Shown here: in pieces, positions 1-64,000 of the stretch | Layout of the letters: every line of letters starts with the position of its first letter | Numbering within the stretch: the stretch's first letter is position 1 | Program-made: the position numbers and the translations under genes | Notes under the pieces: generated by a model | The model's input: only the letters and a program-made list of their open reading frames with translations | Database searches by the model: none | Told to the model about the DNA's origin: nothing | Source of the DNA: Torpedo marmorata | Taxonomy: Eukaryota | Assembly (NCBI GenBank): GCA_977017645.1 | Contig: OZ360219.1 | Span: forward strand, 160,146,001-160,210,000 | DNA: 64,000 nucleotides | Direction of reading: 5' to 3'

Positions 1-139
1 TAAGAATAGTGTTTATAGACGTTTATAGTGGGGTTAATTGTTGTGAAATTATATGTTTAATTGTCTTTAATAAATATAAATTTCAATTTTAGCCCTTTTG
101 CATTGCGTCTTCTGTCGTTGCTGGTTTGAATTTATAACA
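1..139 (+). mobile_element. 3' end of an LTR, same family as the solo LTR at 40704-41609; cut by the window edge
   Basis: Near-identical to 41471-41609, contains AATAAA and ends ...TAACA. Confidence 0.8.
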
Positions 140-682
140 CCATGAAATTACACTTAAACATGTATTTGAAATGGAGAGCTCAATGGATCATTGAGAAATT
201 ATTACAAAGCAAAAAATACATTTTTGTTTTCATTTGCGACTTCTACTAGTAATTTACTGGTGGAAGCGGTGTTGGGTTTTCATACCCTTTAATATCATCT
301 TTTGTAATTATATTGTTTTTGCCTAAAATCAGTCAAAATTGGAGGGAAAATAAAATATTCTAAAAACTTTCTCTGTGCTCTACTATCAGGTATAATCTTT
401 GATGTTTGATATAAACAAGGGAATAGATTTCTCCCAATCTCCCACCATAATTAAGGTAGAACCCTTGAGCAACTACATCAAACTATTTGTACCTTTTTCC
501 TCAGGAGATCATGCAAATCTTAGCATGAGATTTATGTTAAGTACATTACAGTAATTAATTAGGAGAGCACCCAAAGAAATGCTACTGTTTATTTTGACCA
601 CTTTTTACTATTAAGATATAAATATCTTAAAATATCCAAAAGCATTTTAACTATTTAATTTCTTCCTATTATGTGAAGCAAA

Positions 683-893
683 AGACAATCTGCTGAAGAA
701 ACTCAGTGGGTTGAGCAGTATCAGTGGGAGAAAAATGATTAATGTTTCAGGCTGAAACCTTTCATCATCGATGAAGGGTTTTGGTCAGAAATGTAAACCA
801 TTCTTTTTCTCCCACTGATACGGCTTGATCCACTGAGTTCATCCAGCAGATTGTGTTTTGTTTCAGATTTTAGCATCCACAGTCTCCTGTGCG
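683..893. mobile_element. Fold-back element derived from a Penelope-like pseudo-LTR
   Basis: Imperfect palindrome (caatctgctg...cagcagattg) centred near 768, carrying a gatgaagggt...gaaa motif. 14-bp TSD TTATGTGAAGCAAA at 669-682 and 894-907. Confidence 0.65.
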
Positions 894-1198
894 TTATGTG
901 AAGCAAATGGCCGAATACATTACTTTTGTATAATGTTCAAAGTTATTAATTAATCAATCTCATTTATAATTAGTCAAACAATACTCAAAACTTGGATTTA
1001 ACTGTTACTCTTCATACTATTGTACAAAACATGGGTCAACAATCAATTATTTTGGAGAGAAACATTTGTTTAATGTAATTAACCAAAGTTGATAACATGT
1101 GTTTCTTGTTACTGCAAAACTTATTTTATTTATAAAGTAAAAATTAACATTGACAACTTTGTGAAAAACAGATAAGAATTAGTCAGTGGCCAACTTAC

Positions 1199-1270
1199 AC
1201 ATATTTCAGCAACTGCAGGTTCTTAAATATTCCTTCTGACAGTGTAGAAAACAGGTTTCCTGAAATGTTT
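1199..1270 (-). CDS. ADGRA3: ADGRA-family adhesion GPCR, LRR exon equivalent to exon 5
   Basis: 72-bp exon, ttttttAG|...|GTaagt, translating NISGNLFSTLSEGIFKNLQLLKY(V). Intermediate between recalled ADGRA3 (NLSGNLFSSLSQGTF) and ADGRA2 (NISGNIFSSLQPGVF...KVV). Confidence 0.8.
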
Positions 1271-1892
1271 CTAAAAAATAGTTTAAATAACTGATTATGA
1301 CTCAACTTTCATATCATTGCTTATTTTTAGATTTTTAAATTACAAAAAATTGAGAGGATAGTCAACAAATTGAAAAGATACATTTATGAATGAATATTTG
1401 TAGAATAGGCAAACTCATTTCAACATCACTAGGTCACTAGTTGTATTAAATTAGAATAATGAGACAGCCACATATTAGTTGGAAAATGAGAATTTTAGTG
1501 GGGTGACAGAGTGCTGAGGTGACCCCAATCTCATTGAAATCACCCTAACTCACCAAAATCTGCACTCTGAAGAGCTTCATTTTAGACATATTGGAAAAGC
1601 AACCTATTAAATAGGTTTTTAATGAGTGGCACAGTTGCCTGGAAGGACAAAGCTAAGAGCCATCAATGTAACGGTCGCCAAGAAAGGCAGGACTATCAAA
1701 ACAAATGTTTTTTGCTAGAGTGCTGAGTATTCAGAATTCAGCAAAACATGGTGAAGCTGTGTTGAACAGTATTGAGGCAGTTTAGTGGAAACAAAACTTT
1801 AAGTACACAAACATATACTGAATGCAACATGAAAACAAAACCAATTAAAAGACGATTTTAAACTGAATTACAAACAGACTTTAATTACTTAC

Positions 1893-1964
1893 AATCGGAT
1901 AAGATTTGACAAGCCTCTGAACATTTCCCCATTTAGACAGCTTATCTTGTTGTTAGATAAATCT
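1893..1964 (-). CDS. ADGRA3: ADGRA-family adhesion GPCR, LRR exon equivalent to exon 4
   Basis: 72-bp exon, ttcttgcAG|...|GTaagt, translating DLSNNKISCLNGEMFRGLSNLIR(L). Recalled ADGRA3: DLTNNRIGCLNADIFRGLTNLVRL. Confidence 0.85.
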
Positions 1965-3091
1965 CTGCAAGAAGAGTAAAGAATAATTCACCAGGTTATA
2001 TCAAACAATTTATGCATTAGCAGATCCTTTATTCCCTCCTTTAAAAGTATATCACATCTTATTAAGGCAGACGTCAAACATCATCTTTCTTTCGCTAGAC
2101 TTTTCTCCCCTGGGCTGCAAGGTCAACACCTTATTACATAGATTTCCATCATGATCTTCCATTTTAAAATATCCTGGATGGTTGCATCTGGCACCTTCCG
2201 GCTGAACTGTTAAATAGAAGTCACCACTGGCTGTTTAGATAGATGTTAAAAATCTTAAGACAATATGTTGAGGATGAAGATGACTTGCTTCCTTTCAGTT
2301 CTGGGCAGTGTGCTTTGCCGACTCAAAGATAGGGCAGATGAAGAAATTAGAGGTTTGTAGAGTTATCTTGGATGTTCTTTCTCCATTTGAACAATTGTGG
2401 ACCAGAGATTCTCGCGAGTCAGTGATGATGCTACAATTTTTCAAGGAGTCTTTCAGAATATCTTGAACTATTTCTTCTGTCTTCCGGATAATTTTTGCCA
2501 CAATGGAGTTTGAAGTGGACCATTTGTTTCACTCTTAATGAAGAGCTCATCATAAACACTGCCCTGTTCTTTGTCTACTTCCCTTTTTTTTTTTAAAACT
2601 TGGTTCAATTTTAATCACCTGAATCTGTATTAACGAGGTGGTGTTGCTGAACAGAAATCCCTTTGCTGATCCATTCCAAAGTTATCTCACGGACTTTCAG
2701 TGACGCCTGCCTGCTTGAGGTATTGGATCTCCTACATTTAAATCAAGTTCCACAATGTACGATCCTGCTTTCCTATTTAGGAAAACACTAGTTGGACTGG
2801 ATGTCATGCACAGGCTTTAAAATGTTATTGTCTGCCCAGGAGGCAATTAAATATTCTGTCTGTGGAAGGAAGAGTAGGAATGCTTCTCCCCATCTGGGTC
2901 AGTGCCAAAACTACCTCCACTCCTGAAACAGGGTTGGTAGCTCCTGAAGTTAGGCTGGCTGGAGACCCTGAACCTTCTTTGGGACACCTCTCAATAGATG
3001 CCACCTAGCTGGTTGAGTTTATATTTTTGTTATTTTTGTTTCTATTTCAGGTCCCATTGGATGCCTGGTGAGTAGGCAGTTCTGTCTAAGT

Positions 3092-3506
3092 CAGGGGTCC
3101 CCAAACTGTTTAGACCATCGATCCCTTCATGGAATACTTGATCCCTCATTGACCCCCAGGCATGGAATCCCGGCGCTGGACCGGGGGGGGGGGGGGGCGC
3201 TACCAAAGGTACAAGGAACACATACATCTTTCTTCTACACTCAGTCCTTCCTCCCATTCGCTCTCAACTTATTAAAAGGCCGAAGCCAAACACAACATGG
3301 CGGCCACCAAGGCCCGCTCTCGCGAGAGGTTAGCCACCATTGCCATAGGCGCTGTTTTCCGTTGATCCGCCCCTGCTTTCCACCGCAAAAGTTCAATCGA
3401 CCCGCCCCCCCCCCCCCACGGCGTTATCGACCCCCTGCCACTTATCGACCCCTTGGATAGTCCCATCAACCCCCAGGGGTCAATATCGACCACTTTGGAG
3501 ACCCTG
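3092..3506. mobile_element. Non-autonomous hAT (Charlie-like) MITE
   Basis: TIRs CAGGGGTCCCCAAA / TTTGGAGACCCTG; perfect 8-bp TSD GTCTAAGT at 3084-3091 and 3507-3514. Confidence 0.85.
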
Positions 3507-5142
3507 GTCTAAGTCAAAGCCTCTTCAACCGTGGAGTGGGCATGTTTCCAGAATGCTCTGTTGGCCAGATGCCCATAAGTTTTCTGTTGCTCTGCTTTCT
3601 ATGAACAGCAATTCCCCACCAAAACATCTGCTATTTCTGCCCTTGTCAATGAGAAAGGACTCCTGCTGAGAGGAAGGACAAAACACTAACTGGCTGAATC
3701 CTCCAGGACAGTGGAGAACCTACTTGCTGAACCTCTGCCACATTGGATGTGGTGCAGCAACATTGAGTCTCTTCATCTGAGAGGAGAGGAAAGGTTGCGA
3801 TGAATGTAACTTCCATTTTTTTTTTAAACTTTATTAAATGCTTAAAAAATAAATGCTTTTGAGTGAACAAAATTTTAATTTAGCTTACATTCTTTTTAAT
3901 CATTCTGAATGCTTCCATATTTCAGAGAACTTCATATGGCTGTATTACTTTGCCAGCATCCAAAATTTTTTTTAAATGAGCTGTGTTGTGGTTGGATGTT
4001 GCTTTGAGGGGATTAAAAAGCCCTTACTGCTCTGGATCCAGAATGTACCAGAAAGTTAACATGTTGTGATCTGCAAAAGTTTAGTAGAGACGTCTTCCCA
4101 CCTGTCAGCTATCAAAATGGTTAGCTTATAACCGGCAGAATTCTCTTATCATTTTATTTCTACACTTGCATAATCTCATACATGTTACCGCTTATTCATT
4201 TCATCTTTTGCTCTTCTTCCTCTTTTTTGGTAAGTAATTCTTATTGGAACAGAAACTGAGAAGTTTGTGTCTCATTCTGTATATTTTTCATACTCAATAT
4301 TCCACACCAATTTACGGTACTTCTGTGGGTCCTGCTGCTCCATTGCACACCCTTCTGACTCACAATAGCTCTCTTTTACGATTTCACAAAGGAACTGGAA
4401 GCAAACTAGACCTTCTCCTAACCAAACATAGGAGCCGAGATTGTGATGGATCTTGTCATGTATCAGTTCAAATGCCAGCTGCTCAATGCTTCCAGACTGC
4501 TCATGGTTTCAGCAGTTATCTCTTCCCAATTCTGCTAAAGCTAAATGGACAGGGGGGGAATAGGGAATGTGGGGAGCAAAAACAGACAGTGAACTCATGA
4601 CACCTGAATCTGGGCAATTATTTTCCTCTCAAAGCTCATTAGCCATTACAAAAATTGAACTTTTTCTTCAAATGATGTACTAGGTGTTCCCATCACCACC
4701 GTAGGATGAACTCCCCAGCTTTTAAATTTATTTTTCCAAACAAAAAAGGGAGAATGACTTTTAAATCTTGATGTAGAAATTGGCTCAGAAATCCCTTTGC
4801 TGATCCATTCCAGAAAGTTGACAATGACATAAACGTTTAAAAATAAGCAGTACCCCATATCTTGTACATCTAACTGTTTCAACAAATGCACAAAGGAAAC
4901 AGAAAGTGGGGCTGAAGGCTCAAAATAAACAGGGTGGCAGAATGAGCCTTGTGAAAGGGAGCCAGAGTAGTTAAAGAAAAAATTCTCTTGACCTGTGCCA
5001 CCAGTTTGAAAAAAATGAAATAAGGGATTAATGGATTTGTGACAAATAAAAACTGTTGTTTTAAAAGTCAATATAGTAGCACATTCTTACATCTTTAGTG
5101 AATAAATCTGTACCACACAATTTCAGTCATAATTAACTTGAA

Positions 5143-5439
5143 CAGAACCGACGTTTCGGGCTTGAGCCCTTCATCAAAGTATGAGAAAATGCCGGCAGGC
5201 GTCCGAACAAAGGAGTGAGGGGGGAAGGGGGATGGCCATCCCCCTTCCCCCCCTCACTCCTTTGTTCGGACGCCTGCCGGCATTTTCTCATACTTTGATG
5301 AAGGGCTCAAGCCCGAAACGTCGGTTATGTATTTCTACCTTTGCTACATAAAAGACACTGTTTGACCTGCTGAGTTCTCCAGCATTTGTGTTTTTTACTT
5401 CAACCACGGTGTCTACAGATTTTCGTGTTTTACTTCTTA
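5143..5439 (+). mobile_element. Penelope-like element 3' end with an inverted partial pseudo-LTR (fold-back)
   Basis: ~90-bp inverted arms 5146-5235 and 5236-5326, no spacer, one indel. Sequence matches the Penelope terminus at 49530-49720. 14-bp TSD ATAATTAACTTGAA at 5129-5142 and 5440-5453. Confidence 0.8.
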
Positions 5440-6250
5440 ATAATTAACTTGAATCTCTAAATCACTTCTCCTTTAGGTCAATACTGAGAAGTACTTAATA
5501 AGTCAATGGATGAGCAGAAACAAAAACTCCTGGGGTTTTCAGCTCTTTTTATTGGCACATTTGGAAGCGCAGAGTTGGAAATGCACCAGTTACAAGGACC
5601 ACAATTTGAGAAATCCATATTTCAGATTTAAAGCTGTAATATTTTGATAACAGTATAAAAGAAAGATGCATCATACTATTAGATCATTATTACAGGAGAA
5701 CTGAGTGAAATTTCCATCTTTCATTTCCAGGGGAGGGATGGATGGTAAAGGGGTAAATTGAGACCAGCTGCCAATCATCAACCCCTCCAATTTTACAATT
5801 CATTAAAGTTATGAAATTGTACGGCACGGATTTGTTCATTACATATGCAAGATTGTTCTGCTGTATTGACGTTAAAAAATGTTTCTCATTTATCACAAAT
5901 CCATGAAACTTGGGTTGGTTCTTAAATGAACTATTTTTCTGATTTGCCAACTTTAACCTGCCACTGACAATGAGATATCCAGCATTGGAAACTTGCTGCA
6001 AAATATTTTTCTATTCCTAATCCAATTATAGAAATCGCATCAGTATTTCTAATGCACTCATAGGTTTTGCTCATTGTTGGCAATGCTGAAATTTATGACC
6101 AACATCCCTGGTTACCACTGAACTGAGGAGGCAGTTCAGAAAAAAAAAAATTGACATATCTGGAGTCCTAAAGACAAACCACTTGGGAAAGATAGATTTT
6201 CTTTCCTTGGCCAGATAGATTATTATGACAATCCAGTTACTACAGTTGTT

Positions 6251-7078
6251 CAAGATTCAAGATTCAATTTATTGTCATAGTAATAAGACAGTGTCATATT
6301 TCATGAAATTTCTTTTTGCCTGCTGCAAGGCAGACAGATTCGCCACCGGCAGAAATTGCCTAAGCGCCTCTAACATTCCTTACAGTCAGAGAAAGAGAAG
6401 CAAAAGAGAGTCCCCCCAGAGTCACCGAGTGTCCGTAGATTCGCCTCCAGCGCTTCCGCAGCCACACAGAGTCCAGTCCAAACCATCGGCAACCCGAGCT
6501 CCAGATCCGAAGGTCCAACACGGTCAGGGCGCCCTCGGCACCCCCTCGCATCTCGGTTCCGATACCTGGTACTCCTCCAGCCAGTTCGAGCCAGCCTCCA
6601 GCAGACCGCAGCCCGGCGTGAGTCCCCCGACAGCAGTCTCCAGCAGCCCACAGCCTCCGCGGGTTCCTCGCCTCGAGTCGCCAGCAGCCTGCCGCATGCA
6701 CTGGTCCTTCAGCCTCAGAGCCCCTCACTGGTCCGCCACCGTGGTCACCGTCCCGTGGGTCGACTCCTCCGCTTCTCCTTCTCAGACCAGGGGGGGGGGG
6801 GGGTGTTCTTCCCGTCGTCTGGTGCCCTGCTCCAGTCCTCTGCTTCCCTGGAATCTGCAGCCCCTCGTGGCTGCTGCCGGTTAAAAGGCGCTGCCATCTT
6901 GGGCGCAGACCCCGTGGTTGCGGGATCTTAAATAAAACCACCGTCGGCTCCTTTAACGGGCCATTCAAAGCCCGTGCAGAACCGACGGCAGTCGACTGGG
7001 CGGCTGGACCCCGCGGGAGCGCTGAATCTCCGCTCCCACGCTCCCCGCGGGTCCGCACCAGCGGCAGCGCCGCCATTA
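6251..7078 (-). mobile_element. GC-rich non-autonomous retroposon with a Rex1/Babar-type 3' tail (copy 1)
   Basis: Highly similar to the reverse complement of 37014-37845; ends GACAATAAATTGAATCTTGAATC. Confidence 0.7.
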
Positions 7079-7225
7079 CTGATCTAGTTACTAGTTTTAA
7101 TTTTACTTCCAAATTATTTGAAAAGAAATTCCCTGGCTGTCACAGTGGGATTTGAACTTGTATCACTGGATCTACTGTGGTATATCATAGTTATGGAGCA
7201 TGTGTGGATGCTTTTCAATACTCAC

Positions 7226-7297
7226 AGTCTTTTCAGTGCTGTGAGTCCCCAGAAAGCACCCAACTCTACATTGCTGATAAGGTTGTTTCTCATATCT
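7226..7297 (-). CDS. ADGRA3: ADGRA-family adhesion GPCR, LRR exon equivalent to exon 3
   Basis: 72-bp exon, ttcttgcAG|...|GTgagt, translating DMRNNLISNVELGAFWGLTALKR(L). Recalled ADGRA3: DLRNNLISSIDPGAFWGLSSLKRL. Confidence 0.85.
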
Positions 7298-8399
7298 CTG
7301 CAAGAAAGAATAAAAACATTATTTGAAATAGCTTATATGTCCAAATGCAAAGTTTTCACTTTTCCTATCCAATAAAGAGATTTAAGTCATCAACTAGCAG
7401 ATAGGCTCAATGGATCAATTTCTAACAGTGTACAGCTAACTCAAATGTAACAACTGGTAATATTTTGGTCTTCACTTAAAGATTTGGATGTGCAACTAAA
7501 TTATAATGACTGTTGGCAAATGCTTGATGTAATAATAAAATACCGGTAATTTAAATTATTTTTTGTCCATTTCTTAAAGATACGAGTACGATTAGTAAGA
7601 CTTGAATACAACTTCAAAAATCAATAAAGCAGAAGGTTTATGGGAAAAGTACACATCTTTTTTGAAATTGCAAAATGTAGATAATGATCTTGCTATGACT
7701 TCAGAATTGAAAAACGGAAATAAAGTGTTTGCAAAATATGTAAACATTTTTACAATTTAAACTGATCGTCTCTACTACCAAAGTGAATTTGCTGAAAGTA
7801 AAACACATACCTTCATCTTGTACATATTTAGGCATTAAAAACTGAACTCAACACCTATTTGAGACTGTTACAAAAATAATCTGCTGCCTCTCTCCCACAG
7901 CTGCCAGTTACTTTGCCAATAATACATTTTTCAAAGAATCAATGTGTCAAGGGACCATGATGCAAGCATAAACATACCAGTTGAAAAGCAATCTTTGATC
8001 GCCTGTGCCTTATGTTGCAGTGCATTCCCAGAATGACAAACTTCATTGTTAAAGAAATAAGTGCTGCATTTTGGCTTGTTGAGACATGCCAAATCATATA
8101 CACTTTCAAAACATGATAGTGGCTGAAAATACCAGAACCCAGATAAAAGTATTGGAATGTGGAGACAAGACTTAAGACACAACTTGCTAGTTCTTTCCAC
8201 TCATAGCTTTGTCTAAGATATGTAGAGCATAAGTCAAATTATGGGTAATGTATTTACCAGTTCATAATAATGTACATATAAAAAATTGAGAAAAGAATGA
8301 GACAAGATATTGCTATCAAAAAGTTTTATTTGGAAATATTTTGAACTTTTTCACGTGCAAGCAGTGCAAAAGAAATAAGTGTCACACTTTATTTTTTTC

Positions 8400-10497
8400 A
8401 CTCAATTTCAGATTTATTGTCAGAGTATATACATGACATCACATACAACCCTGAGATTCTTTTTTCTGTGGGCGAGGCAGAATTACCACTTATTGGTAGT
8501 GCAGAAACTACACAGCGCAAACATGTAAACAAATAAAGAACTGTAAACAGGTAACAAATGTAATCAAACTGACTGTGCAATACAGAGAGTAAATTTTTTT
8601 AAATAAAGTACACAAGTAAGAGTCCTTAAATGAGTCCCTGATTGAGTTTGTTTTGAGGAGTCTGATGGTGGAGGGGTAGCAACCGTTCCTGAACCTGGTG
8701 GTGCGAGTCTCGTGGCACCTATACCCCTTTCCTGATGGCAGCAACGAGAACAGAGCATGTGCTGGTTGGTGTGGATCCTTGATACTGCTCTCTGACGGCA
8801 GAGTTCACTGCAGATGTTCTCGATAGTGGGGAGCGTTTTGCCTGTGAGGTCATGGGCTGAGTCCACTACTTTTGGAGGGTATTACGCTCAGGGGTATTGG
8901 TGTCCCCATACCAGACAGTGATGCAGCCAGTCAGCACACTTTCCACCATACAGAGAGAAATTTGTAAGGGAATCTTGTGTCATACCAAACCTCCGCAAAT
9001 TTCTGAGGAAGTAGAGCCGTTGACGTGCTTTCTTCACGATGCCATTAGTGTGTTGGGTCCACGAAAGTTCCTCCGAGATAGTGACTCCCAAGAACCTTAG
9101 AACATTACAGCACAGAAACAGGCCCCTTCGGCCTTTCGAGTCTGGGCCAAACCTTTTTTTTTGCCTAGTCCCACTGACCTGCATCCAGTACATAGCCCTC
9201 CATACCCCTCCCATCCATGTACCTGTCCAAATTCTTCTTTAATGTTAAAATTGAGTCTGCATTCACCACTTCAGCTGGCAGCTCGCTCCACACTCTCATC
9301 CCTTTCATTCCTAAACCATGTCCTCTGGTTTGTATCTCACCTACCCTCAGTGGAAAAAGCCTATCTACATTTACTCTGTCTATCCCCCTCATAATTTTAA
9401 ATACCTCTATCAAATCTCCCCTCATTCTTCTACGCTCCAGGGAATAAAGTCCTAACCTGTTTAACCTTTCCCTGTAACTCAGTTCCTGAAGTCCGGGCAG
9501 CATCCTAGTAAAGGATCTCTTCTCTGCACTCTTTCTATCTTATTGATATCTTTCCTGTAGTTAGGTGACCAAAACAGCACACAATACTCCAAATTTGGCC
9601 TCACCAATGTCTTATACAACTTTAACATAACATCCGAACTCCTGTACTCAATACTTTTATTTATGAAGGCCAATGTGCCAAAAGCTCTCTACAACCCTAT
9701 CCACCTTTGACGCCACTTTCAGGGAATTATGTATCTGTATCCCCAGATCCTTGTTCTACCACACTCCTCAATGTCCTACCATTTACCATGTACCGGTATG
9801 TCCTTTCTTGGTTTGTCCTTCCAAAATGCAACACCTCACACTTGTCTGCATTAAATTCCATCTGCCATTTTTCAGCCCATTTTTCCAGCTGGTCCAGATC
9901 CCTCTGCAAGCTTTGGTAAAACCTTCTTCGCTGTCCACAAGACCTCCAATCTTAGTGTCACCTGTAAACTTGCTGATCCAATTTACCACATTATCATCCA
10001 GATCATTGATATAGATGACGAACAACAATAGTCCCAGCACCGATCCCTGAGGCACACCACTAGTCACAGGCCTCCAGTCTGAGAAACAATCATCCACCAA
10101 AGAACTTAAATATTACTCACCCTCTCCATCTCTGATCCCCCAATGATCACTGGATTGTACACCTCTGGTTTCCCTTCCTGAAGTCAACAATCAGCTCCTT
10201 AGTTTTGGTGACATTGAGTGCAAGGTTGCTGTACCATTCAGCCAAGTTTTCAATCTCCCTCCTATATGCTGATTCATCACCTTTCTTTATACAACCCACT
10301 ACCATGGTATCGTCATCAAATTTGTAGATGGTATTATTATCATACCGATCTACACAGTCATAGGTGTAAAGTGAGTAGAACAGGGGGCTAAGAATGCAGC
10401 CTTGTGGTGCTCCGATACTGATGGAGATTGTGGTCTGGAGGTGAGGAAATCCATGATCCAATTACACAGTGGGGTGTTGAGTCCCAGGTCTTGGATA
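8400..10497 (-). mobile_element. Rex1/Babar-type LINE, 5'-truncated and degenerate, interrupted by a CR1
   Basis: RT motifs GAPQGCILSPL, YKFDDDT, KTKELIVDFRK, KKARQRLYFLRNLRRFGM; 3' tail GACAATAAATCTGA. Confidence 0.75.
9097..10098 (-). mobile_element. CR1 LINE 3' fragment nested in the Rex1/Babar copy
   Basis: VTSGVPQGSVLG, LYKTLVRPNLEYC, LERRRMRGDLIEVFKI, WQMEFNADKCEV. Confidence 0.85.
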
Positions 10498-10611
10498 CCA
10501 GATAACCAAGTGCATCAAGCAGCAACTAAATAGTTTTCTGCACTGTTGGCTGCTCACTAATAAATACCTGCTCTTCCTTGAATAGTAACATTGAAATCTT
10601 GTGCATCTATA

Positions 10612-12240
10612 TCAAGTTCATTTATCATCTGATTGTATAAGTACAACCAGACGAAACAGCGTTCTCTAGTCCTCGGTGTAATACACTGCAAACACACATA
10701 TCGACATAACACATACAGACAAATAATGCTTATGCACTGTACTTACATACAAATATTAAAATAAATAAATATCATTGTTAAATAAATAGTTGAATCATGG
10801 TGGGTTTGTATGAGCAGCAGTCTCACTGCCCTTGGGAAGAAGCTGTTTCTCAGCCTAGTAGTTCTGGCTCTGATACTCCTGTATCTCTTTCCCGACGAGA
10901 GTAACTGAAAGATGCTATGTGCGGGATGCTACGGGTCATCATTGATTTTGCAAACCTTCTTTAGACAACGATCCATAAATCCCATCGATGTCGGGGGGGT
11001 GGGGGGGGGGGAGGGAGACCCCAGTGATCCTCTCTGCAGGTCTTATGGTCCTGAGAATTGACCTCCGATCTGATGCTCTACAGCAATGGTTTTCAAACTG
11101 CACCCCTAAACTCACATTCCATCTTAAGCAATCCCTATGCCATAAGTGCTCTGTGATTAGTAAGGGATTGCTTAAGGTGGTATGTGAGTGGAAAGAAAAA
11201 GGTTTGAAAACCACTGTTTTAATCGTACCTAATTGACTCGTTATGTGCACGGTTTCATAACTCCAAAGGAAATGGGCCAATGACAATTTTTCTCAAGCAA
11301 AATATTTCAGTAACAATTGGGTCTAGAGCAGTGGTTCTCAACCTTCCCTTCCCACTCACATACCACCTTAAGCAATTCTTTACTAATCTCTTATGCCATA
11401 GGGATTGCTTAAGGTGGAATGTGAGTTTAGGGGGGCAGTTTGAAAACCACTACTCAACAGCAACTGTACCACACTGTGATGCAACTGGACAGGACGCTCT
11501 CAATTGAGCTCCTGTAGAAAGTTGACAGGATGGTGGCCAGTAGCCTTGCCCGCCTCAGCCTTCCAAGGAAGTGCAGTCACTGATGCACCTTCCTGACAAG
11601 TGAGGAGATGTCGTGTGTCGGGATAGGTCACTTCTTAAGTAGACTCTGAGGAATTGGTGCTCTCTTCTCTCTCCACTACTGAGCTATTAATGTGTAGTGG
11701 AGGGTGGTTGACCCTGGTCCTCCTGAAGTCTGCAATCATTTCCTTTGTCTTGTCCATGTTGAGACTCAGGTTGTAATTCTCATACCATTTCACGAGATTT
11801 TCCACCTCTTCTCTGTAGTAAGACTCATCGTTGTTGCTGATGAGGCTAACTACTGTTGAGTCATCTGCCATCTTGATGACTCTGTTGGGAGCTGGATCTG
11901 GCGATGCAGTCGTGGGTCAGTAGTGTGAACAAGAGCAGGCTGAGCACACAGCCCTGAGCTGCACCAGTGCTCAGCGTGATGGTGCTCGACGTTCTGCTAT
12001 CAATCTGGACAGACTGTGGTCTTTCTGTTAGCAAGTCCAGGATCCAATTACAGAGAGGGGTGTTGAGTCCCAGCGAGGACAGCTTCTCCACCAGCCTCTG
12101 GGGTATGATCGCATTAAACACCGAACTGAAGTCAATGAACAGCGTATGTGGCGTCGTTCTCCAGGTGGGACAGGACAGAATGGGAGGAAAGGCTGTAGCA
12201 TCATCAGTGGAACGGTTCCGTCTGTTGGCAAATTGAAAGT
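10612..12240 (-). mobile_element. Rex1/Babar-type LINE fragment, degenerate
   Basis: [50 protein letters not shown]. Confidence 0.75.
11084..11452. mobile_element. Composite hAT MITE: two inverted palindromic units around a spacer
   Basis: Units 11084-11216 and 11329-11452 with CAGTGGTT(T/C)TCAA-type ends; outer 8-bp TSD CTCTACAG/CTCAACAG. Confidence 0.7.
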
Positions 12241-12611
12241 GTCACTGGGAGGTGCGATCTATCTTAATAGATGCTTTCCTTTAACTTTTTCATTATAAGA
12301 TTATATTTCTATCATTGTATAACAACAACACATCTCCACAGCACCTAACCTTGTTTAGAATATTTCACGAATAAAATATATGATCAAAAAATTCTGAATG
12401 AGCCTCAGGCAGTTGAACAAGAGTATAAGCAAAGTAAGTCATTTTGAAGTTCTTGAGCAGAGCTTATTGCTTAACTCAAAGTTAATTCCAAATGAGCAAA
12501 AGCTAACACAAGAAAGAATTCTGAACTTTTGTTTCTCCTTATTAGTAATGTAAACATCAACTCAACATGTAACTGCGCACACCACATGAACACCACACCA
12601 ACAACATGAAC

Positions 12612-13492
12612 ACCAGTCACAGTCTGGTATGGGAACAACAATACCCCTGAGTGTAAAGCCCTGCAAAAAGGTAGTGGACACAGCCCAGGACATCACAGGC
12701 AAAACCCTCCCACCATCGAGAACATCTACAGGGAACGCTGCCATCAGAGAGCAGCAGCAATCATCAAGGATGCACATCACCCAGCACACGCTCTGTTCTC
12801 ACTAACCCCTTTCACACTGCCAACCCTCCGAGGAAGCGGGTAAACTTACCGGGCATGCTGCACTCAGGAGCCTTTCCCACTGCACCATGATTTACCTGGT
12901 TAATAGGCAACCCGGGACTTTAAGTGCCAGCGGTGACAATGTGAGCGCAGGTTGTGCTTTCACACCGCCAGAAGGCGATTAGTGAGTTATCTCGGCCGGG
13001 CTCTGACACTTGCCCCCACCAAGTGTCAGAGCCCAGTTGAATTTAACTCGCCCTGCCCGGTTGAGACGTTTCACACCGCGCGATGACCGGGTACGGACCC
13101 GGTAAATTACCCGGTTCAACCCACATGTAATCGGCAGTGTGAAAGGGGCTACTGCTACCATCAGGAAAGAGGTATAGGTGCCACAGACTCGCACCACCAA
13201 GTTCGAGAACAGCTGCTACCCCTCCACCATCAGACACCTCAACAACAAACTTAATCAGGGACTCATTTAAGGACTCTTACTTTTGCACTTTATTGATTTT
13301 TTTTCTATCTGTATTGCACAGTCAGTTTGTTTACATTCCTTCCTTTATTTGTTTACATGTGCATGTATCTTCCTGAGTACATTGTTTTTTGTGCTACCAA
13401 TAATTGGTCATTCTGCCTCACCCACAGGAAAAGTAATCTCAGGGATGTACGTGATGTCATGTATGTACTCTGACAATAAATCTGAACTTTGA
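12612..13492 (+). mobile_element. Rex1/Babar-type LINE 3' fragment
   Basis: Same family as 8400-8950 (HKTRTTRFRN-like C-terminus, GACAATAAATCTGAA tail); interrupted by a MITE. Confidence 0.7.
12804..13150. mobile_element. PIF/Harbinger-like MITE
   Basis: TIRs AACCCCTTTCACACTGCC / GGCAGTGTGAAAGGGGCT; 3-bp TSD ACT, whose removal restores the host LINE sequence ctcACTgctacc. Confidence 0.75.
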
Positions 13493-13919
13493 AAATATAA
13501 CTCGGAAGGTGTATCCATTTTAGGTCAGAATGCAAATTCGAACAAAAATCAATACCTCACATTTTCTAAGAAGGCATTACTTGAGCAATCGTAAATTTGT
13601 CCAGTAAAATACAACATTTTGGAAGGAATAGACTACAGTTCTTCTTGTTCAATTAACATATATGTAATTCTTTGGTACAGTTACAGGCCATTGGGTCAAG
13701 AAAAAAAAAGCTAATTGCCAGTGTTAAATATTAAAAAGGGCAAATTGGTTCAATTAGAACTGAAATACCAAAGAGTAACTGAAAATGAACTCTCTCTGGT
13801 ACAGGTGACTGGTGTACTATCAGATAGCAAATCAAAAGTTGATTTATCATCATATTCTTCATCCAAGTCTCAAGATTTCATGATACTTGCCAACCATCTT
13901 TGCCTGTGATACATGCAAC

Positions 13920-14970
13920 TTTTAAGTCAGTTGACATGGTTGATGCAAGGACAATGTGAGCCCTGGCTGGGATGTCTAGAACTGTGGGTCATGGTCTCAA
14001 TATAGAGTTGGCCCTTTAGAAAAGAGATGAGAAAACAATTATTCATTCAAAGGGTTTTGAATCTTGGGTGGAAAATTCCAAAGACTGCCTTGGGGGCTTC
14101 TCACGAAGTATGCTTGAGACAGAAATTGGCAGATATCTGGATATTAAGGGAAACAAGGATCAGAATCAGAATTTAATGACATGAAAAAGTCACAAAATTC
14201 GGTGTTTTGCGGTAGCGTCATAGTGTAAACATTCATATTATAAACCATCTTACAACAATAAATATAAAAATAATAGTGCACGAAAAGTAAGGCAGTGTCT
14301 TTGGTTCATTAATTATTCAGGAATCTGATGGCAGCGGGGAAGAAGCTGTCCTTGTGCCGTTGAGTGCTCGTCTTAAGACTCCTGTACCTTTTTCCCGATG
14401 GTAGCAGAGTGAAGAGGGCATGTCCTGGGTGGTGGGGGTCTTTGAGAATCGAGGCTGCTTTTTTAAGACACTGTCTCATGTAGATGTCCTCGATGGAGTG
14501 AAGTCTGGTGCCTGTGATGTCGCAGGCTGAGTTAACAACCCTCTGGAGTTATTACTTGTCCTGAGATTTGGCGCCTCCATATCAGGCAGTGATGCAATCA
14601 AGCAATGCAACCAACCAGAATGCTCTCCACTGTAGAAGTTTGAGAGTCTTCGTTGACATACCGAATCTCCTCAAACACCTCACAAAGTATAGCCGCTGGC
14701 GAGCCTTCTTCATGATTGTATCAACATGGGGACTCCAGGACAGATCCTCGGAGATGTTGACACCCAGGAATTTAAAATTCTTGACCCTCTCCACTACTGA
14801 GCCCTCGATGAGGACTGGGTCGTGTTCCCCTGACTTCCTCCTGAAGTCCACAATCATCTCTTGGTTTTGTGGGTAGTACAGGAAATTGGCGTTGATTTAG
14901 AGATCATCTATGATCTTACTGAATGGAGAAGCAGATCTGAAGGACTGATTGCCCTACTTCAGCTTCTTTT
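13920..14970 (+). mobile_element. Old CR1 3' fragment split by a Rex1/Babar insertion
   Basis: Degenerate CR1 C-terminal and 3'UTR motifs (tctagaactgtgggtcat...gagatgagaaaac; tgatcttactgaatggagaagcag). Confidence 0.5.
14159..14866 (-). mobile_element. Rex1/Babar-type LINE 3' fragment
   Basis: MIVDFRRK...FKFLGVNISEDLSW...KKARQRLYFVRCLRRFGM; (TTCTGA)n tail. Confidence 0.8.
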
Positions 14971-15162
14971 TTTAAATACAAGATCCAACACAACACTGTA
15001 TTCTATCTAACACTGGGATATATAGTCCAGTGTTAATTATGGGATGTTCTTTTTTCTTACTTTTCTATTACTTCATTCTATTTGAGGAGAAAATATGTAA
15101 TCAATGGTATAGGAGGGATGCGTCGGCGGATCTGACGGATAGAGAATGTTTAAAATTTAATT

Positions 15163-18100
15163 ATGGCTGATTCTAGAAGTATAAATTTTGTAAGTATTAA
15201 TGTTAATGGGCTTAATAATCCAATTAAGAGGAAAAAAACTTTAGCACATATCAAAAAATTAAAAGTAGATATAGCTTTTTTACAGGAAACACATTTGATT
15301 GATAAAGAACATCAAAAATTAAAGAGAGAATGGGTAGGACATGTAGTAGCTTCATCTTTTAATTCTAAAGCGAGAGGAGTAGCGATTTTAATCAGTAAAA
15401 AATTACCATTTAAAATACAATCAGTAGTGACGGATATAGCTGGTAGATATGTTTTAGTGCATTGTCAAATTTATTCAGAAATATGGACTCTTTTAAATTT
15501 ATATATTACAAACCCAGAGGATGAACAATTTATTCAAGATACTTTTTTACATTTATCTGAGGCTAAGGAAAATATTTTAATTGGAGGAGATTTTAATTGT
15601 TGTCTTAATGCAAATATGGATAAAACATCTAGAACATCTGTTAGACCTAAGATAGTTAAAAAAATTATTAATTTAATGGATGATTTAAAATTAGTAGATA
15701 TTTGGAGAAAGTTAAACCCTAGAGAAAAAGATTATTCATTTTATTCATTTCGACATAATTCATTCTCAAGGATTGATTTATTCTTAATATCTTCACAAAT
15801 TCAAGATAGAATAACTCAAATTTCTTATAAAGCAAGAATAATTTCGGACCATTCACCTTTATTAATGACATGTATAATTCCAGAGAAAGAAAAAACTGTA
15901 TATAACTGGAGATTAGACTCTTCTTTATTAAATAGAAAAGATTTTTGTGAATATATAAGAAAAGAAATTCAGGAATTTTTAAGAATTAATAATAATTCAG
16001 TTGAAGATAAGTTTATAATTTGGGAATCTTTAAAAGCATATTTAAGAGGATTGATAATAAGCTTCTCGGCAAAAATTAGAAAAGATTATGTGAAAGAAGA
16101 AGAAAAACTGGAGGGAGAAATTGAAGTTATGGAAAAGGATTTTCAAAGAAATAAAACAATTTCTAAGAGACAATGTTTAATTGGGAAAAAATTACATTAT
16201 AATATATTACAAACTCGAAAAATAGAAAAATTAATTGGTAGAACAAAGCAAAGATATTATGAATTGGGAGAAAGAGCACATAAAGTTTTAGCATGGCAAT
16301 TAAAGAAAGAACAAGTTTCTAAAACTATAAATGCTATAAAGAAAAGTTCTGGAGAAATAACTTATAAACCTCAAGAAATAAATAATTCATTTAAAGAGTA
16401 TTATCAAAATTTATATACTTCGCAAATGAATCAAGATGTTGTAAAAATTGATGATTTTTTAGCTAAAATTACATTGCCCAAATTAAATAGTTTTAATAGA
16501 GATTCATTAGATTTACCAATTACAATGAGAGAAGTAGGTGAAGCTTTATCATCATTGAATAGTGGTAAATCTCCCGGTGATGATGGATTTCCGGCAGAGT
16601 TTTATAAGAAGTTTAAAGATGTATTGATACCTATATATATGGAAGTATTAACTCAAATAAAGGAAACTCATTCATTACCGAAAACATTTTTAAATGCTAT
16701 TATCACAGTTATACCAAAGAAAGATAGAGATGTATTAAAAACAGAATCGTATAGGCCTATATCATTGTTAAATGTAGATTATAAATTAATGGCAAAAATC
16801 TTGACAAATAGACTAGCTAAGTTTTTACCATCTTTAATACATCCAGATCAAGCAGGATTTATTAAAAATAGATATTCAAAGGATAATATAGCAAGATTAA
16901 TAAGTTTAATTAATTTACAAAAAAAGAAACAGGATTTGCCGTTAGTGATAGCATTAGATGCAGAAAAAGCATTTGATAGAGTAGAATGGAAGTTTTTATT
17001 TAAAGTTTTAGAGAAATATGGATTTGGAAATACGTTTATAAACTGGATTAAGACTATATATAAGGAACCTACAGCTAGAGTAATTACAAATGGTCAAATA
17101 TCATCTAAATTCTCTTTGACGCGGTCAACAAGACAAGGATGTCCATTGTCACCTGCCTTATTTGTATTGGCAATAGAACCGTTGGCGGAAATGATTAGGA
17201 AAGATATCAATATAAATGGGATAAAAGTAGGTGTAGAAGAGCATAAAATTAGTTTGTTTGCAGATGATGTATTAATATATATGACAAAATCTATTGAATC
17301 ACTTCAACAATTAGATAAAATATTGAGGGATTATGGTGAAATATCTGGATATAAAATTAATTCGGATAAAAGTGAGATAATGGCTTTATCTCAAGGAGAT
17401 TATACTAAATGTAAAGAAGTTACAAAATTTAAATGGACTAAAGAAGCTATTAAATATTTGGGAGTTAAAGTGGATACAAAGTTAGAAAATTTATATAAAT
17501 TAAATTACATACCTTTATTTCAGAAAATAAAGAAGGATTTGGATAATTGGAAAGATTTACCCATAACTTTAATGGGAAGAGTGAATTGTATTAAAATGAA
17601 TATTTTTCCAAAAGTTCAATATCTTTTTCAATCTATACCTTTTGGTATTCCTCAAAAAATTTTTAAAGATTTAAAAATTATTATTAGAAAGTTTTTATGG
17701 AAAGGTAAATTGGCAAGAGTAAGTATGGATAAATTAACTTGGGAATACGAAATGGGAGGATTACAACTCCCTAATTTTCAATATTATTATAAGGCAGCAC
17801 AATTAAAATTTATAAATGAATTATTTGATTTAACTAAAAATACGGCTTGGATTAATATAGAATTGAGTAATATAGGAGAAAGAAATAAGGAAGATATTAT
17901 TTATAAATGGAATTCTAAATTATTATTGATTAAAAAGAAAAAGTCACCGATTATTAAACATCTATTGGAAATTTGGAATCAATTAGATAATGAAATAGGA
18001 CGAAAAGGATCAATTTCTTTAAATATGCCATTATATCAGAATTTATTATTACCATTTTCTATTGATAATCAATTTTTAAAATTATGGTATCAAAAAGGAA

Positions 18101-18948
18101 TTAAGAAGATTAAAGATTGTTTTGAGGCAGGAAGATTTGTTACTTTTTCTAGATTGAAAGAAAAATTTGGAATAATGGATAATACAGTTTTGGCTTATTA
18201 TCAAGTTAAAGGATTTTTAGTTGAGAAATTAGGGAATCAATTAATATCCCCTAGACAAGATGGGTTAGAGTTATTAATTACTAATGGAAATGTTAACAAA
18301 TTTATATCGCAAATGTATAAATTACTTCAGAAAAAAATGTTTAAAGTAGGACTACATAAATCTAGATTAAATTGGGAATCAGATCTAAACACTAGTATAG
18401 ATGAACAACACTGGAAAGAATTATGTAAACTGAGTATGACTAAGATTATTAATGTTAGATATAGATTAGTACAATATAATTTTTTTCATCAATTATATAT
18501 AACACCTAAAAAATTAAAGAAATTCAATTCGGCATTGTCAGATATGTGTTTTAGATGTAAAGATGAAATAGGTTCTTTTGTACATTGTACATGGTTGTGT
18601 TTGAAAATTAAAAATTTTTGGTCTAAAGTTAAGGAATTTTTAGATAGAATTCTTAATATTACGATTCCAATGGACCCTATGATATTTCTGTTTGGAGATA
18701 TTAAAAAAATCAGTATTAGAAATAGATTGAATATGTACCAAATAGAATTTTTACGAATTGTGTTAGCAATTTCAAAAAAATGTATTGCTATTACTTGGAA
18801 ATCAGATTTAGATTTAAATTTGGATAGATTACATGCAGAGTTACGCTCGTGTATACCATTGGAAAAAGTTACGTATAATTTACGAGACAAATATCATTTC
18901 TTTCTGAAAATTTGGAGCCCATACATGAGAATTATGGGTATGAATTAA
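15163..18948 (+). CDS. L1 ORF2p (APE endonuclease, reverse transcriptase, Cys-rich domain), uninterrupted 1261 aa
   Basis: INVNGLN, LQETH, GGDFN, SRIDL, SDHSP; YRPISLLNVDYK, QGCPLSP, LFADD; CFRC...HCTWLC. Confidence 0.95.
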   Translation: MADSRSINFVSINVNGLNNPIKRKKTLAHIKKLKVDIAFLQETHLIDKEHQKLKREWVGHVVASSFNSKARGVAILISKKLPFKIQSVVTDIAGRYVLVHCQIYSEIWTLLNLYITNPEDEQFIQDTFLHLSEAKENILIGGDFNCCLNANMDKTSRTSVRPKIVKKIINLMDDLKLVDIWRKLNPREKDYSFYSFRHNSFSRIDLFLISSQIQDRITQISYKARIISDHSPLLMTCIIPEKEKTVYNWRLDSSLLNRKDFCEYIRKEIQEFLRINNNSVEDKFIIWESLKAYLRGLIISFSAKIRKDYVKEEEKLEGEIEVMEKDFQRNKTISKRQCLIGKKLHYNILQTRKIEKLIGRTKQRYYELGERAHKVLAWQLKKEQVSKTINAIKKSSGEITYKPQEINNSFKEYYQNLYTSQMNQDVVKIDDFLAKITLPKLNSFNRDSLDLPITMREVGEALSSLNSGKSPGDDGFPAEFYKKFKDVLIPIYMEVLTQIKETHSLPKTFLNAIITVIPKKDRDVLKTESYRPISLLNVDYKLMAKILTNRLAKFLPSLIHPDQAGFIKNRYSKDNIARLISLINLQKKKQDLPLVIALDAEKAFDRVEWKFLFKVLEKYGFGNTFINWIKTIYKEPTARVITNGQISSKFSLTRSTRQGCPLSPALFVLAIEPLAEMIRKDININGIKVGVEEHKISLFADDVLIYMTKSIESLQQLDKILRDYGEISGYKINSDKSEIMALSQGDYTKCKEVTKFKWTKEAIKYLGVKVDTKLENLYKLNYIPLFQKIKKDLDNWKDLPITLMGRVNCIKMNIFPKVQYLFQSIPFGIPQKIFKDLKIIIRKFLWKGKLARVSMDKLTWEYEMGGLQLPNFQYYYKAAQLKFINELFDLTKNTAWINIELSNIGERNKEDIIYKWNSKLLLIKKKKSPIIKHLLEIWNQLDNEIGRKGSISLNMPLYQNLLLPFSIDNQFLKLWYQKGIKKIKDCFEAGRFVTFSRLKEKFGIMDNTVLAYYQVKGFLVEKLGNQLISPRQDGLELLITNGNVNKFISQMYKLLQKKMFKVGLHKSRLNWESDLNTSIDEQHWKELCKLSMTKIINVRYRLVQYNFFHQLYITPKKLKKFNSALSDMCFRCKDEIGSFVHCTWLCLKIKNFWSKVKEFLDRILNITIPMDPMIFLFGDIKKISIRNRLNMYQIEFLRIVLAISKKCIAITWKSDLDLNLDRLHAELRSCIPLEKVTYNLRDKYHFFLKIWSPYMRIMGMN

Positions 18949-19075
18949 TTCTCTAGAAGTTAGTACCGCTGACAAAGTAACCTCCAATATATAAGTAGAG
19001 TTAGCTTGAAATAGTTTTTCTCCTCATACTAACACTAATTTTCTTTCTTAACTTTATTATTCAACCTTTTTCTTT

Positions 19076-19757
19076 TGTAAGAGCCGTAGGCTCATTGACT
19101 TACCGTTGTTGCGGCGCTCCGATGTCTCGTTGGGCCTTGGAGCGCTCGCGTAGTTCGGTAGGCCGTCCTCGGAGCGCTCCTAGGCCACGTCGGGCCATTG
19201 AGCGCTCGCGTTGTTCACTGGGCCGTCCTCTGAGCGCTCCGAGGCCACGTCGGGCCTTGGAGCGCTTGCGTTGTTCTGTGGGCCGTCGTCGGCCCGTTCT
19301 TTGATATGCGCATGCGCGGGAGTGCCGACGGGCGCATGCGCAGTATAGAGTGACGTCATAGTGCGCGTGGGAGGCTGGGAATTGTAGTATGCGCGTTGGA
19401 GCATGCGCAGAAGCATTGGAGAGAGAGAACAAAGAAAGGATAGAGATGTATAGGGGGTGAGTCTGGTCTCCACATCTTTATTGACCGTTTTATACCGTTT
19501 TATAACTTTTAACATCATCTACAGTGTTTCATATCGTTTTGGAATTGTTTAAAGAATAATTTAAAGGAACTTATCATACATCGTTTACAAGAACTGTTTA
19601 TATTAAAGTCATTGAAGATTACTGCAAGACATGTGTGAAAATAAAGGTTTTTGAACATATTGGACTTTGTCAGTAAATTAAATAAAACGCGTCAAAAGCA
19701 AGAACCACACTTAGCCTCCAGGTGACTATTGGTGGAGCGAAGTCACCGTTACTTATA
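19076..19757 (+). repeat. 5' LTR of BEL copy 1 (TGTAAG...CTTATA)
   Basis: Identical by eye to 24577-25258; the spurious ORFs translated from both LTRs are identical. Confidence 0.92.
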
Positions 19758-20203
19758 GTCAATAAAGGGCTGGCTGTTTGGAACAGAAGTTTGAAAGAAA
19801 GAAGATAGAAAAAACTCTCTGTGCTTTGGACTGATATAAATTGGTGGCCATTTTGGAGATGCATCGAGTTGGGGGCAGTTTGTAATCTACATCCATCTGC
19901 CATGAATAACAGCCAGAGAGTGATTTAAAGCTTCAAATCTTATAGAAAAGTGTCCTATAAATACGTTGGAGAAACTATTTTTGGAAAATCAGTGATATTA
20001 GTGACGGATGTTGTGGTTGAAACTCGTTTGTGGATTGCAGCACATTACAGTCATTTGAAGTGGTAGGCATAAGTCTGTGGACTCCTTCTGTGTATCTTTA
20101 GCAAGTAAGAACACAGATTGGAATTGCTGCCGCTGGTCCATTGGGGACTGTTGTTTGACTAGTGTTGTGTATGCTTGAAGGAAAGAGGAACAAGACGAGT
20201 AAA

Positions 20204-23200
20204 ATGGCCGCAGCAGCCACTGATACAGCAGCTACTGATTTATCAGCAGCTGACGCAGCAACCGCTGATGTTGCTGTTGAGGACCAACGTATTGAAGACA
20301 TGAAGGTTGCGGATATTAAAGAAGAATTGAAGCGACTGAATAAGGACATAAGTGGAAATAAAAAGGTTCTTATTGAAAGATTGAAGCTGGCAAAGGATGA
20401 AGAGGCAGCTTCATTAGTTGAACAAGAAGATAACTTGGAAATGGCTGAAATTGTGTCAACAAATGATGAACAATTTGAATTGGATAAAGAGGTAAGTATG
20501 AAGACAACATATGAACTGCAGGACGAAATACAAGCAAGTGACAGTGTCTCAAATGCTGAAAGCAGGAGAAGCAAAAGAAGTTCTGGTTCAAGCTCCAGAG
20601 TTTCTCGTACTTCAAGTTCTGCATCGTCACGTACAAAGGTTGATGTTAAATTGGCCGCTCTTCTTGCACAACAAAAAACGCTTAAGGATAAATTTATATT
20701 AGAACAAGAGGAGGAGCAGCTAAGACAAAATGAGGAGCAGCTAAAGGAGCAGCTAAGACAAAATGAGAAGCAGCTAAAGGAGCAGCTAAGACAAAAGGAG
20801 GAGCAGCTAAGACGAAAGGAGGAGCAGTTAAAGGAGCAGCTAAAGGAGCAGCTAAGACAAAAGGAGGAGCAGCTAAGACGAAAGGAGGAGCAGTTAAAGG
20901 AGCAGCTAAAGGAGCAGCTAAGACAAGAGGAGGAGCAGCTAAGACAAAATGAGGAGCAGCTAAAGGAGCAGCTAAGACAAAATGAGAAGCAGCTAAAGGA
21001 GCAGCTAAGACAAGAGAAGGAGCAGCTAAAGCAGAGAAAAGAACTGCAGGAGCTGGAAGCAAACATTGCTATTGCCAAGGCAGAAAAGAAAGCAATAGAA
21101 GGTTCAATGGTATCTGGTGTTAGCAGTAAATCATCTAAATTGTCTGATGATAAAAGGTCATATTTAAAAAAGGAGTCACAGGAAAAGAAACCAACCAAAA
21201 GGATAGATATTTTAGAACCAAGGATACAAAACTTACATATACAAAGACAAACCTTTCAAGAGCATATTGGTATCGAGTCACATGTACCAATAATAACATC
21301 TGAAAGCAAAGCTGCGGATTGGGTACGGTCGAACGAAGCAGCTTCTTTGTTATATGAGCCAAGCATCAGAAATATGGAAGAAACTACACCAGTAAGGTTT
21401 CCAGATACATTGCATACAACAAGAGACAGTGAACAGAGTAATGTATTGAAATCCAAGGAAAGACAAAATGAAATTGCTGCGTCATTGTTTCAGTTACAGT
21501 CTCTCTCTTCTTTACCCAAGAAAGAGATACAAACTTTTGATGGTGATCCACTTCAATATCAATCATTTATGAGATCTTTCAAACGCAATATTGAAGATAA
21601 ATGCCAAGATCGTGATGAATGTCTTTATTATTTGGAAATGTTTACAAAGGGACATCCAAAGGAACTGGTTAAAAGTTGTAATCAAATGTCTTCAGGAAGA
21701 GGATTAGATAAAGCTAAGGATTTATTGGAACAATATTTTGGCAACAAACATCGAATTGCTTTAGCTTATATGGATAAAGCTCTTAAATGGACATCAATAA
21801 AACAAAATGATGTAAAGGCTTTGCAAGAATATACTTTGTTTTTAAGAGGATGTTGTAATGCTATGGAAGAAATTGATAATATTCGTGAACTTGAAGTGCA
21901 TAGTAATATGAGAATCATCTTAGAAAAATTACCTTACAAGTTATGGGATAGATGGAGAGATTTGGCTTGTAATTTACAAGTAGATTACGGTCGAAAAACT
22001 ACCTTAAAGGATTTAGTAAATTTTCTTGAACGACGGGTGTACGTTGAAACAGATCCACTATATGGAAATGCCAGAGATAATTCAATGGGCAAAGATGTAA
22101 TGAAGTCTAACACACAGTCTAGTCCGAAAGTGAAAAGGAGTACATTTGCTACTAATGTGCAAGTTATAAGTAAAGAAAATGACAAAGTAAATAAGGAAAA
22201 GGAAAGTTTGCCTAGTGAAAAGAGTTGTTTGTTCTGTAAAGGTGGACATGCTTTGGAAATGTGTTTACAATTGGAAAAGAAGGAACATAAGGAAAAGATC
22301 GCTTTCTTAAAGGAAAATGGAATATGTTTTAGCTGTCTGTGTAAAGGGCACATCAGTAAAAACTGCGAGAAGCGAATTAATTGTAAAATATGCAATTTGA
22401 AACATCCTAGAATTTTGCATATCCATAACAGAAACAAGGAATTGGAAAAGGAGCAAACAGAAACAAAGGAAACAACAGAAAATAATGTTATAACCTCGGT
22501 TCAGACAAGTGGTCTTACTGGGGCCGGGGTGAATAACTGCAAACTTTCAATAGTGCCTGTACAAGTTAAGGCCAAGAAAGGAGATGCAATAGTAAAAACA
22601 TATGCATTTCTAGACCCAGGTAGCACTGCATCTTTTTGCACGGAAGGACTAATGAATAAACTTAATATTCAAGGAAGAAAATCAAGAATTATGTTAAAAA
22701 CCATGGGACAAGAAAAGGTTGTTGAAACTAACATTGTTTCAGGCTTAGAGGTTGCTGGATTGGATGACAAAAAATTTTGTGATCTTCCAAGTGTATATAC
22801 TCAGAAGACTATGCCTGTGAACGAAGGAAATATTCCTCATCAAAGTGATATCCATCATTTAGCTTATCTGTGGAAGGTTTATTTACCTGAAATTAATTCT
22901 GAAATAGAAATGCTGATTGGTTCAGATGTGCCAAAGGTTTTGGTACCAAAAGAAGTAATAGAAAGTAAAAGGAATGGACCTTACGCTATTAGAACCATAC
23001 TTGGTTGGGCAATCAATGGACCAATGGAAAGAAATAATGATATTGCTCAGGAACAGGTAGCGATAAATGTTAATAAAATTTCAGTTGAGAAATTTGAAGA
23101 GTTAAAAGAAGAGCAAAAAACCGTGAATAAGAAAATCATTTATGAAGAAAAGAAAACAGATCAATGTGAAAATAAATCAGTGGTATTTAAAACAACATTG

Positions 23201-24160
23201 AAGAAATTAATTTCGTCAGAAATGGATGAAAGTGAAGTATTAGAAGATGTTGCAAATAATACTGTTGATCATTCATGTGTAATTGAATCAAATACAGGAA
23301 TAAAACAAGTGACTGAAAACAAATCTGAATGTAGATTTTGTAGTTCAGAGATTACAACAGACAAAGCTAATGAAGAAATATTACAATGTGATGTAAAACT
23401 GGAAAACACAGAAAATTGTGCTGATGAAATAAAGAATAATGATTCAGAGAACAAAATGTTGAAAGGAGAATTGGAAATATTAAATAAGCAAGAAAACAGT
23501 AAACAGAAAGATTTAATTGTAAGTAAAACTCGCAAAGTTAGAAAGCGGAAGAAAAGAATAACTGCTGAAGAAATGAATACAGTTATTGAGGAAAGAGATT
23601 CAGCATTATCAAAATGTAAAAGGTTGGAGGAAGAGATTAATGTTTTGAAAGAGATCAAGTTATTGGTTAATAACACAAAACAGTTGACTTTTAAAACCAA
23701 TCAAGAATGTAAATTGAATGTTCAACAATTAACAATGCAGAAAGAATGTGAAATTGCATTGCAGAAATGTAACAAGCAAGACGAAGAAATTAAAAAATTT
23801 CAAGTATGCCGCAACAGGATTGACAATGGAACTATCAATGTATCGCATGATATTTTGACTTCAGATCAAATTATTAATTTCTCGGAAGGAGCTGAGACTG
23901 AATTGAAAGTTGCGAAATTGGATTTAGAATTGCAGGAAAGAGCAATAGAAACCAGAGTGGTTAAACAAACCTGTTTAAAATCGAAAGAATCAGATAAATA
24001 TTCAAATTCTAATTCTAAGAGTTTAAATTCTTCACATGAGAAGTGGAGTACTGAAGAAAGGAAAAAAGTGAAACGACGTGCTGAAGAAGTGCCTTGTGTT
24101 AAATTCAAAAGAAAAACTGTATCTATTTTGTCTGAGGAGGATTTGAGGTTTACTGGTTGA
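20204..24160 (+). CDS. Chimeric Gag-protease polyprotein: SAP domain, coiled-coil repeats, Pao-type capsid, three Zn knuckles, aspartic protease, MIPOL1-like coiled-coil tail
   Basis: Open frame 20162-24160; probable start aaaATGG at 20204 (upstream ATG at 20171). MKVADIKEELKR...SGNKKVLIERL (SAP); FDGDPLQY (Gag); CLFC..H..C, CFSC..H..C, CKIC..H...H; FLDPGS (protease); RITAEEM..IEERD.ALSKCKRLE (MIPOL1-like). No YxDD RT motif. Confidence 0.85.
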   Translation: MAAAATDTAATDLSAADAATADVAVEDQRIEDMKVADIKEELKRLNKDISGNKKVLIERLKLAKDEEAASLVEQEDNLEMAEIVSTNDEQFELDKEVSMKTTYELQDEIQASDSVSNAESRRSKRSSGSSSRVSRTSSSASSRTKVDVKLAALLAQQKTLKDKFILEQEEEQLRQNEEQLKEQLRQNEKQLKEQLRQKEEQLRRKEEQLKEQLKEQLRQKEEQLRRKEEQLKEQLKEQLRQEEEQLRQNEEQLKEQLRQNEKQLKEQLRQEKEQLKQRKELQELEANIAIAKAEKKAIEGSMVSGVSSKSSKLSDDKRSYLKKESQEKKPTKRIDILEPRIQNLHIQRQTFQEHIGIESHVPIITSESKAADWVRSNEAASLLYEPSIRNMEETTPVRFPDTLHTTRDSEQSNVLKSKERQNEIAASLFQLQSLSSLPKKEIQTFDGDPLQYQSFMRSFKRNIEDKCQDRDECLYYLEMFTKGHPKELVKSCNQMSSGRGLDKAKDLLEQYFGNKHRIALAYMDKALKWTSIKQNDVKALQEYTLFLRGCCNAMEEIDNIRELEVHSNMRIILEKLPYKLWDRWRDLACNLQVDYGRKTTLKDLVNFLERRVYVETDPLYGNARDNSMGKDVMKSNTQSSPKVKRSTFATNVQVISKENDKVNKEKESLPSEKSCLFCKGGHALEMCLQLEKKEHKEKIAFLKENGICFSCLCKGHISKNCEKRINCKICNLKHPRILHIHNRNKELEKEQTETKETTENNVITSVQTSGLTGAGVNNCKLSIVPVQVKAKKGDAIVKTYAFLDPGSTASFCTEGLMNKLNIQGRKSRIMLKTMGQEKVVETNIVSGLEVAGLDDKKFCDLPSVYTQKTMPVNEGNIPHQSDIHHLAYLWKVYLPEINSEIEMLIGSDVPKVLVPKEVIESKRNGPYAIRTILGWAINGPMERNNDIAQEQVAINVNKISVEKFEELKEEQKTVNKKIIYEEKKTDQCENKSVVFKTTLKKLISSEMDESEVLEDVANNTVDHSCVIESNTGIKQVTENKSECRFCSSEITTDKANEEILQCDVKLENTENCADEIKNNDSENKMLKGELEILNKQENSKQKDLIVSKTRKVRKRKKRITAEEMNTVIEERDSALSKCKRLEEEINVLKEIKLLVNNTKQLTFKTNQECKLNVQQLTMQKECEIALQKCNKQDEEIKKFQVCRNRIDNGTINVSHDILTSDQIINFSEGAETELKVAKLDLELQERAIETRVVKQTCLKSKESDKYSNSNSKSLNSSHEKWSTEERKKVKRRAEEVPCVKFKRKTVSILSEEDLRFTG

Positions 24161-24186
24161 CGTTTGACTCGGATTGTGAAGATAAA

Positions 24187-24379
24187 AGAACTTTAAAGAG
24201 ACATTGTGATTGTTATGGATGGTTCAACTTCAAGAAATTCCTGGTTACTTGGAAAAGATTATTGAGACTTTTCAAGACAAAGAGGACTTGTGCGTCAAGT
24301 GCGAATTAAAGCTAAGACTGGTTTTCTAAGCAGACCTATTAACCAGGTCTGCCTTTTGTTGGAGACAGAGGAACTTTGA
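24187..24379 (+). pseudogene. Remnant of the BEL integrase C-terminal domain (DUF5641-like)
   Basis: DIVIVMDGSTSRNSWLLG.IIETFQDK.GLVRQVRIKAKTGFLSRPINQVCLLLE, with frameshifts, after the ORF stop. Confidence 0.75.
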
Positions 24380-24576
24380 TAAATGTAAACTGACTTTATT
24401 TGTTGTTGTACATTTCACAGGTTACAGACTTTTGTTGAATCAGAGTTATGGTAAACTCTAGATTTATGAAGAAGGAAGAAAGAAGATTTGTATTGTTTTG
24501 AATGTTATGGTTATTATTATTTATAGTGTAATTATTATTCAAGACATTACGTCTAATTATAATAATTAGGGGCCGG

Positions 24577-25258
24577 TGTAAGAGCCGTAGGCTCATTGAC
24601 TTACCGTTGTTGCGGCGCTCCGATGTCTCGTTGGGCCTTGGAGCGCTCGCGTAGTTCGGTAGGCCGTCCTCGGAGCGCTCCTAGGCCACGTCGGGCCATT
24701 GAGCGCTCGCGTTGTTCACTGGGCCGTCCTCTGAGCGCTCCGAGGCCACGTCGGGCCTTGGAGCGCTTGCGTTGTTCTGTGGGCCGTCGTCGGCCCGTTC
24801 TTTGATATGCGCATGCGCGGGAGTGCCGACGGGCGCATGCGCAGTATAGAGTGACGTCATAGTGCGCGTGGGAGGCTGGGAATTGTAGTATGCGCGTTGG
24901 AGCATGCGCAGAAGCATTGGAGAGAGAGAACAAAGAAAGGATAGAGATGTATAGGGGGTGAGTCTGGTCTCCACATCTTTATTGACCGTTTTATACCGTT
25001 TTATAACTTTTAACATCATCTACAGTGTTTCATATCGTTTTGGAATTGTTTAAAGAATAATTTAAAGGAACTTATCATACATCGTTTACAAGAACTGTTT
25101 ATATTAAAGTCATTGAAGATTACTGCAAGACATGTGTGAAAATAAAGGTTTTTGAACATATTGGACTTTGTCAGTAAATTAAATAAAACGCGTCAAAAGC
25201 AAGAACCACACTTAGCCTCCAGGTGACTATTGGTGGAGCGAAGTCACCGTTACTTATA
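24577..25258 (+). repeat. 3' LTR of BEL copy 1
   Basis: Direct repeat of 19076-19757 (offset 5501), followed by TSD TCTTT. Confidence 0.92.
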
Positions 25259-25704
25259 TCTTTCCTTTTAATTAACATTTTTATACTCTATTTTCTTTTT
25301 TTATTAGATAGCGTGGGAGGGTTGGGGAGGGGAGGGTGGGAAGGGGGGGTAGTAAATATATCACATGTATTTTCAATAATATATTATTTTTTTGATATAT
25401 GTATTTTGTGATTTTAAAAATTAAATAAAATTATAAAAAAAAAAAAAACAAAAAAAAAAAACCACTGTATTCTATCACATCTTACAAATATAAATTAGTT
25501 CATAACCAAAAAACTGTGAGCTCAGGGGTTTGTTGCAACTTACCTTCATTCACTTTACAAGTCACTCAGCTATATGACAATCTTCAAATATATCATCATT
25601 TCGCACATACTTTTTAATCATATGCTTGCCTTTCATAAATCACTGTTGAGGCATCTCTAGTCTTGAGTCTCTGTTGGGCACGGTCAGCAAAAAAATACTT
25701 TGTA

Positions 25705-26666
25705 CAGTAAAATCCCTATTATCCGGCACTCAATCAACTGACAACCGGCAAAAAAAAATTGAGAAAATAAATATTTTTTTTAACAAATTAAATAAGAATA
25801 AATAAAGTTTTAAATAAAATTTTAAATCTTTTTTTATTTTATTTTTTTAGACATACAGCACTGTAACAGGCCATTTCGGCCCATGAGTCCGTTCCGCCCA
25901 ATTTACACCCAATTAACCTACACCCCCAGTACGTTTCGAATGGTTGGAGGAAACCGGCGCTCCCAGGGAAAACTCACGCAGACACAGGGAGAACGTACAA
26001 ACTCCTTACAGACAGCGTGGGATTCGAACCACGGTCCCGATCACTGGCACTGTAAAGGCGCCAACCGTGCCGCCCAATGCCATTGTAAATTGTAAAAGTA
26101 AATGTTCTCTGAAGCAACACACAGCCCCTTGGAAGCAAACATTTAACCAGCGGAGCACCCCGGTCGTGCCCCGCCTGCAGCAGCTGTTTGAATAAGTCTC
26201 AATAAAGTTGTGTTTGAATAAAATGGTGTCACCCAGGATGAAGAGCAGGCCGATGCCGTTCGGCGCTGGGGCTACTCTTCCAAAGTGTCTCCCTATCCCT
26301 GCCTAGTAAGAGTCTTTATTAGTATATTACTAAGCATATTAGTAAGGCTTTATCTGTAAACTTGGGGGAGGGGGGGTTAATTATGACGACGTCACTGTTA
26401 GCGTAGTGGCTAGCGCAACACTGTTACAGCGCCAGCGACCAGGGTTCGAATTTAAATTTAAATTCTGTTACGGGAATTACTTGATTAAAGTAAACTTTAC
26501 ATAATTAAAGACTACAATACTTTTTTTTTCAAATTACTTTACATTTTGCACTGTTTTAAACAGTGTATTCTTAATGCAAAGGTATTGTGCGTCTCAGTCA
26601 ACCGGAAAATTCGCATTTCCAGGCATCCGCGATTCCTGTAGGTGCCGGATAACGGGGATTTTACTG
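25705..26666. mobile_element. Tc1/mariner Tigger-like non-autonomous DNA transposon containing tRNA-SINE pieces
   Basis: TIRs CAGTAAAATCCC..TTATCCGGCAC / GTGCCGGATAA..GGGATTTTACTG; TA TSD. Confidence 0.75.
25826..26080 (-). mobile_element. tRNA-derived SINE
   Basis: Minus-strand box B (GGTTCGAATCC), the family core GGAGTTTGTACGTTCTCCC and an A-rich tail. Confidence 0.7.
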
Positions 26667-27002
26667 TATTTGCAACTCTGATGTTTGATCCTTTTTTGAC
26701 CAAAACAGCATTTGCAATAATAATTTTAACCCTCTCTTTCCTGAGTGATCCTCGACCACAGCAACATTCTGCCAGTCCTAATCAGTTATCAATACATATT
26801 GTCAATGGGTCCATGAGTCAATCTGATGACATCGGGTTTATTCTGATTCTGCCTTATTCTGCCTCATTCTTCATCTACGTGCTGCTTTTCTGGAATATCA
26901 TCAGTACTTGCTTATTAATCACAGCTAACATCCTGTATGGCACTTTACCAAGTAATAGACAGAGGTAATATTTCTGTAATGTAACAACAACAAGAGGAAG
27001 TA

Positions 27003-27615
27003 TTGTATAAAGCAGCCCAATTAAAATTTATTAATGAAATGTTTGATTTAGGAAAATTTTCTGCTTGGATTAGAATAGAATTAAATAATATAGGAGAAGA
27101 TTTGAAAGAAGAAGTTATTTATAAATGGAATTCTAAATTATTATTAGCAAGGGGGAAAAACTCTCCTATTTTTAAACATTTGTTAGAAATATGGAATAGA
27201 GTGGATAGGGAAATAGGAGGGAAAGGGTTGATTTCTCGAAAAATGCCTCTGTATCAAAATAAACTTATTCCATTTACTGTTGATAATCAATTATTTAAAA
27301 TTTGGTTCCAAAATGGAATTAAGAAAACAAATGATTGTTTTGAAGCTAGTAAATTTATTACTTTTCAAAGAATGAAAGATAAGTTTAATGTATCAAATAA
27401 TACACTTTTTGCTTATTATCAAATCAGAGCATTTTTAGTTGAAAGGTTGGGCTATAGTTTGACTTTACCAAGACAGAGTGAATTGGAATTATTAGTTACT
27501 AATGGAGGTGTAAATAAATTTCTCTCTCAAATGTATAGATTGTTACAAAGGAAAATGCCTAAATTAGGAATTCATAAATCAAGATTAAATTGGGAATCAG
27601 ATTTGAATGTAACAA
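27003..27615 (+). mobile_element. L1 ORF2 internal fragment
   Basis: YKAAQLKFINE...HKSRLNWESDL, homologous to the C-terminal third of 15163-18948. Confidence 0.85.
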
Positions 27616-27865
27616 TATTTTATTTAAAATTTTTAAATCACAGAATACATAGTATAAAATGCAAAATTATCAAAATATATGTGATACATTTTCACCCCCC
27701 CTCCTTCCCTCCCCTCCCTAACCTTCCCACCCCTACTAATCTACTAAAATAGAAAAGAAAGAAAGAAAGAAAGAAAAAATAGAGTAAGGAGAATGTCAAT
27801 CGAAAAAAGAACAACTATAAGCTGATTTTATTGTGGAAGATAGGTTCGCCAGTCAGATCTGATAC
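27616..27865 (-). mobile_element. Inverted L1 3' UTR fragment
   Basis: Reverse complement of the L1 3' UTR seen at ~47260-47500 (tatcagatctgactggcgaacctatcttccac...). Confidence 0.8.
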
Positions 27866-30570
27866 CTTTTTCAATGAGGGAAGTTAATGAAGTTCTTACT
27901 TCGCTAAAGAGTGGTAAATCTCCAGGTGATGATGGATTTCCATCAGAATTTTATAAAGAGTTTAAAGATTTATTAATACCTCCATATATGGAGGTACTGA
28001 ATCAAATTACGGAAACTCACTCTTTACCAGATACTTTTTTAAATGCAATAATTACAGTTATACCAAAGAAAGATAGAGATGTATTGAAAACTGAATCTTA
28101 TAGACCTATTTCATTATTAAATGTAGATTACAACATAATGGCAAAGATTTTAGCAAATAGAATGGCTAGTTATTTACCAGACTTAATTCATGTAGATCAA
28201 GCTGGTTTTATTAAAAATAGATATTCAAAAGATAATATAGCTAGATTGATTAGTTTAATCAATTTACACAAAAAGAAGGAAGATTTACCATTAGTTTTAA
28301 CTTTAGATGCTGAAAAGGCTTTTGATAGATTAGAGTGGAATTTTTTATTTAAGGTATTGGAGAAATTTGGTTTTGGAAATACATTTATTAATTGGATTAA
28401 AACTATATATAAAGAACCATCAGCTAAAGTAGTTACAAATGGACAAACTTCTTCAAAATTTCCTTTGACTCGATCTACTAGACAAGGATGTCCTTTATCA
28501 CCAGCATTATTTATTTTGGCAATAGAACCCTTGGCAGAATTAGTTAGAAAAGATCCGAAAATAGTAGGTATTAAAGTTGGATTGGAAGAACATAAAATTA
28601 GTTTGTTTGCAGATGATGTATTGATATATATGACAAAATCTACTACATCCTTAGTACAATTGTCTCTGTTATTGAGAGAATATGGGGAAATATCTGGATA
28701 TAAGATTAACTCTGATAAAAGTGAAATTATGGCATTATCACAAGGGGATTATAGTAGATGTAAAGAAATCACATAATTTAAATGGGCAAAGGAAGGAATT
28801 AAATATTTTGGAATAAGGGTCGATACAAAATTGACTAATATATATAAATTAAATTATCTACCATTATTTGTGAAAATAAAGAAAGATTTAGAAAATTGGA
28901 AAGATTTACCTATAACTTTAATGGGAAGAGTAAACTGTATTAAAATGAATGTCTTTCCAAGAATTCAATATCTTTTTCAATCAATTCCTTATGGAATTCC
29001 TCAAAATTTTTAAAAAGATTTAAATTCAATTATTAGAAATTTTTATGGAAAGGAAAGTTAGCAAGAGTAGGTATGGAAAAATTAACTTGCAATTATGAAA
29101 TGGGTGGTTTACAACTTCTTAATTTCCAAAATTATTATAAAGCAGCTCAACTAAAATTTATTAATGAATTTTTTGATTCAACTAAATCTTCTGCTTGGAT
29201 TAAAATAGAATTAAATAATATAGGAGAAGATTCCAAAGAAGAAATTATTTATAAATGGGATTCTAAATTAATATCAACAAGAAAGAAAAATTCACCTATT
29301 TTAAAACATTTGTTAGAAATATGGAATAAGACGGATAAGGAAATAGGAGGAAAAGGATTGATTTCTTCAAGGATGCCTTTATATCAAAATGGACTTATTC
29401 CATTTACTATTAATAATCAATTATTTAAAATTTGGTTTCAAAAAGGAATTAAGAAGATTAATGACTGTTTTGAAGCTGGGAAATGTATTACTTTTCAAAG
29501 AATGAAAGATAAATTTAATATATTAGATAATACACTTTTTGCTTGTTATCAAATTAGAGCTTTTTTGATTGAGAAATTAGGTTATGCTTTGATTTTACCA
29601 AGACAAAATGAATTAGAATTATTAGTTACTAATGGAGATGTTAATAAATTTATTTCTCAAATGTATAAATTGTTTCAGAGGAAAATGCCTAAAGTAGGAT
29701 TGCATAAATCAAGATTAAAATGGGAATTAGATTTGAATGTAAGAATAGATGAAAATCATTGGAAAGAATTATCTAAATTAAGTATGACGAAGATTATTAA
29801 TGTTAGATATAGATTAGTACAATACAATTTTTTTCATCAATTATATTTAACACCTAAAAAATTAAAGAAATTTAATCCGACATTATCAGGTTTATGTTTT
29901 AGATGTAATAAAGAAGAAGGATCTTTTGTACATTCTACATGGTTTTGTCCAAAAGTTTATGATTTTTGGTTGAAAGTTAAAAGTTTTTTAGATAAAGTAT
30001 TTAAAATTACGTTTCCAATGGATCCTATGATATTTTTGTTTGGAGATATTAGAAAATTTAGTATTAAGATGAAATTAAATATGTATCAAATAGAATTTTT
30101 GCGAATTGCTTTAGCTGTTTCAAAGAAATGCATTGCTATTACTTGGAAATCAGATTTAGATTTAGGATTAGAAAGATGGCATGCAGAACTTCGTTCGTGT
30201 ATACCACTTGAAAAAATTACTTAGAATTTACGTAACAAATATCATTTTTTCTTAAAAATTTGGAGCCCATATATGAGAGCCGTTGGCTTAAGAATTTGAA
30301 GATCTCTGGGTATTGGGTCTACTGGCATATTTGACCTCCATAATAGAAGTAGTTTATAGATTGGCATTCCCCTAACTCTATCCTTTTCTTTCTTTCTTTT
30401 TCTTCTTTTTCTATTTTTATTTTATATTTTTATTAGATTAGCGGGGTTGGGAGGGTTGGGGAGGGGAGGGAGGGAGGGGGGGTGAAAATGTATCACAAAC
30501 AATTTCATAATTTTATATTTTACTTTATGTATTTTGTGATTTAAAAATTTTAAATAAAATATTTAAAAAA
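27866..30570 (+). mobile_element. 5'-truncated L1 (RT through 3' UTR) with stops and frameshifts
   Basis: KSPGDDG, YRPISLLN, QGCPLSP, FADD, CFRC; G-rich 3' UTR, AATAAA and A-tail at ~30553-30570. Confidence 0.9.
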
Positions 30571-30574
30571 ACCT

Positions 30575-31395
30575 TCTTGGTCACATCTTCAAAAAACTCA
30601 AATTAGTGAGTTACGACCTCCCACTTACACAACCGTGCTGACTATTCCTAATCATTCAAGTGCATCTACATTTTCTCCTTCAAAATACTCTCCAGTAACT
30701 TACCAACCACAGTTGTTCAGCTCACCAGCCTATATTTACCAGCCTATATTTACCAGGTACCCCAATTCCAAATTTTAATTTGTGCTCCCACCCTGTCTCT
30801 CTCCATAACTACCTTAAACCTAATAGAGCAAAGGTCACTCGTCCCCAAATGTTCATCCACAATCACTTCATCCACTTCTCCTTCCTAATTCCCCAAGACT
30901 AGATCAAGAGTTGCTCTCTCCCATGTGGGATTTAAATATTGCGCGAGACAACTTTCTTGAACACATTTGACAAATTCCATCCTGCTTAAACCTTTCACAC
31001 TATGACTTTTCCAGTCAATATTTGGAAAATCAAAATCCCCAACTATGACCACCTTATTTTACCTATAGCTGGCAGCTATCTCCTAGAATATTTTCTCAAC
31101 CAATTCACATTGACTACTGGTGGGCCGCCTGTAGTACACTTCTGACAAGGTGATGATGTATTTTTTGTCCTCAGATCCACTCATGTAGCCCTCACTAGCC
31201 AACCCATCTGTAATGTCACCTCCAACCAATGCTGTGACATCCTCGACCTAAACCAATAATTCAACATCCCTCCTCATTTACTCCCACTTCTGTCTTTCCT
31301 GATGCATCTGTTCCCTGGAATGTTGAGCTTCCAGTCCTGCCCCTCTCTTAACCAGGTTTTCGTAATAGCTACAATATCTCAGTCATGTGTTTATC
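30575..31395 (-). mobile_element. Old degenerate CR1 fragment (endonuclease region)
   Basis: Minus strand reads VIVGDF (near 31030-31050) and a YRRP-like motif (near 31120-31135). Confidence 0.45.
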
Positions 31396-31397
31396 CA

Positions 31398-31615
31398 TGC
31401 GGTACGGTTGGCGTAGCGGTAAGCGCAACCCCGTTACAGTGCCAGCGATCGGGACCGGGGTTCGAATCACGCGCTGTAAGGAGTTTGTACGTTCTCCCCG
31501 TGTCTGCGTGGGTTTTCCCCAGGGGCTCCGGTTTCCTCCCACCATTCGAAATATACCGGGGATGTAGGTTAATTGGGCGGCACGGGCTCGTGGGCCGATA
31601 TGGCCTGTTACTGTG
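31398..31615 (+). mobile_element. tRNA-derived SINE
   Basis: Box A TGGCGTAGCGG, box B GGTTCGAATC, core GGAGTTTGTACGTTCTCCCCG...CTCCGGTTTCCTCCC. Confidence 0.8.
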
Positions 31616-32097
31616 ATGTTTGTCTAAAAACGTTCATCTGCCTTACCTGACAATCCTCTCGCATTAAAATAGGTGCAATTTAAACCACAGTCCTTCCTCA
31701 CTCCCTGCCTACTAAACTTTCTCTCACCTTACATTCCTACTTCTATCCTCTCACTTGCCTCTGCCCTGCAAAGGATCCCACCCCCCTGCAAATCTAATTT
31801 AACCCACCTATGCAGCACTAGCAAACCTGCCTTCCAGGATGTTGGTCCAAAGAGATTGAGTTGAAAAGTAACGTGCTGTGGATGGATGGGAACTAGTGGA
31901 TTCACTGTGTTTAAATTTCCAGAGGTAATGGACAAAGTTTCTTCTTGCAGGAGAATCTAGAACAAGGATTATTGTTAAAAATATGAGTTTGCCTACTTAA
32001 GACAGACGAGAGGTGTTTCTTTTTCAAAGGGCTGCAAGCCTTTTGAAACCTTGTCCTCAAAGGGCAATGGAAGCACAGTCTGAATATCTTTAATTGA

Positions 32098-32400
32098 AAA
32101 CACACAGAAATGCTGGAGGAACTCAGCCGGTCTTGCCGCGTCCATAGGAGACAAAGATATATTACTGATATAAGCAAAGAACAGGAAGGCATCAGAATAA
32201 AGACTGAAGAATAGCAGGGGGAGGAGTTCAGATCAAAGGTGGTGTTAATTGGATATGATGAGGAGAGGTGAAAATTGATTTAGGCTCTGTGAAAGGAGAC
32301 AGAGGGAAAAGGTGGGGGGGGGGGGAAACGAGAGAGAGAGAGAGAGAGAAAAAGCCGACAGGGGGAAGAAGAAAGCGGGGCGGGGGGGGGGGGGGTTCCG
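32098..32400 (-). mobile_element. Penelope-like terminal fragment
   Basis: aaatgctggaggaactcagc start followed by a purine-rich tract, as in the Penelope terminus at 49570-49850. Confidence 0.5.
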
Positions 32401-34699
32401 TTGGAATTTCTCTGTTATCCACAATTAGCTCATGTTGCCACAAAATCAAATGATGTTTTTGAGAATGTTGTGCCAAAGGGAAGAAAGATAAGCCAGCTAT
32501 GTAAAGTCAGCTATAGCAAAATATTAGCAAGTATAATTTGAAATAAAAACAGAATTAAAATATACATGAGATTAATATGGTGTAGCCTGTGTCAATTTGA
32601 TGATACAAATCTTTTATCACAAATTGAATCATTTCTTTTTTAAACAATAACTAATTTGGAAAATAAAATAAGATGAATCTCAACCCTGCAAATTCTTCCT
32701 CACAATTGACTGGGACAGGTGTCTAAATTGGGAGAGGTAAACAGCAGAAGAGTTTGTCTGAATCTTCCAGATCTTTCTTGATTGCAGGGCAGGTTCCACA
32801 GGGAAAATTACACACAAGTCATTATTACAACAATAAAAAGAAGTGTATGCCTGGTCAGTTTAACCTTGTCGATGAAGCATTTTGAATTAATAATCAAGGA
32901 TAAAATTAATATCAGAAAAAAATTAGTTAATAAAGGAGATTCGGGGGGGCATGGTTTGATGGCGTAGGTTGGAGACGTGGAAATACAACTCTCCCCACAG
33001 ATTTAATCAAAAACTGTTCATAAGAAACTTTATTTAATTTTAAAATAAGTTAAGAGTGTTTAGTAAAGGCTTAAGAATGGCTACAAGAAAAACGAAAGAA
33101 CAAAAGGCAAGGAAAGTAGTGCTTCAACAAAGTTTATTTCAAGATGAAGACCGGCCTACCTGCTTGATGGAGCCTCAGGTTCAAGTGTCTCTCCCTCCCA
33201 GGAACACTCGGACGAGGGCGCCGAGAGCGATTGAAGCGCTGGCGCTGCCGTCCTGGGGAGCTGGGGAAGATGGCGCTGGTGCTTAAAGGAAGATGACAGA
33301 ACTACAAATTTCAAGTGAGCAACCGCGCATGCGCGAAACGGTGCGCATGCGCGATAGACAACGGGAGCTGTCAGCTAAAGCTGACGGCAAAAGAGACGTC
33401 CCACAATCATTACAATATGATGTGGGACTTGAAACTTCATCAGATTCAGAAGATAAAAAGAGAGAAGAAAGAAGTAATGGAGGAGGAAATAGAAGAAATG
33501 GAGGGAGAGGCTGAAGAATCAAGTGAAGAAGAGATTGAAGTATCTGTCGCTCAACAACAAATACTTAAGGCTATTGATAACTTAAAGCAGATGTCAAAGA
33601 TGGAACATCGTTTGGAACTTAGACAATGGAATTGAAGAAGAAATAAAAGCTAACAAGCAAGATATGAGAAGACATAAATACTGTGAATATAGTAAAAGTG
33701 AAAGTTCAAGAAATTGAAAAAGAGGTTAAAGAACATTATGAAGAAATGGTGGAGTATAAAGATAGAGTTGATAAAGTAGAAGATTCATTTACAGGTTGGG
33801 AGCAGAAAAGAAATGAACTTTTACAAAAGCTGGATGTATTGAACAATCAGAGTCAGAGGAACAATATTAAAATTGTGGGATTACCTGAAAATTTTGAAGG
33901 GTATGATACGACTCCATTCTTTCAAAAATGGATTCCAGATGTTCTGGGTATTGAAAATTTTCCGTTTTGGCTGGAGTTAGAGAGAGCACATAGAGTTGGT
34001 AGGGGGAAACTGTATCCTGGTCAAAGGCCACGTTCAGTTTTAGTCAAATGTCTTTGATATCCGGATAAAGAGAAGGTATTGAAATTAGCTGTTCAAAATG
34101 CTAAGTTGCAGAAAGGTCCATTGATGGTTCAGGAGAATAGAGTTTTCTTTTATCCTGTTTTAAGTTCAGTTATAGTTAAAAAACGAAAGGAATTTAATCC
34201 AGCAAAAGCGATTTTTTGGAATAAGGGATATAAGTTTTTGTTTAGATATCCTGCGGTTTTGAAGGTTCAGTCTTCAGGGAATCAATCTTGTTTTTTTACG
34301 GATTGTCAACAAGCTTGCCAACATGCAAATTCCCTTCCGTATTTTGAGAAAGATCAAGATTTGATGGAACATCACCAAGTTCAAGATATTTCACTGTCGC
34401 AAGTTTCTTTGCCAAGTACTTCAGAAAAAGGGGATGAGGTCGGGATCGAGATTGATGACGACCAAGTTCATAAGGACCTTGAAGAAGCTAAATGAAGATA
34501 TGATAATAAATGTTGTGTAAAATCTGTTGGGGGGGGGGAATTTTGTTTTCTTCTTCCTAGTCGCACACCACTTTAGTGGCGAGGGCCACTTCCCGAGTAA
34601 TGGAGGGGGGTAATACTGGGGTAATTTTGCCAGTATGGTATACAGTGGGGTTTTGTTTCTTTTTTATTTTCTTTTTCTTTCTTTCTCTTTTTAAGGAGA

Positions 34700-34978
34700 T
34701 GCCATGCCCTCTTCACGCTGCTTCCATCGGGGAAAAGGTACAGGAGCCTAAAGACGAGCACTCAACGGCACAAGGTCAGCTTCTTCCCCGCTGCCATCAG
34801 ATTACTGAACAATCAATGAACCAAAGACACTAGTGCACTATTGTTTATAATTTTTTTTATATAGTAATGTCGTTAGAATGGTTAATATGAATGTTAATTG
34901 CACTATGATGCTGCCGCAAAGCACCGAATTTCATGACTTGTTCATGACAATAAATTCTGATTCTGATTCTGATTCTGA
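34700..34978 (+). mobile_element. Rex1/Babar 3' tail inserted in the L1 inter-ORF spacer
   Basis: Matches the reverse complement of 14159-14430 and 53627-53890; ends GACAATAAA(TTCTGA)4. Confidence 0.8.
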
Positions 34979-37013
34979 ATGTGGAGGAGGGTGCTGGATG
35001 ATCTGATGGAGAGAGAGTTATTAAGAATTAGTAATGGTGGATAGTAAATCAATAAATGTAGTAAGTATTAATATAAATGGGCTAAATAACCCGATTAAAA
35101 GGAAGAAAACTAGCGTATATTAAAAATTTAAATGTAGACATAGCTATTTTACAAGAGACACATTTGACAGATTTAGAACATCAGAAGTTGAAGAGAGAAT
35201 GGGTTGGTCAAGTGGTTGCATCTTCATTTAATTCTAAAGCAAGAGGAGTTGCTATATTAGTTAATAAAAATTTACCTTTTAAAATACAATCTGTGGTTAT
35301 AGATGTGGCAGGAAGATATATTTTAATAAATTGTCAGATATATTCAGAAATGTGGACACTTATGAATATATATGTACCAAATATGGAAGATGAACAATTC
35401 ATCAAGATTCTTTTATGCATTTGTCAGAAGCTAATGATAATATCTTAATTGGTAGGGACTTTAATTGTTGTTTAGATCCGATAATGGATAAAACATCGAA
35501 ATCAGTTATTAAAACTAAAATTGCTAAAAGAATTCTTATTTTGATGAAAGATTTAAATTTAATAGATATTTGGAGAAAGTTGAATCCAAGAGAAAAAGAT
35601 TATTCTTTTTATTCTTTTAGACATGATTCATATTCTAGGATAGATATGTTTTTATTGTCCTCACAAGTACAAGATAGGGTAACACAAGCACATTATAAAA
35701 CAAGAATAATTTCTGATCATTCGCCTTTATTAATGTCTTGTATAATTCCAGAAAAAGAAAAAACTATATATAGGTGGAGATTTAATTCCTCTTTATTAAA
35801 AAGAATGGATTTTTGTAATTATATAAGAGAAATTCAAGAATTTTTACAGATTATTTCTAATTCGATTGATAATAAATTTATTATTTGGGAAGCTTTAAAG
35901 GCTTATTTAAGAGGCCAAATAATAAGTTAATCAGCAAAAGTTAAGAAGGAATATGTTCAGAAGGTGGATAATTTGGAGAGGGAGATTGAATTCTTGGAGA
36001 AGGACTTGCAAAAAAAGAGATCAGAAGAAAAGATGAAAAATGTAATGAGAAAAAAATTGCATTTTAATATGTTACAAACATATAAAATGGAAAAATTAAT
36101 TGATAGAACTAAGCAAAGATATTATGAATTGGGAGAAAGAGCACATAAAGTGTTGGCGTGGCAATTAAAGAAAGATCAAACCTCCAAAACTATAAATGCC
36201 ATAAAAAAGAATTCCAAGAAAATAACATATAAACCTCAAGAAATAAATGATTATTTTAAGGATTTTTATTTGAATTTATTTAAATCTCAAATTGATAAAG
36301 ATGATTCTAAAATTAATGAATTCCTATCTAAAATTAAGTTACCTAGATTAAATACTCAAAGTAAAGAACTTTTAGATTTGTCTTTTTCAATGAGGGAAGT
36401 TAATGATGTTCTTAGTTCTTTAACGAGTGGTAAATCTCCAGGGGAGGATGGTTTCCCATCAGAATTTTATAAGAAGTTTAAAGATTTATTGATACCTCCA
36501 TATATGGATGTGTTGAAACAAATAACAAAAACTCATTCGTTACCGGAAACATTTTCGAATGCAATAATTACAGTTATACCTAAAAAAGATAGAGATGTGT
36601 TGAAAACAGAATCATATAGACCAATTTCATTGTTAAATGTGGATTATAAGATAATGGCAAAAATTTTAGCAAATAGAGTGGCTAAATATTTACCAGATTT
36701 AATCCATGTAGATCAAGCTGGTTTATAAAAGGGAATTCTAAATTATTATTAACAGGAGGGAAAAAATCTCCTATTTTTAAACATTTGTTAGAAATATGGA
36801 ATAGAGTGGATAGGGAGATAGGAGGGAAAGGGTTAATTTCTTGAAAAATGCCTTTATATCAAAATAAACTTTTTACATTCACTGTTGATAATCAATTATT
36901 TTAAATTTGGTTCCAAAAGGGAATTAAGAAAATAAATGATTGTTTTGAAGCTAGTAAATTTATTACTTTTCAAAGAATGAAAGAAAAGTTTAATATATTA
37001 AATATATTAAATC

Positions 37014-37845
37014 GAGAAGATGGCGACGCTGCCGGAGCCACTGTAGCGGCAGCGCTGCCGCTAGTGTGGACCCGCGAGGAGCGTGGGAGCGGAGATACAG
37101 CGCTCCCGCGGGGTCCAGCCGCCCAGTCGACTGCCGTCGGTTCCGCACAGGCTTTGAAGGAGCTGACGGTGGTTTTATTTGAGATCCCGTGACCGCGGGG
37201 TCTGCGCCCAAGATGGCAGTGCCTATTAATCGGCAGCAGCCACGAGGGGCTGCAGACTCCGGGGAAGCGGGGGACTGGAGCAGGGCACCAGTGGACGGGA
37301 AGATCACCCCCGTCTGAGAAGGAGAAGCGGAGGAGACGACCCACGGGACGGTGAGCACAGCGGCGGACCGGTGAGGGGCTCTGAGGCTGAAGGACCAGTG
37401 CATGCGGCGGGCTGCTGGCGACTCGAGGCGAGAAACCCGCGGAGGCTGTGGGCTGCTGGAGACTGCTGTCGGGGGACTCACGACGGGCTGCAGACTGCTG
37501 GAGGTTGGCTCGAACTGGCTGGAGGAGTACCAGGTATCGGAACCGGGATGTGAGGGGGTGCCGAGGGCGACCTGACCGAGTTGGAGGTTCGGATCTGGAG
37601 CTCGGGATGCCGATCGTTTGGACTGGACTCTGTGTGGCTGCGGAAGCGCTGGAGGCGAATCTATGGACACTCGGTGACTCTGGGGGGACTCTCTTTTGCT
37701 TCTCTTTCTCTGACTGTAAGGAATGTTAGAGGCGCTTAGGCAATTTCTGCCGATGGCGAATCTGTCTGCCTTGCAGCAGGCAAAAAGAAATTTCGTGGTA
37801 TATGACACTGTCTTATTGCTGTGACAATAAATTGAATCTTGAATC
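37014..37845 (+). mobile_element. GC-rich non-autonomous retroposon (copy 2) inserted in L1 ORF2
   Basis: Starts AAGATGGCG and ends GACAATAAATTGAATCTTGAATC; L1 sequence resumes on both sides. Confidence 0.75.
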
Positions 37846-40703
37846 TAATACACTTTTTCCTTATTATCAAATTAGAGCATTTTTAGTTGAAAGGTTGGGT
37901 TATAGTTTGACTTTACCAAGACAAAGTGAACTGGAATTATTAGTTACTAATGGAGGTGTAAATAAATTTATTTCTCAAATGTATAGATTGTTACAGAGGA
38001 AAATGCCCAAATTAGGAATTCATAAATCAAGATTAAAATGGGAATCAGATCTGAATGTAATAACAGATGAAGAACATTGGAATGAACTATGTAAACAAAG
38101 TATGACGAAGATTATTAACGTTAGATATAGTTAGTGCAACATGCAGAACTTCGTTCAGCTATACCACTTGAAAAAATTACTTATAATATACGTAATAAAT
38201 ATCATTTATTTTTGAAAATATGCAGCCCATATATAAAAACTGTCGGTTTAAAGATTTGAAGATCTCTGGATATCAGATCTAACTGGCGAAACTATCTTCC
38301 ACAATAATATTAGCTTATAGTTGTTCTTTTTTAGATTGACATTCTCCTTACTTTATCTTTTTCTTTTCTCTCTCTTTCTTTTTATTTTACTAGTATAGTA
38401 GGGGTGGGATGTTAGGGAGGGGAGGGAGGGAGGGGGGGGTGAAAATATGTCACATGTATTTTGATAATTTTGCATTTTATAATATGTATTATTGAGTGAT
38501 TTAAAATTTTAAATAATTTTTTTTTAATTAAAAAAAAAGTTTGTGTGTGTAGAGCATTACTGATGTCCAGAGTTGGGAAGATCGTAGTGGTTGAATGGGC
38601 ATCAAAAACACAATATTAGTTCTATCTGAGAAAGATGATTAATTTAACAGAAAATTTTCGACAAGCCGGACCTTTCCTCTGAATGGTCAAGAAGTAGCTC
38701 GAGTCCTTCATGTTTCTGAAAGATTTGCTAAGTTTGATATTAAAGTAATGTTTTCAGTTGTGGAATGATGCTTGAAATTTAAATTACTGAAACTCAAACT
38801 ACACAAGTGGATGCTTTTTAATTCAGATTCAAGGTCTCAAAGAAATTATCAAAGGGAATTTAAAAAATGGAGGGGAATGTAATTTCATTCTTATTTCAAT
38901 AAAAAACACAAGAGCAATTGTGTTTTGCTTTTTGTCAAGTTTTTTTGCCTTACATTGCGAAAATGAACATAAAACAAAAAACTCAATATCTTTTGAGAAT
39001 ATTTCAGATCTCACAATTAGCAGTTTGAAACATTCATATACTTGTTCCTTCTTTTAAGGGTCTTGAATACCTATGTCAGTTCTGATCACATGCTAGCTTT
39101 TACCTCGTACAGCAGCATTTAATTCTCAAAGGTCATCATTTTGCGTTGAAAGGCACTGCAATACAAGTGGAGGTAGCAAGAAAGCCAAATTTAACATGCA
39201 TTGTCAGTTTTAAATGTTAACATCAACGCATATAGGTTAATTAGATTAGCCATGAAAATTTAGGAGGGGGAAAGAGTATCAGAGTGCTGAGAATGTTTTA
39301 CAGGACAAAGATTGTTCTCAAAATATTTGTTGTAAACTAGATTTTTGAAATATGAGAAATGATTTATGATTTAGATTAAGAAAATTAGAATTCCCCACTG
39401 GGTGGAATAGTAATTATCCTTAAATGGCTGAATTTGTTCTTTTAAAAAAGTACATTCCACATATGGATATCCTAAGCAGTGTCAATTTTGCAACTAGCTT
39501 GTAAAAACACTTGCTTTGTTCAGAAGTTGTTTTTAATGACCAGATGCCAAATATTAAAATTCCCCTGCTATGCCATCTCTTTTTCAACAGCATTGAACAG
39601 TTCCAAAAAGAACAAAAATCACTTGAAACTTTAGGGAAAACGTATCACCTTTCTCCTTAGCTCCCTGGAACCATCCGGTCCCAATAGTGCCCTTCAGCAT
39701 TTCAAACTTTAACTAAGTTACAATTCTCAGAAGAGTTTTAATTTCAATTTCTTTCCATCCCTTTGTTTCTTCTTGACTGAGACATGTTCAAGATGTCAAT
39801 TAACAATTTCTCCTCAAATTTCGACTGATCTATATTTTCTGAATTTTATTTTCCAGGTCATACAACCAACCCAGTTAGTTTAGATAGATAAAAAAAGTGT
39901 TGATTTGATATGATATAAAATAATTTTATTTGCGTTGAAGTATTCAAGATATACTATACAAACTACTCCTACAATCAGAAGTTGGTCACTGTCACAGCAC
40001 TGGGAGAAAGAAGAAAATATATGAAGAAATGGAGAGAGAAGTAGAAGAGATGGAGGGAGAGGAAAGAGAAATAAGTGAAGGAGAGGAAACAGTTATTTCA
40101 AGGTAAACAGGAAATATCAGCTACTCTTATTCAAGCTATCAATAACTTAACAAAACAAGTGTCTACAATGAATCAACGTATGGAATACAGATTTACAGTT
40201 ATGGATAGTAATTTTACTGAGTTTAAGGAAGAAATGAAAGATATTAAACATGATATGAAAAAAAATATGCAACTGTTGTGGATAAAGTAATACTGAAAGC
40301 CCAGAAAATTGAACATGAGGTTAAAGAATGTCGTGAAGAAATGGTGGACTGTAAAGATATAGTGGATAAAATGGAAGATTCATTTACAGGCTGGGAGCAA
40401 CAAAGAAATTAACTTTTACAAAAAATAGACACATTGGAGAATCATAGTCGGAGAAATAATGTTAAGATTGTGGGATTGCCTGAAGATTATAAAGGGATAA
40501 ATAAATTCAACTGAATTTTTTCAAAATTGGATTCCAAAAATTTTGGGTATTGAAAATTTTCCAAATGGACTTGAATTAGATAGAGCCCATAGAACTAATA
40601 GAAAGAAACCATATCCTGGACAAATGCCACGCTCAGTGTTAATTAGATGTCTTCGTTACCAGGATAAAGAGAAGATATTGAGATAAGCTGTTCAAAATGC
40701 TAG

Positions 40704-41609
40704 TGTTATGGACCATGACTGACCATTTGGACTGCGGACGGTTGGCAGGAAGGATGAATTCTTTTGGAGTATACACTGGGGACAGGTACTGAAAGAGTTA
40801 ACTTCCCCAGCTACTTGGTGTACCCAGACAAGATACATTGTTGCACACTTCTGGTGTACCCAGACAGAGAGAGACCAGAGAGAGAGACAGAGACAGGCTG
40901 GAGAAGATACATTTGTTTCACTTCTGCAAAAAGCAGGGGCAGATCTCTGCAAAGCAGACAGTTGTGAGTTGCAAGGCTACTGAACACAGCCAGTATCCAG
41001 TTTTGTGTGCAAAATGTCAGAGAAAGACTGACAGAATAGCACATGGCCTCCTGTCTCAGAGAAAAATTCTGAGAAAAGCAACTTCTGTGGAGAACAGGCG
41101 TGAGATCAGCGAGACTAGCTGTGAGATTCAAGCATACGCCTAAATCAGTGGTATACTGATCTGGAACTTGCAATCCTTATGAACCTACAAGAAGGGGACG
41201 TCATCAGAGAAGAAAACAAGTATTTGTAAGCATAATCAGTCATTGTCTCTCTCCAACGTTCATTCAGAAGTACTTCTACCAGACCCAGAGCTGAAGTGAA
41301 GCCTGAACTTAGAGAGTGAATCTTGTGGACTGTTTATCTTTTTTTTGACTGACTTGTTGTTTTATGACTGACCTGGGGTTTTTGGGGAAAGTTTTTCCAT
41401 TTTTTTCATAAGGGTTGGGCACAGACTGTAATGGTCTGGGCTTTACACACACACACATACACCTTTTAGATAAGAATAGAGTTTATAGACGTTTATAGTG
41501 GGGTTAATTGTTGTGAAATTATATGTTTACTTGTGTTTAATAAATAATAATTTCAGTTTTACCCTTTTTGCATTGTGTCTTCTGTCGTTGCTGGTTTGAT
41601 TCTGTAACA
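40704..41609 (+). mobile_element. Solo LTR (906 bp, Gypsy/ERV-type) inserted in L1 ORF1
   Basis: TGTTA...TAACA ends; 4-bp TSD CTAG (40700-40703, 41610-41613); AATAAA near the 3' end; L1 ORF1 frame continues across the site (AVQNA|RKNQSPLM). Confidence 0.85.
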
Positions 41610-44600
41610 CTAGAAAGAACCAAAGTCCATTGATGATCAATAAAAATAGGGTATTTTTCTATGCCGATTTAAGTGTAGCAGTAATTAAAAAGCGAAAAGA
41701 ATTTAATCCAGCCAAAGCAATATTTTGGAACAAGGGATATAAATTTTCATTTAGATATCCAGCGACACTGAAGGTACAGTCTGGAGAGAATCAGTCATCT
41801 TTCTTTACTGACCATCAAGAAACTTTGATGTATGCTAATTCACTTCTAAATTTAAAGAAAGATTAAGATTTTACTCAGCAATCGTTGTCAAGAGGGCAAT
41901 CTCAAGTTACTATGGAATCGACTCAACAGTTTTTGGAGAACTTGCCTCAATTAAAAACTTTGGGACAAGAAGAAATAGATGATGATCAAGTTAACAGAGA
42001 TCTTGAAAATGCTGAACTAGGATGAAGAAACGATAACAAATATTATGTAAAATCTGTTTGGGGGGGGGTGGACTTTTTTTTTGTCTTCTCCCTACCTAAC
42101 CACACGTCACCTTAGTGGCAAGGGTCACTTCCCGAACAGTAGAGGATGGTAGTACTGGTATAATATACCTGTATTATATCTCTTTTTTCTCTTTTTTTTT
42201 TAATATATATAATTTTTTGGGTTTTTTTTTCTCTTCTTTTTTTTTCTAAGGAGATGTCAAATGTATTACAAATGTGGAAGGGGGAACCAATCGGATGGAT
42301 AGAGAGAAACTTACTAAATATTAGAAATGGCAGATAGCAAATTAATAAATGTGGTAAGTATTAATATAAATGGGCTAAATAATCTGATTAAAAGGAAGAA
42401 AACTTTAGCATATATTAAAAAAATTAAAAGTTGATATAGCTTTTTTTATAAGAGACACGGTTGACAGAAAAAGAACATCAGAAGTTGAAAAGAGAATGGG
42501 TTGGTCAAGTGGTAGCACCATTTAATTCTAAAGCAAAATGAGTTGCTATATTAATTAATAAAAAGTTACCTTTTAAAATACAATCTGTGGTTATAGATGT
42601 TGCAGGAAGATTTGTCTTAATAAATTGTCAAATATACTCAGAAATGTGGACACTTATGAATATATATGTGCCAAATATCGAAGATCAACAATTTATTCAA
42701 GACTCTTTTATGCATCTGTCGGAAGCAAATGATAATATTTTAATTGGCGGAGATTTTAATTGTTGTTTAGATCCAATAATGGATAAAACATCAAAATCAA
42801 TTACTAGAACTAAAACTGCTAAAATAATTCTTACTTTGATGAAAGATTTAAATTTAACAGATATTTGGAGGAAGTTGAATCCAAAAGAAAAAGATAATTC
42901 TTTTTACTTTTTTAGACATGATTCTTATTCTAGAATATACATGTTTTTATTGTCATCACAATTAGAAGGAAAGGTGACTCAAACGCAATATAAAGCTAGA
43001 ATAATTTCCGATCATTCGCCTATTTAATGTCATGTATAATTCCAGAAAAAGAAAAAATGATATATAGATGGAGATTTAATTCTTCTTTATTGAAAATAAT
43101 GGACTTTTGTAATTATATAAGAGAAATTCAAGAATTTTTACAAATTAATTCTAACTCGACTAATAATAAATTTATTATTTGGGAAGCTTTAAAGGCTTAT
43201 TTAAGAGGTCAAATAATAAGTTATTCAGTAAAAGTTAAGAACGAATATACTCGGGAATTGGATAATTTGGAGGGAGATTGAGTTTTTGGAGAAAGATTTG
43301 CAAAAAAGGGAACTGAAGAAAAGAGAAAAAATTTAATTAAGAAGAAATTGCATTATAATTCGTTACAAACATATAAAATGGAAAAGTTAATTGGAAGAAC
43401 TAAGCAAAGATATTACGAATTGGGAGAAAGAGCCCATAAAGTGTTAGCGTGGCAATTAAAGAAAGAACAAACTTCTAGAACTATAAGTGCTATAAAAAAG
43501 AATTCAAAGAAAATAATATTTAAACCTCAAGAAATAAATGATTAATTCAAAGAATTTTATTTAAATTTATATAGGTTTCAAGCTGATAAAGATGAATCTA
43601 AAATTAATGAATTTTTGTCCAAAATTAAGTTACCGAGATTAAATAGTCAAAGTAAAAATTTTTTAGATGCATCATTTACGATGAGAGAAGTTCATGATGC
43701 TCTTAGTTCCTTAACAAGTGGAAAGTCTCTGGGGAGGATGGTTTGCCACCAGAATTTTATAAGGAATTTAAAGATTTATTGATAAATAAATGTTAAAACA
43801 AATAACAGAATCTCATTCTCTACCGGAAACATTTTCAAAAGCAATAATAACAGTTATACCTAAAAAAGAGAGAGATTTGTTGAAAACAGAATCATATAGA
43901 CCAATTTCATTGTTAAATGTGGATTATAACATAATGGCAAAATTTTTAGCAAATAGAGTGGCAAGATATTTACCAGATTTAATACATGCAGATCAGGCGG
44001 GTTTTATTAAGAATAGATATTCAAAGGATAATATTGCCAGATTGATTAGTTTAATAAATGTGGCACAAAAGAAAGAGGACTTAGCACTAGTATTAACATT
44101 AGATGCCGAAAAGGCTTTTGATAGATAAGAATGGAATTATTTATTCAAAGTGTTGGAAAAATTTTGTTTTGGAATTACATTTATTAATTGGATTAAAACT
44201 ACAAATAAAGAACCCTCTGCTAAGGTGGTGACAAATTTCTTCAAAATTTTTGTTGACTAAGTTAACTACACAAGGATGTCCTTTATCGCCAGCATTGTTT
44301 ATTTTAGCAATAGAACCTTTACCAGAGTTAATTAGACAAGATATTAATATTGTAGGTATTAAAGTTGGAAAAGAACATAAAATTAGTTTATTTGCAGATG
44401 ATGTATGGATTTACATGACAAAACCTATTAATTCTTTAACACAATTGACTGTTTTATTGAGAGAATATGGGGAAATATCTAGTTATAATATTAATTCTGA
44501 TAAAAGTTAAATTATGCCATTGACACAGGGAGACTATAATAAATGTAAAGAGACTACACGATTTAAATGGTCAAATATTTGGGAATAAAAATAGATACAA

Positions 44601-46244
44601 AATTAAGTAATTTATATAAATTAAATTATTTACCTTTACAGTATTTATTAATATTAAAAAGGATTTAGAGAGTTGGAAAGATTTACCTATAACTTTAATA
44701 GGAAGGATAAATTGTATCAAAATGAATATTTTTCCAAGAATTCAATATATTTTTAAATCAATTCCTTATGAAATTCCTCAAAAATTCTTTAAGGATTTAA
44801 ATTTAGTTATTAGGAAATTTTTGTGGAAAGGAAAGTTGGCTTGAGTACGTATAGAGAAGTTAACTTTGAATTATGAATTGGGAGGTTTACAACTTCCCAA
44901 TTTTCAAAATTATTATAAGGCAGCTCAATTAAAATGTATTAATGAAATGTATGATTGAGAAAAATCTTCTGCTTGGATTAGAATAGAATTAAATAATATA
45001 GGAGAGGATTCGAAAGAAGCAGTTATTTATAAATGGAATTCTAAATTACTATTACGGGGAGGTAAAAATTCTCCTATTTTAAAACATTTGTTAGAAATAT
45101 GGAATAAAGTTGATCGGGAGATAGGAGGGGAAAGGGTTAATTTCTCATAAAATGCCTTTATATCAAAATAAACTTATCCCATTTACTATTGATAATCAAT
45201 TGTTTAAAATTTGGTTTCAAAAAGGGATTAAAAGAGTAAATGATTGTTTTGAAGCTAGTAAATTTATTACTTTCCAAAGAATGAAAGAGAAGTTCAATGT
45301 ACCAAATAATACACTTTTTGCTTATTATCAAATAAGAACATTTTTAGTTGAAAAGTTGGATCATAGTTCAATTTTACCAAGACAAAATGAATTGGAATCA
45401 TTAGTTACTAATGGGGGTATAAATAAATTTATTTCTCAAATGTATAGATTGCTACAGGAAAAAATGCCTAAGCCAGGAATTCATAAATCAAGATTAAAAT
45501 GGGAATCAGATTTGAATGAAATAATAGATGAAGAACATTGGAAAGAAATATGTAAACAAAGTATGACGAAAATTATTAATGTTAGATATAGGTTAGTGCA
45601 ATACAACTTTTTGCATCAATTATATTTAACGCCCTGCTTGGATTAGTATAGAATTAAATAATATAGGAGAAGATTTGAAAGAGGAAGTTATTTATAAATG
45701 GAATTCTAAATTATTATTAACAGCAGGGAAAAACTCTCCTATTTTTTAAACATTTGTTAGAAATATGGAATAGAGTGGATAGGGAGATAGGAGGGAAAGG
45801 ATTAATTTCTCGAAAAATGCCTTTATATCAAAATAATCTTATTCCATTTACTATTGATAATCAATTATTTAAAATTTGGTTCCAAAAGGGAATTAAGATA
45901 ATAAATGATTGTTTTGAAGCTAGTAAATTTATTACTTTTCAAAGAATGAAAGAAAAGTTTAATATATTAAATAATACACTTTTTGCTTATTATCAAATTA
46001 GAGCATTTTTAGTTGAAAGGTTGGGTTATAGTTTGATTTTACCAAGACAAAGTGAACTGGAATTATTAGTTACTAATGGAGGTATAAATAAATTTATTTC
46101 TCAAATGTATAGATTGTTACAGAGAAAAATGCCTAAATTAGGAATTCATAAATCAAGATTAAAATGGGAATCAGATCTGAATGTAATAATAGATGAAGAA
46201 CATTGGAAAGAACTATGTAAACAAAGTATGACGAAGATTATTAA

Positions 46245-46757
46245 ATTACAGGAAGGATACAAACAGAATAGAGAGAGTGCAGAGGAGATTTACAAGAATG
46301 TTGCCTGGGTTTCTGGGTTTGAGTTATTGGGAAAGGTTGAACAGGCTGGGACTTTATTCCCTGGAGCATAGAAGGTTGAGGGGTGATTTGATAGAGGTAT
46401 TTAAAATTATGAAAGGGAAAGATAGAGTCAATGTGGACAGGATTTTTCCATTGAGAGAGGGGAAGATTCAAACAAGAGGGCATGGATTGAGATTGAAGGG
46501 GGGAAAGTTTAGAGGAAACATGAGGGGGAATTTCTTCACTCAGAGGGTGGTAGGAGGGTGGAACGAGCTTCCGGCCGAAGTGGTAGATGCAGGTTCAATT
46601 TTAATTTTTAAGGAAAAGTTGGATAGGTATATGGACGAGAGAGGTGTGGAGGGTTATGGGCCGGGTGCAGGTCAGTGGGACAAGGTGGGAGAATGTGTTC
46701 GGCATGGACTAGAAGGGCCAAACTGGCCTGTTTCTGTGCTGTAAATGTTATATGGTT
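46245..46757 (+). mobile_element. CR1 3' fragment inserted in L1 ORF2
   Basis: QRRFTRMLPG...LEHRRLRGDLIEVFKI...TRGHGLRL...FFTQRVV. Confidence 0.88.
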
Positions 46758-47510
46758 ATATAGATTAGTACAATATAATTTTTTTCATCAAATATATTTT
46801 ACACCTAAAAAATTAAAGAAATTTAATCCGACATTATCTGATTTCTGTTTTAGATGTAATAGAGAGGAAGGTTATTTTGTACACTCCACATGGCTTTGTC
46901 CAAAGATATACGATTTCTGGTTGAAAGTTTAAAAGTTTTTAGACAAAGTATTAAGAATTACACTTCCAATGGATCCTATGATATTTTTGTTTGGAGATAT
47001 TAAAAGAATTAGTATTAAGTTGAAATTAAATATATATCAAATAGAATTTTTGAGAATTGCTTTGGCTGTTTCAAAGAAATGCATTGCTATTACTTGGAAA
47101 TCTAATGTAGATTTAGGGTTAGAAAGATGGCATGCAGAACTTTGTTCAGCTATACCACTTGAAAAAATTACTTATAATTTACGTAATAAATATCATTTCT
47201 TTTTGAAAATATGGAGCCCATATATAAAAACTGTTGGTTTCAGGATTTGAAGATCTCTGGATATCAGATCTGACTGGCGAACCTATCTTCCACAATAAAA
47301 TCAGCTTATAGTTGTTCTTTTTTAGATTGACACTCTCCTTACTTTATCTTTTTCTTTCTTTCTTTCTTTTTATTTTAGTAGATTAGTAGGGGTGGGAGGG
47401 GAGGGAGGGAGGAGGGGGTGAAAATGTATCAAATGTATTTTGATAATTTTGCATTTTATAATATGTATTATTGTATGATTTAAAATTTTAAGTAAAATAT
47501 ATTTTTTTAA

Positions 47511-49210
47511 TTATATTTAACACCTAAGAAACTAAAGAAATGTAATTAGAGACTATCAGATTTATGTTTTAGATGTAATAGAGAGGAAGGCTCCTTTGTA
47601 CATTCTACGTGACTTTGTCCAAGGATACATGCTTTTTGGCTGAAAGTTAAAAAGTTTTTAGACAAAGTATTAAGAATTACCGTATTTGACGGCATATAGG
47701 ACCCACTGGCATATAGGACCCCTATTTTCAGCGTGAGATTTCAGGAAAAAATTGTTTTAGTGTATTTACCTTCACAGCAGCAACACGTCCTCCTGCCCAC
47801 CGAGGCTCAGGCTGCTTCCCCCCCACCGTCCAAACGCTAATTGATTGACAGGTGTGTCGGCACCTGCGGGCACGCGAGGGTGGGAGGGAGAGAAGCCAGG
47901 ACAACGGGCAGGGCCCAGGCCCACCATCGCGGGGAGCAGACAATCGATTGCTTGCTTTGAGGGGAGCGCTGGGCCTCGGTGATAGGCTCCACACTGAGCC
48001 TTTGTTTGACACGCATGGCCCCCCCGAACAGATTGAATGAGGCGCAGGGGCGGGTGGCAGTGAGCGAGCGGCCTGTTGAGCTGAGTTAGACAGGCCGCTC
48101 GCTCACTGCCACCCGCCCCCGCACCTCATTCAATTTGCTCGAGGGTCCGTGCTCGTCGAACAAAGCCTGATCATCGAGGCCCAGCACTCCCCTCAAAGCA
48201 CTGTTGGTGAGAATGAACAAGTGGGCGAAGGCGGGGAGCGAGCGGGCGGGGGCGGGGAGCGAGCGAGCGAAGGGAGCGGGCGTGGGCAGGGAGCGAGCGA
48301 GCGGGGGCGGGGAGCGAGCGAGGGCAGGGAGCGAGAGGGCGAGGAGCGAGCGAGCGGGGGGAGCGGGCGAGAGCGAAGGCGAGCGAGCGTGGGGAGAGAG
48401 CGGGTGAGAGCGAGCGAGCGGGCGGGGAGAGCGAACGGGAAGGAGGGAGAGAGCGAGCCTTCTTACCGAAGGAAGTGAGCAGCGGCGACTCCGGAAAGCA
48501 CGGGCCACCCAAGGGAAGGTGGTCCGCGAAGCTGCGGGCCTGCTTCCTGGACTCCACTTGGTGCCCAAAATGGCGGCACCAAAATGTCACCTTCGCGTAT
48601 AAGACCCGGGGTGGTTTTTGAGGCGATTTTTTTGGGGGAAAAAAAGGGGGGTCTTATATATGCCGTCAAATACGGTACACTCCCAATGAATCCTATGATA
48701 TTTTTGTTTGGAGATATTAAAAGAATTAGTATTAAAATGAGATTAAATATGTATCAAATAGAATTTTTGCAAATTGCTTTAGCTGTTTCAAAGAAATGCA
48801 TTGCTATTACATTGAAGTCTGATGTAGATTTAGGGTTAGAAAGATGGCATGCAGAACTTCGTTCATGTACACCACTTGAAAAAATTACAATCTACGCAAT
48901 AAATATAATTTCTTTTTGAAAATATGGAGCCCACATATAAAGATGTGGGTTTAAGGATTTGAGGATCTCTCGATATCAGGTCTGACTGGCAAACCTGTGT
49001 TCCACAATAAAATTAATGTATAGTTGTTTTTTTCTTTAGATTGACATTCTCCAATTACTATTCCTTTTTTCTTTCTTTCTACATTATATTAGAGGAGTAG
49101 GGGTGGGTGGGGAGGGTGAAAATATATCACATGTATTCTGATAATTTTACATTTTATAAACATGTATTATCGTGTGATTTAAAATTTTAAATAAAATATT
49201 TTTAAAAAAG
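47511..49210 (+). mobile_element. Short L1 3' fragment interrupted by a Tc2-like MITE
   Basis: LYLTPKKLKK...CFRC...MNPMIFLFGDIK...; 3' UTR with AATAAA and A-tail at ~49190-49209. Confidence 0.8.
47680..48675. mobile_element. Tc1/mariner Tc2-like non-autonomous DNA transposon
   Basis: TIRs CCGTATTTGACGGCATATA / TATATGCCGTCAAATACGG; TA TSD; removal restores the L1 sequence aagaatTAcac. Confidence 0.85.
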
Positions 49211-49526
49211 ATACAGCACAGTAACAGGTCCTTCCAGCCCACGAGCCCGTGCTGCCCAAAAATATACCCATGTGACCAATTAACCTACTAACGCCTCTCC
49301 AAAGGGAGTTCTATGTGAATCCTTCTCACTGCTCCCCATCTGTAATCCCTGCTGCATGCTATATATACGCTGTTTGACCAGCTGAGTTTCTCCAGCATTG
49401 TGTTTTCACTCGGCTCAGAGCATTGCCGCGACTCACAGAAACTGAACGCTTACTCACAGAATCAAACATCAGGGCATTGTCTTGCAGACCCATCACATAA
49501 CTCATTTCCTCTGGAAATATTTAAAA

Positions 49527-50585
49527 AAAAGTAAACACGAAAATCTGTAGACACCGTGGATGAAGTAAAAAACACAAAAGCTGGAGAACTCAGCAAGTCA
49601 AACAGTGTCTTTTATGTAGCAAAGGTAGAAATACATAACCGACGTTTCAGGCTTGAGCCCTTCTTCAAAGTATGAGAAAATGCCGGCAGACGTCCGAACA
49701 AAGGAGTGAGGGGGGAAGGGGGGTGGGAAAGGCAGGAGATGATAGGTGGAGAAAGGAGGGAGGGGACAGCAGCAAAGAGGGGGAGGAGGGATGGCTGGTT
49801 GGGTGGAAAAAAACAGGAAGTACAGGTGAGGGGGAGGGGAAGGGAACAACAAGCAGGTTTAGTGGAAAGCAGAAAAGTCAATGTTAATTCCATCTGGCTG
49901 GAGAGTGCCGAGACGGAATATGAGATGTTGTTCCTCCAATTTGCGGGTAGTCTGGGTGGGATAGTACATGAGGCCATGGACAGACATGTGAGTGTGGGAG
50001 TGTGACCCAGAATTGAAATGGTTGGCTACTGGGAGGTCGCTGTTGTTGCGGACGGAGAGGAGGTGCTCAGCAAAGCGGTCTCCCAATCTACGACCGGTCT
50101 CTCCGATGTATAGAAAGCCACAAAGGGAGCAGTAGATAAGTCCTCTGGATGTACAAGTGAAGTGTAGTTTCACTTGAAAGGCCTGTTTGGGGCCCTGGAC
50201 CGTGGTGAGGGGGGAGGTGTGGGCGCAGGTGTTGCACCTCCTGCGGGCACAGGGGAAGGTTCCGTCCGGGGGTGCGATGGGTGGGGAGGGACGAGTGCAC
50301 GAGTGAATCACGGAGGGAGCGGTCCCTACGGAAGGCCGAGAGGGGAGGAGAATGAAAAATGTGTCTGGTGGTGGGATCCTGCAGCAAGTGCCGGAAATTC
50401 CGGCGGATAATGTGTTGGATGCGGAGGCTGGTGGGGTGGTAGGTGAGGATGAGGGGTATTCTATGTTTGTTGCGTCTGGGAGCAGAGGGGGCCAGGGCAG
50501 ATGAGCGGGAAATGGAGGAGATGCGGGTGAGGGCTGAGTTGATGGTGGTGGAGGGGAAGCCACGTTTGTGGAAAAAGGCAGACAT
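49527..50585 (-). mobile_element. Penelope-like retroelement 3' portion (GIY-YIG endonuclease plus pseudo-LTR)
   Basis: FPCARRRCNTC...LIYCSLCGFLYIGETGRRLGDRFAEH...VANHFN...EQHLIFRLGTLQPDGIN; candidate TSD catttc(c)tctggaaatat at ~49503-49520 and ~50583-50599. Confidence 0.88.
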
Positions 50586-50829
50586 TTCTCTGGAAATATC
50601 CTCTCCCAAAGTCTCTCATCCCAATCCTGTACAGCCCACTTCCACCTCCTTCCAATTAGAACTGTTTCTGCTCCCTTTCTTGAGAGTCCTATTAGAAATG
50701 TCTTGGCAGACCAACTGTTTTGGCTGCTCTTGCCTCTCCCAGAACTTATCCAGTCCAATCCTTATTCGATCCTTCCTCCCTTAATCCGATCCCTTCCCAT
50801 ATACAGATTATCCAATCCCTTCATAGTTT

Positions 50830-51085
50830 CTGCTACCTCCAGTTAGATGCCACCTCCAGACACATCATTCCCTCCCCTTTCAGAACTTTGAAAGGACTAC
50901 TTCTTCCATGACCCTCTAGTCCACTCTTTCTTCTCACAGTGCTTGCCCACACAACCACGAGAGACAGCACCTGCCCTTTTACCACTGCTTGTCATTCAGG
51001 GACACAAGTAGATCATCCAGAAGAAGGAGTGATTCACTTGTACTTCTTCCAATAAACTGTATTGCACTGGGTGTTCAAAAATGCA
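50830..51085 (+). mobile_element. Older degenerate Penelope endonuclease fragment
   Basis: Plus-strand similarity to the reverse complement of ~50130-50390 (gatgccacctccagacacatc..., ttcacttgtacttcttcc). Confidence 0.5.
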
Positions 51086-51420
51086 CCCTACTGCAGACAT
51101 TTCCACTGTACTCCAACTGTCTGCAACTTAATGCATTCTTGTTTTCTTGCTTCTCCACTTCAAGTGTTGGGACCTTGATCCAAAATGTGGAATCTGTTCA
51201 TTTCCCAGATAATGCTACTTGACCCAAGTGCTTCCAACATTTTTAGTTTTTTTTCTCCCCAGATTTCAGTACAGGTTGTACATCTTTAATCCGGCAACGT
51301 TGAGACCTGGCCATTGCTGGACCACAGAAAATGCCAGAAAACAGAAATTGACCCCTTAGGGAACCCCCTATGTAAACATATCAAAGGTATAACAAAGCTT
51401 AAAACAGGAAATAATACTGT

Positions 51421-51742
51421 GGGGCGGCACAGTTAGCGTAGCGGCTAGCGCAAAGCCTTTACAGCTCCAGCGTTTGGGACCGGGGTTCAAGTCCCGTGCT
51501 GTCTGTAAGGAGTTTGTACTAACGGCAGCAGATTCAAACGTGCCACGGCACGGTTAGCGTAGCGGTTAGTGCAACGCCTTTACAGCACCAGCGATCGGGA
51601 CCGGGGTTCGAGTCCCGTGCTATCTGTTAGGAGTTTGTACTAACGGCGGCAGATTCAAACATGCCACGGCATGGTTAGCACAACACTTTGACAGCACCAG
51701 CGATCGGGACCGGGGTTCGAGTCCCGTGCTATCTGTAAGGAG
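51421..51742 (+). repeat. Tandem trimer of tRNA-derived SINE heads (121-bp period)
   Basis: Units start at ~51426, 51547 and 51668; each has box B GGTTC(G/A)AGTCC, and the first two have box A TAGCGTAGCGG. Confidence 0.75.
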
Positions 51743-52429
51743 TGTGTGTGTGTGTGTAAAGCCCAGACCATTACAGTCTGTGCCCAACCACAAAAATGGA
51801 AAACCTTCCCCAAAACCCCCAGGTCAGTCATAAAAATAAGTCAGTCCCAAAAATACAGTCCACAAAAATTCACTCTCTATGTTCAGGGTCCAAATTCAGC
51901 TCTGTGTGCTGGCAAGAAGGATTTCTTAATGAACGTTGGAGAGAGAGAGAGACAATGACTGTTTAAGCTTACGAATGCTTGGCCTGCTTTTCTTCTCTGA
52001 TGACTTTCCCTTTTGGGAGATTCACAAGGATTGCGACTCCAAATCAGTATACCACTGATTGAGGCGTGTACTTGGATCTCACAGCCTGTCTCGCTGATCT
52101 CACGCCTGTTCTTCACAAAAGTTGTTTTAACTCAGGATTTTGCTGATACAGGAGGCCATGTGCTATTCTCCCAGCCTTTTCCCCTGGGATGCACCAGCCT
52201 TTGCAACTCCAAACACAACTGAATCTGAATGCTTTTTGCAGAGGTTTGCACCTGCTTTTGCAAAAGTGCAACAAAGTATCTCTCCACAGTCTGTCTCTCT
52301 CTGGTGTTTCTCTCTCTGAGTCCTGGGCAAGTTAACTCTTTCAGTACCTGGTCCCAGTGTGTACTCCAAAAGACTTCATCCTTCCTGCTGACCGTCCTCA
52401 GTCCAAATGGTCAGTCATGGTCCATAACA
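51743..52429 (-). mobile_element. Truncated LTR of the 40704-41609 family
   Basis: Reverse complement starts TGTTATGGACCATGACTGACC; the copy breaks at the internal (CA)n tract. Confidence 0.8.
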
Positions 52430-53156
52430 ATTTCTATAATAAAAATGCTACAAATACTGAAGGTAGGCAGCAACTCTGAGCAAAAATAGAGCTACGTTTT
52501 CAGGTGAATGACTCGTTATGGGTCTTCCTAACTTTTTGCCAGTTTACAGTTTTGCTGCTCATACCTCGTACATTCGAAGTTATCCTTGCAAAAAAGAAAA
52601 CAGCAATTAATTTCATTGGTATCAAGAAGAGTGGAAGGCTAAGAGCAGTTTTAAACTGCATTTAGCAATAATTCAACACTATCTTTCGTAAGCGAGAAGT
52701 CAAGGAGGTGGATTTCTGAGGAAATTTTCTGACTGTTGTTTAACCTCAGCAGAAGGAACTCTGAGAAACAAAATAACTTGAGTTGATGCAACTCACCCAT
52801 GAGAGCTGCAGCAATCAGGGGCATACCTTGCCGCAAAACCAATTCTACCATTCTTGCTTCAAATGTCTAATTTCTATTTTACATTAAATATTATGAAAGG
52901 AAAACAAAAATGAAACATTATTCTACTATTAATTCACATTATATCTGGTGAAACAAAATACTCAAAGCTATAATTAGAGTGCAGCCAGCATGTAACAGAT
53001 CAGTGAGCTGCAGATTCAATTTGGGCAGATCATTCAACTGGCATATTAAGAGATCACAAGTTTTCAGATTTGCTGGTTGTGGTATTTAATTAGCTTGCCT
53101 ATCTATTATCACTGTGCCTTGAATAAATTGCATATATTAAAGCTCTCGGCACTTAA

Positions 53157-53622
53157 TAAGTCAAGTCACCTTTATTTGTCGTTCATTACCATATACACAG
53201 TAAGACGAGATAGCGTTTCTCCAGGACCATGGGAAAATGTACATAAATATCATAATACAATATAAAAAAACTATAACATGCTCAAACACATATATATCTA
53301 AAAATTGAGGAGCCTGATGACTTGGTGGAAAAAACTGTTGCACAATCTAGACGTACGAGCCCGAATGCTTCGGTACCTCCTTCCAGATGGCAAAAGGGAA
53401 AAAAGTTTACCAAAGGGGTGTGAGAAGTCCTTCACAATGTTATTAGCCTTCCTCATGCATCGTGTGTTGTAGATGTCCATCATGGTGGGAAGAGAGGCAC
53501 CAATAATTTTCTCCGCTGACCCCACTATCCTCTGCAGGGTCTTTCGGTCAGAGATGGTACAGTTTCCAAACCAAGCGGTGATGCAATTGCTCAGAATACT
53601 TTCAATACATCCCCTGTAGTGC
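53157..53622 (-). mobile_element. Rex1/Babar-type LINE 3' fragment
   Basis: YRGCIESILSNCITAWFGNC...LLPSGRRYRSIRARTSRLCNSFF. Confidence 0.8.
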
Positions 53623-53626
53623 ATTA

Positions 53627-54012
53627 TCAGAATTTATTGTCATGAACAAGTCATGAAATTCGGTGTTTTGTGGCAGCATCATAGTGCAAACATTCATACT
53701 ATAACCATCTTACAACATTACTATAAAAAATAAAAATAATAGTGCACGAAAAGTAAGGCAGTGTCTTTGGTTCATTGATTATTCAGGAATCTGATGGCAG
53801 CGGGGAAGAAGCTGTCCTTGTGTCGAGTGCTCGTCTTTAGGCTCCTGTACCTTTTTCCCCGATGGTAGCAGAGTGAAGAGGGCATGGCCTGGGTGGTGGG
53901 GGTCTTTGAGGATAGAGGCTGCTTTTTTAAGACACCGCCTCATGTAGATGTCCTCGATGGAGTAAAGTCTGGTGCCTGTGATGTCGCAGGCCGAGTTAAC
54001 AACCCTCTGGAG
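53627..54012 (-). mobile_element. Rex1/Babar-type LINE 3' fragment (same subfamily as 14159-14866)
   Basis: LQRVVNSACDITG...HPGHALFTLLPSG; nucleotide match to 14160-14550. Confidence 0.8.
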
Positions 54013-55501
54013 TTGGCGTCTCCAATCAATCAAGTTGAAAATTATGAGGTTGGCTTATTTTCTGCACTTTTTCTTGACTGAATCAATGTCATGGAGAAAC
54101 TGAGCGCACATTCTCCCCACTCAACTGCAGTCTTTTTAGTTTGTATGAAAACCATTTGCATTAATTGAAGATTAAGACAATTTATATGCTGCAAGTAGAA
54201 TGATTTGAACTCACTCACTATCATACTTTGAGACTTATAACTAAATGAATAGAATTACAGATCATTTCCCATTTCCTTCATTTATTACATTAAAATAAAG
54301 TTACAAGAAATTGTGAATGTTGCAACAGAACATGATTTTTTTTTTTTAAATTTTAGACATACAGCACGGTAACAGGCCCTTCCAGCCCCCGAGCCCATGC
54401 CGCTCAAAAACATCAATTAACCTACAACCATACGTTTTTGAAAGGTGGGAAGAAACCGAAGCACCCGGAGGAAACCCATGTAGGTCATGGGGTGTGTAAG
54501 AGCCGTAGGCTCATTAACTTACCGTTGTTGCGGCGCTCCGATGTCTTGTCGGGTTGTGGAGCGCTTGCGTTGTTATGTAGGCCGTCCTCGGCCCGTTCTG
54601 TGCTCTGCGCATGCGCTGGAGTGCCGACGGGCGCATGCGCAGTGTGGAGTGACGTCATTGTGCGCGGTGTAGTTTGGGAAATGTAGTATGCGCGGTGGGG
54701 GGTGCGCAGTGATATAGGAGCGACGGGGCATGCGCGAATTAGAGAATAGGAGAAGGAATAAGATGTAGGAGGGTGAGTGAGATCTCCATATCTTTATTGA
54801 CCGTTTTATATCGTTTTATAACGTCTTATACATCGTTTTGGAATTGTTTAAGGAATCATTTAAAGAAACTCATCATACATCGTTTTCAAGAACTGTTTAT
54901 ATTGAAGTCATTGAAGATTACTGCAAGTCACGTGTGTAAATAAAGATTTTGAACATATTGGACTTTGTTGGTAAATTAATTAAAACGCGTCAAAGACAAG
55001 TATCTCACTTAGCCTCCAGGTGACTATTGTTGGATCGAAGTCACCATATTATAGTCAATAAAGTGCTGGCTGTTTGGAACAGAAAATTGAAGGAAAGAAG
55101 ATAGAATAATCTCTCTGTGCTTTGGACTGATATTTAAAATGGCGGCCATCTTGGAGATGCCTCGAGTTGAGGGCAGTTTGTAATCCACATCCATCTGCCA
55201 TGAATAACAGCCAGAGAGGGATTTAAAGTTTCAAATCTTATAGAAAAGTGTCCTATAAATACGTTGGAGAAACTATTTTTGGAAAATTAGTGATATTATT
55301 GACGGATGTTGTGGTTGAAACTCGTTTGTGGATTGCAGCACATTACAGTCATTTGAAGTGGTAGGCATAAGTCTGTGGACTCCTTCTGTGTATCTTTAGC
55401 AAGTAAGAACACAGATTGGAATTGCTGCCGCTGGTCCATTGGGGACTGTTGTTTGGCAAGTGTTGTGTATGCTTGAAGGAAAGAGGAACAAGACGAGTAA
55501 A

Positions 55502-58500
55502 ATGGCCGCAGCAGCCTCTGATACAGCAGCTACTGAGGTATCAGCAGCTGACGCAGCAACCGTTGATGTTGCTGTTGAGGACCAATGTATTGAAGACATG
55601 AAGGTTTCGGATATTAAAGAAGAATTGAAGCGACTGAAAAAGGATATAAGTGGAAATAAAAAGGTTCTTATCGAAAGATTGAAGCAGGCAAAGGATGAAG
55701 AGGCAGCTTCATTAAATGAACAAGAAGATAACTTGGAAATGGCAGAAATTGTGTCACCAAATGATGAAGAAATTGAAGTGGTTGAAAATGCAAAGGATAT
55801 ACAATTTGAATTGGATAAAGAGGTAAGTATGAAGACAGCATATGAACTGCAGGACGAAATACAAGCAAGTGACAGTGTCTCAAATGCTGTAAGCAGGAGA
55901 AGCAAAAGAAGTTCTGGTTCAAGCTCCAGAGTTTCTCGTACTTCAAGTTCTGCATCGTCACGTACAAAGGTTGATATTAAATTGGCCGCTCTTCTTGCAC
56001 AACAAAAAACGCTTAAGGATAAATTTATTTTAGAACAAGAGGAGGAGCAGCTGAGACAAAATGAGAAGCAGCTAAAGGAGCAGCTAAGACAAAATGAGAA
56101 GCAGCTAAAGGAGCAGCTAAGACAAAAGGAGGAGCAGCTAAAGGAGCAGCTAAGACAAGAGAAGGAGCAGCTAAGGCAGAGAAAAGAACAGCAGGAGCTG
56201 GAAGCAAACATTGCTATTGCCAAGGCAGAAAAGAAAGCAATAAAAGGCTCAATGGTATCTGGTGCTAGAAGTAAATTATCTAAATTGTCTGATAATAAAA
56301 GGTCATATTTAAAAAAGGTGTCACAGGAAAAGAAACCAACCAAAAGGATAGATATTTTAGAACCAAGGATACAAAACTTACATATACAAGGACAAACCTT
56401 TCAAGAGCATATTGGTATCGAGTCACATGTACCAATGGTGACATCTGAAAGTAAAGCTGCGGCTTGGGTTCGGTCGAACGAAGCAGCTTCTTTGTTATAT
56501 GAGTCAAGCATCAGAAATATGGAAGAAACTACACCAGTGAGGTTTCCAGATACATTGCATGCAAGAAGAGACGGTGAACAGAGCAATGTATTGTCATCCA
56601 AGGAAAGACAAAATGAAACTGCTGCATCATTGTTTCAGTTACAGTCTCTCTCTTCTTTACCCAAGAAAGAGATACAAACTTTTGATGGTGATCCACTTCA
56701 ATATCAATCATTTATGAGATATTTCAAACGCAATTTTGAAGATAAATGTCAAGATCGTGATGAATGTCTTTATTATTTGGAAATGTTCACAAAGGGACAT
56801 CCAAAAGAATTGGTAAAGAGTTGTAAACAAATGTCTTCAAAAAGAGGATTAGACAAAGCTAAGGCTTTATTGGAACAATATTTTGGCAACAAGCATCGAA
56901 TTGCTTTAGCTTATATGGATAAAGCTCTTAAATGGACATCAATAAAACAAAATGATGTAAAGGCTCTGCAAGAATATACTTTGTTTTTAAGAGGATGTTG
57001 TAATGCTATGGAAGAAATCGATAATATTCGTGAGCTTGAAGTGCATAGTAATATGCGAATCATCTTAGAAAAATTACCTTACAAGTTATGGGATAGATGG
57101 AGAGATTTGGCTTGTGATTTACAAGTAGATTACGGTCGAAAAATTACCTTAAAGGATTTGGTAAATTTTCTTGAACGACGGGTGTACGTTGAAACAGATC
57201 CACTATATGGAAATGCCAGAGATAATTCAATGGGCAAAGATGTAAGGAAGTCTAACACACAGTCTAGTCCGAAAGTGAAAAGGAGTACTTTTGCTACTAA
57301 TGTGCAAGTTATAAGTAAAGAAAAGGACAAAGTAAATAAGGAAAAGGAAAGTTTGCCTAATGAAAAGAGTTGTTTGTTCTGTAAAGGTGGACATGCTTTG
57401 GAAATGTGTTTACGATTGGAAAAGAAGGATCATAAGGAAAAGATCGCTTTCTTAAAGGAAAATGGAATATGTTTTAGCTGTCTGTGTAAAGGACACATCA
57501 GTAAAAACTGCGAGAAGCGAATTAATTGTAACATATGCAATTTGAAACATCCTAGAATTTTGCATATCCATAACAGAAACAAGGAATTGGAAAAGGAGCA
57601 AACAGAAACAAAGGAAACAACAGAAAATAATGTTATAACCTCGGTTCAGACAAGTGGTCTTACTGGGGCCGGTGTGGATAACTGCAAACTTTCAATAGTG
57701 CCTGTACAAGTCAAGGCCAAGAAAGGGGATGTAATAGTAAAAACATATGCATTTTTAGACCCAGGCAGCACTGCATCTTTTTGCACGGAGGGACTAATGA
57801 ATAAACTTAATATTCAAGGAAGAAGATCAAGAATTATGTTAAAAACCATGGGACAAGAAAGGGTTGTTGAAACTAACATTGTTTCAGGCTTAGAGGTTGG
57901 TGGATTATATGACAAAAAATTTTGTGATCTTCCAAGTGTATATACTCAGAAGACTATGCCTGTGAATGAAGGAAATATTCCTCATCAAAGGGATATCCAT
58001 CATTTAGCTTATCTGTGGAAGGTTTATTTACCTGAAATTAATTCTGAGATAGAAATGCTGATTGGTTCAGATGTGCCAAAGGTTTTGGTACCAAAAGAAG
58101 TAATAGAGAGTAAAAGGAATGGACCTTATGCTGTTAAAACCATGCTTGGTTGGACAATCAATGGACCACTGGAAAGAAATAATGATATTGCTCAGGAACA
58201 GTCAGCGATAAATATTAATAGAATTTCAGTTGTGAAAGTTGAAGAGTTAAGCGAAGAGCAAAATACTGTGAATAAGAAAATCACTTTTGAGGAAAAGAAA
58301 ACTGATCAATGTGAAAATAAATCAAAGGTATTTAAAACAACATTGAAGGAATTATTTTCATCAAAAATGGATGAAAGTGAGGTATTAGAAGATGTTGCAA
58401 ATAATACTATTGATCATTCATGTGTAATTGAATCAAATACAGGAATAAAACAAGTGACTGAAAACAAATCTGAATGTAGATTTTGTAGTTCAGAGATTAC

Positions 58501-59325
58501 AACAGACAAAGCTAATGAATATTGCAATGTGATGTAAAACTGGAAAACACAGAAAATTGTGCTGATGGAATAAAGAATAATGTGAATGATAATTTAATGC
58601 AATTGAATTCAGAGAACAAAATGTTGAAAGGGGAATAGGAAATATTAGATAATCAAGAAAACAGTAAACAGAAAGATTTAATTGTAAGTAAAACTCGCAA
58701 AGTCAGAAAGCGGAAGAAAAGAATAACTGCTGAAGAAATGAATACAGTTATTGAGGAAAGAGATTCAGCATTATCAAAATGTAAAAGGTTGGAGGAAGAG
58801 ATTAATGTTTTGAAAGAGAACAAGTTATTGGTTAATAACACAAAACAGTTGACTTTAAAAACCAATCAAGAATGTAAATTGAATGTTCAACAATTAACAA
58901 TGCAGAAAGAATGTGATATTGCATTGCAGAAATGTAACAAACAAGATGAAGAAATTAAAAAATTTCAAGTTTGTCGCAACAGGATTGACAATGGAAATAT
59001 CAATGTATCACATGATATTTTGACTTCAGATCAAATTATTAATTTCTCGGAAAGAACTGAGACTGAATTGAAAGTTGCAAAATTGGATTTAGAATTGCAG
59101 GAAAGAGCCATAGAAACCAGAGTGGTTAAACAGACCTGTTTAAAATCGAAAGGATCAGATAAATATTCAAATTCTAATTCTAAGAGTTTAAATTCTTCAC
59201 ATGAGAAGTGGAATACTGAAGAAAGGAATAAAGTGAAACGACATGCTGAAGAAGTGCCTTGTGTTAAATTCAAAAGAAAAACTGTATCTATTTTGTTTGA
59301 GGAAGATTTGAGGTTTACTGGTTGA
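55502..59325 (+). pseudogene. SAP-Gag-protease-MIPOL1-like ORF of BEL copy 2, disrupted in the C-terminal part
   Basis: Open to 58537; 4-bp deletion near 58520 relative to copy 1 and a TAG at ~58636; the C-terminal frame 58738-59325 matches copy 1. Confidence 0.85.
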
Positions 59326-59354
59326 CGTTTTAACTCAGATTATGGAGATAAAAG

Positions 59355-59545
59355 AGCTTTAAAGAGACATTGTGATTATTATGAATAATTCAACTTCAAG
59401 AAACTCCTGGTTACTTGGAAAAATTATTGAGACTTTTCAAGACAAAAGAGGACTTGTGCGTCAAGTGCGAATTAAAGCTAAGACTGGTTTTCTAAACAGA
59501 CCTATTAACAAGGTCTGTCTTTTGTTGGAGACAGAGGAACTTTGA
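59355..59545 (+). pseudogene. BEL integrase C-terminal (DUF5641-like) remnant, copy 2
   Basis: DIVIIMNNSTSRNSWLLGKIIETFQDKRGLVRQVRIKAKTGFLNRPINKVCLLLETEEL*. Confidence 0.75.
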
Positions 59546-61309
59546 TAAATATAAACTGACTTTATTTGTTGTTGTATACTTCACAGGTTACAGACTTTTG
59601 TTGATTCAGAGTTATGGTAAACTCTGGGTTTATGAAGAAGGAAGAAAGAAGATTTGTGTTGTTTGAATTTTATGGTTATTGTTATTTATAATTTATAGTG
59701 TAATTATTATTCAAGACATTGTGTCTAATTATAATAATTAGGCGCCGGTGTAAGAGCCGTAGGCTCATTAACTTACCGTTGTTGCGGCGCTCCGATGTCT
59801 TGTCGGGTTGTGGAGCGCTCGCGTTGTTATGTAGGCCGTCCACAGCCCGTTCTGTGCTCTGCGCATGCGCTGGAGTGCCGACGGGCGCATGCGCAGTGTG
59901 GAGTGACGTCATTGTGCGCGGTGTAGTTTGGGAAATGTAGTATGCGCGGTGGGGGGTGCGCAGTGATATAGGAGCGACGGGGCATGCGCGAATTAGAGAA
60001 TAGGAGAAGGAATAAGATGTAGGAGGGTGAGTGAGATCGCCATATCTTTATTGACCGTTTTATATCGTTTTATAACGTCTTATACATCGTTTTGGAATTG
60101 TTTAAGGAATCATTTAAAGAAACTCATCATACATCGTTTTCAAGAACTGTTTATATTGAAGTCATTGAAGATTACTGCAAGTCACGTGTGTAAATAAAGA
60201 TTTTGAACATATTGGACTTTGTTGGTAAATTAATTAAAACGCGTCAAAGACAAGTATCTCACTTAGCCTCCAGGTGACTATTGTTGGATCGAAGTCACCA
60301 TAGGGAGAACGTACAAGCTCCTTACAGACAGCGCCGGATTCTAACCCAGGTCGCTGGCACTGTAATAGTGTTGCACTAACCTGGTAACACTGAAAATGTC
60401 AATTTTTCTAAATTTTTACATTTGTTTCATGAAACTGTCACTACACCTAAAAAGAGTGAACAACTTTATACAAATTATTCTCATCATATCATCACCCAGT
60501 CACTACTGAACCAAAAGCTGAAAAGAAGACCAAATATGGTAATGAAATACTGTATGGGGTTCTTTGAAGTGCAGAAGACAACAACTTAAAACAAAAAGTA
60601 AAAGTATTTAACAAGTACAGTTAATTTTGTAAGAAGTTTGGTAGACTAAACAGCAAAGATAAGGGGAGAGTGCAGCCTTTGTTGAAGCTGAGGATGTTGG
60701 CAATCAAGAGACACATTTTAAGGTGCAGAACATCTACTATAATTTACAATTGGAGGTAACAACTGGAAGTTCTTGCACACATTATTCTGAATTTGCTGCC
60801 AGCTGTTAGGACTTCCATTAAAAACAAAACCACCTTTTTGAATAATTTTTCACAACTGCTTTTTGGAATTGGGAATATCAATTGCCAACACATTAGTATA
60901 CACAGCGCCCATGGTTTTGGACCAGGTAAAGTCTAACTTGTGGAATAGATTGCAGCTGACCCTTCTCTACCGGTTGTACTGCTAATCCATAATGCTGTTT
61001 TCTACTTGATTGATTGCTATCTGTTGGAGTTTGTGGTGCACCAGAGATTTGGAAAATCACTCTGGTCAAAAACCTCCAGATATTTTTAGATTCAAATTCA
61101 CTCCACTCCAAGCATTAAGCAACTGTATTAAAATGTTATTTGCTGGAAACAGAACACTCAAAGCTCGAGAAACAGAATGCATGAAGTAAAATAGCCGAGG
61201 GTGAAATAGTTATTTTCAAAATAGATTTAGTTTCAGAAATTATCAAATGACAATTCGTGTGCCTAAATGAAGAGTATATTTTTGAAAATAGTATGGCTTT
61301 ATTACTTAC

Positions 61310-61381
61310 AGTCTCTCCAGATATCTCTGTCCAGTAAATGAGTTATTCTTCAACTCCTTTAATTTGTTGTTGCTGAGGATC
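61310..61381 (-). CDS. ADGRA3: ADGRA-family adhesion GPCR (ADGRA3/GPR125-like), LRR exon equivalent to exon 2
   Basis: 72-bp phase-2/phase-2 exon, ...ttatgacAG|...|GTaagt, translating ILSNNKLKELKNNSFTGQRYLER(L). Recalled human ADGRA3 reads ILSNNKISELKNGSFSGLSLLERL. Paralog identity (A1/A2/A3) is not certain. Confidence 0.8.
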
Positions 61382-62028
61382 CTGTCATAAACAAAAACAA
61401 AATTAAAATACCAGCCCAAAGTACCCACTAATTGATATTACATATCATTGTGGATTTCAGTAATTCATAGTGTTAAAGCTACACATGATGTATTTATTGC
61501 TTGTCCAAACTAGCCTCATTTCCTTTGCTCCATTTTTTTTAACGCCACTCCCACTTTGTTATAATGTTCAAAAGTGGTAATGACACACCATTAACTAAAG
61601 GCCTTCTGGGTTCACGGTGCACTGGAATTGATCCCATAAGCTAAATACCATACTCTGCATCATGCTGCATCTGTCAGGTAGGACCACTGCAATCCTCACC
61701 CTTATTTGTATACAGACAAGAATGCAATACAGTTGTGGTATCTAATATACTGTATATTTCTATCAACACATTTTTCCCCAAAGTAAACTGTAATTAGATT
61801 AAATATACAGCTTGTTAAAAGATGTGTTTTAGTACTGTCAAAATATTTCTATCGTCTTCTCCAGCCACACTTTGCCAAGCTTTAGATGTCATCACTTCTG
61901 CGCTGAGCCCAGATGCCTATGCATTCTTCTGGCACCGTCTTGGTAATTTAGTATTCCACCCAGACATTTCTAATGAATTTGTAATCCTATACCACTCGTT
62001 ATTACCATAGCCCTGCATGTGTTATTTT

Positions 62029-62273
62029 CATTACAGCACCAATAGCCTGAATACGACTGGGATTGTCTGATCTTAGAAGCTAAGCAGGCACAGGACTGGT
62101 CAGTACTTGGAGGGGAGACCGCCAAGGAACACCAGGTGCTGTCGGTTTCGGTGAGGGGCGCTGGACAAAGTAGCGACCCTCTGTCTGCCTTACGGTAGAC
62201 AAAAATTAAAGAATTTCATGTATGTTACATTCTAAATGTAGCATTACGTGACAATAATGGAACCTTTACCTTT
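62029..62273 (+). mobile_element. 5S rRNA-derived SINE (SINE3-type) with a LINE-like tail
   Basis: Head gtctgatcttagaagctaagcagg...tggtcagtacttggaggggagaccgcc...ggtgctgt is a diverged 5S rRNA; it continues into ctgtctgcctt...gaatttc...gtgacaataa instead of a T-run terminator. Confidence 0.75.
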
Positions 62274-62389
62274 ATGAAAGGGTTCTCATCCAACAACTCA
62301 CCAAATTGTCTATGACTCACTGTGAATGTGAATCTGCCAACTCCCACAGTTGCCACAGTAGCAACTCTTCTATTTTTTTTAATAGCTCT

Positions 62390-62762
62390 TACATTCAGCG
62401 CCTCTACTTTCTCAGGAGTTTGCGGAGGTTTGGTATGACATCGGGAAACTTCTAGAGATGTGTGGAAAGTGTGCTGACCAGCTGTATCATGGCCTGGTGT
62501 GGGAGCACCAATACCTCTGAGCATAAAGCCCTGCAAAAGGTAGTGGACATAGCCCAGTACATCACAAGCAAAACTCTCCCCACTATCAAGAAAATCAACA
62601 TGGAACGCTGCTGTCGGAGAGCAACAGCAATCATCAAGGATCAACACCATTCAGGACATGCTCTGTTCTCACTGCTGCCATCAAGAAAGAGGGATAGTTG
62701 CCACAAGACTCATACCACCAGGTTCAGGAACATTGGCTACCTCTCCACCGTCAGACTCTGAC
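62390..62762 (+). mobile_element. Rex1/Babar-type LINE fragment
   Basis: ESVLTSCIMAWCG...ALQKVVDIAQYIT...LFSLLPSRKR...HKTHTTRFRN. Confidence 0.75.
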
Positions 62763-62857
62763 ATTACACATTATTTATTATTGAATATTTATTTTCGGTA
62801 TTGCATTTTGTTTGCACTCCTTTCTTCTCAGCAGGTTACGCAGCGTTCTTTATCTAG

Positions 62858-63096
62858 CAAAGATACATAACCAACATTTCAGGCCTGAGCCCTTTTCAGG
62901 GTATGAGCAAAAAGCAGGCAGGTGTCTGAGTAAAATAGTGGGGGGAGGGGCATGGGAAGAGCACAGACCCACAGGCAAGAGGTAATAGGTGAATACAGTG
63001 GGGCAGAAGAGAAAAAATGCTGGGAAGTGATGGGGGAAGCGATAGCTCTCTAAATAAAGAGGGAAGGGGTGGGGAGTTGGAGGAAAGGAGACAGGG
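62858..63096 (-). mobile_element. Penelope-like terminal fragment running into an assembly gap
   Basis: caaagatacataaccaacatttcaggcctgagccctt resembles 49620-49670. Confidence 0.55.
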
Positions 63097-64000
63097 NNNN
63101 NNNNNNNNNNNNNNNNNNNNNNNNNNNNNNNNNNNNNNNNNNNNNNNNNNNNNNNNNNNNNNNNNNNNNNNNNNNNNNNNNNNNNNNNNNNNNNNNNNNN
63201 NNNNNNNNNNNNNNNNNNNNNNNNNNNNNNNNNNNNNNNNNNNNNNNNNNNAAGAGAGAGAGACGGGGAAGAGAGAGAGACGGGGAAGAGAGAGAGACGG
63301 GGAAGAGAGAGAGACGGGGAAGAGANNNNNNNNNNNNNNNNNNNNNNNNNNNNNNNNNNNNNNNNNNNNNNNNNNNNNNNNNNNNNNNNNNNNNNNNNNN
63401 NNNNNNNNNNNNNNNNNNNNNNNNNNNNNNNNNNNNNNNNNNNNNNNNNNNNNNNNNNNNNNNNNNNNNNNNNNNNNNNNNNNNNNNAGGGAGAGAGACG
63501 GGGAGGGAGGGAGAGAAACGNNNNNNNNNNNNNNNNNNNNNNNNNNNNNNNNNNNNNNNNNNNNNNNNNNNNNNNNNNNNNNNNNNNNNNNNNNNNNNNN
63601 NNNNNNNNNNNNNNNNNNNNNNNNNNNNNNNNNNNNNNNNNNNNNNNNNNNNNNNNNNNNNNNNNNNNNNNNNNNNNNNNNNNNNNNNNNNNNNNNNNNN
63701 NNNNNNNNNNNNNNNNNNNNNNNNNNNNNNNNNNNNNNNNNNNNNNNNNNNNNNNNNNNNNNNNNNNNNNNNNNNNNNNNNNNNNNNNNNNNNNNNNNNN
63801 NNNNNNNNNNNNNNNNNNNNNNNNNNNNNNNNNNNNNNNNNNNNNNNNNNNNNNNNNNNNNNNNNNNNNNNNNNNNNNNNNNNNNNNNNNNNNNNNNNNN
63901 NNNNNNNNNNNNNNNNNNNNNNNNNNNNNNNNNNNNNNNNNNNNNNNNNNNNNNNNNNNNNNNNNNNNNNNNNNNNNNNNNNNNNNGAGAGACGGGGAGG
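63097..64000. other. Assembly gaps (N) with islands of a 17-bp purine-rich tandem repeat (AAGAGAGAGAGACGGGG)n
   Basis: N runs; repeat units visible at 63252-63325. Confidence 0.9.

Follow-up and report, generated by a model that had tools for sequence, protein, structure and literature searches.

A SAP domain of evident host SLTM origin at the start of a BEL/Pao Gag protein in Torpedo marmorata

The element and its N-terminal SAP domain

The window, that is, the whole 64,000-nucleotide stretch of Torpedo marmorata DNA analyzed here, contains an open reading frame in which a retrotransposon Gag is preceded by a segment resembling a DNA-binding SAP module. Is this segment a SAP domain, was it taken from a host gene, and what could it do for the element? 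The window holds two copies of one non-autonomous LTR element (element 1 and element 2), with the following features.

15163-18948, L1-like ORF (the L1 label is a reading of its translation)
19076-25258, + strand, element 1, whole, from LTR to LTR
left 19071..19075 and right 25259-25263, + strand, 5-bp target-site duplication of element 1
19076..19757, + strand, 5′ LTR of element 1, with TG...TA ends; no mismatch to the 3′ LTR in 681 compared bases
24577..25258, + strand, 3′ LTR of element 1
20177..20203, + strand, remnant of the SLTM 5′UTR, placed by aligning host exon 1 with both window copies and 7 older ones; left edge approximate
20204..20389, + strand, coding part of SLTM exon 1, from the start codon through the Ala-rich stretch to the SAP domain; 115 of the 176 bases aligned with host exon 1 are identical
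20291..20389, + strand, SAP domain of element 1, 33 codons; PF02037 match of 38.7 bits
20390..20405, + strand, first 16 nt of SLTM exon 2, following exon 1 with the intron absent; 13 of 16 identical in the window copy
20406..20520, + strand, acidic linker including the DNLE..VST motif; near-neutral evolution; likeness to SLTM at most marginal
20204..24160, + strand, single ORF of element 1: SAP, Ser-rich and coiled stretch, Gag core, Cys/His knuckle, aspartic protease, non-Pol tail
21473..23090, + strand, BEL/Pao Gag core with knuckle and protease; identity to an autonomous copy 91-95%; ends approximate
23480..23860, + strand, MIPOL1-like part of the tail; best Atlas match MIPOL1 with a score of 0.96, under the tool's recognition threshold
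55589..55687, + strand, SAP domain of element 2
54495-55053, + strand, 5′ LTR of element 2, whose ORF runs from 55502 and whose 3′ LTR runs from 59749

Element 1 is inserted at the 3′ end of an L1-like element. The L1-like ORF listed above, an ORF2 of 1261 aa, looks intact, and further L1-like fragments are scattered through the window. The ORF of element 1 encodes no reverse transcriptase (RT), RNase H or integrase; everything after the protease is missing from the window copies, which are non-autonomous derivatives. LTRs usually end in TG...CA; those of the young elements end in TG...TA, but the insertions show clean 5-bp duplications. Rfam returned no match within 19000-25400. The coiled stretch of Gag differs from copy to copy by a QLRQ/EEQLK tandem repeat of variable length (window 20700-21040; 12, 21 and 33-nt steps).

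The original prediction of an N-terminal SAP module, in an ORF whose translation from the ATG at 20204 agrees with the one given, was borne out by the Pfam scan: the PF02037 match (curated cut-off 23.9 bits) has an E-value of 7.4e-10 in element 1, at residues 30-61 (20291-20386), and scores 39.2 bits in copy 2, whose translation reads ERLKQAKDEE as was noted. AlphaFold modelled the SAP region with two main helices (pLDDT 87), and the top PDB matches of this model in Foldseek were SAP-domain structures (1zrj, probability 0.99, rmsd 0.5 Å), none of them at E<0.001 at a length of 44 residues. As modelled, the window SAP would adopt the two-helix SAP fold. A leucine that is otherwise nearly invariant, at position 22 of alignment A2, is missing from the young subfamily. 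This subfamily also has an in-frame ATG at 20171, located 33 nt 5′ of the SLTM-derived start, which could add 11 residues, partly from former SLTM 5′UTR.

Donor gene and age of the capture

When the SAP region was compared with a 90%-cluster protein database, the single match was an unrelated multi-SAP protein, and a search of 1.84 billion representative proteins gave 53 matches, consisting of multi-SAP proteins and many SLTM/SAFB N-termini. Searching the genome with SLTM/SAFB queries uncovered older copies of the element, in which 28-32 of the 33 SAP residues are identical to host SLTM. The host SLTM gene was located through its RRM exon; protein searches were swamped by element copies. This gene (G000:C68) matches proteins named SLTM; a GT donor closes its exon 1, exons 2-4 are bounded by AG/GT, and the RRM exon lies 28 kb downstream on the same strand. 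A candidate for host SLTM found by its splice-donor pattern was just a mutated element copy. The host SAFB exons are 78-87% identical to a whale-shark protein, and two SAFB-type loci (L083 and L090, G000:C54) lie on one contig, on the same strand and at a distance of ~1 Mb from each other.

All of the 24 element loci tested, which were picked by the SLTM/SAFB queries and include two duplicates, matched SLTM exon 1 at 73-90% over up to ~190 nt, and none matched the SAFB loci at E<0.001. Identity of old copies to host exon 1 reached 163/182 and 169/188 bases, with 85-90% over 188 nt. The match covers 38 nt of the 5′UTR and ends there. At the other side, nucleotides 1-16 of exon 2 follow directly after exon 1, 14-16 of the 16 being identical in 19/19 older loci, and the 1,184-nt intron is gone. 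Because exon 1 runs into exon 2 without the intron, what was captured was a spliced SLTM mRNA. The similarity of the rest of exon 2 (21-27/63 identical, shuffle p 0.006-0.13) and of exon 3 (24-32/65, p 0.05-0.96) was marginal when compared with codon shuffles.

Comparison of the two possible donors gave the same answer at both the amino acid and the nucleotide level. The window SAP shares 21/33 aa and 68/99 nt with host SLTM versus 17/33 aa and 48/99 nt with host SAFB, and in five old copies the SAP shares 90-95/99 nt with SLTM versus 60-63/99 with SAFB. A tree of the SAP DNA (99 nt) placed host SLTM together with all element SAPs and apart from host SAFB (support 95). SAFB as donor is ruled out by these nucleotide counts, by the tree and by the lack of a blastn match to the SAFB loci, and the origin of the piece from host SLTM is almost certain. 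The capture of a SAFB/SLTM 5′ end, as originally proposed, thus holds at the DNA level, including the 5′UTR and the exon junction, and the alignment to host first exons and the SAP phylogeny suggested with it both name SLTM. A further argument, that the DN(L/I)E..VST motif beyond the domain points to SAFB/SLTM, did not survive: although present in the sequence, the motif is confined to the young subfamily, DNLE occurring in 12/65 loci, VST in 5/65 and neither in the 53 older ones (among the 65 are two pairs of entries for the same place). It is a late coincidence, which arose after a deletion in the linker of the young subfamily.

Relatives outside this genome were collected through the Gag-protease region, and the best 120 of the 253 obtained were taken (43-60% identity; the named ones are from teleosts). 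No precomputed SAP was found among these best 120 of 253, and 27 of 27 that were rescanned lacked the domain. The SAP profile matched 0/133 outside BEL proteins at E<0.9, and the 13 BEL fragments retrieved when shorter proteins were searched all lacked SAP. Neither a grouping of the element SAP with SAP domains of autonomous BEL/Gypsy Gag proteins from distant taxa nor a failure of the profile, the outcomes named beforehand as speaking against capture, occurred. In place of SAP, 100 of the 120 outside relatives have a helical N-domain, versus 0 of 48 element loci of this genome, and a motif ~115 residues in is common to the SAP-bearing Gags and those with the helical N-domain. This split of N-domains, together with the common motif, indicates that the SAP piece occupies the place of the ancestral first Gag domain. 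With one query, the genome yielded no match for the pre-capture N-domain. The helical N-domain of the teleost-type BEL Gag (P0056-P0175, residues ~5-120) has no Pfam family, and the Atlas gave no named family for it (best score 0.85).

Identity to SLTM exon 1 steps down through the family from 85-90% (88% near the base of the tree) to 76-83% and ~71%, and then to 59-68% in two derived lineages, one of which includes the window (~65%). In Gag-protease trees, built from 29 element rows and 9 outside proteins after 4 of 33 element rows with <250 columns had been dropped, all SAP copies formed one clade (0.96 with FastTree; 96.6 aLRT). The SLTM-like copies sit on short branches close to the base of this clade, with a branch order that is weakly supported (0.50; 63), and the two derived lineages are joined (0.97; 96.9). 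Judged from these trees and the identity ladder, the capture was a single old event at the base of the family. Within the element, the Ala-rich stretch grew by 36 nt. The 5′ capture junction carries a 7-nt near-repeat; a single query of the genome retrieved no pre-capture element for comparison.

The domain is spread widely. A SAP search of the 6.2-Gb genome gave 29,045 first-look candidates, and 150 of the 150 scored exceeded the cut-off. Among the best 30 SAP loci, labelled by reading their translations, 29 were N-termini of the same element family and 1 was an HNRNPU-like exon. Around the Pao Peptidase_A17 region, 11 of the 20 loci fetched, which were selected partly for long frames, contained open frames of 2018-2134 codons beginning with the same SAP N-terminus, and 3/3 autonomous relatives scanned carry SAP, RT, A17 and integrase domains. 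Since autonomous copies with intact frames share it, the SAP is not peculiar to a defective copy. The original prediction, which regarded the SAP as a piece captured by the element, stands as to capture; capture by the non-autonomous element itself is ruled out by the SAP in autonomous copies and by its origin at the base of the family. BEL/Pao hallmarks are the identical LTRs and 5-bp duplication of element 1, and a matching 5-mer in 6 of the 8 autonomous copies with both flanks. Within 10 kb, some loci (L094, L110, L042) contain a pair of SAP-element copies or duplicated Pol parts, among them a young copy beside or inside an old one.

Since the SAP is family-wide and present in intact autonomous copies, its capture is older than and separate from that of the MIPOL1-like tail, which is likely a separate, later capture; the MIPOL1 donor exon of the host was not located. 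The non-autonomous subfamily with this tail in place of Pol (23100-24160) is very young and of enormous size: the search gave 32,518 candidates, the 150 scored were all 100% identical over 107 aa, and most lay in open frames above 1200 codons. A sequencing run labelled as a second organism (X2) covers the whole young 5′ stretch (29/29 bins, at high depth and with variants), so the SAP family probably extends beyond this assembly. The small-share runs X4, X6 and X8, with just 1-6 low-depth contigs each, were left out.

Selection on the SAP domain and its possible roles

Between host SLTM and the window SAP, dN/dS was 0.21 (p 0.001), and 0.12 on 25 CpG-free codons. When 13 older copies were compared with one young copy, a reference shared by all 13 comparisons, the dN/dS of SAP was 0.19-0.68 (at most 0.48 in 12 of 13), that of the Gag core 0.24-0.51 and that of the linker 0.47-1.28, and the Cys/His knuckle was under stronger constraint (0.13-0.32). 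In the oldest comparisons, SAP dS was 1.4-1.9 versus 0.6-0.8 in Gag/RT, and SAP dN (0.26-0.36) was close to linker dN (0.34-0.36). The low dN/dS of these comparisons owes much to high dS, because a GC-rich host piece has drifted to the composition of the element. A less confounded contrast is offered by the two derived lineages (L103, L105, L106, L108), between which SAP dN was 0.37-0.46 versus 0.70-0.89 for the linker at similar dS, and element-to-element SAP tests reached p<0.05 in 4 of 8 cases. On these substitution patterns, the SAP is very probably under purifying selection at the protein level, like the capsid core.

A BEL/Pao element took the 5′ end of a spliced SLTM mRNA in place of its first Gag domain, and the SAP likely serves as a non-specific grip on DNA or chromatin; we consider this reading as a whole probable, and for the grip taken by itself, our confidence is tentative and lies slightly short of even. 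LTR elements capture mRNA via template switching (PMC5131818), and by this known mechanism the reverse transcriptase would have switched template onto a co-packaged SLTM mRNA and then back. Translation would start at SLTM's own start codon, and the SAP would anchor Gag itself, or the particle carrying the cDNA, to nuclear DNA. The SAP domain of SAFB1 is needed for chromatin binding (PMC5059712). It was originally suggested that the SAP might tether particles or nucleic acid to chromatin by way of AT-rich scaffold-attachment DNA. Insertion sites, which offer an indirect check, speak against such a preference and against AT-rich targeting at the 100-bp scale: 33 flanks of young insertions had a mean GC of 0.407 versus 0.408 for the host-gene background, a comparison made with no SAP-less control set.

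The lack of insertion-site bias also fits a role inside the particle, in which the SAP would be an extra nucleic-acid binder that helps to package RNA or handle cDNA, or else just a small folded cap in the place of the lost helical domain. The SAP is on Gag, not on integrase, and several of the SAP-fold matches lie in RNA-processing proteins. However, the Gag retains its more strongly constrained Cys/His knuckle, and the SAP of the SAFB family is described as DNA-binding (PMC10901741, PMC5059712), and this role is somewhat unlikely.

A bolder version of the chromatin hold is that the element took the DNA-binding end of a host repressor, SLTM, and uses it against repression or as a chromatin hold, the swap having launched the expansion to tens of thousands of copies; we regard it as doubtful. 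Counter-defence in the strict sense would have the SAP compete with SLTM/SAFB for chromatin or partners and so weaken the repression of A-rich retrotransposon RNA. A-rich purine RNA is a target of SAFB1, SAFB2 and SLTM, three proteins that suppress L1 and also LTR elements, the latter in mouse and fly (PMC10901741), the element ORFs are 35-40% A, and the very large size of the family agrees with it, as does the link of the putative SAP of a viral leader protein to nuclear retention and immune suppression (PMC4625562). This idea is nevertheless improbable: the DNA-binding end alone was taken, with no RRM; the SAP drifted to 21/33 identity with SLTM, where a mimic is expected to resist drift; and abundant, ubiquitous mRNAs are the likeliest captures anyway. 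As the donor family is reported to repress transposons, a counter-defence role becomes testable with the isolated domain.

It is more improbable still that the gain lay in the leader, with the SLTM 5′UTR and start context boosting translation and the SAP as a merely tolerated passenger. The start codon and the preceding dozen bases persist in nearly all aligned copies, and the closeness of SAP dN to linker dN in the oldest comparisons is as expected of a passenger, but in the derived lineages the SAP falls well below the linker, seven SAP core positions are invariant across 25/25 rows of alignment A2, and part of the SLTM 5′UTR is deleted in the window's lineage. Finally, an ancient SAP of BEL Gag, or one from another transposon, resembling SLTM by convergence, has practically no probability left: SAP domains are known in a Penelope-like element and in Zisupton (PMC8557442), and the window copy alone is just 65% identical to SLTM exon 1, but the DNA match to the host exon, up to 90% and including untranslated sequence, the exon 1-2 junction, the continuous intermediates and the absence of SAP from the 133 outside relatives, refutes it.

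Comparison with known systems

The gain of accessory domains by transposons is usually argued from distant protein likeness, whereas here the donor exon, the splice junction and the intermediates are in one genome, so that the origin of a new Gag domain and its subsequent refinement can be traced step by step. In retroviral oncogene capture, host-type sequence is likewise carried by a reverse-transcribing element, but the oncogene captures are mostly defective and short-lived. Chromoviruses also have a chromatin-binding module on a retrotransposon protein, but their chromodomains sit on integrase, and we know of no traceable donor exon for them.

With other BEL/Pao elements (PMC3118150) the present family has in common the LTRs, one gag-pol ORF, the order protease-RT-RNase H-integrase, the Pfam domains A17, DUF1759 and DUF5641 and the 5-bp target duplication; it differs in carrying SLTM sequence where 100 of the 120 closest outside relatives have the helical N-domain. 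With host SLTM it shares the end of the 5′UTR, the start codon, the Ala-rich stretch, the SAP and the first five codons of exon 2, whereas the RRM and the ER-rich tail are lacking in the element and its SAP has come down to 21/33 identity in the young subfamily. The word SAP is absent from the main text of the BEL/Pao survey (PMC3118150), and searches of the open-access literature showed no report of SAP/SLTM sequence in a BEL/Pao Gag.

Capture of mRNA by LTR elements (PMC5131818) and SAP domains in other transposons (PMC8557442) are known already. Zisupton and the Penelope-like Chlamys-1_pPol likewise encode transposon proteins with SAP; these belong to other transposon classes with other SAP positions, and the part of PMC8557442 that describes them leaves the donor gene unnamed, whereas the present donor exon belongs to the same genome as the element. 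What is notable in the present case is the traceable donor and its identity, the ladder of intermediates and the retention in autonomous copies. In LTR-mediated retroposition of host mRNA, which includes the Drosophila Pao element BATUMI (PMC5131818), part of a spliced mRNA inside an LTR element replaces part of the ORF, as here. Captured mRNA normally disables the element, and the chimeras described in that source act as non-autonomous elements; here, in contrast, the piece replaced a conserved Gag domain, is in frame with Gag, is constrained, is inherited family-wide among the copies sampled, is kept in autonomous copies, and stayed in intact, recently active ones.

Follow-up and report, generated by a model that had tools for sequence, protein, structure and literature searches.

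A BEL retrotransposon of Torpedo marmorata carries in-frame spliced fragments of BRCA1, MIPOL1 and Elongin A in place of pol

The analyzed DNA, a stretch of 64,000 nucleotides from contig OZ360219.1 of the marbled ray Torpedo marmorata (genome size 6.2 Gb; hereafter the window), contains an LTR element in duplicate. The first of the two, copy 1 (19076-25258), is a non-autonomous BEL LTR retrotransposon. We consider it probable that its pol region was replaced by spliced fragments of the host genes BRCA1, MIPOL1 and Elongin A (ELOA), all in frame, that the MIPOL1 fragment likely passed through an RNA circle, and that the enzymes of a sister element likely copy the whole. The cargo is intronless, exon I of MIPOL1 is joined to exon C at splice sites in an arc that stays within exons C to I, a helper with near-identical LTRs and Gag is present in the genome, and the element has reached thousands of copies with its frame kept.

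Anatomy of the element and its helper

The features of both copies are given in Table 1. Copy 1 is young, as its LTRs do not differ from each other and it is flanked by a 5-bp target-site duplication (TSD). When it was compared with BEL/Pao elements, paired LTRs and a 5-bp TSD were found, but the LTR ends were TG...TA rather than TG...CA. Three Cys/His knuckles are the rule in BEL/Pao Gag, and copy 1 has them (motifs at aa 675, 708 and 727), followed in the same frame by the protease motif (aa 804). In a Pfam scan DUF1759 scored below the cut-off in copy 2 and gave no match in copy 1.

Table 1. Positions of the features of the element in the window
Feature	Position	Strand	Remarks
Left target-site duplication TCTTT	19071..19075	+	right twin at 25259-25263
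5' LTR, 682 nt, TG...TA	19076..19757	+	same sequence as 3' LTR
Single open frame, 1318 aa from ATG	20204..24160	+	SAP-Gag-protease-BRCA1-MIPOL1-ELOA; stop 24158-24160
BEL Gag and protease	20204..23116	+	SAP aa 30-61; three Cys/His knuckles aa 675-739; DPGS aa 804
BRCA1 fragment, spliced	23112..23516	+	two host exons; 71% nt identity to host gene on contig C61
MIPOL1 exons G (3' part), H and I	23509..23814	+	seam with BRCA1 is an 8-nt shared word, 23509-23516
Back-splice junction	23814..23815	+	final nucleotide of host exon I next to the initial one of upstream exon C
MIPOL1 exon C (first 74 nt), 81-nt in-frame deletion, exon D (nt 24-90)	23815..23965	+	
Elongin A fragment, spliced	23959..24165	+	large exon, 111-nt in-frame deletion and following exons; holds the stop of the frame
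Untranslated stub: BEL pol 3' end, 3' UTR, purine tract	24198..24576	+	adjoins 3' LTR; 95% to most autonomous copies
3' LTR	24577..25258	+	
Copy 2	54495..60302	+	BRCA1 58257-58681, MIPOL1 to 59124, ELOA to 59337

As the preliminary description had stated, the BEL frame stays open for about 350 codons past the protease (352 aa), and the Pfam scan of this part gave no match at all, RT and RNase H included. Over the whole frame of copy 1 no Pfam match to RT, RNase H or integrase was obtained, and Pao RNase H (PF05380) and DUF5641 were absent from the window element in the same type of scan. We therefore looked at copies with a complete frame. A genome search with Pao RNase H gave 150 scored matches, 11 of them in frames of more than 2000 aa, and eight of these were fetched. 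Their frames measured 2043-2134 aa and their LTR pairs were 97-100% identical; all eight shared the LTR, the gag-protease region and the tail with copy 1, mostly at 91-96%, and where the alignments with autonomous copies were long, the Gag-protease part of copy 1 was about 93-95% identical to them in nucleotides. Both helpers that were scanned contained RT, Pao RNase H, integrase and DUF5641. Since the window element lacks these domains and the helper has them, it is a non-autonomous derivative rather than an autonomous member, and it is likely, judging from these sequences, that it is copied by the enzymes of this intact sister element. Positions 23117-24197 of the window (1081 nt) replace about 3190 nt of the helper. 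The possibility that the cargo is a normal part of BEL polyproteins was ruled out, as none of the eight long-frame autonomous copies carried it, in agreement with the initial description.

Copy 2 was correctly said to carry the same insert. It has the layout of copy 1, including the cargo and the I/C junction (58979/58980), but its frame is broken twice, near 58520 by a frameshift and at 58637-58639 by a stop codon. Its LTRs showed 4 differences over about 550 nt, and no clean TSD was readable at its ends.

A few other features of the region were noted. Copy 1 sits in the 3' UTR of an L1-type element (15154-18948 and 25264-25460), upstream of its poly(A); ORF2 of this element is open (1264 aa). 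Positions 20679-21063 in Gag hold a variable 33/21/12-nt repeat, which codes for a Glu/Gln/Lys/Leu-rich, coiled-coil-like tract and differs in length among copies and helpers. The start of the LTR (19076-19300) consists of GC-rich repeats of about 60 nt, whose number varies between copies. Elsewhere in the window, we take the frame at 49859-50761 (- strand) to resemble a Penelope GIY-YIG end, and that at 46232-46744 (+ strand) presumably resembles a CR1/L2-type LINE end.

Host origin of the cargo and the back-splice junction

The cargo had been described as a single MIPOL1-like insert of shuffled order. When the 352 aa past the protease were searched, all 11 matches among 1919 candidate proteins were named MIPOL1, the best being Pristis P0003 (E 5e-28), as predicted; a search of representative proteins gave 35 unnamed matches across query positions 33-135. 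P0003 itself had no match in a Pfam scan. In its alignment residues 262-290 were matched after residues 313-466, i.e., in inverted order. A genome search with Pristis MIPOL1 found the host locus on contig C40 and many dispersed older copies (77 scored candidates), in which MIPOL1 residues ~340-470 are joined directly to residues 210-300, while for the C-terminal 99 aa of MIPOL1 the host locus was the sole match in the genome. Mere coiled-coil similarity was ruled out, as the old copies are 90-96% identical in nucleotides to the host exons.

MIPOL1 accounts for 23509-23965 only, and the parts on either side belong to two other genes. The piece 5' of it is BRCA1 (6 matches among 295 candidates, all BRCA1, E 1e-50), spliced and in normal exon order, with up to four host exons in longer old copies. 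The piece 3' of it is Elongin A (PF06881, E 1e-14; PDB 8oev_M, E 9e-54; host gene on contig C41), represented by 4-5 host exons across copies; the residues LSEEDLRF, previously taken as BEL-like, are thus host sequence. For both pieces the nearest named proteins were from batoids, Narcine bancroftii first. MIPOL1 was indeed captured, but alongside two further host genes in this element and four in a sister subfamily.

This sister subfamily was found among ten longer loci (L121-L130) chosen for an upstream ELOA match. They read Gag-protease, a 5' piece of ELOA, BRCA1, the MIPOL1 arc, a linker and a 3' piece of ELOA, and four of them, translated further, contained pieces of IARS1 and NDC80 (PDB E 2e-75 and 9e-8, respectively). 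Natural open frames run across the protease/ELOA/BRCA1/MIPOL1 seams in L121 and L122, across MIPOL1/ELOA in L122, and across ELOA/IARS1/NDC80 in L130. As BRCA1-MIPOL1 is flanked by ELOA at either end, the captures may have been nested. Raw counts of shared bases differed among the seams: 8 of 10 nt at one ELOA/BRCA1 seam and none at another, 6-8 nt at the young seams, and 2 nt at the old BRCA1/MIPOL1 seam. At the MIPOL1/ELOA seam of L121-L130 the linker consists of 17-20 extra nt outside the assigned donor pieces, possibly what is left of another RNA that was taken up.

The young cargo is 71-89% identical to the host. Host BRCA1 (G000:C61 near 25488540) lacks 9 nt that are present in the element (window 23234) and in Narcine BRCA1, so that the element appears to keep an older host state. 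In a dating against Narcine bancroftii the copies agreed with the host at the majority of the sites that differed, yet they shared only 0-2 derived residues with it.

The inverted order of MIPOL1 turned out not to be random, since the end of one exon is joined to the start of an upstream exon. Seven exons, labeled C to I, were identified within 330 kb of host-gene sequence (136, 106, 130, 34, 171, 108 and 95 nt), all flanked by AG..GT. They sum to 780 nt, or 260 codons, and the doubled circle contains no stop. All of 29 old loci (L032-L060) aligned in the order G, H, I, C, and most of them contained one 587-nt arc (G48-I95 joined to C1-E18) that was 90-96% identical to the host, some being shortened by later insertions or deletions. 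This arc crosses five exon junctions without introns; it is confined to exons C to I, is shorter than one turn of the circle (587 of 780 nt) and has no poly(A). The I/C 30-mer was found with 0-5 mismatches in 39/39 old loci (11 exact), which differed from the linear I/J and B/C joins by at least 9 mismatches. The exact junction 20-mer had 239 matches in the genome and the controls none. In copy 1 the junction aligns without gap, with 12 of 30 flanking bases changed.

Exons G, H and I joined at splice sites to the upstream exons C, D and E are the characteristic trace of reverse transcription from a circular RNA, and we think it very probable, from the exon order, that the MIPOL1 fragment was reverse-transcribed from a back-spliced circle. 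The earlier idea that host mRNA had been transduced into the Gag-protease frame thus stands as far as RNA-mediated, spliced capture is concerned; the donor was most likely a circle and not a linear mRNA. An origin of the I/C join from linear RNA, by trans-splicing or exon repetition, by a genomic duplication of C-I since lost, or by a back-jump of RT in MIPOL1 mRNA, seems distinctly unlikely. An exon-repeat transcript would give an identical junction, which sequence alone cannot distinguish, the two linear borders at the junction have 3 nt in common, and other routes to non-colinear junctions are noted in the available text of PMC4897178. Against this, no duplicate of exons C to I was found in the 330 kb of the host gene, each exon occurring there once in the present-day sequence, and the arc stays within C-I over less than one turn. 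As for the back-jump, only 3 of 6854 in-frame backward jumps with 3-nt microhomology reached exon borders at both ends. A mouse circ-Mipol1, of possibly different exon content, has also been reported (PMC9888537). Contigs spanning the junction in sequencing runs had 15-25 differences from an old copy; they look like copies of the element and are uninformative on the circle, and no back-splice read with host alleles was found. The introns of the donor MIPOL1 gene itself (G000:C40:64320001-64650000) hold four cargo-bearing copies, three in the sense and one in the antisense orientation.

The following series of events could account for the cargo. Host RNAs would have been packaged together in the particle, and RT would have switched templates, in rounds, onto Elongin A mRNA, BRCA1 mRNA and the 780-nt MIPOL1 circle, a process described for co-packaged host RNAs in animal LTR retrocopies (PMC5131818). 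On the circle, RT would have entered in exon G, crossed the back-splice and left in exon E. Words shared at several of the seams speak for switching, the short homology at the old BRCA1/MIPOL1 seam (only 2 nt) and the 17-20 nt of unplaced sequence at MIPOL1/ELOA against it. Spread would then have occurred in trans through the helper enzymes, and later recombination with helper RNA may have kept the backbone current while in-frame deletions eroded the cargo.

Amplification, probable backbone renewal and selection on the frame

Exact-motif counts in the genome were 9,042 for the young junction, 16,351 for gag and 974 for helper RT, with 0 for all controls; by this measure copies with cargo outnumber the helper about tenfold. 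Forty young copies were taken from the first 47 listed on contig C1, leaving out five tandem copies, one already sampled and one neighbor. An LTR pair was present in 34 of them, mostly 93-100% identical, most had 5-bp TSDs, and 16/40 had an open Gag-protease-cargo frame. Of 20 gag matches not paired with a junction motif, 18 carried cargo, none carried pol and 2 were uninformative. Because the exact gag motif was present in only 25/40 young copies, we estimate the size of the family as likely 15,000-25,000 copies. The cargo was also present in sequencing runs of at least two further organisms; assembled contigs covered it in runs X1, X2 and X8 (the latter only guessed to be RNA) and thinly in X4, with none in X17. 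These data support the proposal that capture preceded amplification. Two arrangements may be mentioned: five cargo junction motifs lie in tandem at 4964-nt spacing in G000:C1:1498497-1518377, a tandem array of the element, and the old copy at L125 (G000:C31:187682001-187692000) contains a young cargo copy of its own family, inserted in the antisense orientation.

Among 21 copies, the identity of the protease to the helper was 76-80%, 86%, 90% and 95.5% as that of MIPOL1 to the host fell from 92-96% to 85%, 83% and 79%, the last values being those of the window copy. Copying of the cargo appears to have gone on without a break during a change of about 22% in the backbone. From a backbone close to today's helper next to a cargo that has aged, we infer repeated recombination with helper RNA.

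The reading frame through the cargo is selected. Compared with the host or older copies, copy 1 has deletions of 24, 24, 120, 3, 81, 198, 3 and 111 nt, all eight multiples of three (expected by chance about once in 6500 for independent deletions), though the 198-nt site reads off-frame against L049 and L035, which have shifts of their own. Selection was further tested with 53 copies (54 minus one near-duplicate), 30 loci chosen for 100% identity being excluded. Indels common to 3 or more copies were 3 in frame and 0 shifting within the cargo, as compared with 7 and 30 for singletons (p 0.012) and with 2 and 18 for indels after the stop common to 3 or more copies (p 0.006). Of the stops in the cargo, 15 were singletons, 1 was a doubleton and 1, in the MIPOL1 part, was common to 3 or more copies; three frameshifts occurred in 2 copies each. 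The shared stop and the doubled frameshifts indicate that loss of the frame does not fully block copying, unless they reflect duplications or repeat mutations. Our preferred explanation is that copies may be favored when ribosomes traverse the cargo and come close to the 3' end, as they would on the RNA of the helper, through putative cis-packaging or RNA stability, and that the cargo would mainly be translated filler and not a functional domain of MIPOL1, BRCA1 or Elongin A. Mouse IAP 1-delta-1 (PMC6466679) would be an analogue of such selection in cis.

Constraint on the amino acids was not robust. Over all sites, missense/synonymous counts were 97/51 for shared and 207/61 for singleton variants (ratio 0.56, p 0.011; p 0.014 in an earlier 41-copy set), a depletion that is unexpected for pure filler and so counts against our preferred explanation. 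Without CpG columns the counts were 87/38 and 180/52 (ratio 0.66, p 0.13), and the protease control lost its significance too. It is possible, though doubtful, that after the same capture the cargo polypeptide works for the element, for instance with the MIPOL1 coiled coil as an oligomerization module that substitutes for Pol in assembly or protease activation. The missense ratio was lowest in the MIPOL1 part (0.36, p 0.015, 41 copies; 0.48, p 0.048, 53 copies) but rose to 0.87 (p 0.84) without CpG columns. Between copies 1 and 2, dN/dS was 0.36 for the cargo, on par with 0.37 for gag-protease, while that of copy 1 to the host (0.59 [0.41-0.88], distance-corrected) overlapped the neutral simulation (0.76 [0.56-1.08], raw). 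Pieces are also still being lost, including 45 nt of MIPOL1 in a deletion common to 11 copies. The Gag-Pol fusion of mouse IAP 1-delta-1, reported as cis-acting in the text available to us (PMC6466679), would fit a working polypeptide. The analogy with oncogene capture by retroviruses drawn initially holds for the mechanism, template switching; a benefit from the MIPOL1 protein is doubtful, constraint being robust for the frame and not for the amino acids.

The excess over the helper could also arise if host-like cargo blunted piRNA or chromatin silencing, as silencing would then strike BRCA1 and Elongin A as well. Each of the five donor genes is conserved and has a housekeeping or cell-cycle role, which agrees with this idea, as does the tenfold excess itself, but shorter non-autonomous elements are commonly more numerous than their helpers anyway. 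At 71-89% identity to the host the young cargo is too diverged for much small-RNA cross-talk, and the model has no need of an open frame. The idea has been published for maize (bioRxiv 10.1101/777037), in a study whose accessible text reports no gain in copy number. We regard this explanation of the excess as very improbable.

Relation to known systems and significance

Each ingredient has a precedent in the published texts consulted, namely mouse circRFWD2, maize Bs1 and the conflict over silencing (10.1101/777037). The mouse circRFWD2 pseudogenes (33-42 copies, LTR-associated, by a mechanism called mysterious; Dong et al. 2016, PMC4897178) similarly have a non-colinear exon junction, exons of the circle only and multiple copies, in an LTR context (MMERVK10C-int is marked in the legend of Fig. 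S1). As far as that paper describes them they are pseudogenes, whereas the ray element has at least 9,042 copies, both LTRs, a helper, TSDs, a frame shared with Gag-protease and young insertions. In the animal LTR retrocopies of Tan et al. 2016 (PMC5131818) an internal ORF is likewise replaced by partial intronless mRNA, and there are multi-gene chimeras too; short words shared at the seams, a four-gene mouse chimera, a BEL case in mosquito and further rounds of copying are described. In the ray, 1081 nt stand for about 3190 nt between the LTRs, with BRCA1 over 4 exons and ELOA over 4-5. Unlike the present family, those cases are rare loci and not a dominant family, circular RNA goes unmentioned in the main text, and the text seen shows no selection on the frame at the family level. 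Maize Bs1, an LTR element with a hybrid frame of three host gene fragments, differs, as described in the parts available of PMC5131818 and PMC13317346, in its one to five copies, its one donor out of frame and its Copia-like, plant origin, while the ray element is a BEL with all donors in frame, thousands of copies and one donor back-spliced. Mouse IAP 1-delta-1 is also a non-autonomous deletion derivative whose fused frame has stayed open, works in cis and does better than its helper, according to the text available of PMC6466679, but its fusion is Gag-Pol, whereas the distal part of the ray element is host-derived. We found neither a paper on this family nor the combination and scale of the ray element in the literature searched, which was without subscription journals, Repbase/Dfam and the supplements of PMC5131818.

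The route by which circular RNAs return to genomes, left open in the accessible text of the paper on circRNA pseudogenes (PMC4897178), would here be laid out whole: one can see where the putative circle was entered and left, the two LTRs with their TSDs, the intact helper, and copies in a dated series that begins near the host sequence and ends with young insertions, at a scale about two hundred times that of the mouse case. The MIPOL1 arc would be the fossil of an ancient circular RNA of cartilaginous fish. According to the most far-reaching version, a currently active vertebrate LTR retrotransposon family took up a circular RNA and up to four other host mRNAs by template switching, the chimera is translated, and the host-derived tail, with the MIPOL1 coiled coil at its core, functionally replaced Pol in what became the dominant lineage of some 15,000-25,000 copies. 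We consider this version unlikely; if true, the family would be a self-renewing exon-shuffling machine and would show how circular RNAs enter genomes. The family also amounts to a natural experiment, replicated thousands of times, on the reason for which non-autonomous elements preserve an open frame. Its sequences resembling BRCA1, MIPOL1 and Elongin A, which number in the thousands, could give rise to small RNAs and mislead the annotation of this genome.
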